Part shown: positions 1 through 64,000 of the stretch, piece after piece
How the letters are laid out: every line of letters starts with the position of its first letter
How positions within the stretch are numbered: position 1 is the stretch's first letter
DNA from: Eutreptiella sp. 'Long Island Sound 2002'
Taxonomy: Eukaryota; Protista; Euglenida
Assembly: GCA_964036045.1 (NCBI GenBank)
Contig: OZ038378.1
Coordinates: forward strand, 181,536,001-181,600,000
Length of the DNA: 64,000 nucleotides
Reading direction: 5' to 3'
Translations under genes and position numbers: made by a program
The notes under the pieces: generated by a model
Told to the model about the DNA's origin: nothing
Seen by the model: the letters and a program-made list of their open reading frames with translations, nothing else
Database searches by the model: none

Positions 1-1696
1 AATCTCATCAGGCCGATATTAAAACAATCTCCACCAGTCAGAAATAGTTACCAATACACGACTGGACTTTCCGTGGAGAAAGGCGGAGCATCTCATGTTG
101 AACAAAGGAATCCATTACCAGAGTGCAGCTCTGCCCATGTGGCCATTTGGCACGGCCAGGAGCAGCACACAACAGTGCAGAAACAGGGGAACATGCAACA
201 CGAAACAACAACCACAATTCAACGGCCTAACTCCTTGTGGACTTGCTCAGGGGAGGGGACTCACTTGATGCTCTTAGCTGTAGCACGTTCCCGCTTTTAC
301 ACTGAGAAACTGATATACTGAGAAACAAGAGTGGAGGGCATAATCTGGACGAAAAATGGAGCATCAATTGTCCACCAATTTTTGATGTGGCTAGGTAGCA
401 TCTTTCTACAAAAGTCCTTTGGCCTTGGGGCGCCTAGTACCATCGCTCTACAGCAACCTGCTTCCTAAGTGCACCTACGTGCTCTACAGCGTGGGCATCT
501 CTCCTTCGGTTGCGGTTTGGACGCAACATAGGTTCAGGTTTGGGTGCTACTTCGACTCATTTTCAATTGAGAGGAACGGCCCCTCAGCCAGTGTACTCTA
601 AAAAAACACACATGCACTGTGCAAAGAGGTGGATTCAAGGACAATGACATATTACGATTATTGTAATTATGGAAGGGGGAAATAAGGAAATAAAATAAGG
701 AAAATTACAGCAAATTACAGTGAAAATTACATGGTGCACTCCAGGGTTTGTGCAACCAAAAGGGTTGCCACAGCTCCCACCCTCACCATTTTGGTGATGC
801 TACCGCATGTGCCGTTCAGTGGAGTCCTGCCGTTTGGCTTTTTTTTTGTTTTTGGTGAGTTTCTCGGCATGGATAGCGTACTTGTCGGCGATGGTCAAGA
901 TGTGCAAATTGCGCTGCCCAAGATTTTCTCGTATGGCGGGACCTTGGGCAGCAATGGCATGGCCTAGAAGCGTTTATGCACATCCCAATTAACATAGTGG
1001 GCAATTGCACGTCGTATCTTAGGTCCAGTCGTGGCATGGGTGAGATCATCTCCAGGAGTGCGAAAAAAATCGCGAACAATATGAAAATGCCACTTCCATC
1101 TGCTGCTGGAATTATTCCCGCGCTGCAGGTCCACAGGGGAGGAGCCCGCTGAGTGTATACGTCTCGTCAGGCTGCAAACAACAAAAAATGCACGACTTGG
1201 CGCCTTTCTATGACAATTGCAACATGGTAGTATTCCCTTTGGCAATAGGTGGTGTCTATTTTCAGGCATACGGACAGCATGAATGTAGAAGAGAGACTGA
1301 TGTAGGGAAGGCCAGAAGGCTCCTGCAACAGGCTCTAACAAGCAGGCAACACAGGCAGTACCACGAATGAAAAATACAAACGAGGTACTGACGAAGAGAG
1401 TGTGTCTTCGGCATCCGAGGGTGCCTTTCTAGGCCTATACTGCGTCAAAAGAATGCACCAGAACGGAGGTCAGGCCCCGTCGCAAGTCGCAAAGACACGT
1501 TTGAACCCTTGCCGCCCGTGGGAATGATGGGTAGACTCTGAACACTGCTCATATGCATATATTTGGCCTCGCCAACCATTGCATTGGGAAATTGTAACAT
1601 TTCGCAGGGCTGTTGAAGGGCTAGGTGTTTTATGAGGCCTGCCATAGTGTCCAGATCGTTTGAGCACTGCTTGCATGAGTGACGGAGTAAATACGT

Positions 1697-2003
1697 ATGT
1701 GTGTGTGTGTGTGTGTATGTGTGTGTGTGTATGTGTGTGTGTGTGTGGGGGGGGGGGGGGTTGGTGCACGCACGCGCGCGCGTGTATGGCCATTCGTTTG
1801 GTTCAAGGCAAAAGAGTGCATGATTTCTCAGGTCCCTGCACACATTTTTGTCTTCGTCACTCTGCATGCTACCGCTGTCTACACTGGCCTGACAAGAATT
1901 GTTTGACATTCAGCTGTATCTTTGCTATTGTTTGTGCGCGCGCGTGTGTGTGTGTGCGTGTGTGCGTGTGTGCGTGTGTGCGTGTGTGCGTGTGTGCGTG
2001 CGT
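1697..2003. repeat. (GT)n / (GTGC)n microsatellites; similar tracts at 17566, 17855, 41725-41885, 45540-45700, 46265 and 59326
   Basis: Direct inspection. Confidence 0.95.
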
Positions 2004-2750
2004 GTTGACCCTTAGTACAACCCAACTGGGCCCCACCCGCGTGTCTACTCCTTTACAGATCAGCACCTCTACCCCCCGCTGCAGAGGGGCTATGCAGAGG
2101 GCACACCTTGATCTTGCTCGTTCCACGTGAATTCGAAATCACCGGCCCTGTAAAAATCCACGCATGACACGGCCCACTTGCTGGGTGCTGTGCGGGTGCG
2201 CCTTAAACAAACACAGCAGGCAGCACTTAAACAAACACAGCAGGCAGCAGTGGCCAGGGGCAGAGCCAGGTGCAGCACAGCTGTCTTAACGTTGGGCATG
2301 TTGCCTCCAGTTCGGAACACAGCAGCCCAAGCCTTAGCCCCAGTCCGGGCCCTGCTGTTCCCCTGGCACAAGCCTTGGAACTCATCTGGTGCCAAGAGGG
2401 ACATGTCAGGCCGCACCACACGGACCCCCATGATCACAGGCCAGAACCAATAATGGTGCCAACGGGCCTTCAAACGCCTGGGCAAGGACTGGGGTGTGGG
2501 CAGCAGCAGGGGCAGCAGCAGCGAGTGGGACAGCGCTGTATGCAGTCTGGGGCTGAAGCTTGGGCGCAGGCAAAGAAGGAGGGCTGAGGCTGGTATGGAG
2601 GACAAAGCACAGGGACAGGGGCAGGCTTGGGGGAAGCGGCTGGAGCCTGGCAACAGCAAGCACCGTGGCGAAAAAATTGAGAAGGACAAAGCTGTGGCAT
2701 GGGCAGAGGCAATGGGTTGGGAGTTGGAAAGCCAGTAGTGCTTGGGGCAC

Positions 2751-2873
2751 CTTTCGTTGTAATCATCGATGTCCTCTGCATCCGGATCCATGATGATGTA
2801 CTTCCGCTTCTCACCGACTTTTGCGGGCATCTCCATGGCGTCGTGCTGGCGTTCAATCCCGTCCAACCCGTTG
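2751..2873 (-). CDS. Isolated exon (gene B or a third gene): NGLDGIERQHDAMEMPAKVGEKRKYIIMDPDAEDIDDYNE
   Basis: gatgcAG / AG|gtgccc, 123 nt, GC3-rich protein-like sequence. Confidence 0.6.
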
Positions 2874-5444
2874 CTGCATCACAGGGCATGGGGTGGTCGC
2901 ACGGGGAGTGGCGGCCTGGGAGGCCGTATGTAGGAGGAATGGGGCTTGCGGGGTGTAGAGGGCTGGGGAGGACCATGCACTCGTATGGGAGTGCAACAGG
3001 GCGCTTCTCCGCGGGGCAGCAATCCTCGTTTGTGTCCGTCACGGGCACGCCGCACAAGGCCGCCTGATCTGGCCCTCTCGTGCACACAAGCTCGTCAGTT
3101 CAACCGGGTGCCACGGACCCGCCTGCCGTTGCTGCCTCTCACAAAGCACAGCCGGGCACACAACCAGCACAGCCTCACACCTGCCGAGGGATCGGGCCAT
3201 CGTCGGAAACGGAGCCCATGCTTCGTTGGCATCCTGTTCGACGGGCGGACTGCGGCCTGGAGAGTAACGGTGGACGACAGAGGCAGGGGTCTTGGAGAGC
3301 GGAGGGGTAGAGGGTGTGGCCGCTCCTCAATGCTGTTGGAGTCCCGGTTTGAATGTTGCATGTAGTGCCCTCTATAGCCCCCCCCACCCCCCCGGCAGGG
3401 GGTGTGGGCGGCTACAACCACCATTACATTGGTGGGGAGGTAGAGTGGAGGCCTCTCTGCTCCGCCCCCCCCCCCCCGCCTTTGTCCAAAAGAGGCCTTG
3501 TCCAAGGTACGGGCGTCTGCATTGCATTACTGAGGGGCCTCTTACAGTTCAGTGCCGAATGAAGCGATCAGTCCAGCAGCCCTAACCCCCCTGCACTCGC
3601 TTCCTTTCCCTTGGGTGTGCCAACGAATCCCTTTGAGGGCTCCTCGAGCTCCACATTTTGGCTCTTCCACCTCTGGCCCCTTGTGTGGCGACCGGTAGCG
3701 CCCTGCATCAACCAAATGCAGCCTAGAGTGCGCGAATGAAGGAGCATCCGCCTCTGTGGTGTCCGTCCACAGGCCTCAGGGCTGCACACGTTGTCCTTTG
3801 TGATGTTCGGTCTTCACCCTGTATGACGGCCCATGCGATGCCTGCCATAACTCACTGTGCGCCCGATGCAGCATTCCGGAGGCTTGGCTGTAGATTGAGG
3901 AGTTTGTGTTTGCATTTGATGCAGTGGCTATGCAGACCCGCACATTGCAGGAGGGCGGGGGATGGGTAAGTGGGTCTCCTGCCATCCAGGCCCAACCGAA
4001 GCAACTGAGCAACTTGTACAAGTGGCTTGCTGCCGAGGACAATCATAAGATAATGCGTCACAAGGATGGTGCTTCTGGGTCTATGACACCGTGGGTGCCT
4101 TTCGCCCCCCTGCAGGAGGAGGCCGCTTTCTCAGTTATTTACTCTTATTGTTGGTGGCATGAAATCGGGCATCATGCATCTCCACACGCATGTATCTACG
4201 TACTGCCCTCTCCGCTGTGCTGAAACAGATGAAAGCAGGGCCAGTGTCACAAGCGCAGCAGGAAGTAGCATTTTCTAAGGGGAGAGTACTTGGCTTCAAA
4301 CGATAGGACACAATCAGAACGTTGCAGAACAATCAACACTTGCTGTTCAAAACTGGCCCCAAATGGCCAGGACCAAGGCCGCCATAACGGCAATCAGCCG
4401 ACCGCCAACCGCCGGTGATGAAGCCAGGGCTTGACCGTCAATTGCTTGAGGTCAACCATCAACCGCCAAATCCGGCGCGTCAACATCCCTTCGCGAAGAG
4501 AAGACAACATCTCGGCCCCAAATGGAAACGCGGCCATAGCACAGCACCCGGACTTCGGGGATTGGCGGTCTCTCCGGGTCTCAGGTGGTCTGTGCTGCGC
4601 ATCCCCCGCACACCTTCTGCATCCCAATAGTCCGAGGCGTTGTGTGATGCGTATCCGGCCGTCACATGGATGCCCCGCGTAGTCATGCGGGGCGCTTGAG
4701 GGGTCAAGGCACTGTCGGGGTCCCTCAGCGCAGGGCTCCATGCGCCAGAATGGGACATTGTCGACGACATCTGCCAAGCGAGCAACAACCGTGGACCCTC
4801 AGGATTGCAGGGGAAAGGCTCCCTCTGCCCCTCCCCCTCCCCCTCACCCTCTCCACCGCCCCCCACCCCCTGCACTCCCCCTGCGCTGTCGTGTAGGTTG
4901 CACGCCCTCCCACAAAATGTCGCGGAGTTCCAGCCCGGTGCTCGCCCCAATTCTTCGGCGGAGGGGGACGCCTCTGGGTTTTTCAGCTGCGCCGGGCTGA
5001 GCTTCCGCCGGCGCTGCCAGTGGGCCTGATGTATATCGGCCCCTGGCCCAGCGGCTATCCTGATTGGTGATGTGTGAGCTGTCGCGTGTGTGTTACGTCG
5101 TCAGCACAACATGCAGCAGATGCAGCTCACAAGAAGGGAAGAAGCTTGTGAAGAGCCGAAAAACGGCCCTAGGCGCCTTTTTGCAAAAAGTCTGTGGGAA
5201 GACAGTGCAGAGTGACTTTTTGCGGGAGAGAGAGGGCAACATCCATCGTCACAGGCAGCTGTATAGGAGTGAGACATGCAACGGTACTACAGGCCAGCAA
5301 CGAACAAACAGGACAGCCAATGTGTATGTACAGGTCGCCACAGACCACCACCGCCAGGGGCCGCACCTACCACAGTATATCACCCCCCCCCCACCCCCTC
5401 CCGCAGTAGTACGGATGCCTGCTTGTCATAGCAGAAGGTTCAAA

Positions 5445-5520
5445 GGCGAGAGGCCAATAGGCGCCGCCGAAGGCTAACAGAGCCAACCACCAAGGCCTTG
5501 TGCCAAAACCCCCCCTCCCC
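5445..5520. repeat. Short dispersed repeat R2 (ggcgagaggccaataggcgccgcc...gccttgtgccaa-polyC)
   Basis: Also at 14961-15030, with a variant at ~37090. Confidence 0.7.
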
Positions 5521-6530
5521 TCATCACAGCTGCTACCCCCCCCCCCCCCCCCACAAAATTGCCTCAACCCCCACTCCCAAGGAACTCCGGCGCAGAAGAA
5601 CTGGGAGACATCCCTGGTGCCGCGCGGGCCATGAATAGACATGGCCCCGAACGCCCCGTGGGCGTGCACCCCAGTGCTGCCCCAGTGCCCCTGGGCGGCC
5701 GCCTGGGACATGTCCCCCGGGCAGGAGCAGCCCCCCCCCCCCCCCCCAGTTAACCCCCAGCGGCCGGCGCGCCCCAGGGGGCCCCGCCCACCCCCTGGGG
5801 CGCCATGACACGACACTGCCCCCCCCCCCCCCCAGGCCACAAAGCCCCAGCCTCGCAAGGCGCGGTCTTCAACCTGGACACTACAGGAGGGGCTGGGGCC
5901 GATGTATATCGCCCGCGGACACTCCCCCCCGTGCCACCAGAGTGGCTGATGTATATCACCACTGGCCGCCTGGCGTGGTTGGGCAGTGTGACCTGCAGGA
6001 CGGGGTCGCAGGGCCGACGTGCTCCCCTGAGCCACCCTGAGCAGCTGAGCCCGGTGTCCTGTAGGCCCCCTTTGTCTTGACGCCGGGCTGACCCAGCAGC
6101 ACCCCCCGCCCCCTCCCTGCAAGCGCATGCCGCCCCCCCTGCCACACGCGTGCCTGCACACAGTCACCCCGTAGCCCGCGCCTCCCCTTGCCTCCTCTCG
6201 CTTTCTCTTGTCACTGGTGCATCGTGGCGTCGACAACAAGGACGACGAGGCTGGGAAGGGGACCCAAGGACCCCAGTAAGCAGTAGTACAGAGGGTGGGG
6301 TCCTGAGAACTCCAGTGCCGCTCCGACGCCCACGACCAGTAAAGGGTGGGGTCTTGAGAACTCTGGGAGGGGACCTGAGAACCCCTGTGCTGCTCCGCTT
6401 GTGCCCAAGTCCAGTCAAGGGTGGGACCCCGAGAACCCCATTGCCCCACGCCTCCACTGTGCACGCCAGTGATCCACTCCACAGGCACCTGCGGAACAAT
6501 CCTTAGAGCTATGCCCCGCCCCCCCCCCGG

Positions 6531-6870
6531 TGTGACATTCCGTCGGGTTGCTGTTTCTTTACAAGGCCGTGGGCAGTCACCCGTTCTTCCCTTCACATGC
6601 TGCGTCGGGTCGCTGCGTTTTGTCGGCTGCTGCGGCCTGTGCTCCTGCTGATGTCGTTTCCGCGTTCGCGGAGCCCAGTCGTCGCTGTACCGGGGCTGTG
6701 CTGGTTGCGGCAGGTGCCGTTTGTGTGTCAGCGGTGCCCAGTAGTTGGTGTACTGGGGTGGTGTCGGTTGTTGCGGGGGTCGTTTGACGGTTTTCGCTGC
6801 CCACGCACCTCCGCTCTGCGGTTGTCCAGCACCTGCCTCGTCGTTTTTTCCGTGTGCGTGAGGCCCAGGT
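6531..6870 (-). mobile_element. Dispersed repeat family R1 (SINE/LINE-3'-end-like), copy 1
   Basis: Shared end gtgacattccgtc(g/t)ggttg... also at 16343, 18558, 47807 and 54580; the other ends vary. Strand assigned by inference. Confidence 0.8.
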
Positions 6871-8384
6871 GCCCCACTCCTCCGCATGTTGTACCGGCCG
6901 TCAACCCCTTGTGCTCCACCACTCCATGGGTCGCGCGTGTGTATGGTGTGCTACTTCATGGTTGCAGGTGGCATGTGCTTCGCGGGTGGCGTGCGCTCCG
7001 TTATGGTTGATGCAGGTGGCGTGTGCGCCTGCGTGGTGTCCCGGGTGATTTACGCTGCACGGTGGCTGCGCCATCGCCTTGGTTTTGCTCACCCCGGTGT
7101 TTTTGGAGGTTCCTTCCCTTTCCTGGCCCACCACTCCTTTCCATAGGGCGCCTCAGGCCCCGCAGTGGTGGCCCACTGGGCGCCGGATCCCCTGGGCACA
7201 GGCAAACAAGGCTGTTGCGCTGCATGAGCCCCAGGGATCGCGCTCTGGCTGCCCGATCCCCCGCACAGTTCTACAGGACGCCTCAGGGGCCCAGTGGTGG
7301 CCCACTGGGTGCCCGATCCCCTGGGCCTTGCCGACCCCCCTGTGGGGTCACTCAATCTTGCTGACGTTGGCGGTTCCTGGTGTGCAAAGGAGCGAAGCAG
7401 GGGCACACTGGGTGGGTTGGGGGGGACCTGGGCGCCCCTGGGTGGGTTGCTGATGTTGGTGTAGGGTGTGGTTTGGGGTGCCCTTGTTGTCCCCTTCCCC
7501 CTCACGGCGCACACCCGTCCCCGTGCGTACGCAGTCGTGGGACGGGCGGGCAGCGTGTCTCTGTGACCAGGAGGATGCGATGCCCTGGCCCACTACTCCC
7601 CGGTGGGCTCAGCGTCAGGCTCCCATGGCCTCCCCACCGGGCCTGGAGCACCAGGCCACACTTGCCCCCCACGCGCAAGGCCCAGCCCCCGCCCACACCC
7701 CTGCCCGCGCGCTCGCCTACACACAGGACGACGGTATCTTCCGCCCACCTGCGCTTCGGTGGGGTCTGGTGGCTGTCGATAGTCCGCTCGGCCTTGGAAC
7801 CGGACAGTCAGGTAGTTCAGCCTCGTGGTGGGGCAGGGAAGGAAGCCCACACCCGAGGGCCTGCTCCTGCATGAGGCCGCCAGCCCAACCCAACCTAACC
7901 CCTCACGGCTGGTCTGCCCCTGGTGGGCTCCTCCTCATGTTGCGCAAACAGCCCATCTGGGCTGCGGGAGACACCCCCCACCTGATGCCGGTTGAGCAGG
8001 TGCCCTCGCACCCGGTAGCGACGGGGCTGGCCAGGCCCTCCCCTGTGTTGTTGCTGCCTCCCATGTGCACGCTCTCCCCTGCTACACTTTCTGGTTCCCT
8101 GTTCCCGCTGTCCTTGCTGCCCCCCCCCCCCCCCGCCTCCCCCTGCTGCCTCCAAAACCCTTCCTCCCACCCAACACTCAGCAGCCCCCCTGGAGAGAAC
8201 AAAGGTCCAGAGAGGTAAGCAGAAAGCACAGCACAGCACACCGGGACATGCCCCACGGCCAGTGCAGGCGGTGTTCCAGGGGTCCCCAACAACGCTGAAT
8301 CCCTTTTCAGCCAATGCCGGAGGAGAGAGGGCCGCAAATTGTTCCCATCTAGCTTCTGTGGGGCATGTGGGGCATGTATATCAC

Positions 8385-8540
8385 AGCACAAACACAGCAC
8401 AGCACTGTACAGCACTGTACAGCATAGCACCGCACCGCACAGTGCAGCACGGCACAGCACACCACACTGCACCGCACAGCGCAGCACACCGCATCCCGAT
8501 GCGCAGCACAGCACAGCACACAGCACAGCACACAGCACAG
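8385..8540. repeat. (CACAG)n degenerate pentanucleotide repeat
   Basis: Direct inspection; short copies at ~8222 and ~9045. Confidence 0.9.
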
Positions 8541-11387
8541 AGAGAAACGCATGCATCGCGCGCACCGCGCCTGCGGTTTTACCAGCCCATCTCTGGAAAT
8601 TTGGTGTATTTTCAGGGTGGCAGGGACGCGGTGGTCTAAGGTGTTCGCACACGGAGGCCTCCACTCTACCTCCTCAACAATGGTAGGAAACGGGGTGAGG
8701 GAGCCTAATCGGCCGCCAAACCCGCCATCCAGCAGATGGGCTTCACCACGTTTCATCTTGGTGAGAGGAGTCCCAATTCCTTCATGATTTGGGCATTGGA
8801 CCGTACCCCACAAGAGCTGCCTCCAAATCAGAGGGAATTGCCAAGAATCATTCACTAGAAGAATTTTGAACACATCCTCCTCATATTTCGGCTGGTAGAG
8901 GACATCCTTCAGCTCCCCACCATGATTGCAAAGGGTATGTATTGCGAGGTGCAAGAAAAAGCGTAAGGGGAAAGAAAATGTTGTCCGCACACATCGAAAA
9001 CGCATGCACCAGGCATCACACCGCATGTGCGTTTCTCTCCCACAGCACAGCACAACACAGCATAGCATAGCAGGGGTCGGCTTGGGTTGCCCCTTCTAAC
9101 CCTCTTTAGGCAGCCCACGTCCTCTTGGGGCCATTTTATCAGTGCCGAGATGTTCAATAGTGGGCAACCCTAATCCCATTCCCTCCGGTATCGTGCACAA
9201 ACTCATCCACAAGTAGGCTTGGGCCCTTCGACAGTGCTTCGTGCCATCCCCTGCCCCCTGAGGGAGGGGGGGGGGGGCAGATATACCTAACGCAAACGGA
9301 CAGACACAAACACACATATATTACGGCACCCCTCTCCCCATACATATAGCAAGCAACAAGCAGCAACAAGGAACACGTCGCCCTTCCGTTTTGGCCATTG
9401 CTACTCCTCTACTCTAGTCCTCTTTCACATTGACATGTAGCCATCCCAAATCCAGAGTTTCAGCCGAGTGCACCAATGGCAGCCCACGGTGGTGGCACCA
9501 AATTTGGGGTTCTACCCTTCAACACTGGTTTTGGCAAAAGCAGCCGGTGTAGGGACAAAATGACCCTCAAAGCCCTTCAAAGTGGCTAAAAGAAGAGAAA
9601 TGAATGCCATATGCCACGGCTGGCCTGCCTTGGCTGTGTCAACAATACCTTTGTCAGCCGCTAAGTCCACAGCAAGCAGCGAGAAACGCACCCAAAAGGC
9701 CTTAAAATGGTCAAGAACCTGTGCAAGTTGGCAAAAACCAGCCCACCTTTGACCTCAATCCTCCCTCTAGGTGACAAGAAACGATTCTTACTCTGCCAAA
9801 ACTCCTGCCTAGTTTGTGTCAATGAGCTTTGCTTCATCTTCTAAGCCCATGGTATGACCAATCAAAGCCCCCAAAAGCGCCCAAAATGGCCCAATCAATG
9901 AATGGGCAATTGACGCTGTACAGTCCCAACCCAAGAGTAGGCCATACATCCGGCAACGTGGCTCAAAATCCGATTTCGAGGGCACCCCGTCCACCTGCAA
10001 CTCCCACTGTACTGTGATTTCCACACCTCAGAACGGGCCGAACGGACACCTAGCCCCCCCCCCCGTCCCCCACTGGTGCTAGACCACTAGGGATGCTCAA
10101 TGCTCAATGCTTGCGTCTCGCCTGTTTTGAGCCCGCCTTGACCCTTTTTGGCCTGGCAAAAATCCCCAGAATGAAAGGAAAATGGGCCATTTTAGGATTG
10201 ATGTAGGCCAGAAAATGGGTGAAAAAGCGGTTTCCGAGAAATGATTCTGAGTACTGGGGATACTACCGCCAATGTCCTGAGCCCATTAGGAGCGCGTTTT
10301 GACGCGTTCTGGCCACTCCTTGTAGACATATGGCCCAACCCGAGAGTCCTCTTGGGGAACGAGCTGGAATGGGGAAGAGGGCTTGGTTGGCGGATAAGCA
10401 GGCGGAGGTTCACCGGATGGTGCAAAACTCACGGGGGTTGGGGGGTGGGGGGTATTGGCGGGGTCAGGGTCCGGAAGGAAAAGAAAGGGGCCCCTGAAGA
10501 ACCCCCATGGGTCTGTGGGGGTGTTCCATAACGGGCGGTAGGCTGCCTGTAGTACAACCCGTGTCCCATGTGTTTGTGTAGAATCCGCGGTCCTTTGTAG
10601 ATGGGGAGGGGGCTGCAGTACAACGCCTGTTCCACTGCTCAGCCGTGGCGCCTGTTCCCCTGCCAGCACCCTCAGAGGCTGCGCATGTAATCATCTCCAG
10701 ACGGTGAAATTTGGAGGGTGCACTACACAAATGATGTGGGAACTGGAATCGAAACCCGAAGTGCTACACACTGCCGGGGGGGGGGGTATCATGAGCACAA
10801 GGCAGACACATACCAAATCGTCTGCGCCACTTCCCGTTGAGCCTCCCGAGTGTGTGCCATTTGACGTAAGCTTGCGCCACAACGAGTTCCCCTGCCACAA
10901 AAAAGCGGAACACCGTACCACTCGCTCGAGCAGGGCTGGAGGTCGAGGGCCGCGGAGGCACAGGGGGGGGGGGTGACAAGGGCCCGCTGGTACCAGAGGT
11001 ACAGACAGACGGGAGACGCCAGGGCACGGGCACAGAGGTAGACACCCGCTTAGCCCAAAGTGGGCACGTTGCGAAGGGGAACTGTTCAATTCATGATGGC
11101 GGAGGCCTAACAAGGCCCACTAGCGTCGTGCCAGTAGCGTCCGCCACACCGATGCATGCATCAAGAACAGCAACCGCGGGGGGCGGGCTCGTGCCACGTC
11201 AAGTTCGCGGTGGTAAATTTCCCTGCGCAAAATTTCGCGGAAGCCCCCGGATTTTGTGTGGGAAATTTCGGGGACACCTCCAAAAATGTTGTGGTGTGCA
11301 GGGCCTTGCAGGCTCGGTGGAACTTAGCCACAGGTTTCGCGGAAGACCCTGGATTTTGTGTGGAAAATTTCGCGGCCAATTTGAAAC

Positions 11388-11556
11388 GGCTAGCCCCGGG
11401 GGTTCCGGGGCTACCCCCGGGACGTCCGGGGTTAGCCCCGGGGTGTCTGGGGCTAGCCACGGGGAGTCCAGGGCTATCCTCGGGGTGTCCGGGGCTAGCC
11501 CAGGGGATTCCGGGGCTACCCCCGGACACCCCCGTGCTAGCCCCGGACATCCCGGG
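11388..11556. repeat. 21-bp minisatellite of quasi-palindromic units (x8)
   Basis: Consensus ggctagccccggggtgtccgg; unit junctions form CCGGGGCTAGCCCCGG. Confidence 0.9.
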
Positions 11557-12720
11557 GGTGGCCCCGCGCACTTTTCCACACGAAGTAGACTGCCCCCGAT
11601 ATCCCCCCCCCCCGCCCCAAACTGTGAGCACCCGGTTCATGCAGCAATAATGTGCAAAGATAGGGATCGTACAGTAGTGCGCATCAACACATAAACAAGA
11701 CATGACATCAAACGATGACTGGTGCTCCGGGTTGGCTGCACCTCTGGTTGACCAAATTAGCTCTCCCCATCGGTGTGCACTGACGTCCCAGTGAAATCAC
11801 AAACGCTTGCGCGTGGAGCGGGAAACGAGGGCAACAAAGCAGTTGTCCGAGTGGGCATTTGCCTCGGCATTTGCCGCAACAACAACAAAGGTATGGCGCA
11901 CCAAGGCACCCTTCTGTGACAGTTGATGCGTGGCCAATGCTGTGACGGTGCTGGACAAGTGGAGCCCCCCCTTGTTGGCCGTGCGTGGAAGTCAGTGGGC
12001 AGACATCGGCTCGACATGCAGACGATGTGTTGGCGAAATGGTCGTGTGAGGGGGAGGACGACAAAGAGGAGGAGGTAGAGGAAGAGTTGGCGCCTGCGGG
12101 TGCTGTGAGGATGGTATGGCTCCATGGCCCATTCCCAGTGCAAAGAGGATTACCAGGGCCCCCACGTCGGGGAACACGTGGCCTCAATGCCTCCACAGAG
12201 CCGCATTATTTTGGGCCCAAGGGCACGGGGTGGGGGGAGCTGGGGGAGGTTGTTGGGTCCTTGCCATCCACCCCCTGACCCAACACACGCAGGCACACAC
12301 ACAGGCACACAGGCACAGGCTGGGACTGAGCAACCCCCTCTTTGGCGTAATGTGGTTTCGACTCAACATGCCTCAGACCTGTTGGCAACAGGGAAGGGAA
12401 GAAAGGGTGGAGCAGTGCAAACCTGCAGCCTTAATGCTGGGCAGCCTTATCACACCAGGCCACAGCCACCCCCCAGCCCCGCCCCGCCGCTGTAGGATGC
12501 AGATGTTGGATGCTGACCTTTCCGCTGCAAAGCGCAAGGCTGCAAAGCCACAAATTCAGAACAAAAAGCTCTTGAGTGACATTGCCATAGGCGCCTTTCG
12601 AGAAAATAGCCCCCCCCCCCCCCAACACTGGGAGGTCCCAGCATCTGAGCACAGGAGTGGTCTGCAGGAGATAAGAAGATAAGACCACGTTTCAAAGACC
12701 TGAGGGAGGGCTTCACACAC

Positions 12721-12933
12721 CTCATCAAGGCCATTGCGTGTCAAGCCATTCGGGGCACTCTGGACACAGCTGTTGTGGACATTGGGGCTGCATGCATCTG
12801 AAGCATAGCCGTTAGGGCCCCCCATAGGTGGGGCTGGAAGTGGCTCCGCTGGTCTGGGGTCGGCCACAAACGACTCAGACGACTTAGTAACGACTGCCAC
12901 GCAACGGGACTCTCTTCTGTCCACCACCACTAC
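12721..12933 (-). CDS. Gene B exon: VVVVDRRESRCVAVVTK...NGLDE
   Basis: ccctctctgtAG / GAG|gtgtgt, 213 nt, phase 0-0. Confidence 0.65.
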
Positions 12934-13959
12934 CTACAGAGAGGGATGTGGTATTTCGGGGTCTGCGTCCTATGCCTGAGGATCGCACACTGACATGCGA
13001 GTGCAAGACTGGGCGTGTTTCCAATCATCGGTGACAATCGTTGGGTTGGAATCCTCGGCCTTGGGGTCTCAGGAATATTTGGCATCGGCTTGTGGACAAG
13101 CCTAAAACCTTGCCCCTGCAGCCATAGACCCCACAACATCAGACTGCAATCACTGGGAAACCAGTCAGGTTCGAAAACCATTTTTAAGGTCTAGGGGGAA
13201 GGTACCCTTTCTAGCAAGCAGCAGCAGCCAGCAGCAGGAAGCACGCGCAAAAAGAGAAAAAAAGGCAGAATTCCTTTCTGGTTGTTCGGTATTAGCCAAA
13301 ATTTTGGTGGATGATACCTATGATTGTGAAGTAAAACCACACAAAGATTGAGCAAGAAACTAGACAATGGCAGCCAGAGGCACAGAACACTTGCATGCTA
13401 TTTGCATACCGCCAACGCCCCATTGGCAACAAGGATTGGTGCACTGGGCACATGCTTGCGCAAAATTCTGGGTCAAAGACAATTTTTTCCAAAATTGGAA
13501 ATGGACCACTTGGGATGCTGAAACAAGTGGTTTCATCCTGTTTTGACCCCATGGTGACGGTTTTGGTCCCCTGAAAGTTTGAGAAAAGCTTAAAAAGGGG
13601 GTAGTTTCGGGACCAAAACAGGGCCCACCTCATGACAATGCGTTTCAGAGTCAAACCTTACTGCATCATTGCTGCTGTCATTTGCCCTTCCATGCAGTCA
13701 TTCCCATATCCGTCAAGGTCGGAGGGGAGTCTCCACCGCAAATGATGTTGGAGGTGCAACACAAGGCCAAGGATTCCGGATCACCGATTGGTGCCCATCA
13801 GTGGCGTGCTGCATGTCCAACGCAGTTTGTGTGTGTGGTTGGGGGGGGGGGGGTTACAAGGCCACACCGTTTCGATCCCACCCAGGGCCAAAGGAGGCCT
13901 GTACCCTTCATTCCTGAGATCAGCGCTTGGCAGGCCAAGCAGTTCCACTGTCCACTGCT

Positions 13960-14125
13960 GCGGCTGCTGTGGTGTCTGCCGCTGCTGCTGCTGCTGCGGG
14001 GTCTACTATTGCTGCTGCTGTGGTTTCTGGTGCCGCTGCTTCTGTATTGTCTGCTGTGCTGCTGCTGCTGCTGCTGCTGGTGCCGCTTCAGTATCTGGTG
14101 TTGCTTTGGTTTCTGCTGCTGCCGC
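13960..14125. repeat. Degenerate (CTG)n repeat
   Basis: Direct inspection; source of the spurious polyQ/C/A/L ORFs. Confidence 0.85.
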
Positions 14126-14276
14126 TGCCCAGGGGACACTGTGTGTGCGTTTCCTGGTAATCCCAGCACCGTCGCACTAAGTGCCTGTGAAAGCACCGGC
14201 CCCAACGGGTATGCGGCACATGTCCGGCGATTGAAGGGTCAGGGAAAGAGGGAAGCGCCACATGCCGAGGGCACAC

Positions 14277-14440
14277 CTCATGGCCTTGGACCAGCAGCGC
14301 AACGAAATGCCCCGAAGATGCGACATGTAAAATGGTGTGACTGACGCGCCAAATGTAGCGCCATGGCCCGGGCGGCACCTGCTCCCACACGTCGCGCCCG
14401 GAGCTGTACAGAATCGCGTTGGCCTCGTCTTGCAATATAT
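14277..14440 (-). CDS. Gene B exon: ILQDEANAILYSSGRDVW...HVASSGHFVALLVQGHE
   Basis: cctgttcAG / GAG|gtgtgc; joins in phase 0 to 12933, giving the propeller-like GHFVALLVQGHE|VVVVDRRESRCVAVV. Confidence 0.7.
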
Positions 14441-15899
14441 CTGAACAGGTCTGATTGGACGGTTCAGGACGACGAAGGGATGGGGGGCGCTGGCAGATGT
14501 GGGTTGTGGAGGGTGAACCATAAACATCAAGAGCAATGGACCGGCCAGCATTTGCAGTCTTCTTTCAACGGCACATTTTCAACGCCATACTACGGCCTGA
14601 TACAACCCGTGAAAAAAATAGTTTCGCAGAAGAACAGGCCCTGAATGTTTTGCAACAAAATGTGCTGCAAGAAACGCAAAGATATACACACACGCATGCG
14701 TAGGGCGAGGAAACAGAGCACAAAGCGGTTATCTGAGTGCCTTGTCAGGCTGCGGACAACAAAAATGGTGCCTAAATCCCCCCCCCCCCCCTCGGACTTG
14801 GACTCGAAGTGTGCATCTGGATGCACCTGGTCAACGGCACGGGCAACAGCCCGTCTCCGGGACAGCCGACCCTGGAGTAGACAAACAGGACAAGTCATCC
14901 GGGGGCTCCGTTGACACAACCAAAACACGTTCGGGCCCACAGAGGGTCAGAATGAACAGTGGTGAGAGGCCAATAGGCGCCGCCAAAGGCAAACAATCAG
15001 ATACCGAGGCCTTGTGCCAACCCCCCCCTCCACACACAAACACACACTTATGGAAAACCATATTGCCGGAAATATCCCGTGCTTTGGTAAAAGTGCCGTT
15101 GTTCTCGAGGTGCTTGAAGTTAATCAGAAGGGAGAGGTGCGGAGCCTGTTCATGATGTCACTGTGACAAGACCCCACCCACTAACATCATGACTCCCAGC
15201 GGAAAATGGCAATTGGCCTGTTGTGGTACTCCACGGGTCTTGGGGACGTCAATGTGCACAGCCGGGCTCAAAGGGTACTGCCAGTGTTTTAGGGTTGATT
15301 TTTGTTTCGCCGGATGTTTTGTTGGAAGTTGTTTTGGAAACTTTATGAGAAAATATGGCAAAAAATGAAGAAGTAGATTTCTTGAGAAAAAATCCAAATA
15401 TCCAGTAAATGAGACTACCCGGGTTCCGATGAGCTTGCTACCTCTGTGGCCTCCACTCTGTTGGCGCACGCGCTGGCAAGCTTCTTCATCCTTCCCAGAT
15501 GTTAAAATATGGAAGGTGCTCTCCCATTGGGGCGCGCCATTTGAATATACACCCCTGACTGTGTGTGAGAACGCTGGGGGTTCCGTGGCGGGGGGTGGGA
15601 GCGGATCTAGCTGGCCGGGCGGCCAAGGCAAAATCTTTTTGCCCCAATATACACACCTCAAAATGACAGTGCAACACCATGATCATTTTGAGGTATGTTG
15701 TGGTAACGGAACTTTTTGGAAAAATTTTTTGCCCCCTCTGCGGGGCGTTTCCAAGCAGCCGTGGTGGGGGGCAGGCCGCCAAACGATTGGTGGGCCGTTG
15801 GGGGAGGACGGTGGCGGAGTGGGGCGGCACAAACTGTCGGTAACCCCAGCCCCTTCACGCGCATGCCCCGCTCTGGGGCGAGGGGCAATCAGGTCACAC

Positions 15900-16208
15900 C
15901 AGAGCCTCCACCGCAGCGGATGTGTTGATGGTGCCTGTGGACCAGCAGTCCGGCGGGGACTCGTCCACGGCCATCCATTGAATGGAGGTCGTGCCCCGCG
16001 TTGCCGTGAGGACGCACGTCTGGTCGCCGCACTTCGCGATCTCCACAGCGCAGAGGCTGCGCCGCGGGAATCGGCAGGCGGTTTCAAAGGACGGGCTGCG
16101 GGTGATGACGAGCTCTTCGGCGTACATGAGCACGAAGAGGGGCTGACCGTCGACTTCGGCGGCGCGGAGGTGGCGCAGGGGCGTTCCTTTGGCACAAAAC
16201 CCAGGGAC
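15900..16208 (-). CDS. Gene B exon, beta-strand rich: VPGFCAKGTPLRHLRAAEVDGQPLFVLMYAEELVITR...SAAVEAL
   Basis: ccttttcacAG / CTG|gtgtga, 309 nt, strong GC3 bias. Confidence 0.75.
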
Positions 16209-16340
16209 CTGTGAAAAGGTGGTCCATGATCAGGGGCGCCTTTGTGATGTGTGTTTCGGGACATGATCAGGTCTGCACTGGGAAATCAAAACATAGATGC
16301 CCTCGATGGAGATGGCGCCGCACATCCCCCCCCCCCCCCC

Positions 16341-16760
16341 TGTGTGACATTCCGTCTGATTGTTGCTTTACGGGGCCCTGGACAGTCACCCGTTCTTTCC
16401 TTCGCATGTTGCGTCGGGTTGCTGCGTTCTGTCGGCTGCTGCGGCCGGTGCTCTTGCTGGTGTCGTTTCCGCCTTCGCGGAGCCCAGTAGTTGGTGTGTC
16501 GGGGCCCACCATATGTCCTTTTCCCCCTCAGGGCTGGTCTGCCCCTGATGGGCTCCCGCTCCTGTTGCGCAAACAGCCCATCTGGGCTGCGGGAGACACC
16601 CCCCACCTGATGCCGGTTGAGCAGGGGTTGCCCTGACACCCGGTAGCGACGGGGCTGGCTGGCCAAGCCATCCCCTTTATTGTCGCTGCCTCCCATGCGC
16701 ACGCTCTCCCATCCCCTCCATTCTGGTTCCCTGTTCCCGCTGTTCTGGTTGCCTCTCCTG
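16341..16760 (-). mobile_element. R1 copy 2, internally deleted; distal part matches 7895-8110
   Basis: Same conserved end; 16525-16745 is near-identical to 7895-8110. Confidence 0.8.
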
Positions 16761-17853
16761 CCTTGCTGTGCCCCTCCTCCTTGTCTGCTGTGCCCGCCCT
16801 TGTCCCCCCTGGTGTGGCTCCCGCGTTCTGTGTGTCTGTGTTGCTCCTCCCCCTGTCTGTTGGCGCTCCTGGGTGCCCCTGTCGCGCACCCCCTCCTGTC
16901 CCACCCGCCTGCCCTCCCGTACGCGGGTTTCGCATCTCTGTACGACGTGGACTGTCCCATGTGCGGTTGGCTGGTCACGCCCTGTGGCCACCCCCGTGGC
17001 GGGCACCTCCTGGCGCGCGGGGCGCAGTTCCCGCCCCCCCGCCCCGGAGGAAACCTGGGCTATTGCACGTGTGCACAAAAGGCGACCAGCACAAAAAGCG
17101 CAGGAAGAAAATGGCTCGTCAGTGGCCTAGAAGACCATGGGCACCTTTCTGTCACAAAGAATGCAACGCCAAGACAACCTGTCGGTAGGACACCAACAAG
17201 TTGGCAGCAGCCCTGCAGCGGTACGCAATGGGTAGCCCTCGCGAAGCAGGGACTCCTGGATCTGCCCTACAATGCCATGGAGTTCACACAGGGGGAGAAA
17301 TTAATGGAAATGCTGAGTCCCCCCCCCCCCCCCCTGCGGACATGCTCATCTGCTGCACCAGTTATGGCGGGGGGGGTGTTTGTGGTTTTGTGGCCCCTCT
17401 ATCGTCAACTTGACCCTTGCAGAGTCCTTTCAGGCGGTCCTTCAAGAGGGTCCGGTGTGGGAGGGGGTTCATTCAGGGGGTCCCTGTCAGGGGGGTTATC
17501 GGGTGCTAAGGTAGGGTTAAGGTTATTGGTATGGGGGGTAGGTATGTGGGGCTATGGGGGAGAGGTGTGTGTGTGTGTGTGTGTGTGACGCCCAAATCTT
17601 TCAAATCACGCTCAAACTGCGAGGTTCAACAACTATATCGTACCACTATGCGACCGAACCATGTGTGTGTGGGGGGGGGGGGATGCCATATTAAAGAGGA
17701 AGACCTGCATGGGTCTACGGGCCGCATGCTAAAAAAGACAGGGAGGGGTGCCCGCAGATGAGCCCCCGCACCAGTCGGTGGGTGGAGAGAGGGCTCCTCT
17801 CCCCCGCATGCGGCCCCCGCCTAGGCCAGAGCCTCTCTGGGGGGGGGGGTGTT

Positions 17854-17897
<44 letters not shown>

Positions 17898-18557
17898 GCG
17901 GGGGGGGGGGGGGGCGGGGGTTATGGCAGGTGTCCCGCACAGAGATGGGCCTGAGGTGGATTGCCCACACATTCCCATGTCACATCCTCATCTCGAGGTG
18001 GCTGCCCTGTCTGGCAACGCCGGCGTCATCAGGCACGTGGCGCGCGCATACTGAAACCGATCCCCATACTGCCTGCAGTGGCAGTACAGCCTCGGGCATG
18101 GGCTGTGGAGCGACTACCCTGCGGCCGTGCAGCAGCAGATTGCTGAGTCTGTTGCGCCTCAAGGCTTGAAAAAAACCCAGCGGGCACTGGCATCGTGGGG
18201 TTTAAGCATGACACGCAGGTGCATTGGTGGGTCAAGCAGGTCGGGTGGGATGGGGTGGGTTTGGGCCGGGGTTTCTTGATGATACGTCAGCAGCGGCGCT
18301 GCTTGACCGCCAGTTGCCATCCTCCGGATGCACATGAAGTGAAAAAAGAGCTCAAGGCCTGAGGGCTGGGCAGGGGGGCGGGGCAATGGAGACCCGTGGG
18401 CCAGGCTTCTCCCTCCCCCGCTGTGGGAAGTAGATGCAAGCAACAAGCCCTGTATTCTTGTGGCACAAAAAGGAGAGCAAAGAGAAAAGACAATCAGAGA
18501 CGTCAAGAGAGGATCGTTCGCGCCAGCTGCCTGCCACGACCGATAGCCCTACCCCTC

Positions 18558-18850
18558 GTGACATTCCGTCGGGTTGCTGTATCTTTATGGGGCCCTGACA
18601 GTCACCCGTTCTTCCCTCCGCAAGCTGCGTCAGGTCCATGCTTTCTGACCGCCGCTGCGGCCTGTGTTCCTGCTGGTGTCCCTTCCATGTCAGCGGAGCC
18701 CAGTAGTTGGTGCACTGGGGTTGTGCTGGTTGCCGTGGGGGTCGTTTTACAGTTGTTGCTGCCCACTCCCCTCCGCATCCTGGTCGCCCACCACATATCT
18801 CGCCACATGTCTCGCCGCGTTTCCGTGTGCATGAGGCCCAAAGTTGTTCC
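18558..18850 (-). mobile_element. R1 copy 3
   Basis: Same conserved end and body. Confidence 0.8.
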
Positions 18851-20217
18851 AACCCTCCGCGTGTTATCCTGGTCGTCCGCCACCTGCCTCACCACATTGC
18901 CATGTGCGTGAGGCCCAATCACTCCACCTCTCCCCGTGGTGCACGTGGGCATCACGCGCACCTTCATGGTTTCCGCGGGTGTCGTGCGCACCTCTGGACC
19001 ACAGCCCCCGGCTACCATGGCGGGTTCCATGGCGGGCTACCTGTGTGCGTCCCACTCTTGATGTTGAAGGTGGCGTTGTTCCCTGGCGTGTCTGCCACGA
19101 CCGATGCCCCCCCCCCCCCCCTTGCAAGAGCAACACCAAAGTCCCGAACTTTGACGGAAACAACACCTACCATTGCTCTGACAAGGGGGCGTATTTATAA
19201 CGGGCAAAGAAGGACACAATTCCAGAAGTTGCTGAAACAACACCCGCTGTTGCTTGACAAGGGCATTGCTCTTGCAAAGGGGGGGGGGTACGACTAAAAG
19301 TTGGTTGGGTCCAAGGCCCACTGGACACATTGATCAACCCTTTGGGACCAGGGATTGCTGACGATAGACAACGACTACTTTTGCACTGTAAAAAGAAACG
19401 AGGCAGCGTGAAGGCCCCCAAATGCGTCTCGAATGACATGACGGGCTGTGGCACAGACAAGAAATACGGCAAACACCGAGAGGCATCAGAATTGCGGACG
19501 CCCTGCCCCAGTCCGTCCACCCGCGCAGAGGCCAGGGAGCAGGAAAGAGGCAGGAAGGCAGAGAAAAATGAATCGCTGTTCCAATCACAACACTGCGGAG
19601 AACAGGGCCCCTGGCGACGCAAATGCCACGGCTTCGGGGCAAGTGTGTGGCACTGAAACTTATCCACACCCCCCACCCCCGCCCCCTCCAAAAGGGCTCC
19701 ATTGACCGGAGCCCCTTCGAGCCCCCCCGTCCGTAGTGGCACCCGAATTTCAGAAAAAGTGAAAATGGTATTTTGGAATCCGCATGACGAGAGGGTCCAG
19801 AAGAACAATTGTTTGTCAAGGATTCAGCAGAATCTTTCTTTGAGTAGTTTGTTTTTGGACCAGTGTTAGAAGCGCTTAAGGAAGCGGTTAGAATGGGCTG
19901 AAAAAACGATTTCGAGCAGTAGTGTCGGTAACTACCGGCGTGTGTGTGGGGGGGTACACATATTGGGGTATGGGTGTGACATGTGTCACACATATCTCTC
20001 TGGGACATCCAGAACGTGCCAACACGGAGCAAATTCGCATTTTTTCAGGGTTTTCTCACGTTTTGGTCCAATGCACTAAAATTTCGTTCCGTAGGGGGGG
20101 GGGGGGGATGGACTGCAAGGGTAGGGCGGGTGGGTCGGAGGCGCACACGGATGGTAAAGAGGGTGGAGCACGTCCAGGCGTCGGGGTCATGGTACGCCGA
20201 GCAAAAGCACACAACAC

Positions 20218-20521
20218 CTCTTCCGAAGGCGCGTCACTCCACTCCAACACATGGATCGGCAGTCGGAACAAGGAGCCCACGGTACTTCCGAAGAACACGT
20301 CGTCGGCACTGAACTCTGCCAACGAGCAAAGGGGCGCTTTGCCATTCACAGCGGGACAAGCAGACCCGCAACGCCGGTGGCACATCAGAAGAGCCCCTGT
20401 CCCTAAGCCGCAGCGGGTCCATCGTGCACCCTTGACCCGAAACTCAGCCTTGCCCTTGGCCCCGTGGGTCAGGTAAAGCCCCCGGCGTCGAGTCCCTGGG
20501 GCGGTCCGTGGCGGGGCTATC
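20218..20521 (-). CDS. Gene B exon, beta-propeller-like: ...LCSLAEFSADDVFFGSTVGSLFRLPIHVLEWSDAPSEE
   Basis: tcccgtAG acceptor, GAG|gtgttg donor; ends in phase 0, matching the 16208 exon. A small upstream exon 20810-20734 also fits in phase. Confidence 0.6.
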
Positions 20522-20903
20522 CTACGGGAAACGTTTGCCTGGCGGGCCACTCTTTGGCAAGGGCACGAAGCCCCCGCCCAACTCGTTGCTCCCCAGAGAG
20601 AAGTCCGGAGGCAGAGCAACGACCCGCCACCCCACAAGCCCAATCAAGCCCCACACCCTCACACCCAGTGCACACCCAGTGCCCTCTTTCCCTTCGCCTG
20701 ACGCACGCCCAGCGACCGGGGCCTTACGTGAACCTTTGGAATCCGTTGGCCGAGGAGTGCTTTGCCGTCGAAGGCAACACAATGTTCAACGTTCCGTTGA
20801 GTGCTGGGCCCTGCGCTTTGAACATTGTGGCAATGGCCGCGACAGTGCGCAGAAGCACCGTTGGAGGAATTCATGCGAGAGAGCGCGTGACAGGCTTGTG
20901 TTA

Positions 20904-21560
20904 GGGGGCGTTTTCGCACAGCGCGCGCACAGCGCCAATTATTACGGTGATTATCCAGGTAACAACCCTGAAAACCACCCACCTGCGGAATCATGCACAA
21001 TCAATTCAAAACTCAAAAATTCAAACATCTGATGCTTGCCATGGGTCCCAGGGACCTAAATTCTGCCCCCTATAGCCCCGTCCACTGCAGCAGCCATTCA
21101 ATGACGTCATTTCAATCTTCTGAACTTACCGAACTCCCGGTGGTGGAGAACAGCCAACTTTTTGCACAGCGCGTGCACAGCGCACGGTACGCCCCCTTAT
21201 GCTGGCACCCATTGGGCCAACTTGCTGCGCTACCCGCCAGCCAATGGCAAGGGAGGTGGGTGTGTGAGGTTCATCATCGTGTCACACCGCCGTGGGGACC
21301 ACTAACTCTGCAACTCCGGGAAGGGGGTCCCTTTGAGCCTGTCTCCCAGAGGGGGCGTCTTCGCACAGCGCGGGCACAGCGCCAATTATTACGTTGTTTA
21401 TCCCGGGAACACCCCTGAAAACCACCCCCCCCCTACAGAAGCGTGCATGATCCATTCAAAACAGCATCGGGGGTGCAGAATTCAGGACCCTGGGACCCGT
21501 GGCTACCGGTGGTGAAAAACAGCCAACTTTTCGCACAGCGCGCACACAGCGCACGGCGCA
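20904..21560. repeat. Two direct copies of a ~210-290 bp unit, each bounded by ttcgcacagcgcgcgcacagcgc
   Basis: Motif at 20911, 21161, 21360 and 21530; bodies 20935-21160 and 21384-21530 are similar. Confidence 0.8.
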
Positions 21561-22126
21561 CGGTGCGCCCCAAGAGCCCCCCACCCCCCCAAAAATCAGG
21601 TTCTAAGGGCCAGGCCCAGCAAAAGCATCGCAGAACGTCTCAAACTGCTCACAAAAGTGATGTCATGCGTCATTCAGGCAAAGCTGGTTCACCCCTCGCT
21701 GTTTCCAAAACACCGCTCCGGACCCATGCGAGTCAGAAAGACTAAGGCCCAGCCCTGTTTCCCAGCCCCCCCCCCCCCCCCAATTTACACTGGCTCGAAG
21801 GGCCCCACTCCCGGGAGGTGCAATGGCCCGCGGGCCCAGACCAACGTAGGCCAGGATGCCCTCAGCCCGACTGACACACCATCCGATGTAGCTCACACTT
21901 GAATCAGCCACACAACTGCGTCGGACCTCAAAATTGGCATTTGGTACCCCCTCCCCAAAAAAACAAACTGCCTTTTTGGAACGGTCGGTCCCAAAAGGGA
22001 CACCGATGAAGACAAGACGAGGGGCTCACGGACCATTGCGGGACTGCCATATCAAAGAGTAATTTTTTCTCAATTCGTTCCCCAAACGGACGCAGTGAGG
22101 TCTCCCGGTGGCCAAAATTGGGCCAC

Positions 22127-22287
22127 CGCAGCACTCATCGGGCCGGTATCCTCCACAACCCCCTGCCGTATCGGGGTCCCCAAGGCGGCGAAGAAATGGA
22201 TGGCCCCTTGGCTCGCGATGATTGGGGCCTTCAAGGCGACACGCTTGCCCGGCGCCGTCCCGACGCGGCAACGTTCCCCCTTGGGCT
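22127..22287 (-). CDS. Candidate gene B exon: EPKGERCRVGTAPGKRVALKAPIIASQGAIHFFAALG...
   Basis: CAG acceptor, high GC3 in this frame; donor position uncertain. Confidence 0.45.
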
Positions 22288-23350
22288 CTGGGTGATACGC
22301 CCACAGGAACGGGAGGGGTGGGGGTGTGGGGGGGGGGGGATATCCCAGGCATATCATCGAAACCGCATTTCCTGCGGGGCACAGAACATGACGGCAGGAG
22401 AGGGGGTGGCATACCGATGGTACAGACGTCTCGAACCATCCTGAAGCTCCTCGTGAGCTGCGCTTGCTGCGGGGTCTGGGAAGCGCAGGGAGGGGAAGGC
22501 ATACCGGCCCCCAGGGCCTTCCAAGGGATGCATTGGAGGGGGGGAGCCCCCCCCCCCCCCCCGTGCACGGCGCCCAGTCTACGCCCAGCCACTGTCTCCC
22601 TGACGGCAAGTGCCAGATTCAATGGCATTTGTATCCTACAGTAACCGCCCCCAACCGCTTTGGCAACCTCCTCCCACCGCCTGTCTAACCGCTTCTGGGA
22701 CCGCCTCCGAGGTCCCTTCCCTTCTAGTGCCACCCTGGGCCTTCCCCCTCATCCGCCATCCCCACGTGACAGTGCCGTGCTGGTGCTGCTTGTTGTACAG
22801 CCCCGGAAACGCTGTGGCATGGGGTCGCCAATCACCGCATGCCATGGGGCCCGCTCCGCACACCCCTGGGCGCTTGGTGGGGCCACACCACATTGGCAGC
22901 AGGGCTTCAGGCTCGCGGGGTCACCAAGGACACCCTTGTGCCTGGGGCCGCTTATCACTTATGCCCCCGTCCGGGACCCCGTTGGAGAGACCCCAACGGG
23001 GTACCCCCTGGTCAGGCGTGATGTGCTGTGACAGCTGAGCCTCGTAACCTGCGCTCACAAAATTTTGCGTTGCCGCATCCGACGGTGAACGAGCGTTTGG
23101 GTACGTGGACTGGCCTGAACAGACTGGCCTGGGCTCAACCAGAGATTGAAGGCGAGTGGGAAATTGCCCCCCGGAGGGGGCGGCACAGAGTCCCAACGAA
23201 GCAGAGGGGAGAGCGGGGGAGGGGACATGGCGCTTTGTGGGGGAGGTCTTGGGATTTTCAAGTCGATTTGTTGAAGCTGAAGACTTGCACTTGTGACCCT
23301 ATTTTCAGCGCAAGAAATGGATGCGTGTCTGAAACGGGCTACGAGGGGGA

Positions 23351-23572
23351 GGGGGGATTGCGGTCAGGGAGCGTCAAATCCAATGGCGAAAAATTGGGGA
23401 AAATTGCGGGAAAATTGCGGCGCCGTAACCAAACGCCCCGAAGCCTCAAGGAGCAACACCTCTGCACAGGGGACACACAGGGCACCAACAAGTACGCAGG
23501 GGGGACAGGCAAAAAGCAATTGCGGAGACACATCGCGGAAAATTACGAAGAATTGCGGACCTCAATCCCCCC
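23351..23572. mobile_element. MITE-like element, copy 1
   Basis: Terminal inverted repeat GGGGGGATTGCGGTC / GACCTCAATCCCCCC (14/15), internal AAATTGCGG repeats; second copy at 51782. Confidence 0.65.
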
Positions 23573-24429
23573 CCCCCCCCCGCCCGTTGGCAGTCGCCGC
23601 CGTCGCGTCCCCTGAGACCGGACAGCACCACACCCGCTGCCACACCGGGGGTCCGGCCCTCTCCAGTGCCCTGGCGGGCACCTGGGCGTCACCCTCCACG
23701 TCCGTCCCTCCATTCGCGCCTCCCCCATTCACAGCTCCGCTCCCTCCCGCGTACTCACACGGCCGTCACCCCGGAAGAGCTGTGTTCCAGCTCACAGTCT
23801 TTAGCGTCTCGTTTTGTTGACTATTGTCCGGTGACAATCGGAAACAGCACAATAACACTGTCCACTGTGGGACAATCGGAGAAGCCAAACAAGTGTAGTC
23901 CGAAATGCCTTGCCTCTGCACTGCAGGTAAAACAAGACGGGGGTCGCACGGGGGACTGTTCGGTCTAGCTCGGGGAAAAATGCTCGCGACCTGCAGCCTG
24001 AGCGAGAGCCGTGGGTGGGCAGGGGTGGTATGGAGTTTTGGGGGTAGGAGAGTGCGGCAAAGGTCCCCTGCTTCCTTGGCTGACCCAAGAGTGCATTGCC
24101 CTGCAGTGAGCTACGCCCATCAAACAGCACGGGTGCTGCACATGACAGATACTTACACCCAACAGGCTTGAGGGGGGGCACTTGCATCGTGCGCACCAGA
24201 AAACGGCCCCAGGCATAAAAGGAGCCCCACAAGCAGGCAGAAACAGCAAACCACACAATCACAGTGCTCCAGCATTGAAATCAGTCTGAGGTTCCTGCTG
24301 GACGGCGATCAGGCACAAGCCTCAGCACCTCCACAGGGCTCCCTTCTCACAGACACCAGACACCTTGTGCCCCCTTGCACCCCTTGCACAGGGCACACTG
24401 CCACCCCCCGCCCCCCTTGTAATCCCCAC

Positions 24430-24443
24430 CCCTAATGTCAGGC
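24430..24443 (+). repeat. Left target-site duplication of the LINE
   Basis: CCCTAATGTCAGGC, identical to 33340-33353. Confidence 0.85.
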
Positions 24444-24724
24444 ATGCGGAGGTTCCCCAGCGCGAAGAGGCCGCCTGGGTTTTGCCATGGGAGGTAGCTC
24501 GCCTCCCAAAACACTCGAAACCGCATGCCCCCCCCCCCAGGGACAGCCAGCAAGAACCTCCGGGGGCGAGAGTTGGGACCCTCCCCCATGCGCCCTGGGC
24601 CATGAACCGACATGAGCCCCGTTAGAAACAGCCTCAGCTGGCCTGTGGCCATGCACAACTGAGCCAGCCCCGGGGGGAACCAGCCTGGACGGCCCCCCGG
24701 CGCGCCCCCCCTGACAACGCGGGG

Positions 24725-25040
24725 CCAAAAGCCTGTGGTGAGGCCCTCGCGCACACGCTGGCCCGGGCCCCAATAACCTCCTGGTGAGGAGCCCGGCGCC
24801 TGGGGGGGTCGCCAAAAGCCTGTGGTGAGGCGCCCCCCCCCCCCCCTCCTGTGCTGGCCCGGGCCCCAATAACCTCCTGGTGAGGAGCCCGGCGCCTGGG
24901 GGGGTCGCCAAAAGCCTGTGGTGAGGCGCCCCCCCCCCCCCCCTCCTGTGCTGGCCCGGGCCCCAATAACCTCCTGGTGAGGAGCCCGGCGCCTGGGGGG
25001 GTCGCCAAAAGCCTGTGGTGAGGCGCCCCCCCCCCCCCCT
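24725..25040 (+). repeat. Tandem ~96-bp monomers in the LINE 5' UTR
   Basis: ccaaaagcctgtggtgagg recurs at 24725, 24812, 24908 and 25005 (spacing 87, 96, 97), with near-identical units containing long C runs. Confidence 0.9.
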
Positions 25041-25346
25041 CCTGCACTGCCCTGCCGCCCCCCCTTGCCCACGCCCTCCACGAGCTCCGCCACACTTGTG
25101 CGCCCCTCTGCAGGGTCACTGACCAAGCGGAGAGGGACGCCAGCGCGCTCCGAAGAGCACCCCACAGCGCGCGCACTGCCGCGCGCCACCAAGCAGCACC
25201 TCGCGCGCCGCCCTCCAGCCTCGCGCGCGCCAGCAGCACAACAACGCACGCACAGCGACCACCAACAAACCCTAGCGCCAACGCCTGCTGCACACGCACG
25301 TCACCCGACCCGCTCTTCAGGCCGGCCTCTCTCCCCTGCAGACAAC

Positions 25347-27404
25347 ATGGCACACCCGTTCACACAGTTGTCCCAGGATGAGCAGCGGCAGCAGCTCAGC
25401 TGTGCTGATGCATGGCCCCTGCTTTCCCTCTCGTTCAATCCTGCGGCCCGGCGCCTACTGATTGCAGCCCGCCATCACGCGGGCCGCACAGACGTGTTTG
25501 ATGTCGATCTGAACGTGTCCGCCCTCTCCGCCTCAGTGATGCTGTGGTGGTGGAGCGTGACACGGCAGCTACTTCCAGCCGAGCAGAGCCTTCTCGAGGA
25601 GCATCTCCCTGGCTCATGGCTCTCTTACCGGTCCGCCCTCGAGCTCCTCATCGACTGGGCCGCGGGCGCCACGGAGACGCAGCGCCACGAGCTGGTCCGC
25701 GACGCGGCTCAGCACTGCACCCCCTTTGGCGATGGCCCCATCCGAGGCCTTGACTTCAGGACCCTGCTGGAGATCCTGTCCCACGTTCGCCCCATCAAGC
25801 CCGTGATCCTTCGAGTCCCCTTGCTCCACTGGCTCTCCCAGTGGGCTGCGCAACACACAGGCAGCCCCCTGCGCTGCCCCCAGATCCAAGCCATCCAGGA
25901 TGGAGCTGGCGGGCCCGGAGGCTCCCCAGTCCTGCGCCCTTCCCCCTGCCCCGTCAGCGCCCAGACGTGGTACCAGGAATTGCGCTCCCGTGAGCGCGAG
26001 GGCTCCATCACATTCCCCACCGCCCAGACCGTCCTAGCAGCCGCCGAGACCAAAGCCAAGTCCATCCTACACCCCGTGGCGGCCCCGCGCCCCCCACAGG
26101 CCCCAGCGCAAGCCCCAGCTCAAGCCCCACCGCAAGCCCCAGCGCTCACCGCCCCACGCAGCGCCCTTCCCACATGGGAGCAGTTCCTGGAGCAGGCCCC
26201 CCACTCCGGCTCTCAGGACATCCTCTCCCTACTCGATGGTCTTGCTTCCGTCCCCGACGCCTCGGCCTCCCACGTAGCCGGCGCCGTCCTGATCATCATC
26301 AAAGACCTGCACCTCCCCCCCAAGGCTTCCCAGCTCCTCAACCTGGCAACCACAGCGGCGCTCCTGGTACCGGCAGTCAAGAACGCCTGGCTGCTCTGCC
26401 CGGAAGCCAACAAACACCGACTTCGCCCAGAGCTAGAGCGCCTGAGCTCCACAGTAGCAGCGAAGTTCGGCTCCTCCCTGAACGTCGCGGCCAAGAACAT
26501 GGCCCTCCAGGCCATTCAACCTCACATCTCCGCCAATGCTGCACGCCCCGGGATCAACTGGTCTTCCGTAGCCCTCCAACTGGCCTCCACCCCGTCTTTC
26601 CCCCTCACAGCGTACACCGCGCTCCACAGCGTCGTCGACGCCGCCTCCTTCAGGCAGGGCATCAACCAGCTCTGCCAGCCGACCTGCCTGTGCACAGCCT
26701 CTGACTACCAGCAGCTGCAAGAGAGGGTCAAGCAACTGCTGCCCCTAGTCGCCGAGACCGCGAGCTACGACTGGTTCTTGGCGGGTTTTTCCGCCCCCCC
26801 TATCGGCCCCTCTGCCGTCCTGCCCGCTGCCACGGCCCCCCTCCCGTCGTCGGGCTCGGCTGCCCTCGCCCCCCTCGCCGCGGCTCAGCCGCTCCCGACC
26901 TTGGCCCTCCTCCCTCCGCCCCAGCCGCCATCCACCTCGGCCCCGGCGCCCTGCGCAGTGCGCATCACCGGCCTCCAGGGCGGCAGTCAGGAGGCCATGA
27001 CCGCCGCACTCACGCTCACCCTAGGGGTACCGGTCTACGTCACCGCCGCCGACAGTCGCCGCGGCTGGGGCGTAGCGGTTATACCCCCCGCGGTCCACGC
27101 CTCCCTGTTTGCGTCTCACCACAAGCGCCTCCTACAGCACCCGGACGGTTGGGAACTGTCCCTCACCTGCAGGAATGAGTCCACTGGCGAGCCCTGGAGG
27201 GTCGGCAACAGCTCACTGTCCGACCCCCCGTCTCAGCGACCCGAGGCGCCCCGCGCCCACAAGCGAGTACGAGTCGAGTCCCCTGCGTCCCCACATCGCC
27301 GCTCCCCCCGTCTCCAGGAACAAGCCCGCCACGTACACAAAGGCCCTCGCGCCGGTCGCGCGGTTCGTGGGTCCCTGTGGACGGGCCACCAGGAACGGCG
27401 CTGA
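25347..27404 (+). CDS. LINE ORF1 protein (685 aa from first ATG), with a C-terminal RRM-like domain
   Basis: Open frame 25065-27404; first ATG at 25347 (MAHPFTQ...). RNP2/RNP1-like AVRITGL...RGWGVAVI, basic C-terminus, no CCHC knuckle seen. The RRM call is by eye. Confidence 0.8.
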   Translation: MAHPFTQLSQDEQRQQLSCADAWPLLSLSFNPAARRLLIAARHHAGRTDVFDVDLNVSALSASVMLWWWSVTRQLLPAEQSLLEEHLPGSWLSYRSALELLIDWAAGATETQRHELVRDAAQHCTPFGDGPIRGLDFRTLLEILSHVRPIKPVILRVPLLHWLSQWAAQHTGSPLRCPQIQAIQDGAGGPGGSPVLRPSPCPVSAQTWYQELRSREREGSITFPTAQTVLAAAETKAKSILHPVAAPRPPQAPAQAPAQAPPQAPALTAPRSALPTWEQFLEQAPHSGSQDILSLLDGLASVPDASASHVAGAVLIIIKDLHLPPKASQLLNLATTAALLVPAVKNAWLLCPEANKHRLRPELERLSSTVAAKFGSSLNVAAKNMALQAIQPHISANAARPGINWSSVALQLASTPSFPLTAYTALHSVVDAASFRQGINQLCQPTCLCTASDYQQLQERVKQLLPLVAETASYDWFLAGFSAPPIGPSAVLPAATAPLPSSGSAALAPLAAAQPLPTLALLPPPQPPSTSAPAPCAVRITGLQGGSQEAMTAALTLTLGVPVYVTAADSRRGWGVAVIPPAVHASLFASHHKRLLQHPDGWELSLTCRNESTGEPWRVGNSSLSDPPSQRPEAPRAHKRVRVESPASPHRRSPRLQEQARHVHKGPRAGRAVRGSLWTGHQERR

Positions 27405-27461
27405 CTGGTACTACCCGACCTCCTGCCGTCAGCTGCAAGCCCGGACAGCGCGTCCCTGGCG

Positions 27462-30400
27462 GTGGCCCAGGCCCTAGCCGCCGACCTCACCCCCAGCAGG
27501 GCGGTCCGCTTATCAGCGCAACTTCGGGCCCTGGCTGGCGCCCCGCCCCTGTCCCCCGCAGACATGCCTCAGTCACCGGCCTCCACCCCCCCCCCCCCCC
27601 CAGCCTGGTCCCCGCTTCCCCCAGACGACCACTCCCCCGTAGCCTGCCTGCACTGCGGCACCTTGCTCCCCCGCGCCGGCCTCCCGGCCTGCCCGCTGTG
27701 CGACCACTCGGGCTTCCTCCTGCTACAACGTATCCCCTCCCTCACCCTCCCGCCCGAACTCCTCCAGCTCCTCCCCTCGCTCCCTTCCTGTGCCCCAGCC
27801 ATCCCGCCGGCGGCCATCCTGGCGTCCCTCCCCGTGATCGCCGACTGGCTGGAGCAGTTCCCTCCCTCCATCCACCCCACCGCGTTCCGAGTCACGCCGC
27901 CGCTCCATGTCGGCGATTACTGGACAAGTTTCTGGTCCCACGACTACACTGCGGACTGGACCGCCACCCCCCCAGCCCACACCCCTCCTCCCCTCTTCTA
28001 CTGGCGCCACCCCAGCGCCGGCGGCCCATGGGCGATCGGCCCCGACCTCCCAGGTATGCCCACCGTCATCTCCGCTCCCTGCCCCACTTGCGGCCGCCCG
28101 TCGCCGCACGACGCCTCAGTCGGGCTACCCACCGCCCCCCCCCTCACCCGCCCCCGCCTCTTCTGTGTGCACCCCCAGAGGCATGCGCCCTTCTGCACCA
28201 GGGCCCTAGCCCCGCGCTGCACCCTCACGTATCACGGACTTCATCTCTCTGGCGCAGTACCGGTTTACGCCCTCCCTTGGTCCACCCTGTGCGCCCCGCA
28301 CCTACCGCAGCTCCTACTCCCCCCCCCGCCGTATCTGCGGGCGCTGCCCCCTCCAGCCCCTTCCGAGGCCGCCCTCGTCCAGCCCACGGCCCTCACCTTC
28401 ATGACTCACAATTGGGGGGGCATCATACTCCAAACTGCCCTTGCGCGCCTCTGGGTAGACGCGCTCAGCCCCGACATCCTCTGCTGGCACGAACTTTGGG
28501 ACGTCAGCGCCGCCCGAGCAGCCGTGCCCCCCACATATGAAGCCATGTGGAGCACGGCAGATGGCGCTGGTACCGGTTTCGTGATCGCCTGGAAAAGGTC
28601 ACTGCGCCGGCGCCCCGAGGAGGCCACGCTGGTGTTTGATGGCGAACACTGGATGGCCGCCCTGCTCCCCCTGTGGCATGTCGGTCGGCTGCTGGTGGTC
28701 AACGTCCACCTCCACCCCAAGATCCCCTACCGCGAGTGGCTGCAGCAGGTCCGTCGCATGGAGCAGCTCCGTCGAGACTTGCAGCCTTCCTACACCTATC
28801 TCTCGGGGGACCTCAACGCCACCGACGCCCCAGGTACCCCCCTCTCCTCAGCACTCTCCCCGTCAGGCCCGCTCCGCGATTACCACCGAGTCCTCCCTAC
28901 AGGCACCACCACCAATCACACCACGGTCAAGGGCATACGCCGGGCCACAGCCATAGATCACGCCTTCATCCACGGCCCGGTCGCCGAAACCCGTCACCAA
29001 CTACTCTCGTCCCGCAGCTCCCACGCCGTCATCGTCATCACCGTCACTCTCCTCACCAAATCCGCCGACGCCTGGGCCTGGCGCCGCTTTCGATGGCGTC
29101 AGGCCAGCCCCTCGGACATGGACGCCATGGGGGCCGCCCTGGACCTAGTCTGGGGCTGGCTGGCCCTCACCCCAGCGCTGCCGGACGACTACGTCGCCGC
29201 ACACCACGAGGTAGCGTCGCAGCTTATCCCCCGCCCCCCGGACACACGCCAGCTCATGCTCCGCCTGGCCCAGCGCAGCTTCCCCCTGGGGCCCAACCAG
29301 CTAGACCAACAACTCGCGGACCTCCGGGAAGCGGCAGAGGCGCGCGGCATCCAGAGCCGCCTGGACGTCCTTCGAGCGGCCTCCATCACAGCGGCCACGC
29401 GCACAGCCCTTCACCTCCCCTCACCCCCCCTCGAGCCGTTCAGCGGCATCCTCCCCCGCCCAGAAGCCTCCCTCCCCACCAGGGAGGCCCGCCTCGGCGA
29501 AGTCCTCCGCCAGTCCACAGCGCAGACCTGCAATCGGTTCCTGCACCTCGACCACGAGTTCTTTGCTACCCACTGCGACCCCTCCGCGTGGGCCCCCATG
29601 CGCCGCCCGTCCCTTGAACTGCCCACAGTTCACCTGCTTGCCCTCCTACGGGCTGGTCTCCCGCCGGACCACCCCGACACGCCCCGGATCTTCTTCCAGA
29701 GCCTTAACTCCCGCCCGCTGCTGACGCCTGAGTCCCTGGCCCACCGGCGCCTGGGCAAGCGCACCCTGGCGGTATCATCGGACAACGTCACCCGCTCACT
29801 GCTCTTCCGGGCAGGAGGGGGGGTCCAGCAGGGCCTGCACCACTCCCTGCTTCAAGCTGAGGCGGGCACCCCCACGGTCCTCAATGAGACTGTGCGCTAC
29901 GGCATATACAAGGGCAAACCCAGCAAACCCCTGCCCCGTCATCTCGCGCGCTCATTCCGACCGGTCGACGTCGAGTCCGCGGCCTCCGGGACACTCTCCG
30001 GCATCGCCTCCGACCGACTCGCCGCCAACCTAGAGGTATCAGGCGCCTACACCCCGGTCGTCTTCTCCTACCGCACCGGTCAGAGCTCCGCCTTCATGGT
30101 CCTGGTCGGCAGAGCGGCGGTGTACGCCAGCCTCCTAGAGCACAGCTCCTGCGCGATCTGTGACTGGGACGAGTCCGACGCGTATTTGCGCGTTGTACGG
30201 GAGTTCACACGCCGTCTCCTCGGCTGTCTGCCGCACGTGTGGGACTACTCGCAGTGGGCCCACGACTTCTACAGCCGCCTAGTCATACGGGTGATCACCC
30301 GTGAGGGCTTCGCCCCCCCCTTCTCCACGGGGGAGGGCGGCAACCAAGGGGACGCGTTTGCGGCCCTGCACTATCAGGCCCCCAGCCACGTCCTCACCCT

Positions 30401-32789
30401 CTCCCAGGCCATCAACTGGTCCGTGTCGCTTCCACTACGCCTACCGGGCCACAGCGTCCCCCTACCGGCAACCACGCTGGTCTACAGCGACGACCGACGC
30501 TTTCTGGCCCCCACCCTTCCTGAGGTGGTGGCCATGGCCGACGCCAGCCGCGACGCATCCCGCAGGGCTGGCAGGATCGTCCACCCCGACAAACTCGAGT
30601 ACTTCCTCGCCCGTCTAGGGCACCACGGCATCTCCTTGGAGCGCAGCCTGGTTCCGGACTCCGAGATGTACACCAGCACCACGCCTCCCGAGCTCGTAGG
30701 TATCCCTCTTCTCCCCGAGCTGCCGCTGCACCGCCCCGCCAACAAGGCCCTCACCGCGCTGCGCAACGTCCACAAATCCACAGTCCGCGGTCCGGCTTCC
30801 CCGGCCCTTCGCCTCCGATCCCTTCACTCCTTCGGGCTGTCTGTCCTGGACTACGTGGCCAGCGGCGTCCTCCTCCCACCAGACACCCTTCGCCCCCACC
30901 AACGCGTCACCGACGCCGTGTACTCCGCAGCCTTTCGTCTCCCCCCTTGGGTTCACCGGCCCCTCCTCCGCCTGCCCTTGGCCTCGGGAGGCTTTGGCGC
31001 CCCCGACGTGACCCTGCGCTCACACCTGCACCTCCTCACCTCCTACCTGCGGGCGTCCTGGAGCACCAACCTCTTGGCCGTAGCCGCATCCCACCATCTC
31101 CTCACCCTCCCCCCCCGGGCTGGCTGGCTCCCTGAAGGTCTACACCTGCGACAGCAGCTCCTCCCCCTGGACGTCGCCCTGCACCCGTGCCCCTCACCCA
31201 CCCTCGATGAGGTCCGATTCTACAGCTCCGGCGACATCACCCTCCTCAGCACCATGCACCACGTCGTCGCCGCAACGGACGGCAGCCAGATGCACCACCG
31301 TCTGGGGGCTGGAGTCGCCCTATGGCACCCGACTACCGGCATTTTTTACAAGCTGTGGTTCGGGGTGCAGACCAGCGCAGGCCACTCCACTGACTCAGAG
31401 TGGCTCGCCAAAGTGGCGCTTTTCTTCCTTCTCGGGAACTGGAGCGGCACGGTACTGCTCGCCACCGACTCCACCGCGGCGCTCACAGCCAACCTAACAC
31501 GGTCCCCACGAGCCGGCACCTTACTACTTCTCCCCTTCCGCGCCGCGCTCATCCAGCTACAAGCGCGAATCCTGGAGGTATGGCTGCCGGCTCAGCACGA
31601 CAGCGGCGCAACCACCCTCCTCGCCCAACTCAACGCCGAAGCCGACCGCCTGGCAGACCTGGGCGCGCGCGAGGCGCGCCTGAACGCCGTGCCTTGGCTC
31701 CCCCTCTTTTCCGGCCGCGTCCTGGCCACGCACCAGGGTCGCCTCGTCCTCGACCCCCGGAAGGCGGCCGAGGCGATCACCCTCCAGCACCACGAAGCAG
31801 AGTTCGCCCGACATTTCCCGCCACCAGACCCCACCTGGTCGTCATCCCATATCATCGACGCCATCGACAACGCCGCCATCGAGCCCAGAGCGATCCACAC
31901 AACCATGCTCCACCGCTTGCTCTCATTCCAGCGCCACCCCCCCGGGTATGGTGGGGTAGTCTGCCCCTACTGCCACCTGGCGCAGCCCGACATGACCGAC
32001 CACTTGCAGCGCCGCTGCCCCCCTTTCTTCCTACAGTACCTCACCCTGGCCTGGCGCCTCTTGCGCCACCCGCAGGTCTTCCCCCTCCTATCCTCGTCTT
32101 CCGGGTCCGCGGTCCTTCACCTGGGGACTTTCCTGGCCACCCCAGCGCTTGTGGTTGGCCTGACGTGGAACGCCCTACCCTCCCCCCCCCGCGCCGTTCT
32201 CCACAGCGCGCCGCGCCAGCTACTCCTGGACCTCAATGGCGCCTGGAAAGTGGCCAGCGAAGACCCCCGACGCCCTCCCCTCCTTCACGCGCAGCGAGCC
32301 GCGGTAGCGGCCGACCACCACGTCGCCCTCGCACAGCAGCCCCCCACGCTGCGCCAAGCCCTTGATGCGGCCCCCTCCCTCTGGACCCCGACCCCTTCCC
32401 CCCTCCCCGCGCCCGTCCTCGCCACCTCCGCAGCCCGCACCCTCAGCCTCCGCGACAGCGTCGTCCTCGGATGGCTTCTACGGCGATGCCGCGCTTGGCA
32501 ACTCAGCACGGGCCCGGCACCCTGCATCCCCCTACCTCCAGCGTCTCCCCCGCAACCAGCTCTTGCGTGGGTCGTCAACGCCCTCGGTTGCACACCGCAA
32601 GAGGCCGTCCACATGGCATCATCGGCCCCTGACGACAGCAGCCTGGTGCTGCTAGCACGGGCGTGTGACCTCCCCGTAATTCACGCGCAGCTGACGGAAT
32701 TCCTTACGACCCTGGCCCTACCCGACGGACTCTCGGTGGGGCGCGCCAGTGGCGCGCCCCTGGACATGCATGACTGGCCCGAAGCGTGA
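27462..32789 (+). CDS. LINE ORF2 polyprotein: N-terminal Cys/His modules, APE endonuclease (~28390-29050), reverse transcriptase (~29740-31010), RNase H (~31260-31670), CCHC finger (31962-32018). True start unknown: frame is open from 27405, first ATG at 27564.
   Basis: APE motifs THNWGG, DILCWHE, NVHLHP, GDLNA, IDHAF, SSH. RT motifs FRPV, DWDESDAY, GNQGD, YSDD (30483-30494), HPDK, LPLASGGFG. RNase H motifs ATDGS, SEW, ATDS, WLPAQH, NAEADRLA. Finger CPYC-x8-H-x4-C. Confidence 0.95.
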   Translation: MAQALAADLTPSRAVRLSAQLRALAGAPPLSPADMPQSPASTPPPPPAWSPLPPDDHSPVACLHCGTLLPRAGLPACPLCDHSGFLLLQRIPSLTLPPELLQLLPSLPSCAPAIPPAAILASLPVIADWLEQFPPSIHPTAFRVTPPLHVGDYWTSFWSHDYTADWTATPPAHTPPPLFYWRHPSAGGPWAIGPDLPGMPTVISAPCPTCGRPSPHDASVGLPTAPPLTRPRLFCVHPQRHAPFCTRALAPRCTLTYHGLHLSGAVPVYALPWSTLCAPHLPQLLLPPPPYLRALPPPAPSEAALVQPTALTFMTHNWGGIILQTALARLWVDALSPDILCWHELWDVSAARAAVPPTYEAMWSTADGAGTGFVIAWKRSLRRRPEEATLVFDGEHWMAALLPLWHVGRLLVVNVHLHPKIPYREWLQQVRRMEQLRRDLQPSYTYLSGDLNATDAPGTPLSSALSPSGPLRDYHRVLPTGTTTNHTTVKGIRRATAIDHAFIHGPVAETRHQLLSSRSSHAVIVITVTLLTKSADAWAWRRFRWRQASPSDMDAMGAALDLVWGWLALTPALPDDYVAAHHEVASQLIPRPPDTRQLMLRLAQRSFPLGPNQLDQQLADLREAAEARGIQSRLDVLRAASITAATRTALHLPSPPLEPFSGILPRPEASLPTREARLGEVLRQSTAQTCNRFLHLDHEFFATHCDPSAWAPMRRPSLELPTVHLLALLRAGLPPDHPDTPRIFFQSLNSRPLLTPESLAHRRLGKRTLAVSSDNVTRSLLFRAGGGVQQGLHHSLLQAEAGTPTVLNETVRYGIYKGKPSKPLPRHLARSFRPVDVESAASGTLSGIASDRLAANLEVSGAYTPVVFSYRTGQSSAFMVLVGRAAVYASLLEHSSCAICDWDESDAYLRVVREFTRRLLGCLPHVWDYSQWAHDFYSRLVIRVITREGFAPPFSTGEGGNQGDAFAALHYQAPSHVLTLSQAINWSVSLPLRLPGHSVPLPATTLVYSDDRRFLAPTLPEVVAMADASRDASRRAGRIVHPDKLEYFLARLGHHGISLERSLVPDSEMYTSTTPPELVGIPLLPELPLHRPANKALTALRNVHKSTVRGPASPALRLRSLHSFGLSVLDYVASGVLLPPDTLRPHQRVTDAVYSAAFRLPPWVHRPLLRLPLASGGFGAPDVTLRSHLHLLTSYLRASWSTNLLAVAASHHLLTLPPRAGWLPEGLHLRQQLLPLDVALHPCPSPTLDEVRFYSSGDITLLSTMHHVVAATDGSQMHHRLGAGVALWHPTTGIFYKLWFGVQTSAGHSTDSEWLAKVALFFLLGNWSGTVLLATDSTAALTANLTRSPRAGTLLLLPFRAALIQLQARILEVWLPAQHDSGATTLLAQLNAEADRLADLGAREARLNAVPWLPLFSGRVLATHQGRLVLDPRKAAEAITLQHHEAEFARHFPPPDPTWSSSHIIDAIDNAAIEPRAIHTTMLHRLLSFQRHPPGYGGVVCPYCHLAQPDMTDHLQRRCPPFFLQYLTLAWRLLRHPQVFPLLSSSSGSAVLHLGTFLATPALVVGLTWNALPSPPRAVLHSAPRQLLLDLNGAWKVASEDPRRPPLLHAQRAAVAADHHVALAQQPPTLRQALDAAPSLWTPTPSPLPAPVLATSAARTLSLRDSVVLGWLLRRCRAWQLSTGPAPCIPLPPASPPQPALAWVVNALGCTPQEAVHMASSAPDDSSLVLLARACDLPVIHAQLTEFLTTLALPDGLSVGRASGAPLDMHDWPEA

Positions 32790-33322
32790 ACGACCACCGT
32801 CTAGTGCACGTCCTGCCCGCCCTGTCTTGCCGCACGCACCACACAACGACGCTGCAACACGCGTGCGCGCGGGACCACGGTTGCAGCAGGAAACGCCCTG
32901 GGGGCCGCCACACAGCCACGAAACACCCCCCAGGACACACCACCACCGGCCGTCAGAACCGCTAGGCCCCGTTTTCTTGAGGTGAAAACATGTTGGGGCA
33001 AGGCGTGAAGCTGTGGCACTTCGCGGACCCCGTTGTGCCTTGCCGGCAGCACCCTCACCGACACCGTCCAGGCCGACGCCAGCGGCACACTGACGCCCCT
33101 GCGCAGGTGAGCCCCCTACAGCCCTCACGCCCCAGCCCACACCGCATGCGGACCCCCCCCCCGAAACTCGGCAAGTGTCGGCCCCCGGTGGCTCGGGGTG
33201 CCGCCACGGGCCGCCCGCTTCGACCTTACCAGGCGGGACCGAGTAAGCCGCCTTGTGGCGGTTGGGAGCCCCTCGTTTTCTGGGTCCCCCTCCGGCTGTG
33301 CTGGAGCCTCGGGCAGGTCGTT

Positions 33323-33340
33323 CTGAACCTGAACCTGAAC
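33323..33340 (+). repeat. (CTGAAC)3 tandem 3' tail of the LINE
   Basis: ctgaac ctgaac ctgaac immediately before the right TSD; no poly(A). Confidence 0.85.
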
Positions 33341-33353
33341 CCTAATGTCAGGC
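33340..33353 (+). repeat. Right target-site duplication of the LINE
   Basis: CCCTAATGTCAGGC directly after the (CTGAAC)3 tail; its first C is shared with the tail. Confidence 0.85.
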
Positions 33354-33899
33354 CGGTCCCCCCCATGAGGGGGGGGGGGGGGGGGCGGTCACCAAATGAC
33401 GGTCCCCCCCCACCCCAGTTCCAGTGTAACCTAAAGAAAAAATTTCTTTGGCGCCGTCGGCGCCTAGTGTTTCCTATGCTTTTTGGGCCCAGTGAGGGTT
33501 CCCCCCCTGGGGGGGGGGGATTGCAAGGGGGGGGGGGGGGGATTGGGTTGGGGTTGGGTCGTGGCTCGCACCAGAGGTGGGTCCCCACGGCTGGTGTATC
33601 TTTCCCTCACCGGCACGACTGGGTCCTACCCCGGCTGTCTGGTCTCACAGCCCTCCAAGACTGTTGACGACCCCCGAACCCCACCAAGGCGCTGGTGGGA
33701 GGGAGATGCCGCCGTGCAAGGGGGGGGGGGGGGGGGGGCAACACACCAGTCGATAAATGGAGATGGTGCTGCCCTGCGCAACCACCAGCAGCAGGTGATC
33801 TGCCTGCGTCCGGGCCCCAGCAGCGGTGACGGGCCCGAGGTAGGGCATCAGCAGTTGTTTAAGGGACGTCTTGCTGGTGAGCCTGGGCTGCATGGCGGG

Positions 33900-34480
33900 C
33901 CAACCCACGTACAATGCCCCATCGGACGCCAGGATGACACACCCCTCTGCCCCCAGGATCTTATATAACAACGTGGGCATGGCTGCCCACCCTCAACCAC
34001 CTTGGCCACACCAAGAAACCATTTGCTAGCGTGAGAGCACGGGGGCGACGAGGAAATGGAGGGCAACACAGGCACCAGAAGGAAAAATAACTTTTTGAGG
34101 GTTTTGAGGGTTGGTACCCCGGGCACTCAATGGGACAATTGTACTAAATGTCGAAAGGTACAAAAACGGCAGGGGTGACCCCCGGGCTTACGCTTGAAGG
34201 GCGTTGCCCAGCCCCTTCTTTGGGGAGACGGACAGCCCCCAGCCAGACGATTTTGTCCGCTTCCAGCGGCCATGTCTGAACATTGGGGAGTGGAGGCTGC
34301 TCAGGGATGCGCTTGGAAGGGGGGCTAAAAAGAAGAGTTTCATAAATGATGCCAAAAGCGGTTACCGGCGGTTGGACAAGCAGTTGGGGGCTGATTTCTG
34401 GCCGGTGTAAACCGGGGCGAAAGTCAAGGAAAACAACGGTCAGGCAGGGGTGCGGTGCTTTCATGCAACCCAGACGCAAG
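33900..34480 (-). pseudogene. Heavily decayed RT relic
   Basis: TVVFLDF (~34430) and a GCPSP remnant of QGCPLSP (~34230) at RT-like spacing; frames broken. Confidence 0.4.
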
Positions 34481-35219
34481 CGGTTGTTGTAGGTTCAGAG
34501 CTTCATTGCAGCAACATTCCATGAAATCGCATGAAGACAAACAGAAGTGGGCGACTTGTCATGAGACACACCGATTCACAGGCATGACCCAGCCCCTCTT
34601 TCCCACTACAACCGGCTGACAAACATGCCGTTGTGCATTCTTCACTCCCAAAACTATCCGCAAAATGGCCGGATGGGCTCAGGAACACGCCGGTCAGAAG
34701 GGTGAGTGCCGAGACAGGATTGTGCCAGCACATGGGGTAGGGGGGTTGCACATTGTTGTGTTGGCTTTTTCCAGCACCACCCAACCCCCTCTCTCAAACA
34801 ACTTGCAACTGCTCCTCTCAACACAATAGATCTCTTGTCTGTTGGGTGTATGATGCAACCCAGAGTCAAGCCACACCGGGACTTGTTCCCTCACACCGTT
34901 CCTACATGGGGTCCTTGCTCCTTTATTTGCCTTTGGGAACGTAGCCAACCGGGGGTCTCCGAGGGCGGTATATGTGCCATACTTACTAGTGGGGCCGTGT
35001 AGTACAACCGATATTTAGTGCCATTCCTTTGGAGACTTGACTTCTGCACCCATGCCGCCCATTCGCTCGCCAATGCTGAGAGGCTTCAGCTCATTCATTC
35101 TCACACCGTGAAATTTCCAACACGGTTCCTATCACTGACTGGAGAAGTGTAACACAGCACCAGAAATTACCATACAGGACATCATACTTCCCTCCTCATT
35201 TCTCTGGCCCACTTTCTCC

Positions 35220-35540
35220 ATGGATCTCAGTATTGGGGATAGGGTGTTCTACACCCGCTCCAATGGCCTGCAACCTCCTGCCACGGTGGTTGGGACGGCT
35301 TAAGACGGACTCCTCCACTTGGAATACTACCAAGATGGGTTGAGAGTGGTACATCGGCAATGCAAGATTGAGTCCATCTCCTTTGCCATCCCATTCAGAT
35401 TTGCCACCTCACTGCCCTCCATCTCCGCCTCCCAACACACAGTCAAGTTCCCCCCCAAAGGCCCTTGGTCCTTCACCACTGCCACAAGAACCGGGAAGGT
35501 CCCCCTCAAGGTCCCCTCTAGTCCAGTTTGGGTCGCCTAA
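35220..35540 (+). pseudogene. Tudor/SH3-like domain relic with an internal TAA (35301-35303)
   Basis: MDLSIGDRVFYTRSNGLQPPATVVGTA*DGLLHLEYYQDGLRVVHRQCKIESISF; aligns by eye with the 63400-63996 ORF. Confidence 0.55.
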
Positions 35541-35873
35541 TTCTAAGGGTGTTTCCAAGGGGCGTGCCTAGGGGCTCCTCGGTGGGAACATAGTCTAAAA
35601 GGAGCGCACACTGCAAGGATTCCCTCTAGGGCATGCATTGAGTAGCCGTTTGCTTGCTTGTGGCATTGGGGCTTGGTTAAGAACATCTGGCGTGGCGGCC
35701 CCAATAAGTTGCACCAATCAGTCCGTATTTTGTTGCATTTTACGCAATTTTGCATTCGCAGGTAGGTGCGTCACGCCCCCTATAGACCATGGGAGCATGT
35801 CCCGCCTCATGTTTGGACTGACAAAAGCAACTCGGCCACCACGCACGGTGAGGCAGAGGATGAGGCAGAAGTG

Positions 35874-35966
35874 TGTGTGTTGTGTTGTCAGAAGCGTTCC
35901 ACCATCACCGTTTGTGGTGAGTGTGAAGAGCACTATTGTGCTGAATGCATTGACACCCACACTTGT
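35874..35966 (+). pseudogene. B-box type 1-like zinc finger fragment
   Basis: CVLC-x9-CGEC-x4-CAEC-x3-H fits the B-box1 spacing; preceded by an acidic stretch. Confidence 0.55.
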
Positions 35967-38900
35967 GGGACCAATGTTCTTTGTTAAGTACAATACAAAT
36001 GACATTTGGCGTTGTTGAATTCACAGCTATTGCCTTATTATGCAACGTGCTTTGTAGGGAATGTGTGCAGTCCAACGTGGTCTACTTGGGGGTTTTCTCC
36101 ATGAGCGGGTAAATCTAGGGCTGAAGTCGGGATAGCCAATAGAAAAGCAAACGTTCCCCCAATGGCAGGGATCGGCAGTGCAAGGGTTTTGTGTTGTGGT
36201 ATAGAGACGGCAAAGAGAAGCGCACGGGCTTCCTCTTGTGGTGCGGCAGCATTGGGTTGCAGGGCTAGGACCAAAAACAATAACCCTGGTGTGCCCTAGA
36301 TCGACGAAACTTGCCTGCATGTGCTCCCCATTTGACTCTTTTGATGTGGACCAGGGCCAGGACCAAAAAAAAATGTCCCTGGTGTGCCCTAGATTGACTA
36401 AACTTGCCTGCATGTGCTCCCCACCTTGTTTATGTAGGACAATACATGTCCCAACTCAAAATAGAAGGGTTGGAAGACTTCAATGATGACCCAGAAGTTC
36501 CAGAAGAGGATGAGGATGCCGTGCACCAATTGCCCCAGCACGGGGGGGGGGGGGGGTTATTCGGCCATTTGAAACCATCACTAAAGGGGGGGGTTTGGCA
36601 TGACGCCATGGTGCGAAAGGTGTGGTGTGAATCATTAGGGCCAAGGGGAGTTATTAAGCCCAGCGTCCAAAGCCACCTCTGGCTAAAAATATGCTTGTGC
36701 TTTCGTTGCTGATGTTCGTCTGCATTGATCCAAGAACCACTTTGGGTGAGGCGTTGGGCAAGGACGAGGACATCCCATAATTACACCCACTGACAAGATA
36801 GATGATTTTTCGGTCACTTTTTATAGCGATCATCCATTCGGGCCATCCTTGGGCGGTCCTTAACGCAAAAAAAAAAGTTGTTCTAGAACCTAGTATTTTC
36901 AAAAGAGCCCGCGGACAGTACATGTCTTCACCCAGGTGTTCCCAACTGTTCAACCATGAGTCCCTAGCCCAAAATTTGGGTAGAGAGGGAAGGTTAGGGC
37001 AGGGAGGAAGAGGAAGATCACAGGGTGGTGAGAAGCTGATGGGCACCACAGCCTATGGTGGGAAAGGGTCCAAGGGAAGGGCGGCGAATGGCGATCGGCC
37101 AGTAGGCGCCGCCAGCTGCAGACGAGAACAACACACCATGGTGTCATGCCGAAACCCCCTCGCATTTCGCCGAATTCTTTCTATTTTTCTGGTTTCGGTT
37201 GCTTGTGCTTCGGGGACGGGTGGTTTGGCATGACACCCTGACGACCTAAGGGGTAATATTGCAGGAGTTGTGTTGCCACATGGCAAATGGTTGGATAGAA
37301 GGAAGAAAGGAGGAGACGGCAACAATGAAAACGTGGGAGAGGAGCAAAGGAGGGTGTGAGAGGGAAGAGGGAGAGAAGCAATAGAGAGATGTGGAGTGGA
37401 AAGCAGATGACACAAGAGAAGAAAGGAGAAGAAAACGGAGATGTGGGCAGGAGAGAGACAAAAGGACAAAGGGAAGTAGATCCAAGATGGCTGAAAGAGA
37501 TGGAGATGGAGGGCATGAAAGAATGCGGACCAAAGAACGGGATAAGCGGAGACAAGGGAAGCGGGGGGGTAACGGTTAGGGGGCTCATGGCGCACGGACA
37601 TGGCGGGTCCCGCGTGGCCGCGGCGTTACGTCGCGGCGTGTTGGACGCGGCTCTCGGCCCTAGGGGTCAGCGGGTGTCGCGGCGCCGGGGCGTATACCGT
37701 GCTTTGCCCCTTTACAACCCCCAAATACAAGATGCGGAAAGAGGAAAATCGAGATCTACACAAAAGAAGTGTCCCATTGCCAAAGCTGCATGCCAAAACC
37801 ACCACGAACCACCAACACAATCAAAAGAACAAGTAGCCATGCCACTCAGCCCAATCACAATGGCATAGTGACATCTAATTTGAGACGACTGATTGAAGTT
37901 GGTCCACATGGAATTCGCATAGTACTGGAGATGGCATCCCAAACCCCAACTATCTCTGCGGTAAGAGCACATGAGCCAACCAGTTCCTCGAATATTTGTA
38001 CGTCTTCAAGGACATCCTCAAGAAACCAGCGAAGAAGCCAGTCACATTGGCCCTTGGGTATCGTGGTCTTTTTTGCAAACACCCCCTTTTAACGCCAACC
38101 TATTCTCCCTCCAACACCAAGCTACTGTTAGGATGACAACCAACGTCTCCCCAATCCGCTTAAGTACGAAGAGCTGTATTCAGGACCGTCCACTAAGATG
38201 CTTCTCATGCAAAACCCCAAACAGTTGCATGTACGTGCATCGTTTACTTGGGGCCACAACCTCTGTTGGCACTAGTGGGGCCCTCAAAACCAAATGCACA
38301 TCTCTTCCTTCTCCTCCATACTAAGGACTTATTAGGTCAAAAACATGTGCAACCTGTTGACCCTCGGCCTCTACATGTCACTTATTGTCACCCCACACGT
38401 GAGTGGTGCTATTCAGCAATGAGGGTGAGCAAGAACTTAAGTGCAATAAAGGACTTCATTCGCTTTGAATCAAGGCTGTAGCATCCTGCCAAGCATAGTG
38501 GTTAACAACGTGACGGTCCCCTCGATGGTTGGGGGAGCACAAGAGAAAGGACAGGGGAGAACATGGCAAGGGCTTCTTGGAAGGCTGCTTGTACAATGTG
38601 TACCACAACTGCCCCTTGAATCAATGTGATTGCGAACTAATTACAAATATGCAATGAAATGGAATTAAAATTGAGCAAGTGCAATTTCTGCAGTACACAT
38701 CATCCATGATAGCAAGTATTTCAGGTTGTTCTTCATGACCACGCGGGTATGCCCCATTGGTGCTTCCAAAAGACACCATCATTTTTCCACAATGATTGGG
38801 CCATAAAAAGAATGTGAATGAAGTGTTGAGTTGCTAGCATCAACCCACATGCAGCCAACATTTTTGGCAGTGGGGTGACATTAGCAGGCACCCTAAAAGT

Positions 38901-41900
38901 GTGTCACCATATCAATCAACCGAGAAAAAGAGTAGATGTGGTGGGAATGGGTAAAAAATGTGTGCAAAAAGGTAGAAATGGGTGAAACAGGGTGAACATC
39001 CAAAAATGCCATATCCCCAATGCATCAAAACCTACTACCAAACAACAATAATGCCCAAAGTACCACAAAGTATGGGTTTCTACTAGCGCAGTGCGCTTAA
39101 GGCGCCCCTCTATACGACCCGTGCACGTCATTGTAAGATTGTTGGCGGGCTGTCAAATTGCCATTCTTTCTTCCAATGAATGGCACAATGACATGAATCC
39201 GGCCTTTATAAGCACCATCATGGCCCCCAACTTGGAAATCAAATTCGAAAGAAATCACCTTGGGTACGAGAAGGTCCACACCCATCCCAAATTAAAACAT
39301 GCTAATGTCCCAGGGGCCAAGGGGCAAATCCAAATAATGTTGCCAACATATCAACGGCAACAATCACCTTATAAACATGCGACACATACTTAGGCATCCA
39401 CAGGTCGGCACCCCATATCCCGCCAATGGAAGTGATGGGCATGGAGTCCGTGCAAATGTGAAAAAAGCATCAAAACACCCGTTTTCAAACAACAATAATG
39501 CCCATAGTATCACAAAGTATGGGGTTCAAGGACGGCTAGACGTCCACGTTGCACTGCGCACGCACTACGCTTAGTGCACCCCCTAAAAGGTCACCGGTGG
39601 GGCACGGGTAAAAAAGATGCCTGGCGTGCTAACGCTCCCCCTTTGTACCCCACGACGAGGTCTACAGAGTTTCTTTCAGCGGGGGGGGGGGGGGGGGGTG
39701 GGCTGCCCCCTCCCCTGGGGTGCCGAGTTTGTAGGGGCGCCGAAACGAATTTCTGGTGAAGTGGTGAGAGCCAACGTGACAAGAAAAGATCACCAACAAA
39801 CAACATTTGCCATACAGAATTCCACAATGGGGGGTCCAAGTCTTTTTCGAAAATCTCTAAAGTCAAAAAGGCCGCAGCTTTAGCCATGGGATGCAATGGC
39901 ACCTCCCCGACACCATTCCTTCAAACTGTCCATTACACGCTTGCTTGCGATTGGAGACATCCAACCCTCACCATGGAAGGGAAGCCTCAAGCTTCCTCCC
40001 CTTCATGAACATAGATGCCATAGCTGTAGTATAAGGGGGCCTCTAAGGACAAAAAAAATGCAACAGATAAACGGAGGTAACAACGGCAGAACAAGGAATG
40101 CAGTACAAAGCAGGCAACTACATAGATCAATTGCGCCGAAGGTGGTGAAGCCAAATTTTGGCCCAATCTTTTTTTGGTAGGGGGGACCCCCCGGGACCCC
40201 CCTTGGGGTGCCAAGTTGTTAAAAAGAACTCTGGAGACCTCTACACTGCCACTGGCGCAAGCACGACCGAAATCAGAGATGCTGCCTTGCAGCTCACAGG
40301 CAAGCAGTTCTTCAGGGTTTGGGCCCCATTGCAGCACCACCGCACGAAAATCACATTTGGCCGTTGTTCAAGTTTTTACAGGCAGGGCCCAGCCCCGCTG
40401 TCCCACTGCAATGGGCTCCAAAACTTGTCATTGTACAATCTGGACCACAAAACTCGCCGCACTTAGACAGGGCCGCGATAGCTCAAAAAATCGAGGTCCG
40501 TTCTTATTGCGCCCCCCCCCCCCACCCCCACCAAAAAAAAAACAAAAGCCCGCCTCCGGTACGCTCGGACCTCTGCAGCGCCAGCCGACAAGTCACTGCT
40601 CTCGGTCATCGGCCAACCGGCGTCCGTTGACCATCAACTGCCGTTGCTTAGGCGCCAACGTTAGTCGGTTGCGTGTCAACCGCCATCGGTGAACCACCAT
40701 CTTGCCCGCCAAAACCTCAGGCCGTCCTGAGTGGTAGCCAAATATCTCATTGCCAAAGGACACAATTATGATTATCCGTCTATTCCTTCCCGGATATGCG
40801 CACGCATCATGGCCATCCGCGCCAGTCACTCAATGACTAGAGAAGCGCAGTTGCGCAAACGGGTGCAGTGGCACTGTGCTCGCACTCACCGTCCTGCAGG
40901 CCACGAATTGGGGCGTCCCTTAAATCCGAGGGACACGTGGAGCACCCGCTGAACAAACGGAGACCTCGTGAAAAGCGCCGGAGATGATGATGACCCGCAA
41001 GGAACAGAACCGACAAACTCAAACAAGAAGCGGCCCCGAGGGGCTGTCTTCCCGCCGCACGCCCAGCGCTGACTGCGCGGGGATGGGCCCTCCCAAAAAT
41101 CGGGAATTTCGCACCCGAAATTCGCGAATTCAAGTTGAGAAATGCGCTCAGTCGGCGACGGGGGGCCGTCGTACCGCACGTGTGATCACCGGGACTGTGG
41201 TCCGCGCCCGGGACGCGCGCCGGGCAGGCAGCCCCCCTTTGTGCCTCTCGCTCGCAGTGCTGGCGCCCCGCATTGGGCGGTACCCAAGTCAGCGGGCCAC
41301 AATGGGGCCCGCACGGTCCTTGTTCCAAAATACATTCAGGTCACGAAAGCGAGTGAAAAGAAAAATTTGGTGAAATGTTGGTTAGCGGCCAGCGATAGGT
41401 CAGGGCAATGCATGGGCACATGGATACAGTTATGGCAGAGGTAAGGCCAGGAACGCACAAATGTACCAGCGGAAAGTGGCGGTGTGGTGCAGCGCCCGTC
41501 CCAACACACCAAACGCACACCGAAGCAGCCCAGGGGCTGGAGGCGAGCGGATTGGAGGGCGGACCTGTGCACAATGCCATGGATTTGTGCGTTGGGTCAT
41601 ACGGCTGGGGGATTAGCAGAGAAGCACTTTGGAACACGCAGTGATATTAGTCGCAGGAAGAGTACCTGACTGCAGAAAAGGACAGCGCAACACTGCCGAC
41701 TGAAACACGTGGAAAACAGCACACATGCACGTACACATCTACACCCATGTCCACGTATGCATGCACATCCACATGCACATCCACGTATGCATGCACATAC
41801 ACATACGCATCCACGTATGCATGCACATACACATACGCATACACAGACACATGCACTCACATACACATACACAAACACACACATGCACCGAGAAAAACCA

Positions 41901-44892
41901 CTGCAAACTCCAACACCCCGAAGGTAGTCCAATGCAGCGCGTGGGGAAGTACCCACCTGAAAAGCGTGCAAAGCTCACTGAACAAACTTCACAGGTGGAC
42001 TTCAGCGGTATGGCCCTTCAAGGGACTGGATGCAGCAGTCCTGCCGCAGAACCAGTCTGAAGCAGCGTATCGTAGGGTATTGTGACGTCAGCCACCCATG
42101 GCAGCCGGCATAGAGTCATAACGGACAAACATGGAAAACAAAGAATACATCAGACATGCCCATGCAGCTCCGCAACTATCAACTTGCACAGGGCGCCAGT
42201 CATGTCTTCGGGGCATGCAATGGCATTACGGACGGAGACATAAAAACTGTAGTTGTGATCCAGCAAAACATTCAGACGTGTGGCAGCTGTCGCCACAGAA
42301 CACGGGATAGGGAAGAACGTTTCGCATCGACCCCTTTGCATGTGAATGCAAATCGAAATGAACAAGCCGTGCAGCGTGGACTCATTTAGGTGTTGCTCAA
42401 AGGCTCAAAATTGTGCCCGGTCCCCGGGTACTCATCCCCCTGTCCAAGCTATGACTAGGCAACCCCAAAACATACAGTCCCTGTGGGGGGTGTCGCTTGG
42501 ACAAGCCGTAGTCTAGCAAACATGGGGGCAGGTTTTTGCTTAGTGGCACCGGGGGGGGGTGGCCAGCCGAGGCCGACCCACCCACCCACATCAGAAAAAT
42601 CAGGGGAAAAAACAAATTTAATCGAAAGACGCCCATAATTTGATTTTAGGTACACAAATCTTTTTTTAGCCTCTCACCCCTCTCCCGAGGGTAGGGAGTC
42701 CGCCACACTCAGCAATAGCCTGCACGGGGGTGCATCAGCCACCGGGACACGTTAGGGGGTGTTTGCGCACAAGAACACCAAGAGCCAGCATGCGGAGGTC
42801 GAAACTTGCAGCTGAAAACCATGGAGCACCAAAGAACGTATGCTCGCCCATGCAGCCAGTACATAAGTAGAGGTTGCATGCTGCGCGTTCCGACGTGTCC
42901 CCATTTTCCACAAACTTGGGAGATCATAGAAAGCCCTCTCTCCACTAAATCCGCAATGTGGATGACACGAGGATCGAAGAAAAGAAAAGAAAAGAAAAGC
43001 GGAGAAATTCGCCCCCAAACCACTCCAAGAAACGTACTCCCGTGGCAGCAAGACGCTCCCGTTGAAAAACAGGGAGAATCATGTACCAAAGTGCATTTCC
43101 GTTGGCCCATGCTCACGTGACTCTGCATTTATTTCCAGCTGGGCCTGCAAAATGGCCTGATTTGCACACGGCAAGCGCACAACGCATGGTGCGCGCCACT
43201 CGCGTATAAAAATGGTGCAACTGGCCATAAAGTAGTTCATAATAATTGTATACAAACAGCAAATTGTCCACATCGCACGGTAACAGAGCGAAACCTGTTT
43301 GTCAGAGGCACCATCATTTTGGTATGGAACAAAAAAAACTCAAGGCCCCTAAGGGTAGTGTGGCTTGGACATCGTGTAGCTTGGCATCAACTGACAATGG
43401 TTGTCACTCTCCGGTCTCACTCTGGCATCCATTACAGCACCCGTTGCATCGATGTGGTGACGCCGCGACACACATCAAACTTGCAGATATGGCGCTGGAG
43501 GCGCCGACGTGAATGGCTGGGGGGTCTAAACCAAGGACGATTGTTGGCACGGCATCCAGCATCTCAACAGGAACAATGAATTAAAAAGTCCAAGCCAATC
43601 CCATGGCATTTGAGGAACTGGTGACGCATGTGCAACTAATGCCGATTGCTGCTGCAAATGGAGAACGGGATCCATAGGTCTGCACTGGACCCCCCAACAT
43701 TCACGTCCTGCTGGCCACCGGCGGGAGTTACGGGGCACGGGGCATTGGAGTGTCAATGCGTTCTGTGGGCCGCTTTGTGCAATCAAAGGGCACGGGTGGA
43801 GAGTGTTGGGGGTGGGTGGGTGGGTGGGTGGTATTGCAAACGATGAGACCCGATTCCTGTGGTCATGGGTTTCACAGCAGTACAGCCCCATTGCGCAACC
43901 AGGGCACCGGCAATGCACCGCCAGAAAGCACCATCAATAAGCGCCAGTAGCACAAGGCATGCTTTTCATGCGTTGAGCAGACTCTGTATCCAGTGACCCA
44001 AACGAGAGTGCCAAGAGAGGCAGAAAAAGAAAAAGAAATTTTTGGACAAAAATACCTGGACGCTTTCGGTCCTATTCAGGAACGATTGCGAGACGTGAAA
44101 AAAAGTGGAGAGGCGGATTTTACAGGTGAGGAGTTGGTCATGGAAGCATGCATTGGACGACTTGCACAAGAATAAGACTTGGCTTAGGGCGCAGCCGCAG
44201 AGTGTCGTGCGGAGAAATGGGCCTGATCGGATCGATGATGAGCATGTTTGCCGATATCCACCACCTCGCACATGGTCCGGCAGAGGCCAGTTCCTGGGGC
44301 AGGCACTGCACACGGCCGCTTGCTTCCTACCCTCCTTCGTACCGAGCGGTAGATGTGCCGCGGCCGCGTATTGACGGGTGTCACACAAGTGTCACATGAT
44401 GAGGAGCTGTTTCTCAGGGAGACCCCGTTTGCCGGCCGAACGCGTGCGGCATGCCTGACCACGAGGCTACTGCTTAAGACCCGAGCAACAGCACGCACTT
44501 GGCGTGGGTGGGGGGGGGGGTACAATGATCGCATCGCGCAGGCGTGTGGCCACACAAGATACACACCCGCCCAGAGCAGCGTCGCAATGACGCCGACATG
44601 GCCCACGACAGGGCGCACACGACGGTGTTCGTTGCAGACAAAGCCGCGAGGTGCTCCCCCCCACAGCTCTGCCGACCCCGGGTAAGGGGACCAAAGGAGC
44701 AAATCGCTGCGTCCATGTCTCGACCCTTGTCTCCCGTTGCCACTTGGGATACAGCAGAGGCGGACAGACAGAGACAGGAGAGAGTGATATAGCCCTCGGA
44801 GTAATGCCTGTGCTGCGCGATTGATTTTTGTGGGCGTCCGCATCTGGAGATGAAAAATGCCTGGTTTGTGTCACTCTCCCCACTGCTGTCAC

Positions 44893-45029
44893 TTGCTGCT
44901 GCAAATCGTCAACTGCAAAACCGGGTTTCCAGACTTCCCTTCATAAACAGAAAACATCTTGTCGCTGATGAAAACTCTGTATCTGCCTTTGCTCGGACCC
45001 TCGAACGCCTCTGGCGCTGATCCAAAGAT
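44893..45029 (-). CDS. Candidate gene B exon: IFGSAPEAFEGPSKGRYRVFISDKMFSVYEGKSGNPVLQLTICSS
   Basis: Strong pyrimidine tract cttgccttcctcAG; only the phase-0 frame is open to the GT donor. Confidence 0.45.
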
Positions 45030-45707
45030 CTGAGGAAGGCAAGTCGGAAGGCAAGTAGACTGTGGATAGCGTCTGCAAGGCCTCTCAGCAAATCACACTC
45101 TGAATCGAGATGTGCCAAGGGGGTGAATCGTGCAGAGAGGGCCACGAACACACCAACTACCCCAAGATGGCTCAACCCGAAGGCAAGAATCCGTCAGCAA
45201 CATGCAACTGGGGGTCGTACTGCAGTAACTGCTGGGCAGGTTCGTTGCCACACGGCTCTGGGACTGTCTGCGGCCAGGGGCTCTTGGACTGTGTGTGCAC
45301 ATGCTGGGAAGAGGAAACTAGAAAACAGCAGCATACAAGCAGGATCTGCATCCCCGACAGGTCCCTGTGGTTAAGACACTGAAGAATGAGACGGTTTGAG
45401 GAAGCATTGGATCACTGAGATCAAGAGTAATGAAGGCTGGGGCTTTATGTGCGCAGGTATTACTATCAGAGTTGGCGTATTTGCTGGTTGTGTGGTGGCT
45501 TATGGGCACAGGTAGTAATGCCAGAGTTGAGGATTTTGCAGGTTGTGTGGTGTGGGTTTGGCTGTGGCTGTGGCTGTGGGTATGGTTGTGGCTGCTGCTG
45601 TGGTTTTGAGTGTGTGTGTCTAGGTGGGTGGGTGTGGATGTGGTGATGGGTGTGGTTGTGAGGTTGGTTGTGAGGGTGGATGGCTGCAGCTGTGGTTGTG
45701 GGTATGG

Positions 45708-46052
45708 CTACGGCTGCAGTGTTAGAGCCGGCAAATGACGGTGTGCCGGGGCGGGTTTGGCGTGTTTCAGGTCCCTCATGGGCGGCTTGGGGCTGGTGCT
45801 GCTCTTGCTGCCGTACCCCAAATCTCGGATGAGGTTGGCGCGCGGGCTCTTGAAAGCCGGGCTCTTGTCAGCGTCTAAAATTTCCCTCGCGAGGGAATTC
45901 CTGCCGAGCGGGCTGGGCCTCAGCGAAGGGGACAGATCATGCGACGCCCCCGTGTCCAGTAATTCGGTGGGGAATCCCGGAGCAGTTACGCCCGCAATCG
46001 AAATGCCATTTGCCGGCAGCGAAGAGGCGGTCGGCAGCTTCGTTCGCGACCC
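45708..46052 (-). CDS. Gene A probable terminal exon: GSRTKLPTASS...HRHLPALTLQP*
   Basis: cctttttAG acceptor, 115 codons open to TAG at 45710-45708, phase 0 matches the previous exon. The joined exons give 1037 aa before the stop. Confidence 0.7.
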   Translation of the reverse strand, partial: GSRTKLPTASSLPANGISIAGVTAPGFPTELLDTGASHDLSPSLRPSPLGRNSLAREILDADKSPAFKSPRANLIRDLGYGSKSSTSPKPPMRDLKHAKPAPAHRHLPALTLQP

Positions 46053-47282
46053 CTAAAAAGGATCATGGCAAAAGAGGATGTGCAAAGCGAGAGAAACCGG
46101 CAGTTGGGGGGGGGGTGACTCACCGTATTGACGGTTCGTGGAGCGCTGTCCGTCATTCAGAATGAGTAGCTGACCTATCAGGACGTCGCAGGTTACCCCG
46201 TGCTGGGCTCGGGGATGCACGCCACCACTGACCCTGTCTGAGACAGACGCAGTGAAACCCGTCACACACAAACGCCCACACACACACACACACACACACA
46301 TACGACCGTTTCGATTCACGGTTCTGACCTGGGGAAATTGGAGGCCCTACGCAAAGCGATTCGTGGAGTGTCTGCGCTCACCCACACGCAGTTGCCGCCA
46401 TTGCAGTCCGCACAGCACGTTCCCATGTCCGGCTGAGTGCCGGGCTGCACAGCCGGAGACATGATGCAAAAGGTCGGGACTGAGCCCCCAGACCGCACGG
46501 CGCGGGCTTAGCGCTGTAGGTCCTGAGGCTGGTGAGGCCTGCCAGAGGTCATCACACCCACCGCAGCTCCGAATGTATCGCTCTGGGTATGGCATCCCAA
46601 AGGGTGGAGGCACACAAGTTCCTACTGAACTTCTTGTCCGTGTCCCTCTGACTGGAACAATTGGGGGACAGCTGGGGGCAGGCCAGGCGCTGGAAGGGGC
46701 GCTGGAAGTGACAAGTGCTCCTGCCCAGTCCCTCAATGATGCGGCCCCTTCTTTGAGACAAGCTGTCGTTCAATAAATCCCCCACACAAACCCATGCCCC
46801 CCCCCCCCGCCTCCAAAACCCAAAACCTCCTGATCTTCGCTGAAACAGAAGGGACACGCACCACATAGACTGCGATGCGCAGGTGCGCATGCGCGGGCCA
46901 CGAGGACGAAAGGCTCCCGAACGGCACCGGGGCATAGGCACCCGGGCAGAGGAGGCGTGCAGGGCAGGGGGGCACAGGAACACAGATGCGCATGCGCAAA
47001 CGGGCACGGGGCCAGAGGGAGACCGAGGCATATGAAGGCAATTTGGATGAAAACAACCTCAAGCAAATAGGAAGCGCAAATGAAGTTGCAAAAAGCATCA
47101 GGTCATTAGCAAAAATGACGAAAAAACAATAATTTTCTCCCCCAATCTAAAGCGTTGGGGACCCCCCTAGATTGTAGGGGTTATGCAGCTAATCTCTCCA
47201 TTGTGGGCTACTCCTTCTTTTGCCCCCGCCTCACATGTACCACCGGTGCCTAGCATAGAACATTGCACAGGGGCACACACAC

Positions 47283-47723
47283 CTCCCGGGACCGCGTCTG
47301 CCTCTTGGGGCGGCTCTTCGGGGACGTGGTCGGGCCGTTGCGGATGGAGCGGTCGGCGGCGACCCATTCCATTTGGAGATGGATCTCCGAGGCCGACGCG
47401 GACTTGGGCGACACGCTGGCCTTCCCGGAGCGCGCCTCCGGGGTCGACGGCTTGGCGTTCTGCGGATTGCGGGGCGGCGACCGGCCGTGCGCGGGGCTGA
47501 CCGGGACCGGGGCCGCACGGAATGTGGGGGGCGGTGCCGCGGGGATGCTCGCGCTCTGCGAGCCCGCGAGGGACGTGATGGTCAGGCTCCCCATTTGACG
47601 CGGCTCGGCGGCCGCCCGCGGGGTTTGCGGTGACGGGACCGGCGCGCTTGGCGTTGGCGGGTCCGGTACGTTGCCGTCGCTGACGTGCTGGTACGCCGGC
47701 CCGGACCGGGCGAAGGCCATGGC
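47283..47723 (-). CDS. Gene A exon, Pro/Ser-rich disordered: AMAFARSGPAY...KRQTRSRE
   Basis: cttgtgttgcAG / GAG|gtgtgt, 441 nt, phase 0-0. Confidence 0.8.
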
Positions 47724-47804
47724 CTGCACAACACAAGCGGGCGCGGGTCCTCTCTATTCCCCTGGCCCTGCTATCCAGCGCCCGGCAGCTGCCATCCATC
47801 CCCC

Positions 47805-48065
47805 TGTGTGACATTCCGTCTGGTTGTTGTTCCTTTACGGGGCCCTGGACAGTCACCCGTTCTTCCCTTCGCATGTTGCGTCGGGTCGCTGCGTTCTGTC
47901 GGCCGCTGCGGCCGGTGCTCTTGCTGGTGTCGTTTCCCCAGTGGTTGGTGTGCCGGGGCTGTGCTGGATGTGGCATGTTGTGTCGTTTGCGCGTCAGTGG
48001 CGCCCAGTTGTTGGCGTATTGAGGTTGTGCTGGTTGTTGCCGGGGTCGTTTGACTGTTTTCCCCG
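47805..48065 (-). mobile_element. R1 copy 4 (intron of gene A)
   Basis: Same conserved end and body. Confidence 0.8.
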
Positions 48066-48620
48066 GCCATGCCACCCCGGGAACACTGGACCGCACAGGT
48101 GCATGAGCATACGGGCGCAGGTGTAGAGTAGTGAGTATTTGGTAAAACTTAGTACCAGAGGAGGTAAAACTTAGTAAAATGTGGTAAAACTCAGTAAATT
48201 TTTGAAAATTTTTTCGCTAAGTTTTGCCACAGACCCGAGAGCATGACAGAGGCAGAGGGGCGCGGGAGTACAGGGCACCAGGGCAAAGGAGTGCAGGGTC
48301 CAGTGGGCATTGGCCAGGTCTGTTGAGCGTATACCCCACCACTGCTTGCGAGCCGACAACTCGACGGTCTTGGGAGGCACGCAGGGGGGCGGGCGGGTGG
48401 ACCCAAACCCGTAAACACTGGTGGGTAAGGGGCAGCGACTGCAACTCGGCCAGACCCAAAGCTGAAGGGTTGGCCCTGGGCTGAGCTTCCCATTTAATCG
48501 CCGTTGCTCGTTCCAGCCGCCACAGAATTGCAGGGGAGTGCACCCAGGGCCCGGCTTCGCTCTCGTGTTCTGTTTGCGTCAGCAGGTTGCTGTCATCCTT
48601 TCGTTCGTTGTCGAGGATTT

Positions 48621-48810
48621 TGGGCTGTAGAGGGCTGTGGAGGGCTGTGGAGGGTTGTAGAGGGCTGTGGAGGGCTGTGGAGGGCTGTGGAGGGCTGTGG
48701 AGGGCTGTAGAGGGTTGTGGAGGGCTGTGGAGGGCTGTGGAGGGCTGTAGAGGGTTGTGGAGGGCTGTGGAGGGCTGTGGAGGGCTGTAGAGGGTTGTAG
48801 AGGGTTGTGG
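48621..48810. repeat. (AGGGCTGTGG)n 10-bp satellite, about 19 units
   Basis: Direct inspection. Confidence 0.95.
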
Positions 48811-48943
48811 AGGGTTGCTGCAGTTGGGCAGGGCGTCATTATTATGATGGCCGAACCATTCGACCTGCTTCATCCGGGACACAGGGGTACAGCGAGAGGC
48901 ACAAGGTTTGCAGGACACAGACCGCCAGTTCCCACGCCCCCAC

Positions 48944-49261
48944 CCGTTCACGGATGCGGTTGAGGTGCAGGAGGGTCTGCATGATCTCCACCGTGGGGGA
49001 GGCCATCATGACCGTCTTGCAGAACTTGCACTTCTTGGGATGGTGCGGCGTGTCGTACCCGGCGCCGCAGCGGAAGCAGTAGATCTTGTTGGGGGGTTTG
49101 CCCACTGGAGTGCCCGGCGGATCTGCAACGATGCCGTCGGAGTTCTCGGACGGCGCATCCTCTGAGTCGTCTTTGTCCTCAGCCGCGAATATGTCATTGA
49201 ACATGATGTCGGTGACTTTGGTGAGCACATTGAGCAGGATCTGCGTGTCTTCCTCACTCAC
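48944..49261 (-). CDS. Gene A exon with C4 zinc ribbon (CFRC-x12-CKFC, 49019-49078)
   Basis: gatgcacAG / CGG|gtgggg, 318 nt, phase 0-0, GC3-rich. Confidence 0.85.
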
Positions 49262-51379
49262 CTGTGCATCGGGGGCATGGGAAGGCGGCACGAAGCATGT
49301 GGCGTGACTCTGTGACTCTGTCTCTTTCTCTGTCTGTCTATTCTATCGGCCTCTATGTGTATCTCGATCCCCGTAATGTCCCTGTCGCGTTTGTTCCCTC
49401 TGTGTTTCTCTGTCTCCCTGTGTGTGTGTCTGTTGTTTACCCTTTGAGTCTCTTTGTAGGCCCCTGGAATTAGGGCAGAGGAGGGCTTCCAGGGCAGCTT
49501 GACCACGAAGCCCCTTTGGGCTGGGGCTGCAAGGGCCAGCTTCCTTTGGGGCCCTTTTGGCAGCAAGCGCCGCACTTCATCCGCATGCAACTCTTCACTG
49601 GCAGCGGGGCGCGGAGCGTCAGGCGTCCTCCGGCGGGGCTGTCTGCTGCCCTGGACTTTCAGCGGTTGTCGGGCTCGCATGGAGATTCGGGCCTTCCTAG
49701 CGAGTGGCCCCGAAAACCTTAACCATCGATGTCCGGCGTAAGGCTGCCTGGGCCTCCGCAATATCGGTGACGAGGGTCCCTGTGTAGTGTGGCTGCTGTC
49801 ATCCCTCCGCTTCCTGCCTGTGCCCCTGCCCTATCCCCGATGCCCCTGCCCCTCACGTGAGATTGTGCTTCTTGTACGTATCGTAGAACGATCGGATGAT
49901 TTGCATCGCCATTGCACGGGAATGTGTGGTCCGCACATCCACATCCCCCGTGCACGACAGTGCGCCTCTGCTCCATATCAGCTGCACCACAGGGCCCCAG
50001 GGATGGATATAACTGGGGTGGGTGGGTCCCCCCCCAAAACAAATGTGACAAAGCGTCACAATATCCGTCACAAAAAAGTACCGTGGAGCCCTTTGAACGT
50101 CACCATATTTTCGGAACCAGCGATTTCCCACTATGGCCCTCTATATATATCGTGACATGTTACGATTCACCCCCCCCCCCCCCTCCGGGTGACGCGAAAA
50201 TTAGATCCATCCCTGCAGAGCCCAATGTCGAGCCCTCTCTGACAACGAGACTTGCATTTGAATGTGGGCACTTTGCTCGTGCGTCTCCCAGAAAGTGTGA
50301 CTCACCTTCTCCTGCTCTCCCCTTTCGGCCCTCACTGCACCTTTCCCACCGCGCCGCCACATTCCTCTCCACCACCAGCCCTCCCCGCACTATCAGTCGG
50401 CTCAAAGGTTTGAGTACAAGCGATGGTGCTGGCCGCCTGCTGATTCCACGTCTCGGGGGACAGCAAACGACCCAGACAATGCATGACCAGAGCCGTGGTG
50501 CCCTGTGCACGATAGTCACTAAGAAAGGGACTCTATTACCAGAGCAGCACGAGGGCACGCGGATTTTACAGGAGGGTGCACAAGAACGCCCGGTCCCCCC
50601 GGTCCCCACAACAGCAACAACGGCAAACGGAGAACAGAACGAAATGGGCACCATTGAACAGGACAAAAGCAACGCAGGGACGACACTTCAACAACGAATG
50701 GTACATTTGCAGGGACTCATGGACGGCGTCGCTGCCCCATGTCCGGGAAGAGGCTGACACAAATCCCCATCCTGAAGTAGTTGAGAGAACCATGCTATAC
50801 TGCCTGGTCCATGTGGTGTCTGGGTTGCCTCTGCCATCCAGTACAGGCCCAGCATCAGAGGGTGTTCGAAGAGGCCCGACATTGAGGCCATCAAATTCAG
50901 CCCAACGCTAGGACACCAGAGCAAACGCTGCACGGTGCGAGTGCAAGAAGGAAAGGGTGCCCAAGCAGAGGCCGGTTTGGTGGTGGTGGTGGTGGTGTGG
51001 GGGTGGGGCAGGCCCATTTGTTGATGGTTCTCAATCAAATTTGGATTCTCCATCGATTTCTGAGCATGTTGAGCATCAACACGTGGGGTGGCAAATGTTA
51101 CTATCCTCCACCCCACCGAAAGCAAAAGGAATTTACAGGCGCCCACGGCTACCCCTGCGGCGCCCAAGCTTGGCCCACCAATGCTCGGGACCTATGCGGT
51201 AGCCGGTGGCCCCCATTTTGGGGGCGGGGGGGGGGGGGGTCGTGTATCTGAACAGGTGACCCCTCATGTTGGTCATTCGTGGGAAGAAATCGGGTGGGTG
51301 GGTGGGTGGGTGCAGTGTTCTGGGTGAGCGCGGGATGTTGTCCCACTGCTTACGATTGCACTGGAGGACGGCGGGGCAC

Positions 51380-51706
51380 CTCCTTGGTCAGCACGGAATT
51401 CATGCGCGCCAGGACGTCGTCCATCGCCTTGTGTTCCTTTTCCGCCATCTCCGCCGCCAGGCCGTCCAGGTCATCCAACGTGGCATTCAAAGGCGCAAAC
51501 AGCGGGCCCCCACGGGTGGAGGGTGGAGAGCGTGGCGGCGTCGGCGAGGGCTCATTGGAAGTGGAGATGAGAGCCGTCAACTGGTCGACCTGCGCACGCA
51601 AACTCCGAATCTGCTCCTTTTGGCTCGCAACGGTCTGGCTGTGATGCATGTTCTCGTGCTTTAGCTCCTGACATTGCTTGCAACCCTTCGCTGTGGGCAC
51701 CTGCTC
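51380..51706 (-). CDS. Gene A exon: EQVPTAKGCKQCQELK...DDVLARMNSVLTKE
   Basis: ccacttcAG / GAG|gtgccc, 327 nt, phase 0-0. Confidence 0.85.
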
Positions 51707-51781
51707 CTGAAGTGGGCGAGACAGACGTAGAGAGGTCGAGACACTGATGGGGAGCTGAACAGACGCAGAGCACGAGGGGGG

Positions 51782-52010
51782 GGGGGGATTGCGGTCAGGG
51801 AGCGTCAAATTCAATGGCGAAAAATTGCGGAAAAATTGCGGCGCCGTAACCAAACGCCCCGAAGCCACAAGGAGCAACACCTCTGCACAGGGGACACACA
51901 GGGCACCAACAAGTACGCAGGGGGGACAAGCAAAAGGCAATTGCGGAGAAATTGCGGAAAATTGCGAAATTGTGAAAATTGCGAAGAATTGCGGACCTCA
52001 ACCCCCTCCC
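51782..52010. mobile_element. MITE-like element, copy 2
   Basis: Near-identical to 23351-23572. Confidence 0.65.
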
Positions 52011-52976
52011 CCCGCGTGCGCAGAGACAGGCGCGCGGAGACAGAGATATAAGAAAAGAAATGGAGAGGCGCAGATAGGGCTGTGCTCAAAAGGGGGGGGG
52101 GGGGCTCCGCCTTGCGGTTGTGCTCAAATCGCACGCAGTGCACTGAAGTCTGGCCGTTGGCGCGCAGCCTCAACACCTCAAAAATAACGGCGTGGCTTTG
52201 CGAGGTGGGCTACTGTGCCCAAAGACGTGCAGCAGTCTTATGTGCCACATTGTGAACAGCCACCCTTCTTTTTTTGCCAGTCACGTGGTCTTCATACAGG
52301 CGAAAGAGGATGGCTACCACAAGCGCCTGCGGGTCCACAGGGGGGGGGAGGTCGACATTAGGTTTGAGATTCAAACGGGGGCCTTGTAGGAACGCGACAG
52401 CGGGATACAAGTGAGCACATTCCTAAGCCCGTCTTGCAGAACATACGTGCACAACACTGGACCGGTGCCCGTCAAACAACAGGAAATTTCTACAGCGCAC
52501 AAAAGCCTACTTCTGACCCACCTTAAAGGGGGATTAATGGTCGGCTCTGATAGACTGAATGTCCCCGTCATAGCCACTTTCAGCCATTAGTTCGATTGTG
52601 CAAGTGTGATCGTAAACAACAAAGTGCCCCCTTCTTGGGTGGGGTGCTCCACTCCTGTCTGTACATAGATATGTACAACACATGTTGCTTCTGCGGGCAG
52701 TAATTCCGTTAAGCCAGGCGTGGCTCAGTCACTCATGCGGCCCACCTTAAAGGGGAGGAGGGGGGGGGGGGCGTGACCCTCCTCGTCGCGGAAGAAAAAA
52801 TCCGCACAGCCCGGGCTAAGAGGCTGAAACATGGACACACACTGAGAGAAATGCAGCTCAGAAACAAACAGACCACAGCAAAAGAACCACAGAGTCATAG
52901 AGACACCAAGAGGCAGGCCGGAAGACGGCGTAGAGAGAGGGATAGAGGGACCAAGAGGCAACCGACACAACGACAC

Positions 52977-53552
52977 CTTCTCGGTCTGGGTAAACGCGGA
53001 GAGCCGCGGCCGGGGAAGCTCCACATCCACCGGCTTCCCTGCCATCTTCTCCGCCATTTCCTGCGCCATCTTCTCGGCCATCTCCACGGCCATCTTCTGC
53101 GCCATCTGCTCTGCCATGTCCTTTGCCAGGTCCTTCGCCATCTCCTGCGCCAACTCCTGCGCCATATCGAGGGCCATCTCCTTCGCCATCCCCTTGGCCA
53201 TCTCCTTCGCCATCCCCTTGGCCATCTCCTCCGCCATGGCCCGCAGCTCCTCTTCATCGGGGTCAGACGTGATGACCGTCACTTTGCCGACGCCGCCCGC
53301 CTCCGGTTCCGGGACCGGCTCCGGTTCCGGCTCCGGCTCCGGCTCCGGCTCCGGGGCGGCTTGTTCCTGCGGAGCGGTTGCGGGCCGCGGCTCTGCAGCC
53401 GCGCTCTCCAGCTCCTCGATGCGGGCCATGAGGGACAACTGGGTCTGCAGGCTGTCGTTCAGGCGCAGCTCCAGGTCCTGGATGCGCGCCTCCTCGGCCT
53501 CGCGCTCCTTCTGCCGTTCCAGGTCCGTGGCCTTCTCCTTCTCCGCCCATTC
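52977..53552 (-). CDS. Gene A exon: coiled coil, (PE)n linker and 17 M/L-A-x-x tetrads
   Basis: gttgttcgcAG / AAG|gtgtcg, 576 nt, phase 0-0, strong GC3 bias. Confidence 0.9.
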
Positions 53553-54577
53553 CTGCGAACAACCGCGGGAAAGGCCGGGAAGTCGCGTGCGCCCAGCCCC
53601 ATCCCCGTGGGACGCGTTTGTGAGGGTGACGAGGTGGAGGTGCGCTCGCCCTGCACCCGACCATCAGCCCCCCTCGGCACACAATCGGACGTGGCAGTAC
53701 AGAGAGACAGAGACGCGGAGACAAACGGCGCGGGGCACAGAGAGATATTGGAGCTCCGGCAACGGGGGACGTAAATCATAAAGGCAGGGCAGGTTTACCG
53801 GTGGGAGCATGGGCAGCGAGTGCACATCCGATGGTGGGCATCGCCTAGGGACACTAATTTGCCAAACGCCCCCATCGTGTGATATGTCAGCGTGGCGGGT
53901 TTCCACTTCCGCGCGGGGGAGGGGGGGGTGGGACGGGCAATTAGAGCAAGTGAAATGGTATTTTTGGAACCAGCGCGACGAGGGCCACCCGGAAAAATCA
54001 TCACTTTTCTTGGGATTGCGTGAAAAAAAAATCACCATTTTGGCCCCGAAAACACATTTGTCGGCTCCTTCAGCGGAGGGTTTCAGAGTGACGGGCGAAT
54101 GGGTTGGCCCGGACCCCCCCCCCCCCCCACTTTTGTTGGGGGTCTGGGTCAAATGCATCGAAATATTGATCATCGAGAGGAAGGAGACCAGCGCTTGGCC
54201 AAAGGCAGCGTGCGCTGCGTCTCGCTGACGGTTCAACACTTTTGTTGAGTTCATTGGCAGCATTTGTGCCGCCGCTCCTCCGGCCCCTCTCATTGCCGAC
54301 AACACCTCAGGGGCATCAGGTTGGGCCCGAGCTTTCATTTGGCGTGTAGGCGTGCAAACCAGGGCACATGCACGGCCCCTCCGAGGCCCACTGCTGCAGC
54401 AGACCCGGCCCCTTTGCAATCCCTCACTGCCTCTGCGCGGGTTCCAAGCTGCACAAATATCAATGCATCGCACCGCTTCCCCAGAATGCCGCTCATCCTC
54501 TTCGATGCCACCGTCTTTGTTGCAGCCCCGACCCCCCACTTCCCCACATACGCACCCCCCCTGCTCATCCACCCCCC

Positions 54578-54970
54578 TGTGTGACATTCCGTCTGGTTGT
54601 TGTTCCTTTACGGGGCCCTGGACGGTCACCCGTTCTTCCCTTCGCATGTTGCGTCGGGTTGCTGCTTTCTGTCAGCCGCTGTGGCCGGTGCTCTTGCTGG
54701 TGTCGTTTCCGCGTTCGTGGAGCCCAGTAGTTGGTGTGTTGGGGCTGTGCTGAATGTGGCATGGTGTGCCATTTGCGCGTCAGCGGCGCCCAATAATTGG
54801 CGTATTGAGGATGTGCTGGTTGTTGCCGAGGTCGTTTGACTGTTTTTGCTGTCCACACACCTCTGTCCACAGGCCGTCCATAGCCTGCCTCGCTGTGTTT
54901 CTGTGCGGCCCAGGTGCCCTGTTCCTCCACGCGCTGTCCAGGCCGTCCACCATATGTCCTTTCCTCCCCT
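54578..54970 (-). mobile_element. R1 copy 5 (intron of gene A)
   Basis: Same conserved end and body. Confidence 0.8.
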
Positions 54971-55791
54971 CCCAACACATACTTTCGCCCCACCCCCACA
55001 TACGCACTCTCCCAGTATCCCGCGCAGCCCGGAGGCACGCCCCCGTGCATTGCTACGTATGATCCCCCTGGGGCTTGAATCTGAGTCCTTTGGTGACCTG
55101 TGCTGCGAGTCCTTGGCAACTTCGCTTCGAGACGGGCCGTTGCTCGTGCCACCCTGCCACTGTTCTTGGGCCGTTCGCTCAACGCGGTGGCGCTGCCGAC
55201 CACCGCAACATCTCCCTGCCCTTGTGCCGCACACACGTGTTGCTGCCGCCGCCTCCATGTTCCCTGCCCGCCGTGACCACCCTTGTGCAGTTGCTGTGGG
55301 GCCACTCCAAAATGGACACGACTAATTCGGCCAATGCTGTAACCTGCGTTGCCCCCAAAAACATGGTATTTAGTACCCGCAGGGTGCAGAACAGGGCTAT
55401 CCAGGGAAGTATCAGAAGGGGGGGGGGATGGGACCTCAAAATTTGTGTACCAAAAATGGCCCGAACAGATTTTTCCAATGGTAAATTTCGTTTTTTCCCG
55501 CCACGGTCCCTTTGGTCTGGGTGGGAGGGGGGGGGGGGCTCATCCTGCGGTGTACGGCCATGCTAAGACTCCCCTGGGGCTACCCCAACCCCGCGACTTG
55601 CCGCTCCGGCGGCCTTCCTGGACGAGCCCGGATGTAAGGAACCAACAGTAGCCGGGTTTGGGTTGCAGGCTGATAACTGATTGACACTCCACTCCACTCC
55701 ACTCCACTACAGCGTACAACCCAAAATCGCAACACCATCGCACTATGCCACATCATGTTGCACCATGTTTTACCATCGCCTGCCACAAGAC

Positions 55792-56067
55792 CTGCAAAAA
55801 CTTCTCCTTCCATGCCTCCCTTTCGGACTCGGACTCGATGTACGTCGGGGGGATGGCGGGCACGTCGGATGATGTTCTCGGCGGGATTGCCTGCATTACC
55901 GCAGTGATCTCGGCGACGGCCTGCAACTTCAACGTTTCGTGCATGCGCTTCCAGTCTGACCTGATCTCAAACACTTCATCCCTACACTGCTGCTTGGCCC
56001 CCTTGATCTCCCTGACCTTCTCTTGGAGAGTCCGCAATATCCCTTTGGTTATGGCGTTGGGCTTGGG
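55792..56067 (-). CDS. Gene A exon: PKPNAITKGILRTLQEKVREIK...EREAWKEKFLQ
   Basis: ctctgttcAG / CAG|gtcttg, 276 nt, phase 0-0. Confidence 0.85.
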
Positions 56068-57499
56068 CTGAACAGAGTAGCACAAGCGATGGCCGAAGAA
56101 GGACAAGCGGATGAGGCAGTAGTACAAGCGGATGAGAGAATACTACATGTCGGCAGAGAAATATTAGAAGGGGTGGGGGTCTGGGACCCAAAAGTTTGCG
56201 TACCAAAAATGGCCTGACCATATTTTTCCAACGGCAAATTTCGTTGTTTCCACTATGGTCCCTTTAGTCCGGGGGATACCCTCCCTCCTCCTGTGGTGTA
56301 CGGCCATTTTAATACTTCGCTGCATGTTGGGAACTGGTGGCAGCAGGACGTGCGGCTGCTTGGATGGGGCAGATTTTTTCGGGGGGGGGGGGGGGCTGAC
56401 TCAAGAACTTCTTCATAGTACTCAAGACAGTTCTTGGAAACACGGGCAACTCCAACATGTGTGGATCCCCGCAATGTGGGGCATGTGGTAAAGACCCAGA
56501 GTTCACATACTTATACTAGAGAGCTCTCTAGTGCGGTAGGTGACCGCCACGCCAGAAAGCAAACCTAGAAAGTGATTGCAGAAAATGTGCACCCATAATG
56601 CGGGCTGGTGGGAGGAGGTCTTGGGTTGTGTGCCTAATGCAGTGGTGGCTGGCGGGGGGGGGGGGGGGGAACAAACGAACCGCCCTAAAGCTGTCGCCAC
56701 ACACCCAAAAGGGAAAAGGGGCCGGGAATCACCCTTGGAACCATTGCCACAAGTCATGTAGGGTAAGTACCCCCAAGTTTGCGATGTTTCCTGTCTGGGG
56801 TGGTGTCCGGTGGCGGTCGTGCACCCAACATTTTGACCCTAGTTCGGCATTGGCGCCTAGGGGGAGGTAGTTCCGCCCTATCCTTTGCGTGTTTGGACGC
56901 CCACGGCTAGCACATCATGGAAAAGAGTCGCACCCGCCGGTGTGCCCAACCGAAACGGGCCCCGGCGAACCTCAAACGTCCATGGCAAAGCGGTACTTGG
57001 CTCAGCAGTGGTTCATGTACTAGCACACCGCCCTCGGCACCAAATTCACTTGTGTCTACCGCGATAGCTTGGATACCTTGGCACGGCAATCCCATCACTA
57101 GCACTCCCTCCTGCGCCAAGCGGCAGTATGGGCCACCTCCACTGCCTAGCACTACCAACAAGTCGAGGTATCTGACTACCCAAGCCCTGGTATGGTACGA
57201 TTGCTGTGGGTCCCATGTGCGTGCCGCTCTGTGGTGGGAGGCTTCCTGGGAGGGGAGGGCGTTTTGCTGCGGCGCCCTTTCCTGGGGGGCCGTATACCCT
57301 ACCTACTTCCGGAGGGCAGCGTCCGTGGGGTTTGGCCGCACTTCACGTGGGCGCGGTTTCGTGTACCATGCTGGCACGGCTATGGATGGTGTGGGTGGTG
57401 CCTGGGCGCTGCGGGGGGGCATGGTGAGTTGGCCCCACAGCTTACACACACCGTGCAGCGCGTGATGCTGGTTGCACGCCACCCGCGCCCTGAAGTCCA

Positions 57500-58410
57500 C
57501 TCGCTGCGATCTCGGGATGTGTTCCCACAGTGACTAGGGGATATCTAAGTAGGACAGGTTCGCAGCTGATGCTCTGGTCCACCATTCCGTCACAATGTCC
57601 TGCCATGGTCCCCATGTGTCGAGCCACATGTTTCGGAATGAGACTTTCCATCGCATGCAGTGAATGAGGCGGTTGTGGACTGTGGTGCCATGGTGGAGGG
57701 GGCAGAGTGGGCACTTGGGGTTGGCACGTTCCCAGGGCGTGCCAGGTCCGTCCCAGCGCAGCGCACTTGGCTCCAAAGCCACTTCACCCAAAGCATGCGT
57801 CGTTCTCCCCGCATGGGCAACCAAGATGTCCAGTGTGTGCCGTCGAAAGGTGCGATGCATCTCCTCTGGAGAATCCATTTCTGTGCCAGGGTGGGAGTAG
57901 GTCCACCACGGACTGCTGTATCCTCCGGCCGGATGGGATCGCATTCTGGGACTAGCAGCTGTGTGGCCATCTTGGCGAGCAAAGCCACCTCACCATTGAG
58001 TGGATGCACTTGCACTCTCGTGCCGTACGGCGTACATGTACACCTCCACATTTACGATACAATCAAATCCATACAACACAAAAGAGACAAGAGAGAGAAG
58101 GAAAACATGACCGGTGAAAACGGGTCCCCTTGCCCAATTCCAGCAACTGGGCGAAATCAAACCTCCCGCACTACCCCTCTCCAACGCAGAATTGGAAGGG
58201 GGCTTGGAGTGTATAAAGTATTACAAGGATGAGGTTTTCTGGTAGTTGCATTAAACGTAAGACATCCGTGATAAAATTGCGCATAAGTGTCGGGAAGGCA
58301 TTTGAAAAATCGAAACTTACAAGCACTCCACGGGGGGCGCATCCCTCCCATGGTGCATTTCCCCTTGGCCAGCGGAGCCACAACATGCGTCCCGTGCCCT
58401 TCAAGGGCAG
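57500..58410 (-). pseudogene. Decayed, internally deleted LINE ORF2 relic of a different family
   Basis: LVSFDFSNAFPTL (~58300), frameshifted AGIGQGDPFSPVMF (~58125), VYMYA with the DD lost (~58035), then C-terminal PKCPLC...HNRLIHC finger (~57655-57715). Confidence 0.8.
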
Positions 58411-58711
58411 CTAGGCAACCCACTGCAATTGGCAAATCCAAATGTGCGACGCGTTGAATGACCCATTTCTCAGCAGAAGTGGGGGTCACCCCACCACAGA
58501 TCACCATGACAGATGGGTCTGTGGGTTCACACGGGTGCAGATGAGGGTGAGTGGTGCAGTAATGTGTACGGATGACGGTGACTGGGGCAATGGTGCGGGC
58601 AGCTGGGGTAGTAGCCCTGCCGGATGGGGTGGGGACTGTCGCAGTCGCACCGGCAGGGCGGTGGTCTGTGCGGATGGGGACACAACGCACAGGCAGTGGG
58701 GGATTGCTGAC

Positions 58712-58975
58712 CTGGCTGGGCTTGCGGACCATCTTCGCCGCCTTTTTCATCTCGTTGATCTCCGTCTTCTGGTCGTCGGCGAGCTTCATCAGCGCCTCGC
58801 ACCGCGTCTTCAGGGCGTCGATCTCGCCCCGCGCCTCCTTCAGATCCTTCTGTCCAGCGTCGCGCAGCTCCCGCTCCCGCAGCTCATTAACCTTTGCGTC
58901 GATGTTCACCGCCTGCTGCTGGGGCACATTCGTGGCCTCAACGTACTTCGCGAGCTCTTCTTTCAGGAATTGGAT
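58712..58975 (-). CDS. Gene A exon, coiled coil: IQFLKEELAKYVEA...EMKKAAKMVRKPSQ
   Basis: ccttcgacgcAG / CAG|gtcagc, 264 nt, phase 0-0; coiled-coil pattern continues across the junction (KLREQ|IQFLKEE). Confidence 0.85.
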
Positions 58976-59323
58976 CTGCGTCGAAGGTGAGGGCAGGGGC
59001 TCGCAGACGCACCCACGGATCCCAATGCATTCCTTGGCAGTGGTCCGGAGCCTACTCTCCTTCGTGCAGGAGGGGTGCATCCCTGATCCTGTCCTGAGTG
59101 CTGCAGGGGGTGGACCCCTGACCTTACCCTCAGTGAGTGCAGGGTGTGTGTGATGCCCCGGACATTCAGATTATGCTCAAACTGCGAGGCTCAACAGCCC
59201 AAACTCCCACTTCCCCAGTGAAACCACGAGTTCATAGTTCAATGGCCTTGCTGGCAGGCATGTTCACTGACACACTGATTCACAACTTCCTGCCCACTGC
59301 ACCTGGTTTGCCGAAAAACTCGG

Positions 59324-59354
<31 letters not shown>

Positions 59355-60444
59355 CGACGCCGAATTCTTTTCAACCAACATCACAGCGTTCACTAACATG
59401 CAGCACATCCACAAATCTTGGCATCCGCCCCGTGTGGCCTTTCCTACCTCTCTCCACAATACGAAGACTACGTACATGTCCTGCATCCCTACCGCACCCT
59501 GCAGCCCCACATGCGCTTGCTCCGACCCCTGTGCAAGGGCCCCCTCCGGCGAGCTTGCAACTGCACACGGAGGGGGAATGACCTACAGGGTACTGACTGG
59601 ACTATAACCGCAGCCTGCGCCTCATCATTGGCCTCTGTGGCGGCGGCATGACCCACCGCCGCGGTTGAGGGGGGGGGGGGTTCGGACCGGCAGGTTCTGG
59701 ACAGGAGTCCTGGTTGACGGAAAAACATTGCTCAAGTCCTGTATTCTGCCAGAGTGCGAAACTGGCGTCCTCGAGCTGTTCGAGGAGGATATTGGCGTGG
59801 GCGTGCACAAGCCCAAGAACTCCGTCAGATCCAGAGACAGGGATTGCAACCCAGAACACACCGCGGGCAGCGGCGGGCTTGCTCCATCCCCTATACGCAC
59901 CGGTGATACACTGGACCTTTCCACCTGCGGACTGCTGTGCATACTTACTCCTGGCATAGATAGCACCTCTGGCTGTAAGCCTGCTACTGCCCTAGGCCCC
60001 AACCTGAAAGGGGCCAATCCATATCCCCAACCGGAAAGGGGCCGCCATAGCACCAAAACGGGTACCTTGCGCTCAAGCCCCCCCCCCCCCTTAATGCATA
60101 GGAAGCTGAAAAGAACCCCGGCATGGAACAAAAAACTCGTGGAAAGGGGCCAAAACTAGGGTTCGACTATTTGCTGACATACAAAACTTTGCACTGCGTG
60201 CGCACTTCGTGCACAGCATTCCCAAGAACACGCAAAAATCCCATCAACTCACTGCCGTGTGGCCCAGCCCCCTCCCCCCCCAGACCCTTGAAGCAACTGC
60301 CAAAATAAGGTTTTGGGGGGGCATATGATTTCGGGGGGGGGGGGGGGGGGGGTTACACGGGCAGTGAAGGGGAGCGCAAAATGACTCGCCACGGTCATGA
60401 CCTGCCGACCGATGGGCAAGAAGGGTTTACGCAAGCAGCTTGAC

Positions 60445-60686
60445 CTGCTCCCGGAGTTTGAACACATGAATCTCCTCCCGCTTCAGCACCGTTGTCAACT
60501 GCGTGTCCTTTTTCTGCAGCAGCTGCTTCCACATGGCCTGCTGCCACTGGCCTACGACTGCCATATTCTTCTCCTTGGGCTCCCCCTGCGAGGACGGGCT
60601 CTTGCCATGCGAGTTCTGGGGGCTTGGGCTCGCCCTTCGGAACGTGTCCGCCCGGGTGATCTCGATCGGAGGCGGTGCAGGGAAAC
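60445..60686 (-). CDS. Gene A exon: GFPAPPPIEITR...WKQLLQKKDTQLTTVLKREEIHVFKLREQ
   Basis: cactgcAG acceptor, CAG|gtcaag donor, phase 1 to 0. Confidence 0.8.
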
Positions 60687-61898
60687 CTGCAGTGGTTGGG
60701 AGCAAGCTGGTGGAACCGTGATCCTGCGTAGCCAGGCCGTGGCCTTTACACACATGTGCGCAGACGCCTGTACAGTATACGCCCCCCCACCCCCCCGTCC
60801 CAGCTACGAAAAATTCCCAAATCAATACGGTCCCTACGCCTACTGTAGCTTAGACAAGCTTGTGCGCAGCACATGGAAATGGCAACTGCTGCGCTGGTGG
60901 AAGCAAAGGGTCAGGATAATGCCCAGGGCGCCCTAACTGACCATTTGTTGGCGTCCTTGGGCAAATAAGAACAACTCCAATGTCCCTCAGCCCACCAACA
61001 TGTCATTTTAACGACAAACCCTTGTTCTATGTGGTTGTGGTCCCAAATTAGTACAGCCCCCACGCCCTCTGTAGCTTGGACAAGACCGTAGCTTGGACAA
61101 AAACCGTCACCCTCCAGAGTCGCTCTGGCATCCACAACAGCACATCATGTCTGAGTGCGGCGGAGCAGCGACACACATTGTCCGTGCTGTCCATCAGAAC
61201 GCCATCAGGCACAGCTTCGAATTGTGCATGCCGTCCAGAAAGGCGCTGTGAAGAGCCCCCACCGATTGCGTTTCAGGTCAGGACCGTGCCTTTAGGCCAC
61301 GTCAGGACTCTGGACTACCCTCCTGCCCTTCCGCCGTCGCGAGTCACTCACATCCGTGCTGCAGTCCGCATCCCACCCCAAGGCGTTCAAACAGTACTCC
61401 TGAGCCCTCGCCCTGGCCCTGTCACTGACATCCGTGGAAAATCCATCGCCGGCGGATGCCTCTGACGACTCCTCTTTTGATGACGTGTCACCTCCAACTC
61501 TGTGGCACCCGAACCCCTGGAGTCATCCCCTGAGGTCAACAACAGAGAGAGGGTACGTTTGCCCGGCGCGCGCTCGGTGCGTGCCCGGCGCGCCTGGCAT
61601 CCAAATGAATGTTCCGGCCATCTATCACAATGCTTTACCCCCAAATGTCACTCCCTCCTCTAGCCTAGGAAGCCCAAGCACAAGCAAATTGTATGACTGT
61701 TGGCGATCAATTCAATTCCCATTTTTTCGCCCAACAAATGGGACGATCACATGCTCCCTACCCTTGTAGGCCCCATCATGGCCACCCAGCTCAAAATCAA
61801 AGAATCTTGTGCGTGACGGACCACTCAAGTGGCCACACCGAAGAGTGGGAAAACTTTGCCCGGCGCGCCCGGCGCGTGCCCGGCGCGCTAACGTACTC

Positions 61899-62300
61899 TC
61901 ACAGTGCAGGATCTTCCACGGGCTCCACTCCCAATGCATCCCACTCTGTCACATGCTGTCTCTTGGACAGTGGTATGCGATTCTTTGGGTGCAGGCCACT
62001 TCCCCGTGACACCAGGGCATCCGCCTCCTCGTTGCCGTGGACGTCCAGGTGCGATGGTACCTGCTGCACCTGCACATGCCCCGCACCCATCTCGCGCAGC
62101 CCCAAAAATCTGCCCCCACGGGCCCCTGTGTCCCACTTGCCCTGTGGAGCACCGCCACCCATGGCGCCGCCACTCTACCGACCACTCCACTATGCCCAAC
62201 ACCATAGCTTGGCCACAGATCGACGATGGTGGTCACCCTCCAGAATCACTCTGGCAATCTCAACAGTACCTCATGTATCAGTGCGGCGGCACGGATTGTC
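61899..62300 (-). pseudogene. RNase HI relic, probably retroelement-derived
   Basis: GIVEWSVEWRRHGW...GHRGPWGQI, then after a frameshift VQVQQVPSHLDVHGNEEADALV. Related fragments at ~43340-43480, ~61080-61160 and ~62500-62540. Confidence 0.8.
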
Positions 62301-62623
62301 TCAGGAGTCCAACAAGGCGCCGTCACGTACTGTCCATATTGTCCTGAGGGCGCCTCTGGCGCCCCCACGAATCAGGTTTCGGGTCAGAAAGGAGCACCCA
62401 GCACCCCTGCCCTCCGCCGCTTTCTCCTGGTGTCACTGACATCCGTCACTCGAGACGACCCAGCCCCACCGTGTGTCGCTGACGTCCGTGCTACACAGAA
62501 GACTGTAACTTGGCCATAGATCGACAATGGTCGTCGCTATGGTCAGGAAGATAACAGTAGCACGGGGTGGGCCCTCATGCTTGAAACAAGGGGGAGGAGG
62601 AGGGGGTAGCAGCACGCGCATAC

Positions 62624-62950
62624 CAGATGGCGAAGCCGTATCTCTGGTGCCCAGGTGCTCATGGGCGTGAGGGCTCTTTGAGTGGCTCTCGCGTCGATGG
62701 GGCTTTTGTGGCGCCGGCTCGTCGCCGTAGTCACTGCCGTTGTCACTGGCGCTGTAGTACCCGTCATCATCACTGCCGTCCCAGACGTCCTTGATCTCCT
62801 GCCAAGTCGCACTGGCGGAGCGGCCGGAGTGCGTTGGGTCCATTTCTTTGCTGCTGTTCTCTATTTGGCGGTGCAGGTTCATCACTGCACCATGGGTGGC
62901 GTGGTGCGCCGCGGCGGACGGCTCGTGCGCGGCTTCTGACACCATCAGGG
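62624..62950 (-). CDS. Gene A exon (first one found in window; enters in phase 1): ...LMVSEAAHEPS...DGSDDDGYYSASD...TASPS
   Basis: Acceptor gggCTAACagacAG with a branch-point-like CTAAC; donor G|gtatgc; phase matches next exon. Confidence 0.75.
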
Positions 62951-63399
62951 CTGTCTGTTAGCCCACAGCGCACAGCAATGACCAATGCCTCATGTTTCAC
63001 ACTGTAATCAAAAGACCAAGACTCACAGAGGGCGCGATATGTAACAAGCCGCGGGACCTAAGCAACCCAATAATTTCTCTGGCAGTACGCGCAGGGCCAG
63101 ATTTTGTGCCCAGAGGAGGTGTCACGAAGTGGGGCGGGCACGCATCGCCCCATGGACGAGTAGAGCATCAATCCACGGGGCTCTGAGGGTGCCTCAGTAG
63201 CACCGCGCGCTGAGGTAGACGTGTCACTTACCGGTGCACAGCATAAGCTTTTCAGGCAGGGACAGGGTGGCCCAAGGGGTTGACATACAACAACAGGTCC
63301 ACTCCACTCCAAGGCCCTCATCGCTATTTCTACCCAACCACAACAATTGGCCATTCATTTGTGATGCTCAGGCCCCTATTGACCGCTTTTGGGCAACAT

Positions 63400-63996
63400 T
63401 CATTGGCACCAGCGTTCTACGCCACCCTCTCTGGCATGCTCAGCGGGCGTTCTACGGCTGTCCTTGACTGGCTCGGTGTAAAATTTCTTGGTCCTGCTCC
63501 ACTTCACCTTGAACTCTTGCACACGCTCTCCACTTTCCACTGGAATGCTTTGGGCAGCACTTTTGGGTGGTGGTTTTGCCTTCTTGGTAGGAGGGTTGGC
63601 AGGCGCAAGCAGATTTTTGGGAACCCATTTCTCTTCGGGAATGTCCCTTGTAAAATACCTCTCTTGCTCTGCCCGGGTCGAGGATGAAGCCTCCGATTGG
63701 GCAGGGCGGGGCAGAGAGGAAACACGTGGCAGTGAGAGGCGCCGAACAGACGCACGGTCATGCAAGACAGTCTTGCCATCACAGTCATAAATGATGCAGC
63801 GATATGCATCACCATGCTCCGAATGTCCAACGACCTGCGCCAAAACGGGTTCCCCTGTGGAGCGGATGAACATCACACTTGTCCTAGGGGGAAACAAAGA
63901 AGCCCTTTGAACGCATCCTATGCTGAATTCTTTTGTTTTATGCTGCAATTTCTGTGCATGCAAATGTGCGTGTACGGTGGTGGTATGGTCCCCCAA
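63400..63996 (-). CDS. 198-aa open frame with a Tudor/SH3-like barrel and a chromodomain-like segment; probably transposon-derived
   Basis: VMFIRSTGEPVLAQVVG...YDCDGKTVLH, and VQEFKVKWSRTKKFYTEPV. Start codon and expression unknown. Confidence 0.45.
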   Translation of the reverse strand: MGDHTTTVHAHLHAQKLQHKTKEFSIGCVQRASLFPPRTSVMFIRSTGEPVLAQVVGHSEHGDAYRCIIYDCDGKTVLHDRASVRRLSLPRVSSLPRPAQSEASSSTRAEQERYFTRDIPEEKWVPKNLLAPANPPTKKAKPPPKSAAQSIPVESGERVQEFKVKWSRTKKFYTEPVKDSRRTPAEHAREGGVERWCQ

Positions 63997-64000
63997 GGGG

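What the first reader, a model, noticed from the sequence alone, without database searches (positions are those of the whole stretch)
27462..32789. Highly divergent intact LINE with an unusual motif set, possibly an undescribed clade
Seen: APE-RT-RNase H-CCHC order, but motifs deviate throughout: YSDD for YADD, FRPVDV for YRPISL, VFSYR for QFGFR, DESDAYL for DxxKAFD, GGNQGDAFAA for GVPQGDPLSP. Known: RT-RNH-CCHC order is typical of I-group elements, whereas the LPxxxGGLG thumb motif (here LPLASGGFG) is typical of L1/Tx1-like elements. Inference: a mosaic or deep-branching lineage. The intact frames and perfect TSD suggest recent activity.
Basis: partly seen in the sequence, partly recalled or inferred. 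Interest (0 to 1): 0.75.

Follow-up and report, generated by a model that had tools for sequence, protein, structure and literature searches.

The report
Young Euglena LINE, highly divergent clade
This is a real, recently active 8.9-kb jumping gene (a LINE) in a Euglena genome, and its copying enzyme has drifted so far from all catalogued LINEs that standard domain models miss it and family trees cannot place it.

Summary
Window 27462-32789 is the ORF2 of a complete 8.9-kb non-LTR retrotransposon (24446-33340). It has a 13-14 bp target-site duplication, a fixed (CTGAAC)3 tail and a monomer-repeat 5'UTR. At least 11 copies are 97.6-99.7% identical, and four have both ORFs intact.

The host is a Euglena: the spliced leader occurs 3309 times against 0 for the control.

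All quoted motifs are present, and they are hallmarks of a whole clade (642 clustered proteins, none named). Pfam misses the RT and RNase H. AlphaFold models (pLDDT 89) match LINE RTs (R2 and L1 ORF2p, E about 1e-15) and RNase HI (Z 13.2).

In an RT tree the clade is monophyletic (100/100) on a 3.2 substitutions/site stem. AU tests cannot reject sisterhood with either R2-like or L1-like rows, so placement is open. No Repbase references were available.

The "mosaic" idea is not supported, because the GG(L/F)G thumb motif also aligns to R2.

Other features:
- ORF1 and ORF2 are in frame across one conserved UGA, which suggests readthrough.
- A folded 250-aa C-terminal domain of unknown function follows the CCHC.

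The scan noted this stretch again (s1-197962) and another divergent-RT LINE elsewhere (s1-210212).

The parts
24430..24443 (+). 5' copy of the target-site duplication (CCCTAATGTCAGGC), followed by 2 untemplated bases (AT, 24444-24445)
   Evidence: the same 13-14 nt recur at 33340-33353. Other copies have their own 12-15 bp TSDs.
24446..25346 (+). 5'UTR. It includes about 3.3 tandem 96-97-bp monomers (24720-25060) whose number varies between copies
   Evidence: a sharp common 5' end (GCGGAGGTTCCCC) in 12 or more copies, with monomer gain or loss in L016, L022, L024, L025, L033 and L034.
25347..27404 (+). ORF1 (685 aa, MAHPFTQLSQ..., basic C-terminus) ending in TGA at 27402-27404. No known domain
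   Evidence: no Pfam or ESM hit. dN/dS is 0.11 against two subfamilies 76-80% identical in DNA.
27402..27410 (+). In-frame UGA followed by CUG (candidate readthrough site) joining ORF1 and ORF2
   Evidence: there is a single stop in 2480 codons. TGA-CT is kept in three subfamilies. An in-frame TGA is also kept in distant lineages (L042, L039, L037). No conserved AUG lies downstream.
27405..28394 (+). ORF2 N-terminal region with two conserved Cys clusters (CxxC...CxxC at 27645-27707; CxxC...C..H at 28080-28172)
   Evidence: the clusters are conserved across the clade consensus (CxxCG...C, CxxCxR...C). dN/dS is 0.27.
28395..29141 (+). Apurinic/apyrimidinic-type endonuclease (APE)
   Evidence: PF03372 scores 22.8 bits here and 29-44 bits in relatives. 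N, E, D, N, D and H are invariant or nearly so. The clade profile matches human L1 ORF2p EN over its full length (E 2.5e-7).
29907..31031 (+). Reverse transcriptase (motifs 0-E plus thumb) with the clade-specific motifs FRPVDV, VFSYR, DWDESDAY, GGNQGDAF, YSDD, LVGIPLL and LPLASGGFG
   Evidence: the family profile hits R2Bm RT at E 2.8e-14. The AF2 model has pLDDT 89. Foldseek hits R2 and L1 ORF2p at E about 1e-15.
31245..31676 (+). RNase H (type 1, D-E-D-H-D)
   Evidence: the catalytic residues are nearly invariant. Foldseek hits E. coli RNase HI (E 2e-7, TM 0.71). VIA gives Z 13.2, with human RNase H1 at Z 11.8.
31962..32018 (+). CCHC zinc knuckle (CPxC-x9-10-H-x4-C)
   Evidence: present in 23 of 25 clade proteins examined.
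32019..32789 (+). C-terminal roughly 255-aa alpha/beta domain of unknown function, plus the stop codon
   Evidence: pLDDT is about 90 and dN/dS is 0.38. There is no conserved PD-(D/E)xK motif. Only middling Rossmann/methyltransferase-like fold matches were found (Z 5-6.5).
32790..33322 (+). 3'UTR. Its last roughly 351 bp (from 32991) are shared at 96-97% with 19 or more other loci that lack the rest
33323..33340 (+). Fixed hexamer tail (CTGAAC)3 in place of poly(A). The last C overlaps the target
   Evidence: the same three units occur in all young copies, and (CAGAAC)3 in an older subfamily.
33340..33353 (+). 3' copy of the target-site duplication

Best explanation
The finding is ORF2 of an autonomous, recently active, APE-type non-LTR retrotransposon (LINE) of a Euglena genome. 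The element is 8.9 kb (window 24446-33340).

Proposed mechanism:
- A 5'UTR with tandem monomers drives transcription (inferred).
- ORF1 encodes a 685-aa protein with a basic tail and no recognisable domain. It is presumably the RNA-binding partner (inferred).
- ORF2 has no conserved AUG. It follows ORF1 in frame after a single conserved UGA, so it is most likely made as an ORF1-ORF2 fusion by stop-codon readthrough, as in gammaretroviral gag-pol (inferred from conservation).
- The ORF2 part carries two N-terminal Cys clusters, an L1-EN-like APE nuclease, a LINE-fold reverse transcriptase, a type-1 RNase H, a CCHC knuckle and a folded C-terminal domain of unknown function.
- Integration is by target-primed reverse transcription. 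The APE nicks the target, often in C-rich micro- or minisatellites. The (CTGAAC)3 RNA tail pairs by 1-2 nt microhomology. The result is 12-15 bp duplications and frequent 5' truncation. The structures are shown; the steps are inferred.

The element belongs to a large clade (642 protein clusters or more) with at least three deep lineages. Several of these are intact in this genome, and others occur in environmental metagenomes. The RT of the whole clade has replaced canonical LINE hallmarks: DxxKAFD became D(W/G/H)DESxA, QxGF became (F/Y)(S/A)YR, (Y/F)ADD became (F/Y)SDD, and YLG became VG(I/V)P. The clade is not represented in any named database I could reach, and its position among LINE groups is unresolved.
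For: Copies and structure:
- Element ends are sharp and identical in 12 or more copies. At least 11 are 97.6-99.7% identical, and four of these have both ORFs intact.
- Each copy has its own 12-15 bp TSD, and 5'-truncated copies exist (L021, L026, L032).
- Host: the Euglena spliced-leader pattern occurs 3309 times against 0 for the control.

Domains:
- APE: PF03372 is significant in relatives, and the clade profile matches L1 EN.
- RT: the family profile hits R2Bm RT at E 2.8e-14 across motifs A to thumb. The AF2 model has pLDDT 89 and pTM 0.90. Foldseek ranks R2 and L1 ORF2p first (E about 1e-15), ahead of group II RT (1e-8).
- RNase H: Z 13.2, with D-E-D-H kept.

Selection: dN/dS is 0.10-0.38 in every ORF2 segment and 0.11 in ORF1.

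Readthrough: the in-frame UGA is conserved across subfamilies and across lineages only about 25% identical. ORF2 lacks any AUG in two subfamilies. Protein conservation starts directly after the stop.

Clade:
- 642 representatives at E<1e-3, none named, all from ENA or Logan.
- RVT_1 is weak in 6 of 64 members and RNase_H is found in none.
- A canonical LINE in the same genome scores 127 bits on RVT_1, so the miss is not a Euglena-wide effect.
- The clade is monophyletic at 100/100 on a 3.17 substitutions/site stem.
Against: - No Repbase/RTclass1 reference set (Ingi, Vingi, Proto1/2, Dualen, Ambal, Tx1 and others) was available. A described clade could therefore still be the sister or contain this family.
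- The long stem makes any placement prone to long-branch artefacts. AU tests reject neither R2-like nor L1-like sisterhood.
- Readthrough is inferred only from conservation. Termination-reinitiation at a non-AUG codon is not excluded.
- Activity is inferred from near-identical intact copies. There is no transcript, protein or polymorphism evidence.
- The functions of ORF1, the N-terminal Cys clusters and the C-terminal domain are unknown.
Confidence: 0.78

Rival explanations
1. The family is a fast-evolving offshoot of an already described clade. The most plausible candidates are an I-group lineage such as Ingi/L1Tc of the sister kinetoplastids, or Proto1. On this view it is not a new deep lineage, and the long stem reflects one burst of RT change.
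For: - The APE-RT-RNase H-zinc finger order is that of the I group, and Ingi is the LINE of fellow Euglenozoa. RNase H is reported in the I group, plant L1, Proto1 and Dualen (PMC4640811).
- The ML tree puts the clade on the non-R2, non-L1 side, in a polytomy with RNase-H-bearing and PF14529-bearing LINEs (node 93/86).
- ESM feature hits are RT+RNase H clusters from arthropods and Ascomycota.
Against: - The APE matches PF03372 and L1 EN, not the PF14529 type seen in the canonical Euglena RNase-H LINE.
- There is no HDV-like ribozyme or Pr77-type 5' end by Rfam, no 2A peptide, a CCHC rather than a C2H2 finger, and a hexamer tail rather than poly(A).
- A profile search of 1.84 billion representatives and word searches gave no named (for example trypanosomatid) protein among the rows shown.
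- The clade does not group with the canonical Euglena RNase-H LINE clade.
Confidence: 0.3
2. The element is a mosaic, with an I-type RT-RNase H-CCHC backbone joined by recombination to an L1/Tx1-type thumb or endonuclease.
For: By sequence, the APE part is closest to L1 EN among solved structures, while the RT part is closest to R2, with L1 RT only at E 0.23. An RNase H follows the RT, as in I-group elements.
Against: - The thumb motif aligns equally to R2 (AVQDGGLAIP), so it is a shared LINE feature and not an L1 marker.
- PDB holds LINE proteins of only a few clades, so 'closest solved' carries little phylogenetic weight.
- All domains are collinear and co-conserved over the whole clade down to about 22% identity. 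Any chimerism would predate the clade.
- No domain-tree discordance was demonstrated.
Confidence: 0.07
3. It is a Dualen/RandI-like element, and its C-terminal domain after the CCHC is a cryptic second (restriction-like) endonuclease.
For: - APE + RT + RNase H + CCHC followed by a further roughly 250-aa folded domain is the Dualen layout (Dualen is described as encoding both APE and RLE, PMC4640811).
- The RT profile hits R2 best.
- The AU test does not reject R2-like sisterhood.
Against: - No conserved PD-(D/E)xK-type acidic/lysine motif appears in a 16-sequence alignment of the tails.
- A search of the structure model against 48,161 chains, a set that may include the R2 entries, lists no nuclease for the tail. 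It lists only Rossmann/methyltransferase-like matches at Z 5-6.5.
- The tail varies in length (about 36 to 270 aa) and is absent or short in some lineages.
Confidence: 0.05

Closest known systems
I-group LINEs (I, Ingi/L1Tc, Nimb, Outcast, Tad1, LOA)
   Same: - The domain order is APE - RT - RNase H - C-terminal zinc finger.
- Two ORFs are present, and TPRT leaves variable TSDs.
- Some members (I, for example) end in short tandem repeats rather than poly(A) (my knowledge).
- Ingi/L1Tc live in the sister group Kinetoplastea.
   Different: - RT hallmarks are replaced (DES.A, SDD, VGIP), so Pfam RVT_1 and RNase_H do not detect it.
- The APE is of the PF03372/L1-EN type, not PF14529.
- There is no Pr77/HDV-like ribozyme hit and no 2A peptide.
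- The finger is CCHC, not C2H2.
- It has an extra folded C-terminal domain and N-terminal Cys clusters.
- It does not group with the canonical RNase-H LINE of the same genome.
L1 clade (human L1 ORF2p; PDB 8uw3, 9hdo, 8c8j)
   Same: - The APE endonuclease aligns over its full length (E 2.5e-7).
- The RT fold matches at Foldseek E about 1e-15.
- It has a monomer-repeat 5'UTR like mouse L1 (my knowledge).
- Sisterhood is not rejected by the AU test (p 0.28).
   Different: - There is no poly(A) tail.
- ORF1 is not Transposase_22-like (no Pfam hit).
- An RNase H is present.
- The RT sequence barely matches L1 RT (E 0.23).
- ORF1 and ORF2 are joined in frame by a single UGA.
R2 (Bombyx R2Bm 8gh6; avian and turtle R2)
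   Same: - It is the best sequence-level match of the clade's RT profile (E 2.8e-14, motifs A to thumb including GG(L/F)G).
- A CCHC follows the RT.
- There are N-terminal zinc-binding clusters.
- Sisterhood is not rejected (p 0.26).
   Different: - R2 has a C-terminal restriction-like endonuclease, no APE and no RNase H.
- R2 is rDNA-specific and has a single ORF.
Dualen/RandI (Chlamydomonas)
   Same: APE + RT + RNase H, with a further C-terminal module after a Cys/His motif.
   Different: No RLE motif or fold was detected in the tail. No cysteine protease domain was found by Pfam. Relatedness was not testable because no reference sequence was available.
Gammaretroviral gag-pol expression (in-frame stop readthrough)
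   Same: The upstream structural ORF and the downstream enzymatic ORF are in one frame, separated by a single conserved stop codon. The downstream ORF has no initiator of its own.
   Different: - The stop here is UGA (followed by CU in most lineages), not UAG with a pseudoknot.
- No downstream RNA structure was tested.
- The element is a LINE, not a retrovirus.
- Readthrough is inferred, not shown.

Membership tests
APE-type non-LTR retrotransposon (LINE) | Reverse transcriptase of the LINE/group II structural type with catalytic Asp residues | tested here: met
   The family profile hits R2Bm RT at E 2.8e-14. The AF2 model has pLDDT 89. Foldseek top hits are R2 and L1 ORF2p at E about 1e-15. 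The motif A Asp and the SDD are invariant.
APE-type non-LTR retrotransposon (LINE) | N-terminal apurinic/apyrimidinic-like endonuclease with intact active site | tested here: met
   PF03372 scores 22.8 bits here and 29-44 bits in relatives. N18, E45, D151, N153, D200 and H222 are invariant or nearly so. The match to L1 EN has E 2.5e-7.
APE-type non-LTR retrotransposon (LINE) | No LTRs; dispersed copies with common 3' end, 5' truncation and variable-length target-site duplications | tested here: met
   44 or more scored matches, sharp ends, 12-15 bp TSDs that differ per copy, and 5'-truncated copies L021, L026 and L032.
I group (incl. Ingi/L1Tc) | RT branches inside the I group in an RT phylogeny | not testable with these tools
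   No named I-group references were obtainable. With unnamed references the clade sits in an unresolved polytomy and is not sister to the canonical RNase-H LINE of Euglena.
I group (incl. Ingi/L1Tc) | RNase H domain downstream of RT | tested here: met
Ingi/L1Tc | Conserved 5' Pr77 signature with HDV-like ribozyme; 2A peptide; poly(A) tail | tested here: not met
   The Rfam e-value scan of 24200-33600 gave no ribozyme hit. There is no NPGP/2A motif. The tail is (CTGAAC)3.
L1 clade | RT branches inside L1; ORF1 of the coiled-coil/RRM/CTD type; poly(A) tail | tested here: inconclusive
   The ML tree separates the clade from the rows that carry L1 motifs (node 93/86), but the AU test does not reject sisterhood (p 0.28). 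ORF1 has no Pfam hit. There is no poly(A).
Dualen/RandI | Second, restriction-like (PD-(D/E)xK) endonuclease C-terminal to RT/CCHC | tested here: not met
   No conserved motif appears in the tail alignment. No nuclease fold is among the VIA matches to model residues 427-535. The tail was not folded alone, so a weak match could have been missed.
R2 group | RLE endonuclease, no APE; rDNA or other strict target specificity | tested here: not met
   An APE is present. Insertion sites are diverse, mostly C-rich simple repeats.

The most novel reading that the evidence does not exclude
The element represents a previously undescribed, group-level LINE lineage of euglenids and unidentified environmental protists. 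Three features would define it:
- Its reverse transcriptase has rewritten nearly every canonical LINE hallmark (DES.A, SDD, VGIP) yet stays under strong purifying selection.
- It expresses its enzymatic ORF only as an ORF1-ORF2 fusion, through conserved UGA readthrough in gag-pol style.
- It carries a new C-terminal alpha/beta domain.
Probability: 0.5. Interest if true: 0.65.

Novelty: new variant of a known kind. Interest (0 to 1): 0.52.

Why it matters
A published Euglena gracilis assembly annotates only about 1.5% LINE and leaves 32.7% of the genome as unclassified repeats (PMC11252322). Clades like this one, invisible to Pfam RVT_1 and absent from named databases, are a likely part of that dark matter. 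A profile built from this clade would improve annotation of euglenid and environmental eukaryote genomes.

The RT shows how far the LINE active-site motifs can drift (Ala to Ser in YADD, loss of KAFD and of YLG) while the enzyme evidently still works. That is of interest to anyone mining or engineering retrotransposon RTs.

A conserved in-frame UGA between ORF1 and ORF2 would be a clear case of retrovirus-like readthrough expression in a LINE. It can be tested directly in a tractable protist.

Tried and rejected
- Pfam on the whole ORF2 and on its cut domains gave only a sub-threshold PF03372 hit.
- phmmer, and the narrow profile A1, against PDB gave nothing. Only the broader profiles A2 and A4 reached R2 and L1 EN.
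- An Rfam scan for a 5' ribozyme found none.
- Word-based protein searches returned only unnamed ENA/Logan relatives. Cluster look-up gave no names.
- The ESM atlas found nothing for ORF1.
- The control genomes of the genome search are prokaryotes, so they gave no reference LINEs.
- A third protein search seeded with a canonical Euglena LINE gave 120 reference RTs, almost all unnamed. I labelled them only by Pfam architecture and motifs. The clade I first called 'RTE-like' proved to carry L1 motifs (SIDAEKAFDK, GTRQGCPLSP, LFADDMI) and was relabelled.
- The telomere-target idea from a sister note is rejected. The target holds one CCCTAA within unique sequence, and other copies sit in varied C-rich repeats.
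- The hypothesis of a restriction-like endonuclease in the tail has no support.
- A search of the own genome with P0049 failed on a server error.
- Paper searches found no description of Euglena LINE clades.
Full report
**What is there.** Window 27462-32789 is a 1775-codon open frame.
- APE motifs (HELWD, NVHLHP, GDLN, IDH) at aa 313-524
- FRPVDV at 832
- VFSYR at 867
- DWDESDAY at 901
- GGNQGDAFAA at 959
- VYSDDRR at 1007
- LPLASGGFG at 1171
- an RNase H D-E-D-H-D set at 1271-1398
- a CCHC at 1501-1519

The frame is only part of a larger unit. BLAST of the region against 20 other genomic copies gives the same sharp ends at window 24446 and 33340/33341.

The element is therefore about 8.9 kb and has these parts:
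- A 5'UTR of 0.9 kb that holds about 3.3 tandem 96-97-bp monomers, whose number varies between copies.
- ORF1, 25347-27404.
- ORF2, whose frame is open from 27405 to 32789.
- A 3'UTR of 0.53 kb.
- A fixed (CTGAAC)3 tail.

It is flanked by CCCTAATGTCAGGC at 24430-24443 and 33340-33353, with two extra bases at the 5' junction.

**Host and copies.** The genome is 2.28 Gb. The Euglena spliced-leader 24-mer, typed from my memory of the published SL, occurs 3309 times against 0 for the reversed control. Earlier notes of the scan also call this genome Euglena.

A 2-kb RT probe finds at least 44 scored matches out of 453 first-look candidates. Twelve are 98% identical or more, and older subfamilies lie at 93-96%, 80-86% and 76-77%. 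Eleven full or nearly full copies are 97.6-99.7% identical to the window copy. Four copies (window, L015, L017, L019) have both ORFs intact.

Each copy has its own 12-15 bp duplication. L021, L026 and L032 are 5'-truncated.

Targets are not telomeric. Most are C-rich micro- or minisatellites such as (CACCCACC)n, (CCCTG)n, (CCCT)n and (TC)n, and a few are unique sequence. One or two bases of microhomology (C/CC, or AA in L023) occur between the tail and the target. An older subfamily ends in (CAGAAC)3, so the hexamer tail is an evolving part of the element and not a poly(A) substitute added at random.

**Are the domains real?** Pfam sees only a sub-threshold Exo_endo_phos match (22.8 bits). It sees no RVT_1 and no RNase_H, whether ORF2 is scanned whole or cut into domains. 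phmmer against PDB finds nothing.

This blindness is not a property of Euglena. Another LINE in the same genome (L043) scores 127 bits on RVT_1, 30 on RNase_H and 27 on Exo_endo_phos_2.

An exhaustive HMMER search with a six-sequence profile found 642 representatives at E<1e-3 and 361 at E<1e-10. The full-length hits are collinear with ORF2 from the N-terminal region to the CCHC, at 22-35% identity.

With a 64-sequence alignment of these:
- The profile hits Bombyx R2 RT at E 2.8e-14. DESDA aligns to DFAKAF, NQGD to RQGDP, SDD to ADD, and LPlqsGGfg to AVQDGGLAIP.
- AlphaFold2 gives a confident RT-RNase H-CCHC model (pLDDT 89.0, pTM 0.90).
- Foldseek ranks R2 and human L1 ORF2p first, tied at E 8e-16 to 3e-13. 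Group II intron RTs follow at 1e-8.

A second model, covering RNase H through the C-terminus (pLDDT 89.5), matches E. coli RNase HI (Foldseek E 2e-7, TM 0.71; VIA Z 13.2, rmsd 3.0 over 138 residues) and human RNase H1 (Z 11.8). D, E, D and H are nearly invariant in 37 sequences.

The APE reaches 29-44 bits on PF03372 in relatives. Its catalytic N, E, D, N, D and H are conserved. A whole-ORF2 profile aligns it to the full human L1 endonuclease at E 2.5e-7.

Purifying selection acts on every segment. Against a 76%-identical subfamily, dN/dS is 0.10 (APE), 0.10 (RT), 0.23 (RNase H), 0.12 (CCHC region), 0.27 (N-terminal 320 aa) and 0.38 (tail). For ORF1 it is 0.11.

**The motif set is a clade signature.** All 18 diverse members share D(W/G/H)DE(S/T/E)xA(F/Y), (F/Y)(S/A)YR, (F/Y)SDD and (V/T)G(I/V)P. 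The 120 reference LINE RTs instead show xDxxKAFD, QxGF, (Y/F)ADD (occasionally IDD/VDD) and YLG.

Only 6 of 64 members give any RVT_1 match (best E 4e-6, below the Pfam threshold), and none match RNase_H.

None of the relatives carries a name or comes from NCBI or UniRef. All are from ENA or Logan assemblies. One relative, P0021, comes from a run (SRR8925817) listed in a paper on anaerobic-digester metagenomes. It is only 38% identical to its nearest Euglena lineage, which is itself a family of intact 1746-aa ORFs. The clade is therefore old, diversified, multi-lineage within Euglena, and present in other organisms.

**Placement.** No Repbase or RTclass1 sequences were available, so the decisive test could not be run.

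As a substitute I fetched 120 LINE RTs related to the canonical Euglena LINE. I labelled them by Pfam architecture and motifs as follows:
- Myb/zinc-finger plus RT rows were called R2-like.
- Rows with SIDAEKAFDK, GTRQGCPLSP and LFADDMI, including elephant and snake proteins, were called L1-like.
- PF14529 rows and RNase-H rows formed further groups.

I cropped all RTs with jackhmmer, which linked the two sets in three rounds. I checked that motifs 0, 2, A, B, C and E aligned. I then built trees on 327-330 columns.

In the careful tree (LG+C20+F+G4 PMSF, UFBoot/SH-aLRT):
- The reference rows recover the expected order, with R2-like rows basal, then L1-like rows, then the rest.
- The clade is monophyletic at 100/100 on a stem of 3.17 substitutions per site. 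Every other inter-group branch is 0.1-0.9.
- Three internal lineages have support of 98-100.
- The stem joins an unresolved polytomy on the non-R2, non-L1 side (node 93/86).
- The stem is not sister to the canonical Euglena RNase-H LINE clade.

AU tests reject neither clade + R2-like (delta lnL 5.4, p 0.26) nor clade + L1-like (delta lnL 2.5, p 0.28). So the RT says 'separate, very long branch, position unknown'. Deep origin and a burst of fast evolution cannot be told apart.

The mosaic inference has no support. The GG(L/F)G thumb motif is shared with R2. 'APE most like L1 EN, RT most like R2' among solved structures reflects the few LINE clades in PDB.

**Features beyond the finding.**

(i) ORF1 and ORF2 are in one frame, separated by a single TGA. 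This was already noted by the scan as s1-197889. Over 2480 codons there is one internal stop. TGA-CT is conserved in three subfamilies. An in-frame TGA also separates the ORFs in the distant lineages L042 (Euglena), L039 (the metagenome contig) and L037. P0025 and P0049 carry 385-433 extra N-terminal residues in one ORF, which is compatible with a fused form. ORF2 has no AUG in the first 110 codons in two subfamilies, yet the peptide just after the stop is conserved. Stop-codon readthrough giving an ORF1-ORF2 fusion is the simplest reading, and it is inferred only.

(ii) The 255 aa after the CCHC fold confidently. They show no PD-(D/E)xK motif and only middling Rossmann/methyltransferase-like matches (Z 5-6.5). 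The function is unknown, and a Dualen-type second nuclease is not supported.

(iii) Two Cys clusters precede the APE and are conserved across the clade.

(iv) At least 19 loci share only the last 351 bp of the 3'UTR at 96-97% identity. This could be a non-autonomous partner. I could not follow it up.

[quoted passage not shown] A published E. gracilis assembly annotates 1.5% LINE and 32.7% unknown repeats (PMC11252322). That assembly differs from this one: it is 2.37 Gb and its largest chromosome is 121 Mb. I found no paper that classifies Euglena LINEs.

**Verdict.** It is a genuine, young, autonomous LINE of a strongly derived clade with no named relatives. The mechanism is ordinary for a LINE (APE nick plus TPRT), with an unusual expression layout and an extra domain. 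'New clade' remains probable but unproven until it is compared with Repbase.

Noticed in passing
window 27402-27470; also L042, L039, L037: ORF1 and ORF2 lie in the same frame across a single conserved UGA, followed by CU in most lineages. There is no conserved AUG downstream, and lineages only about 25% identical keep the arrangement. This suggests gag-pol-like readthrough in a LINE (the scan's note s1-197889).
   Followed up: partly
window 32991-33341; e.g. G000:C13:29177807-29178157, C9:65651577-65651929, C24:12018262-12018614: At least 19 loci match only the terminal 351 bp of the element's 3'UTR at 96-97% identity, and all begin at the same point. They could be a non-autonomous (SINE-like) partner or another family that borrows the 3' module.
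   Followed up: no
L043 3158-7441 (G000:C8:40793158-40797441): The same genome holds a canonical LINE: Exo_endo_phos_2, RVT_1 at 127 bits and RNase_H, with a 513-aa upstream ORF. Its many relatives form a separate, well-supported clade of their own.
   Followed up: partly
L042 1495-8022 (G000:C23): This is a second deep lineage of the same divergent clade. It has a 1743-aa ORF2 and a roughly 430-aa ORF1 ending ...QRQWL-TGA, and 15 or more intact copies are in the genome.
   Followed up: partly
window 33355-33740: Just downstream of the insertion there are several long homopolymer runs (G16-19, C7-8) within a G/C-rich repeat. Poly-C and poly-G tracts also occur upstream (24530, 24835-25040).
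   Followed up: no
window 24720-25060: The 5'UTR monomer array (96-97 bp, ending in C12-14) varies in copy number between otherwise near-identical copies. This recalls the promoter monomers of mouse L1.
   Followed up: partly
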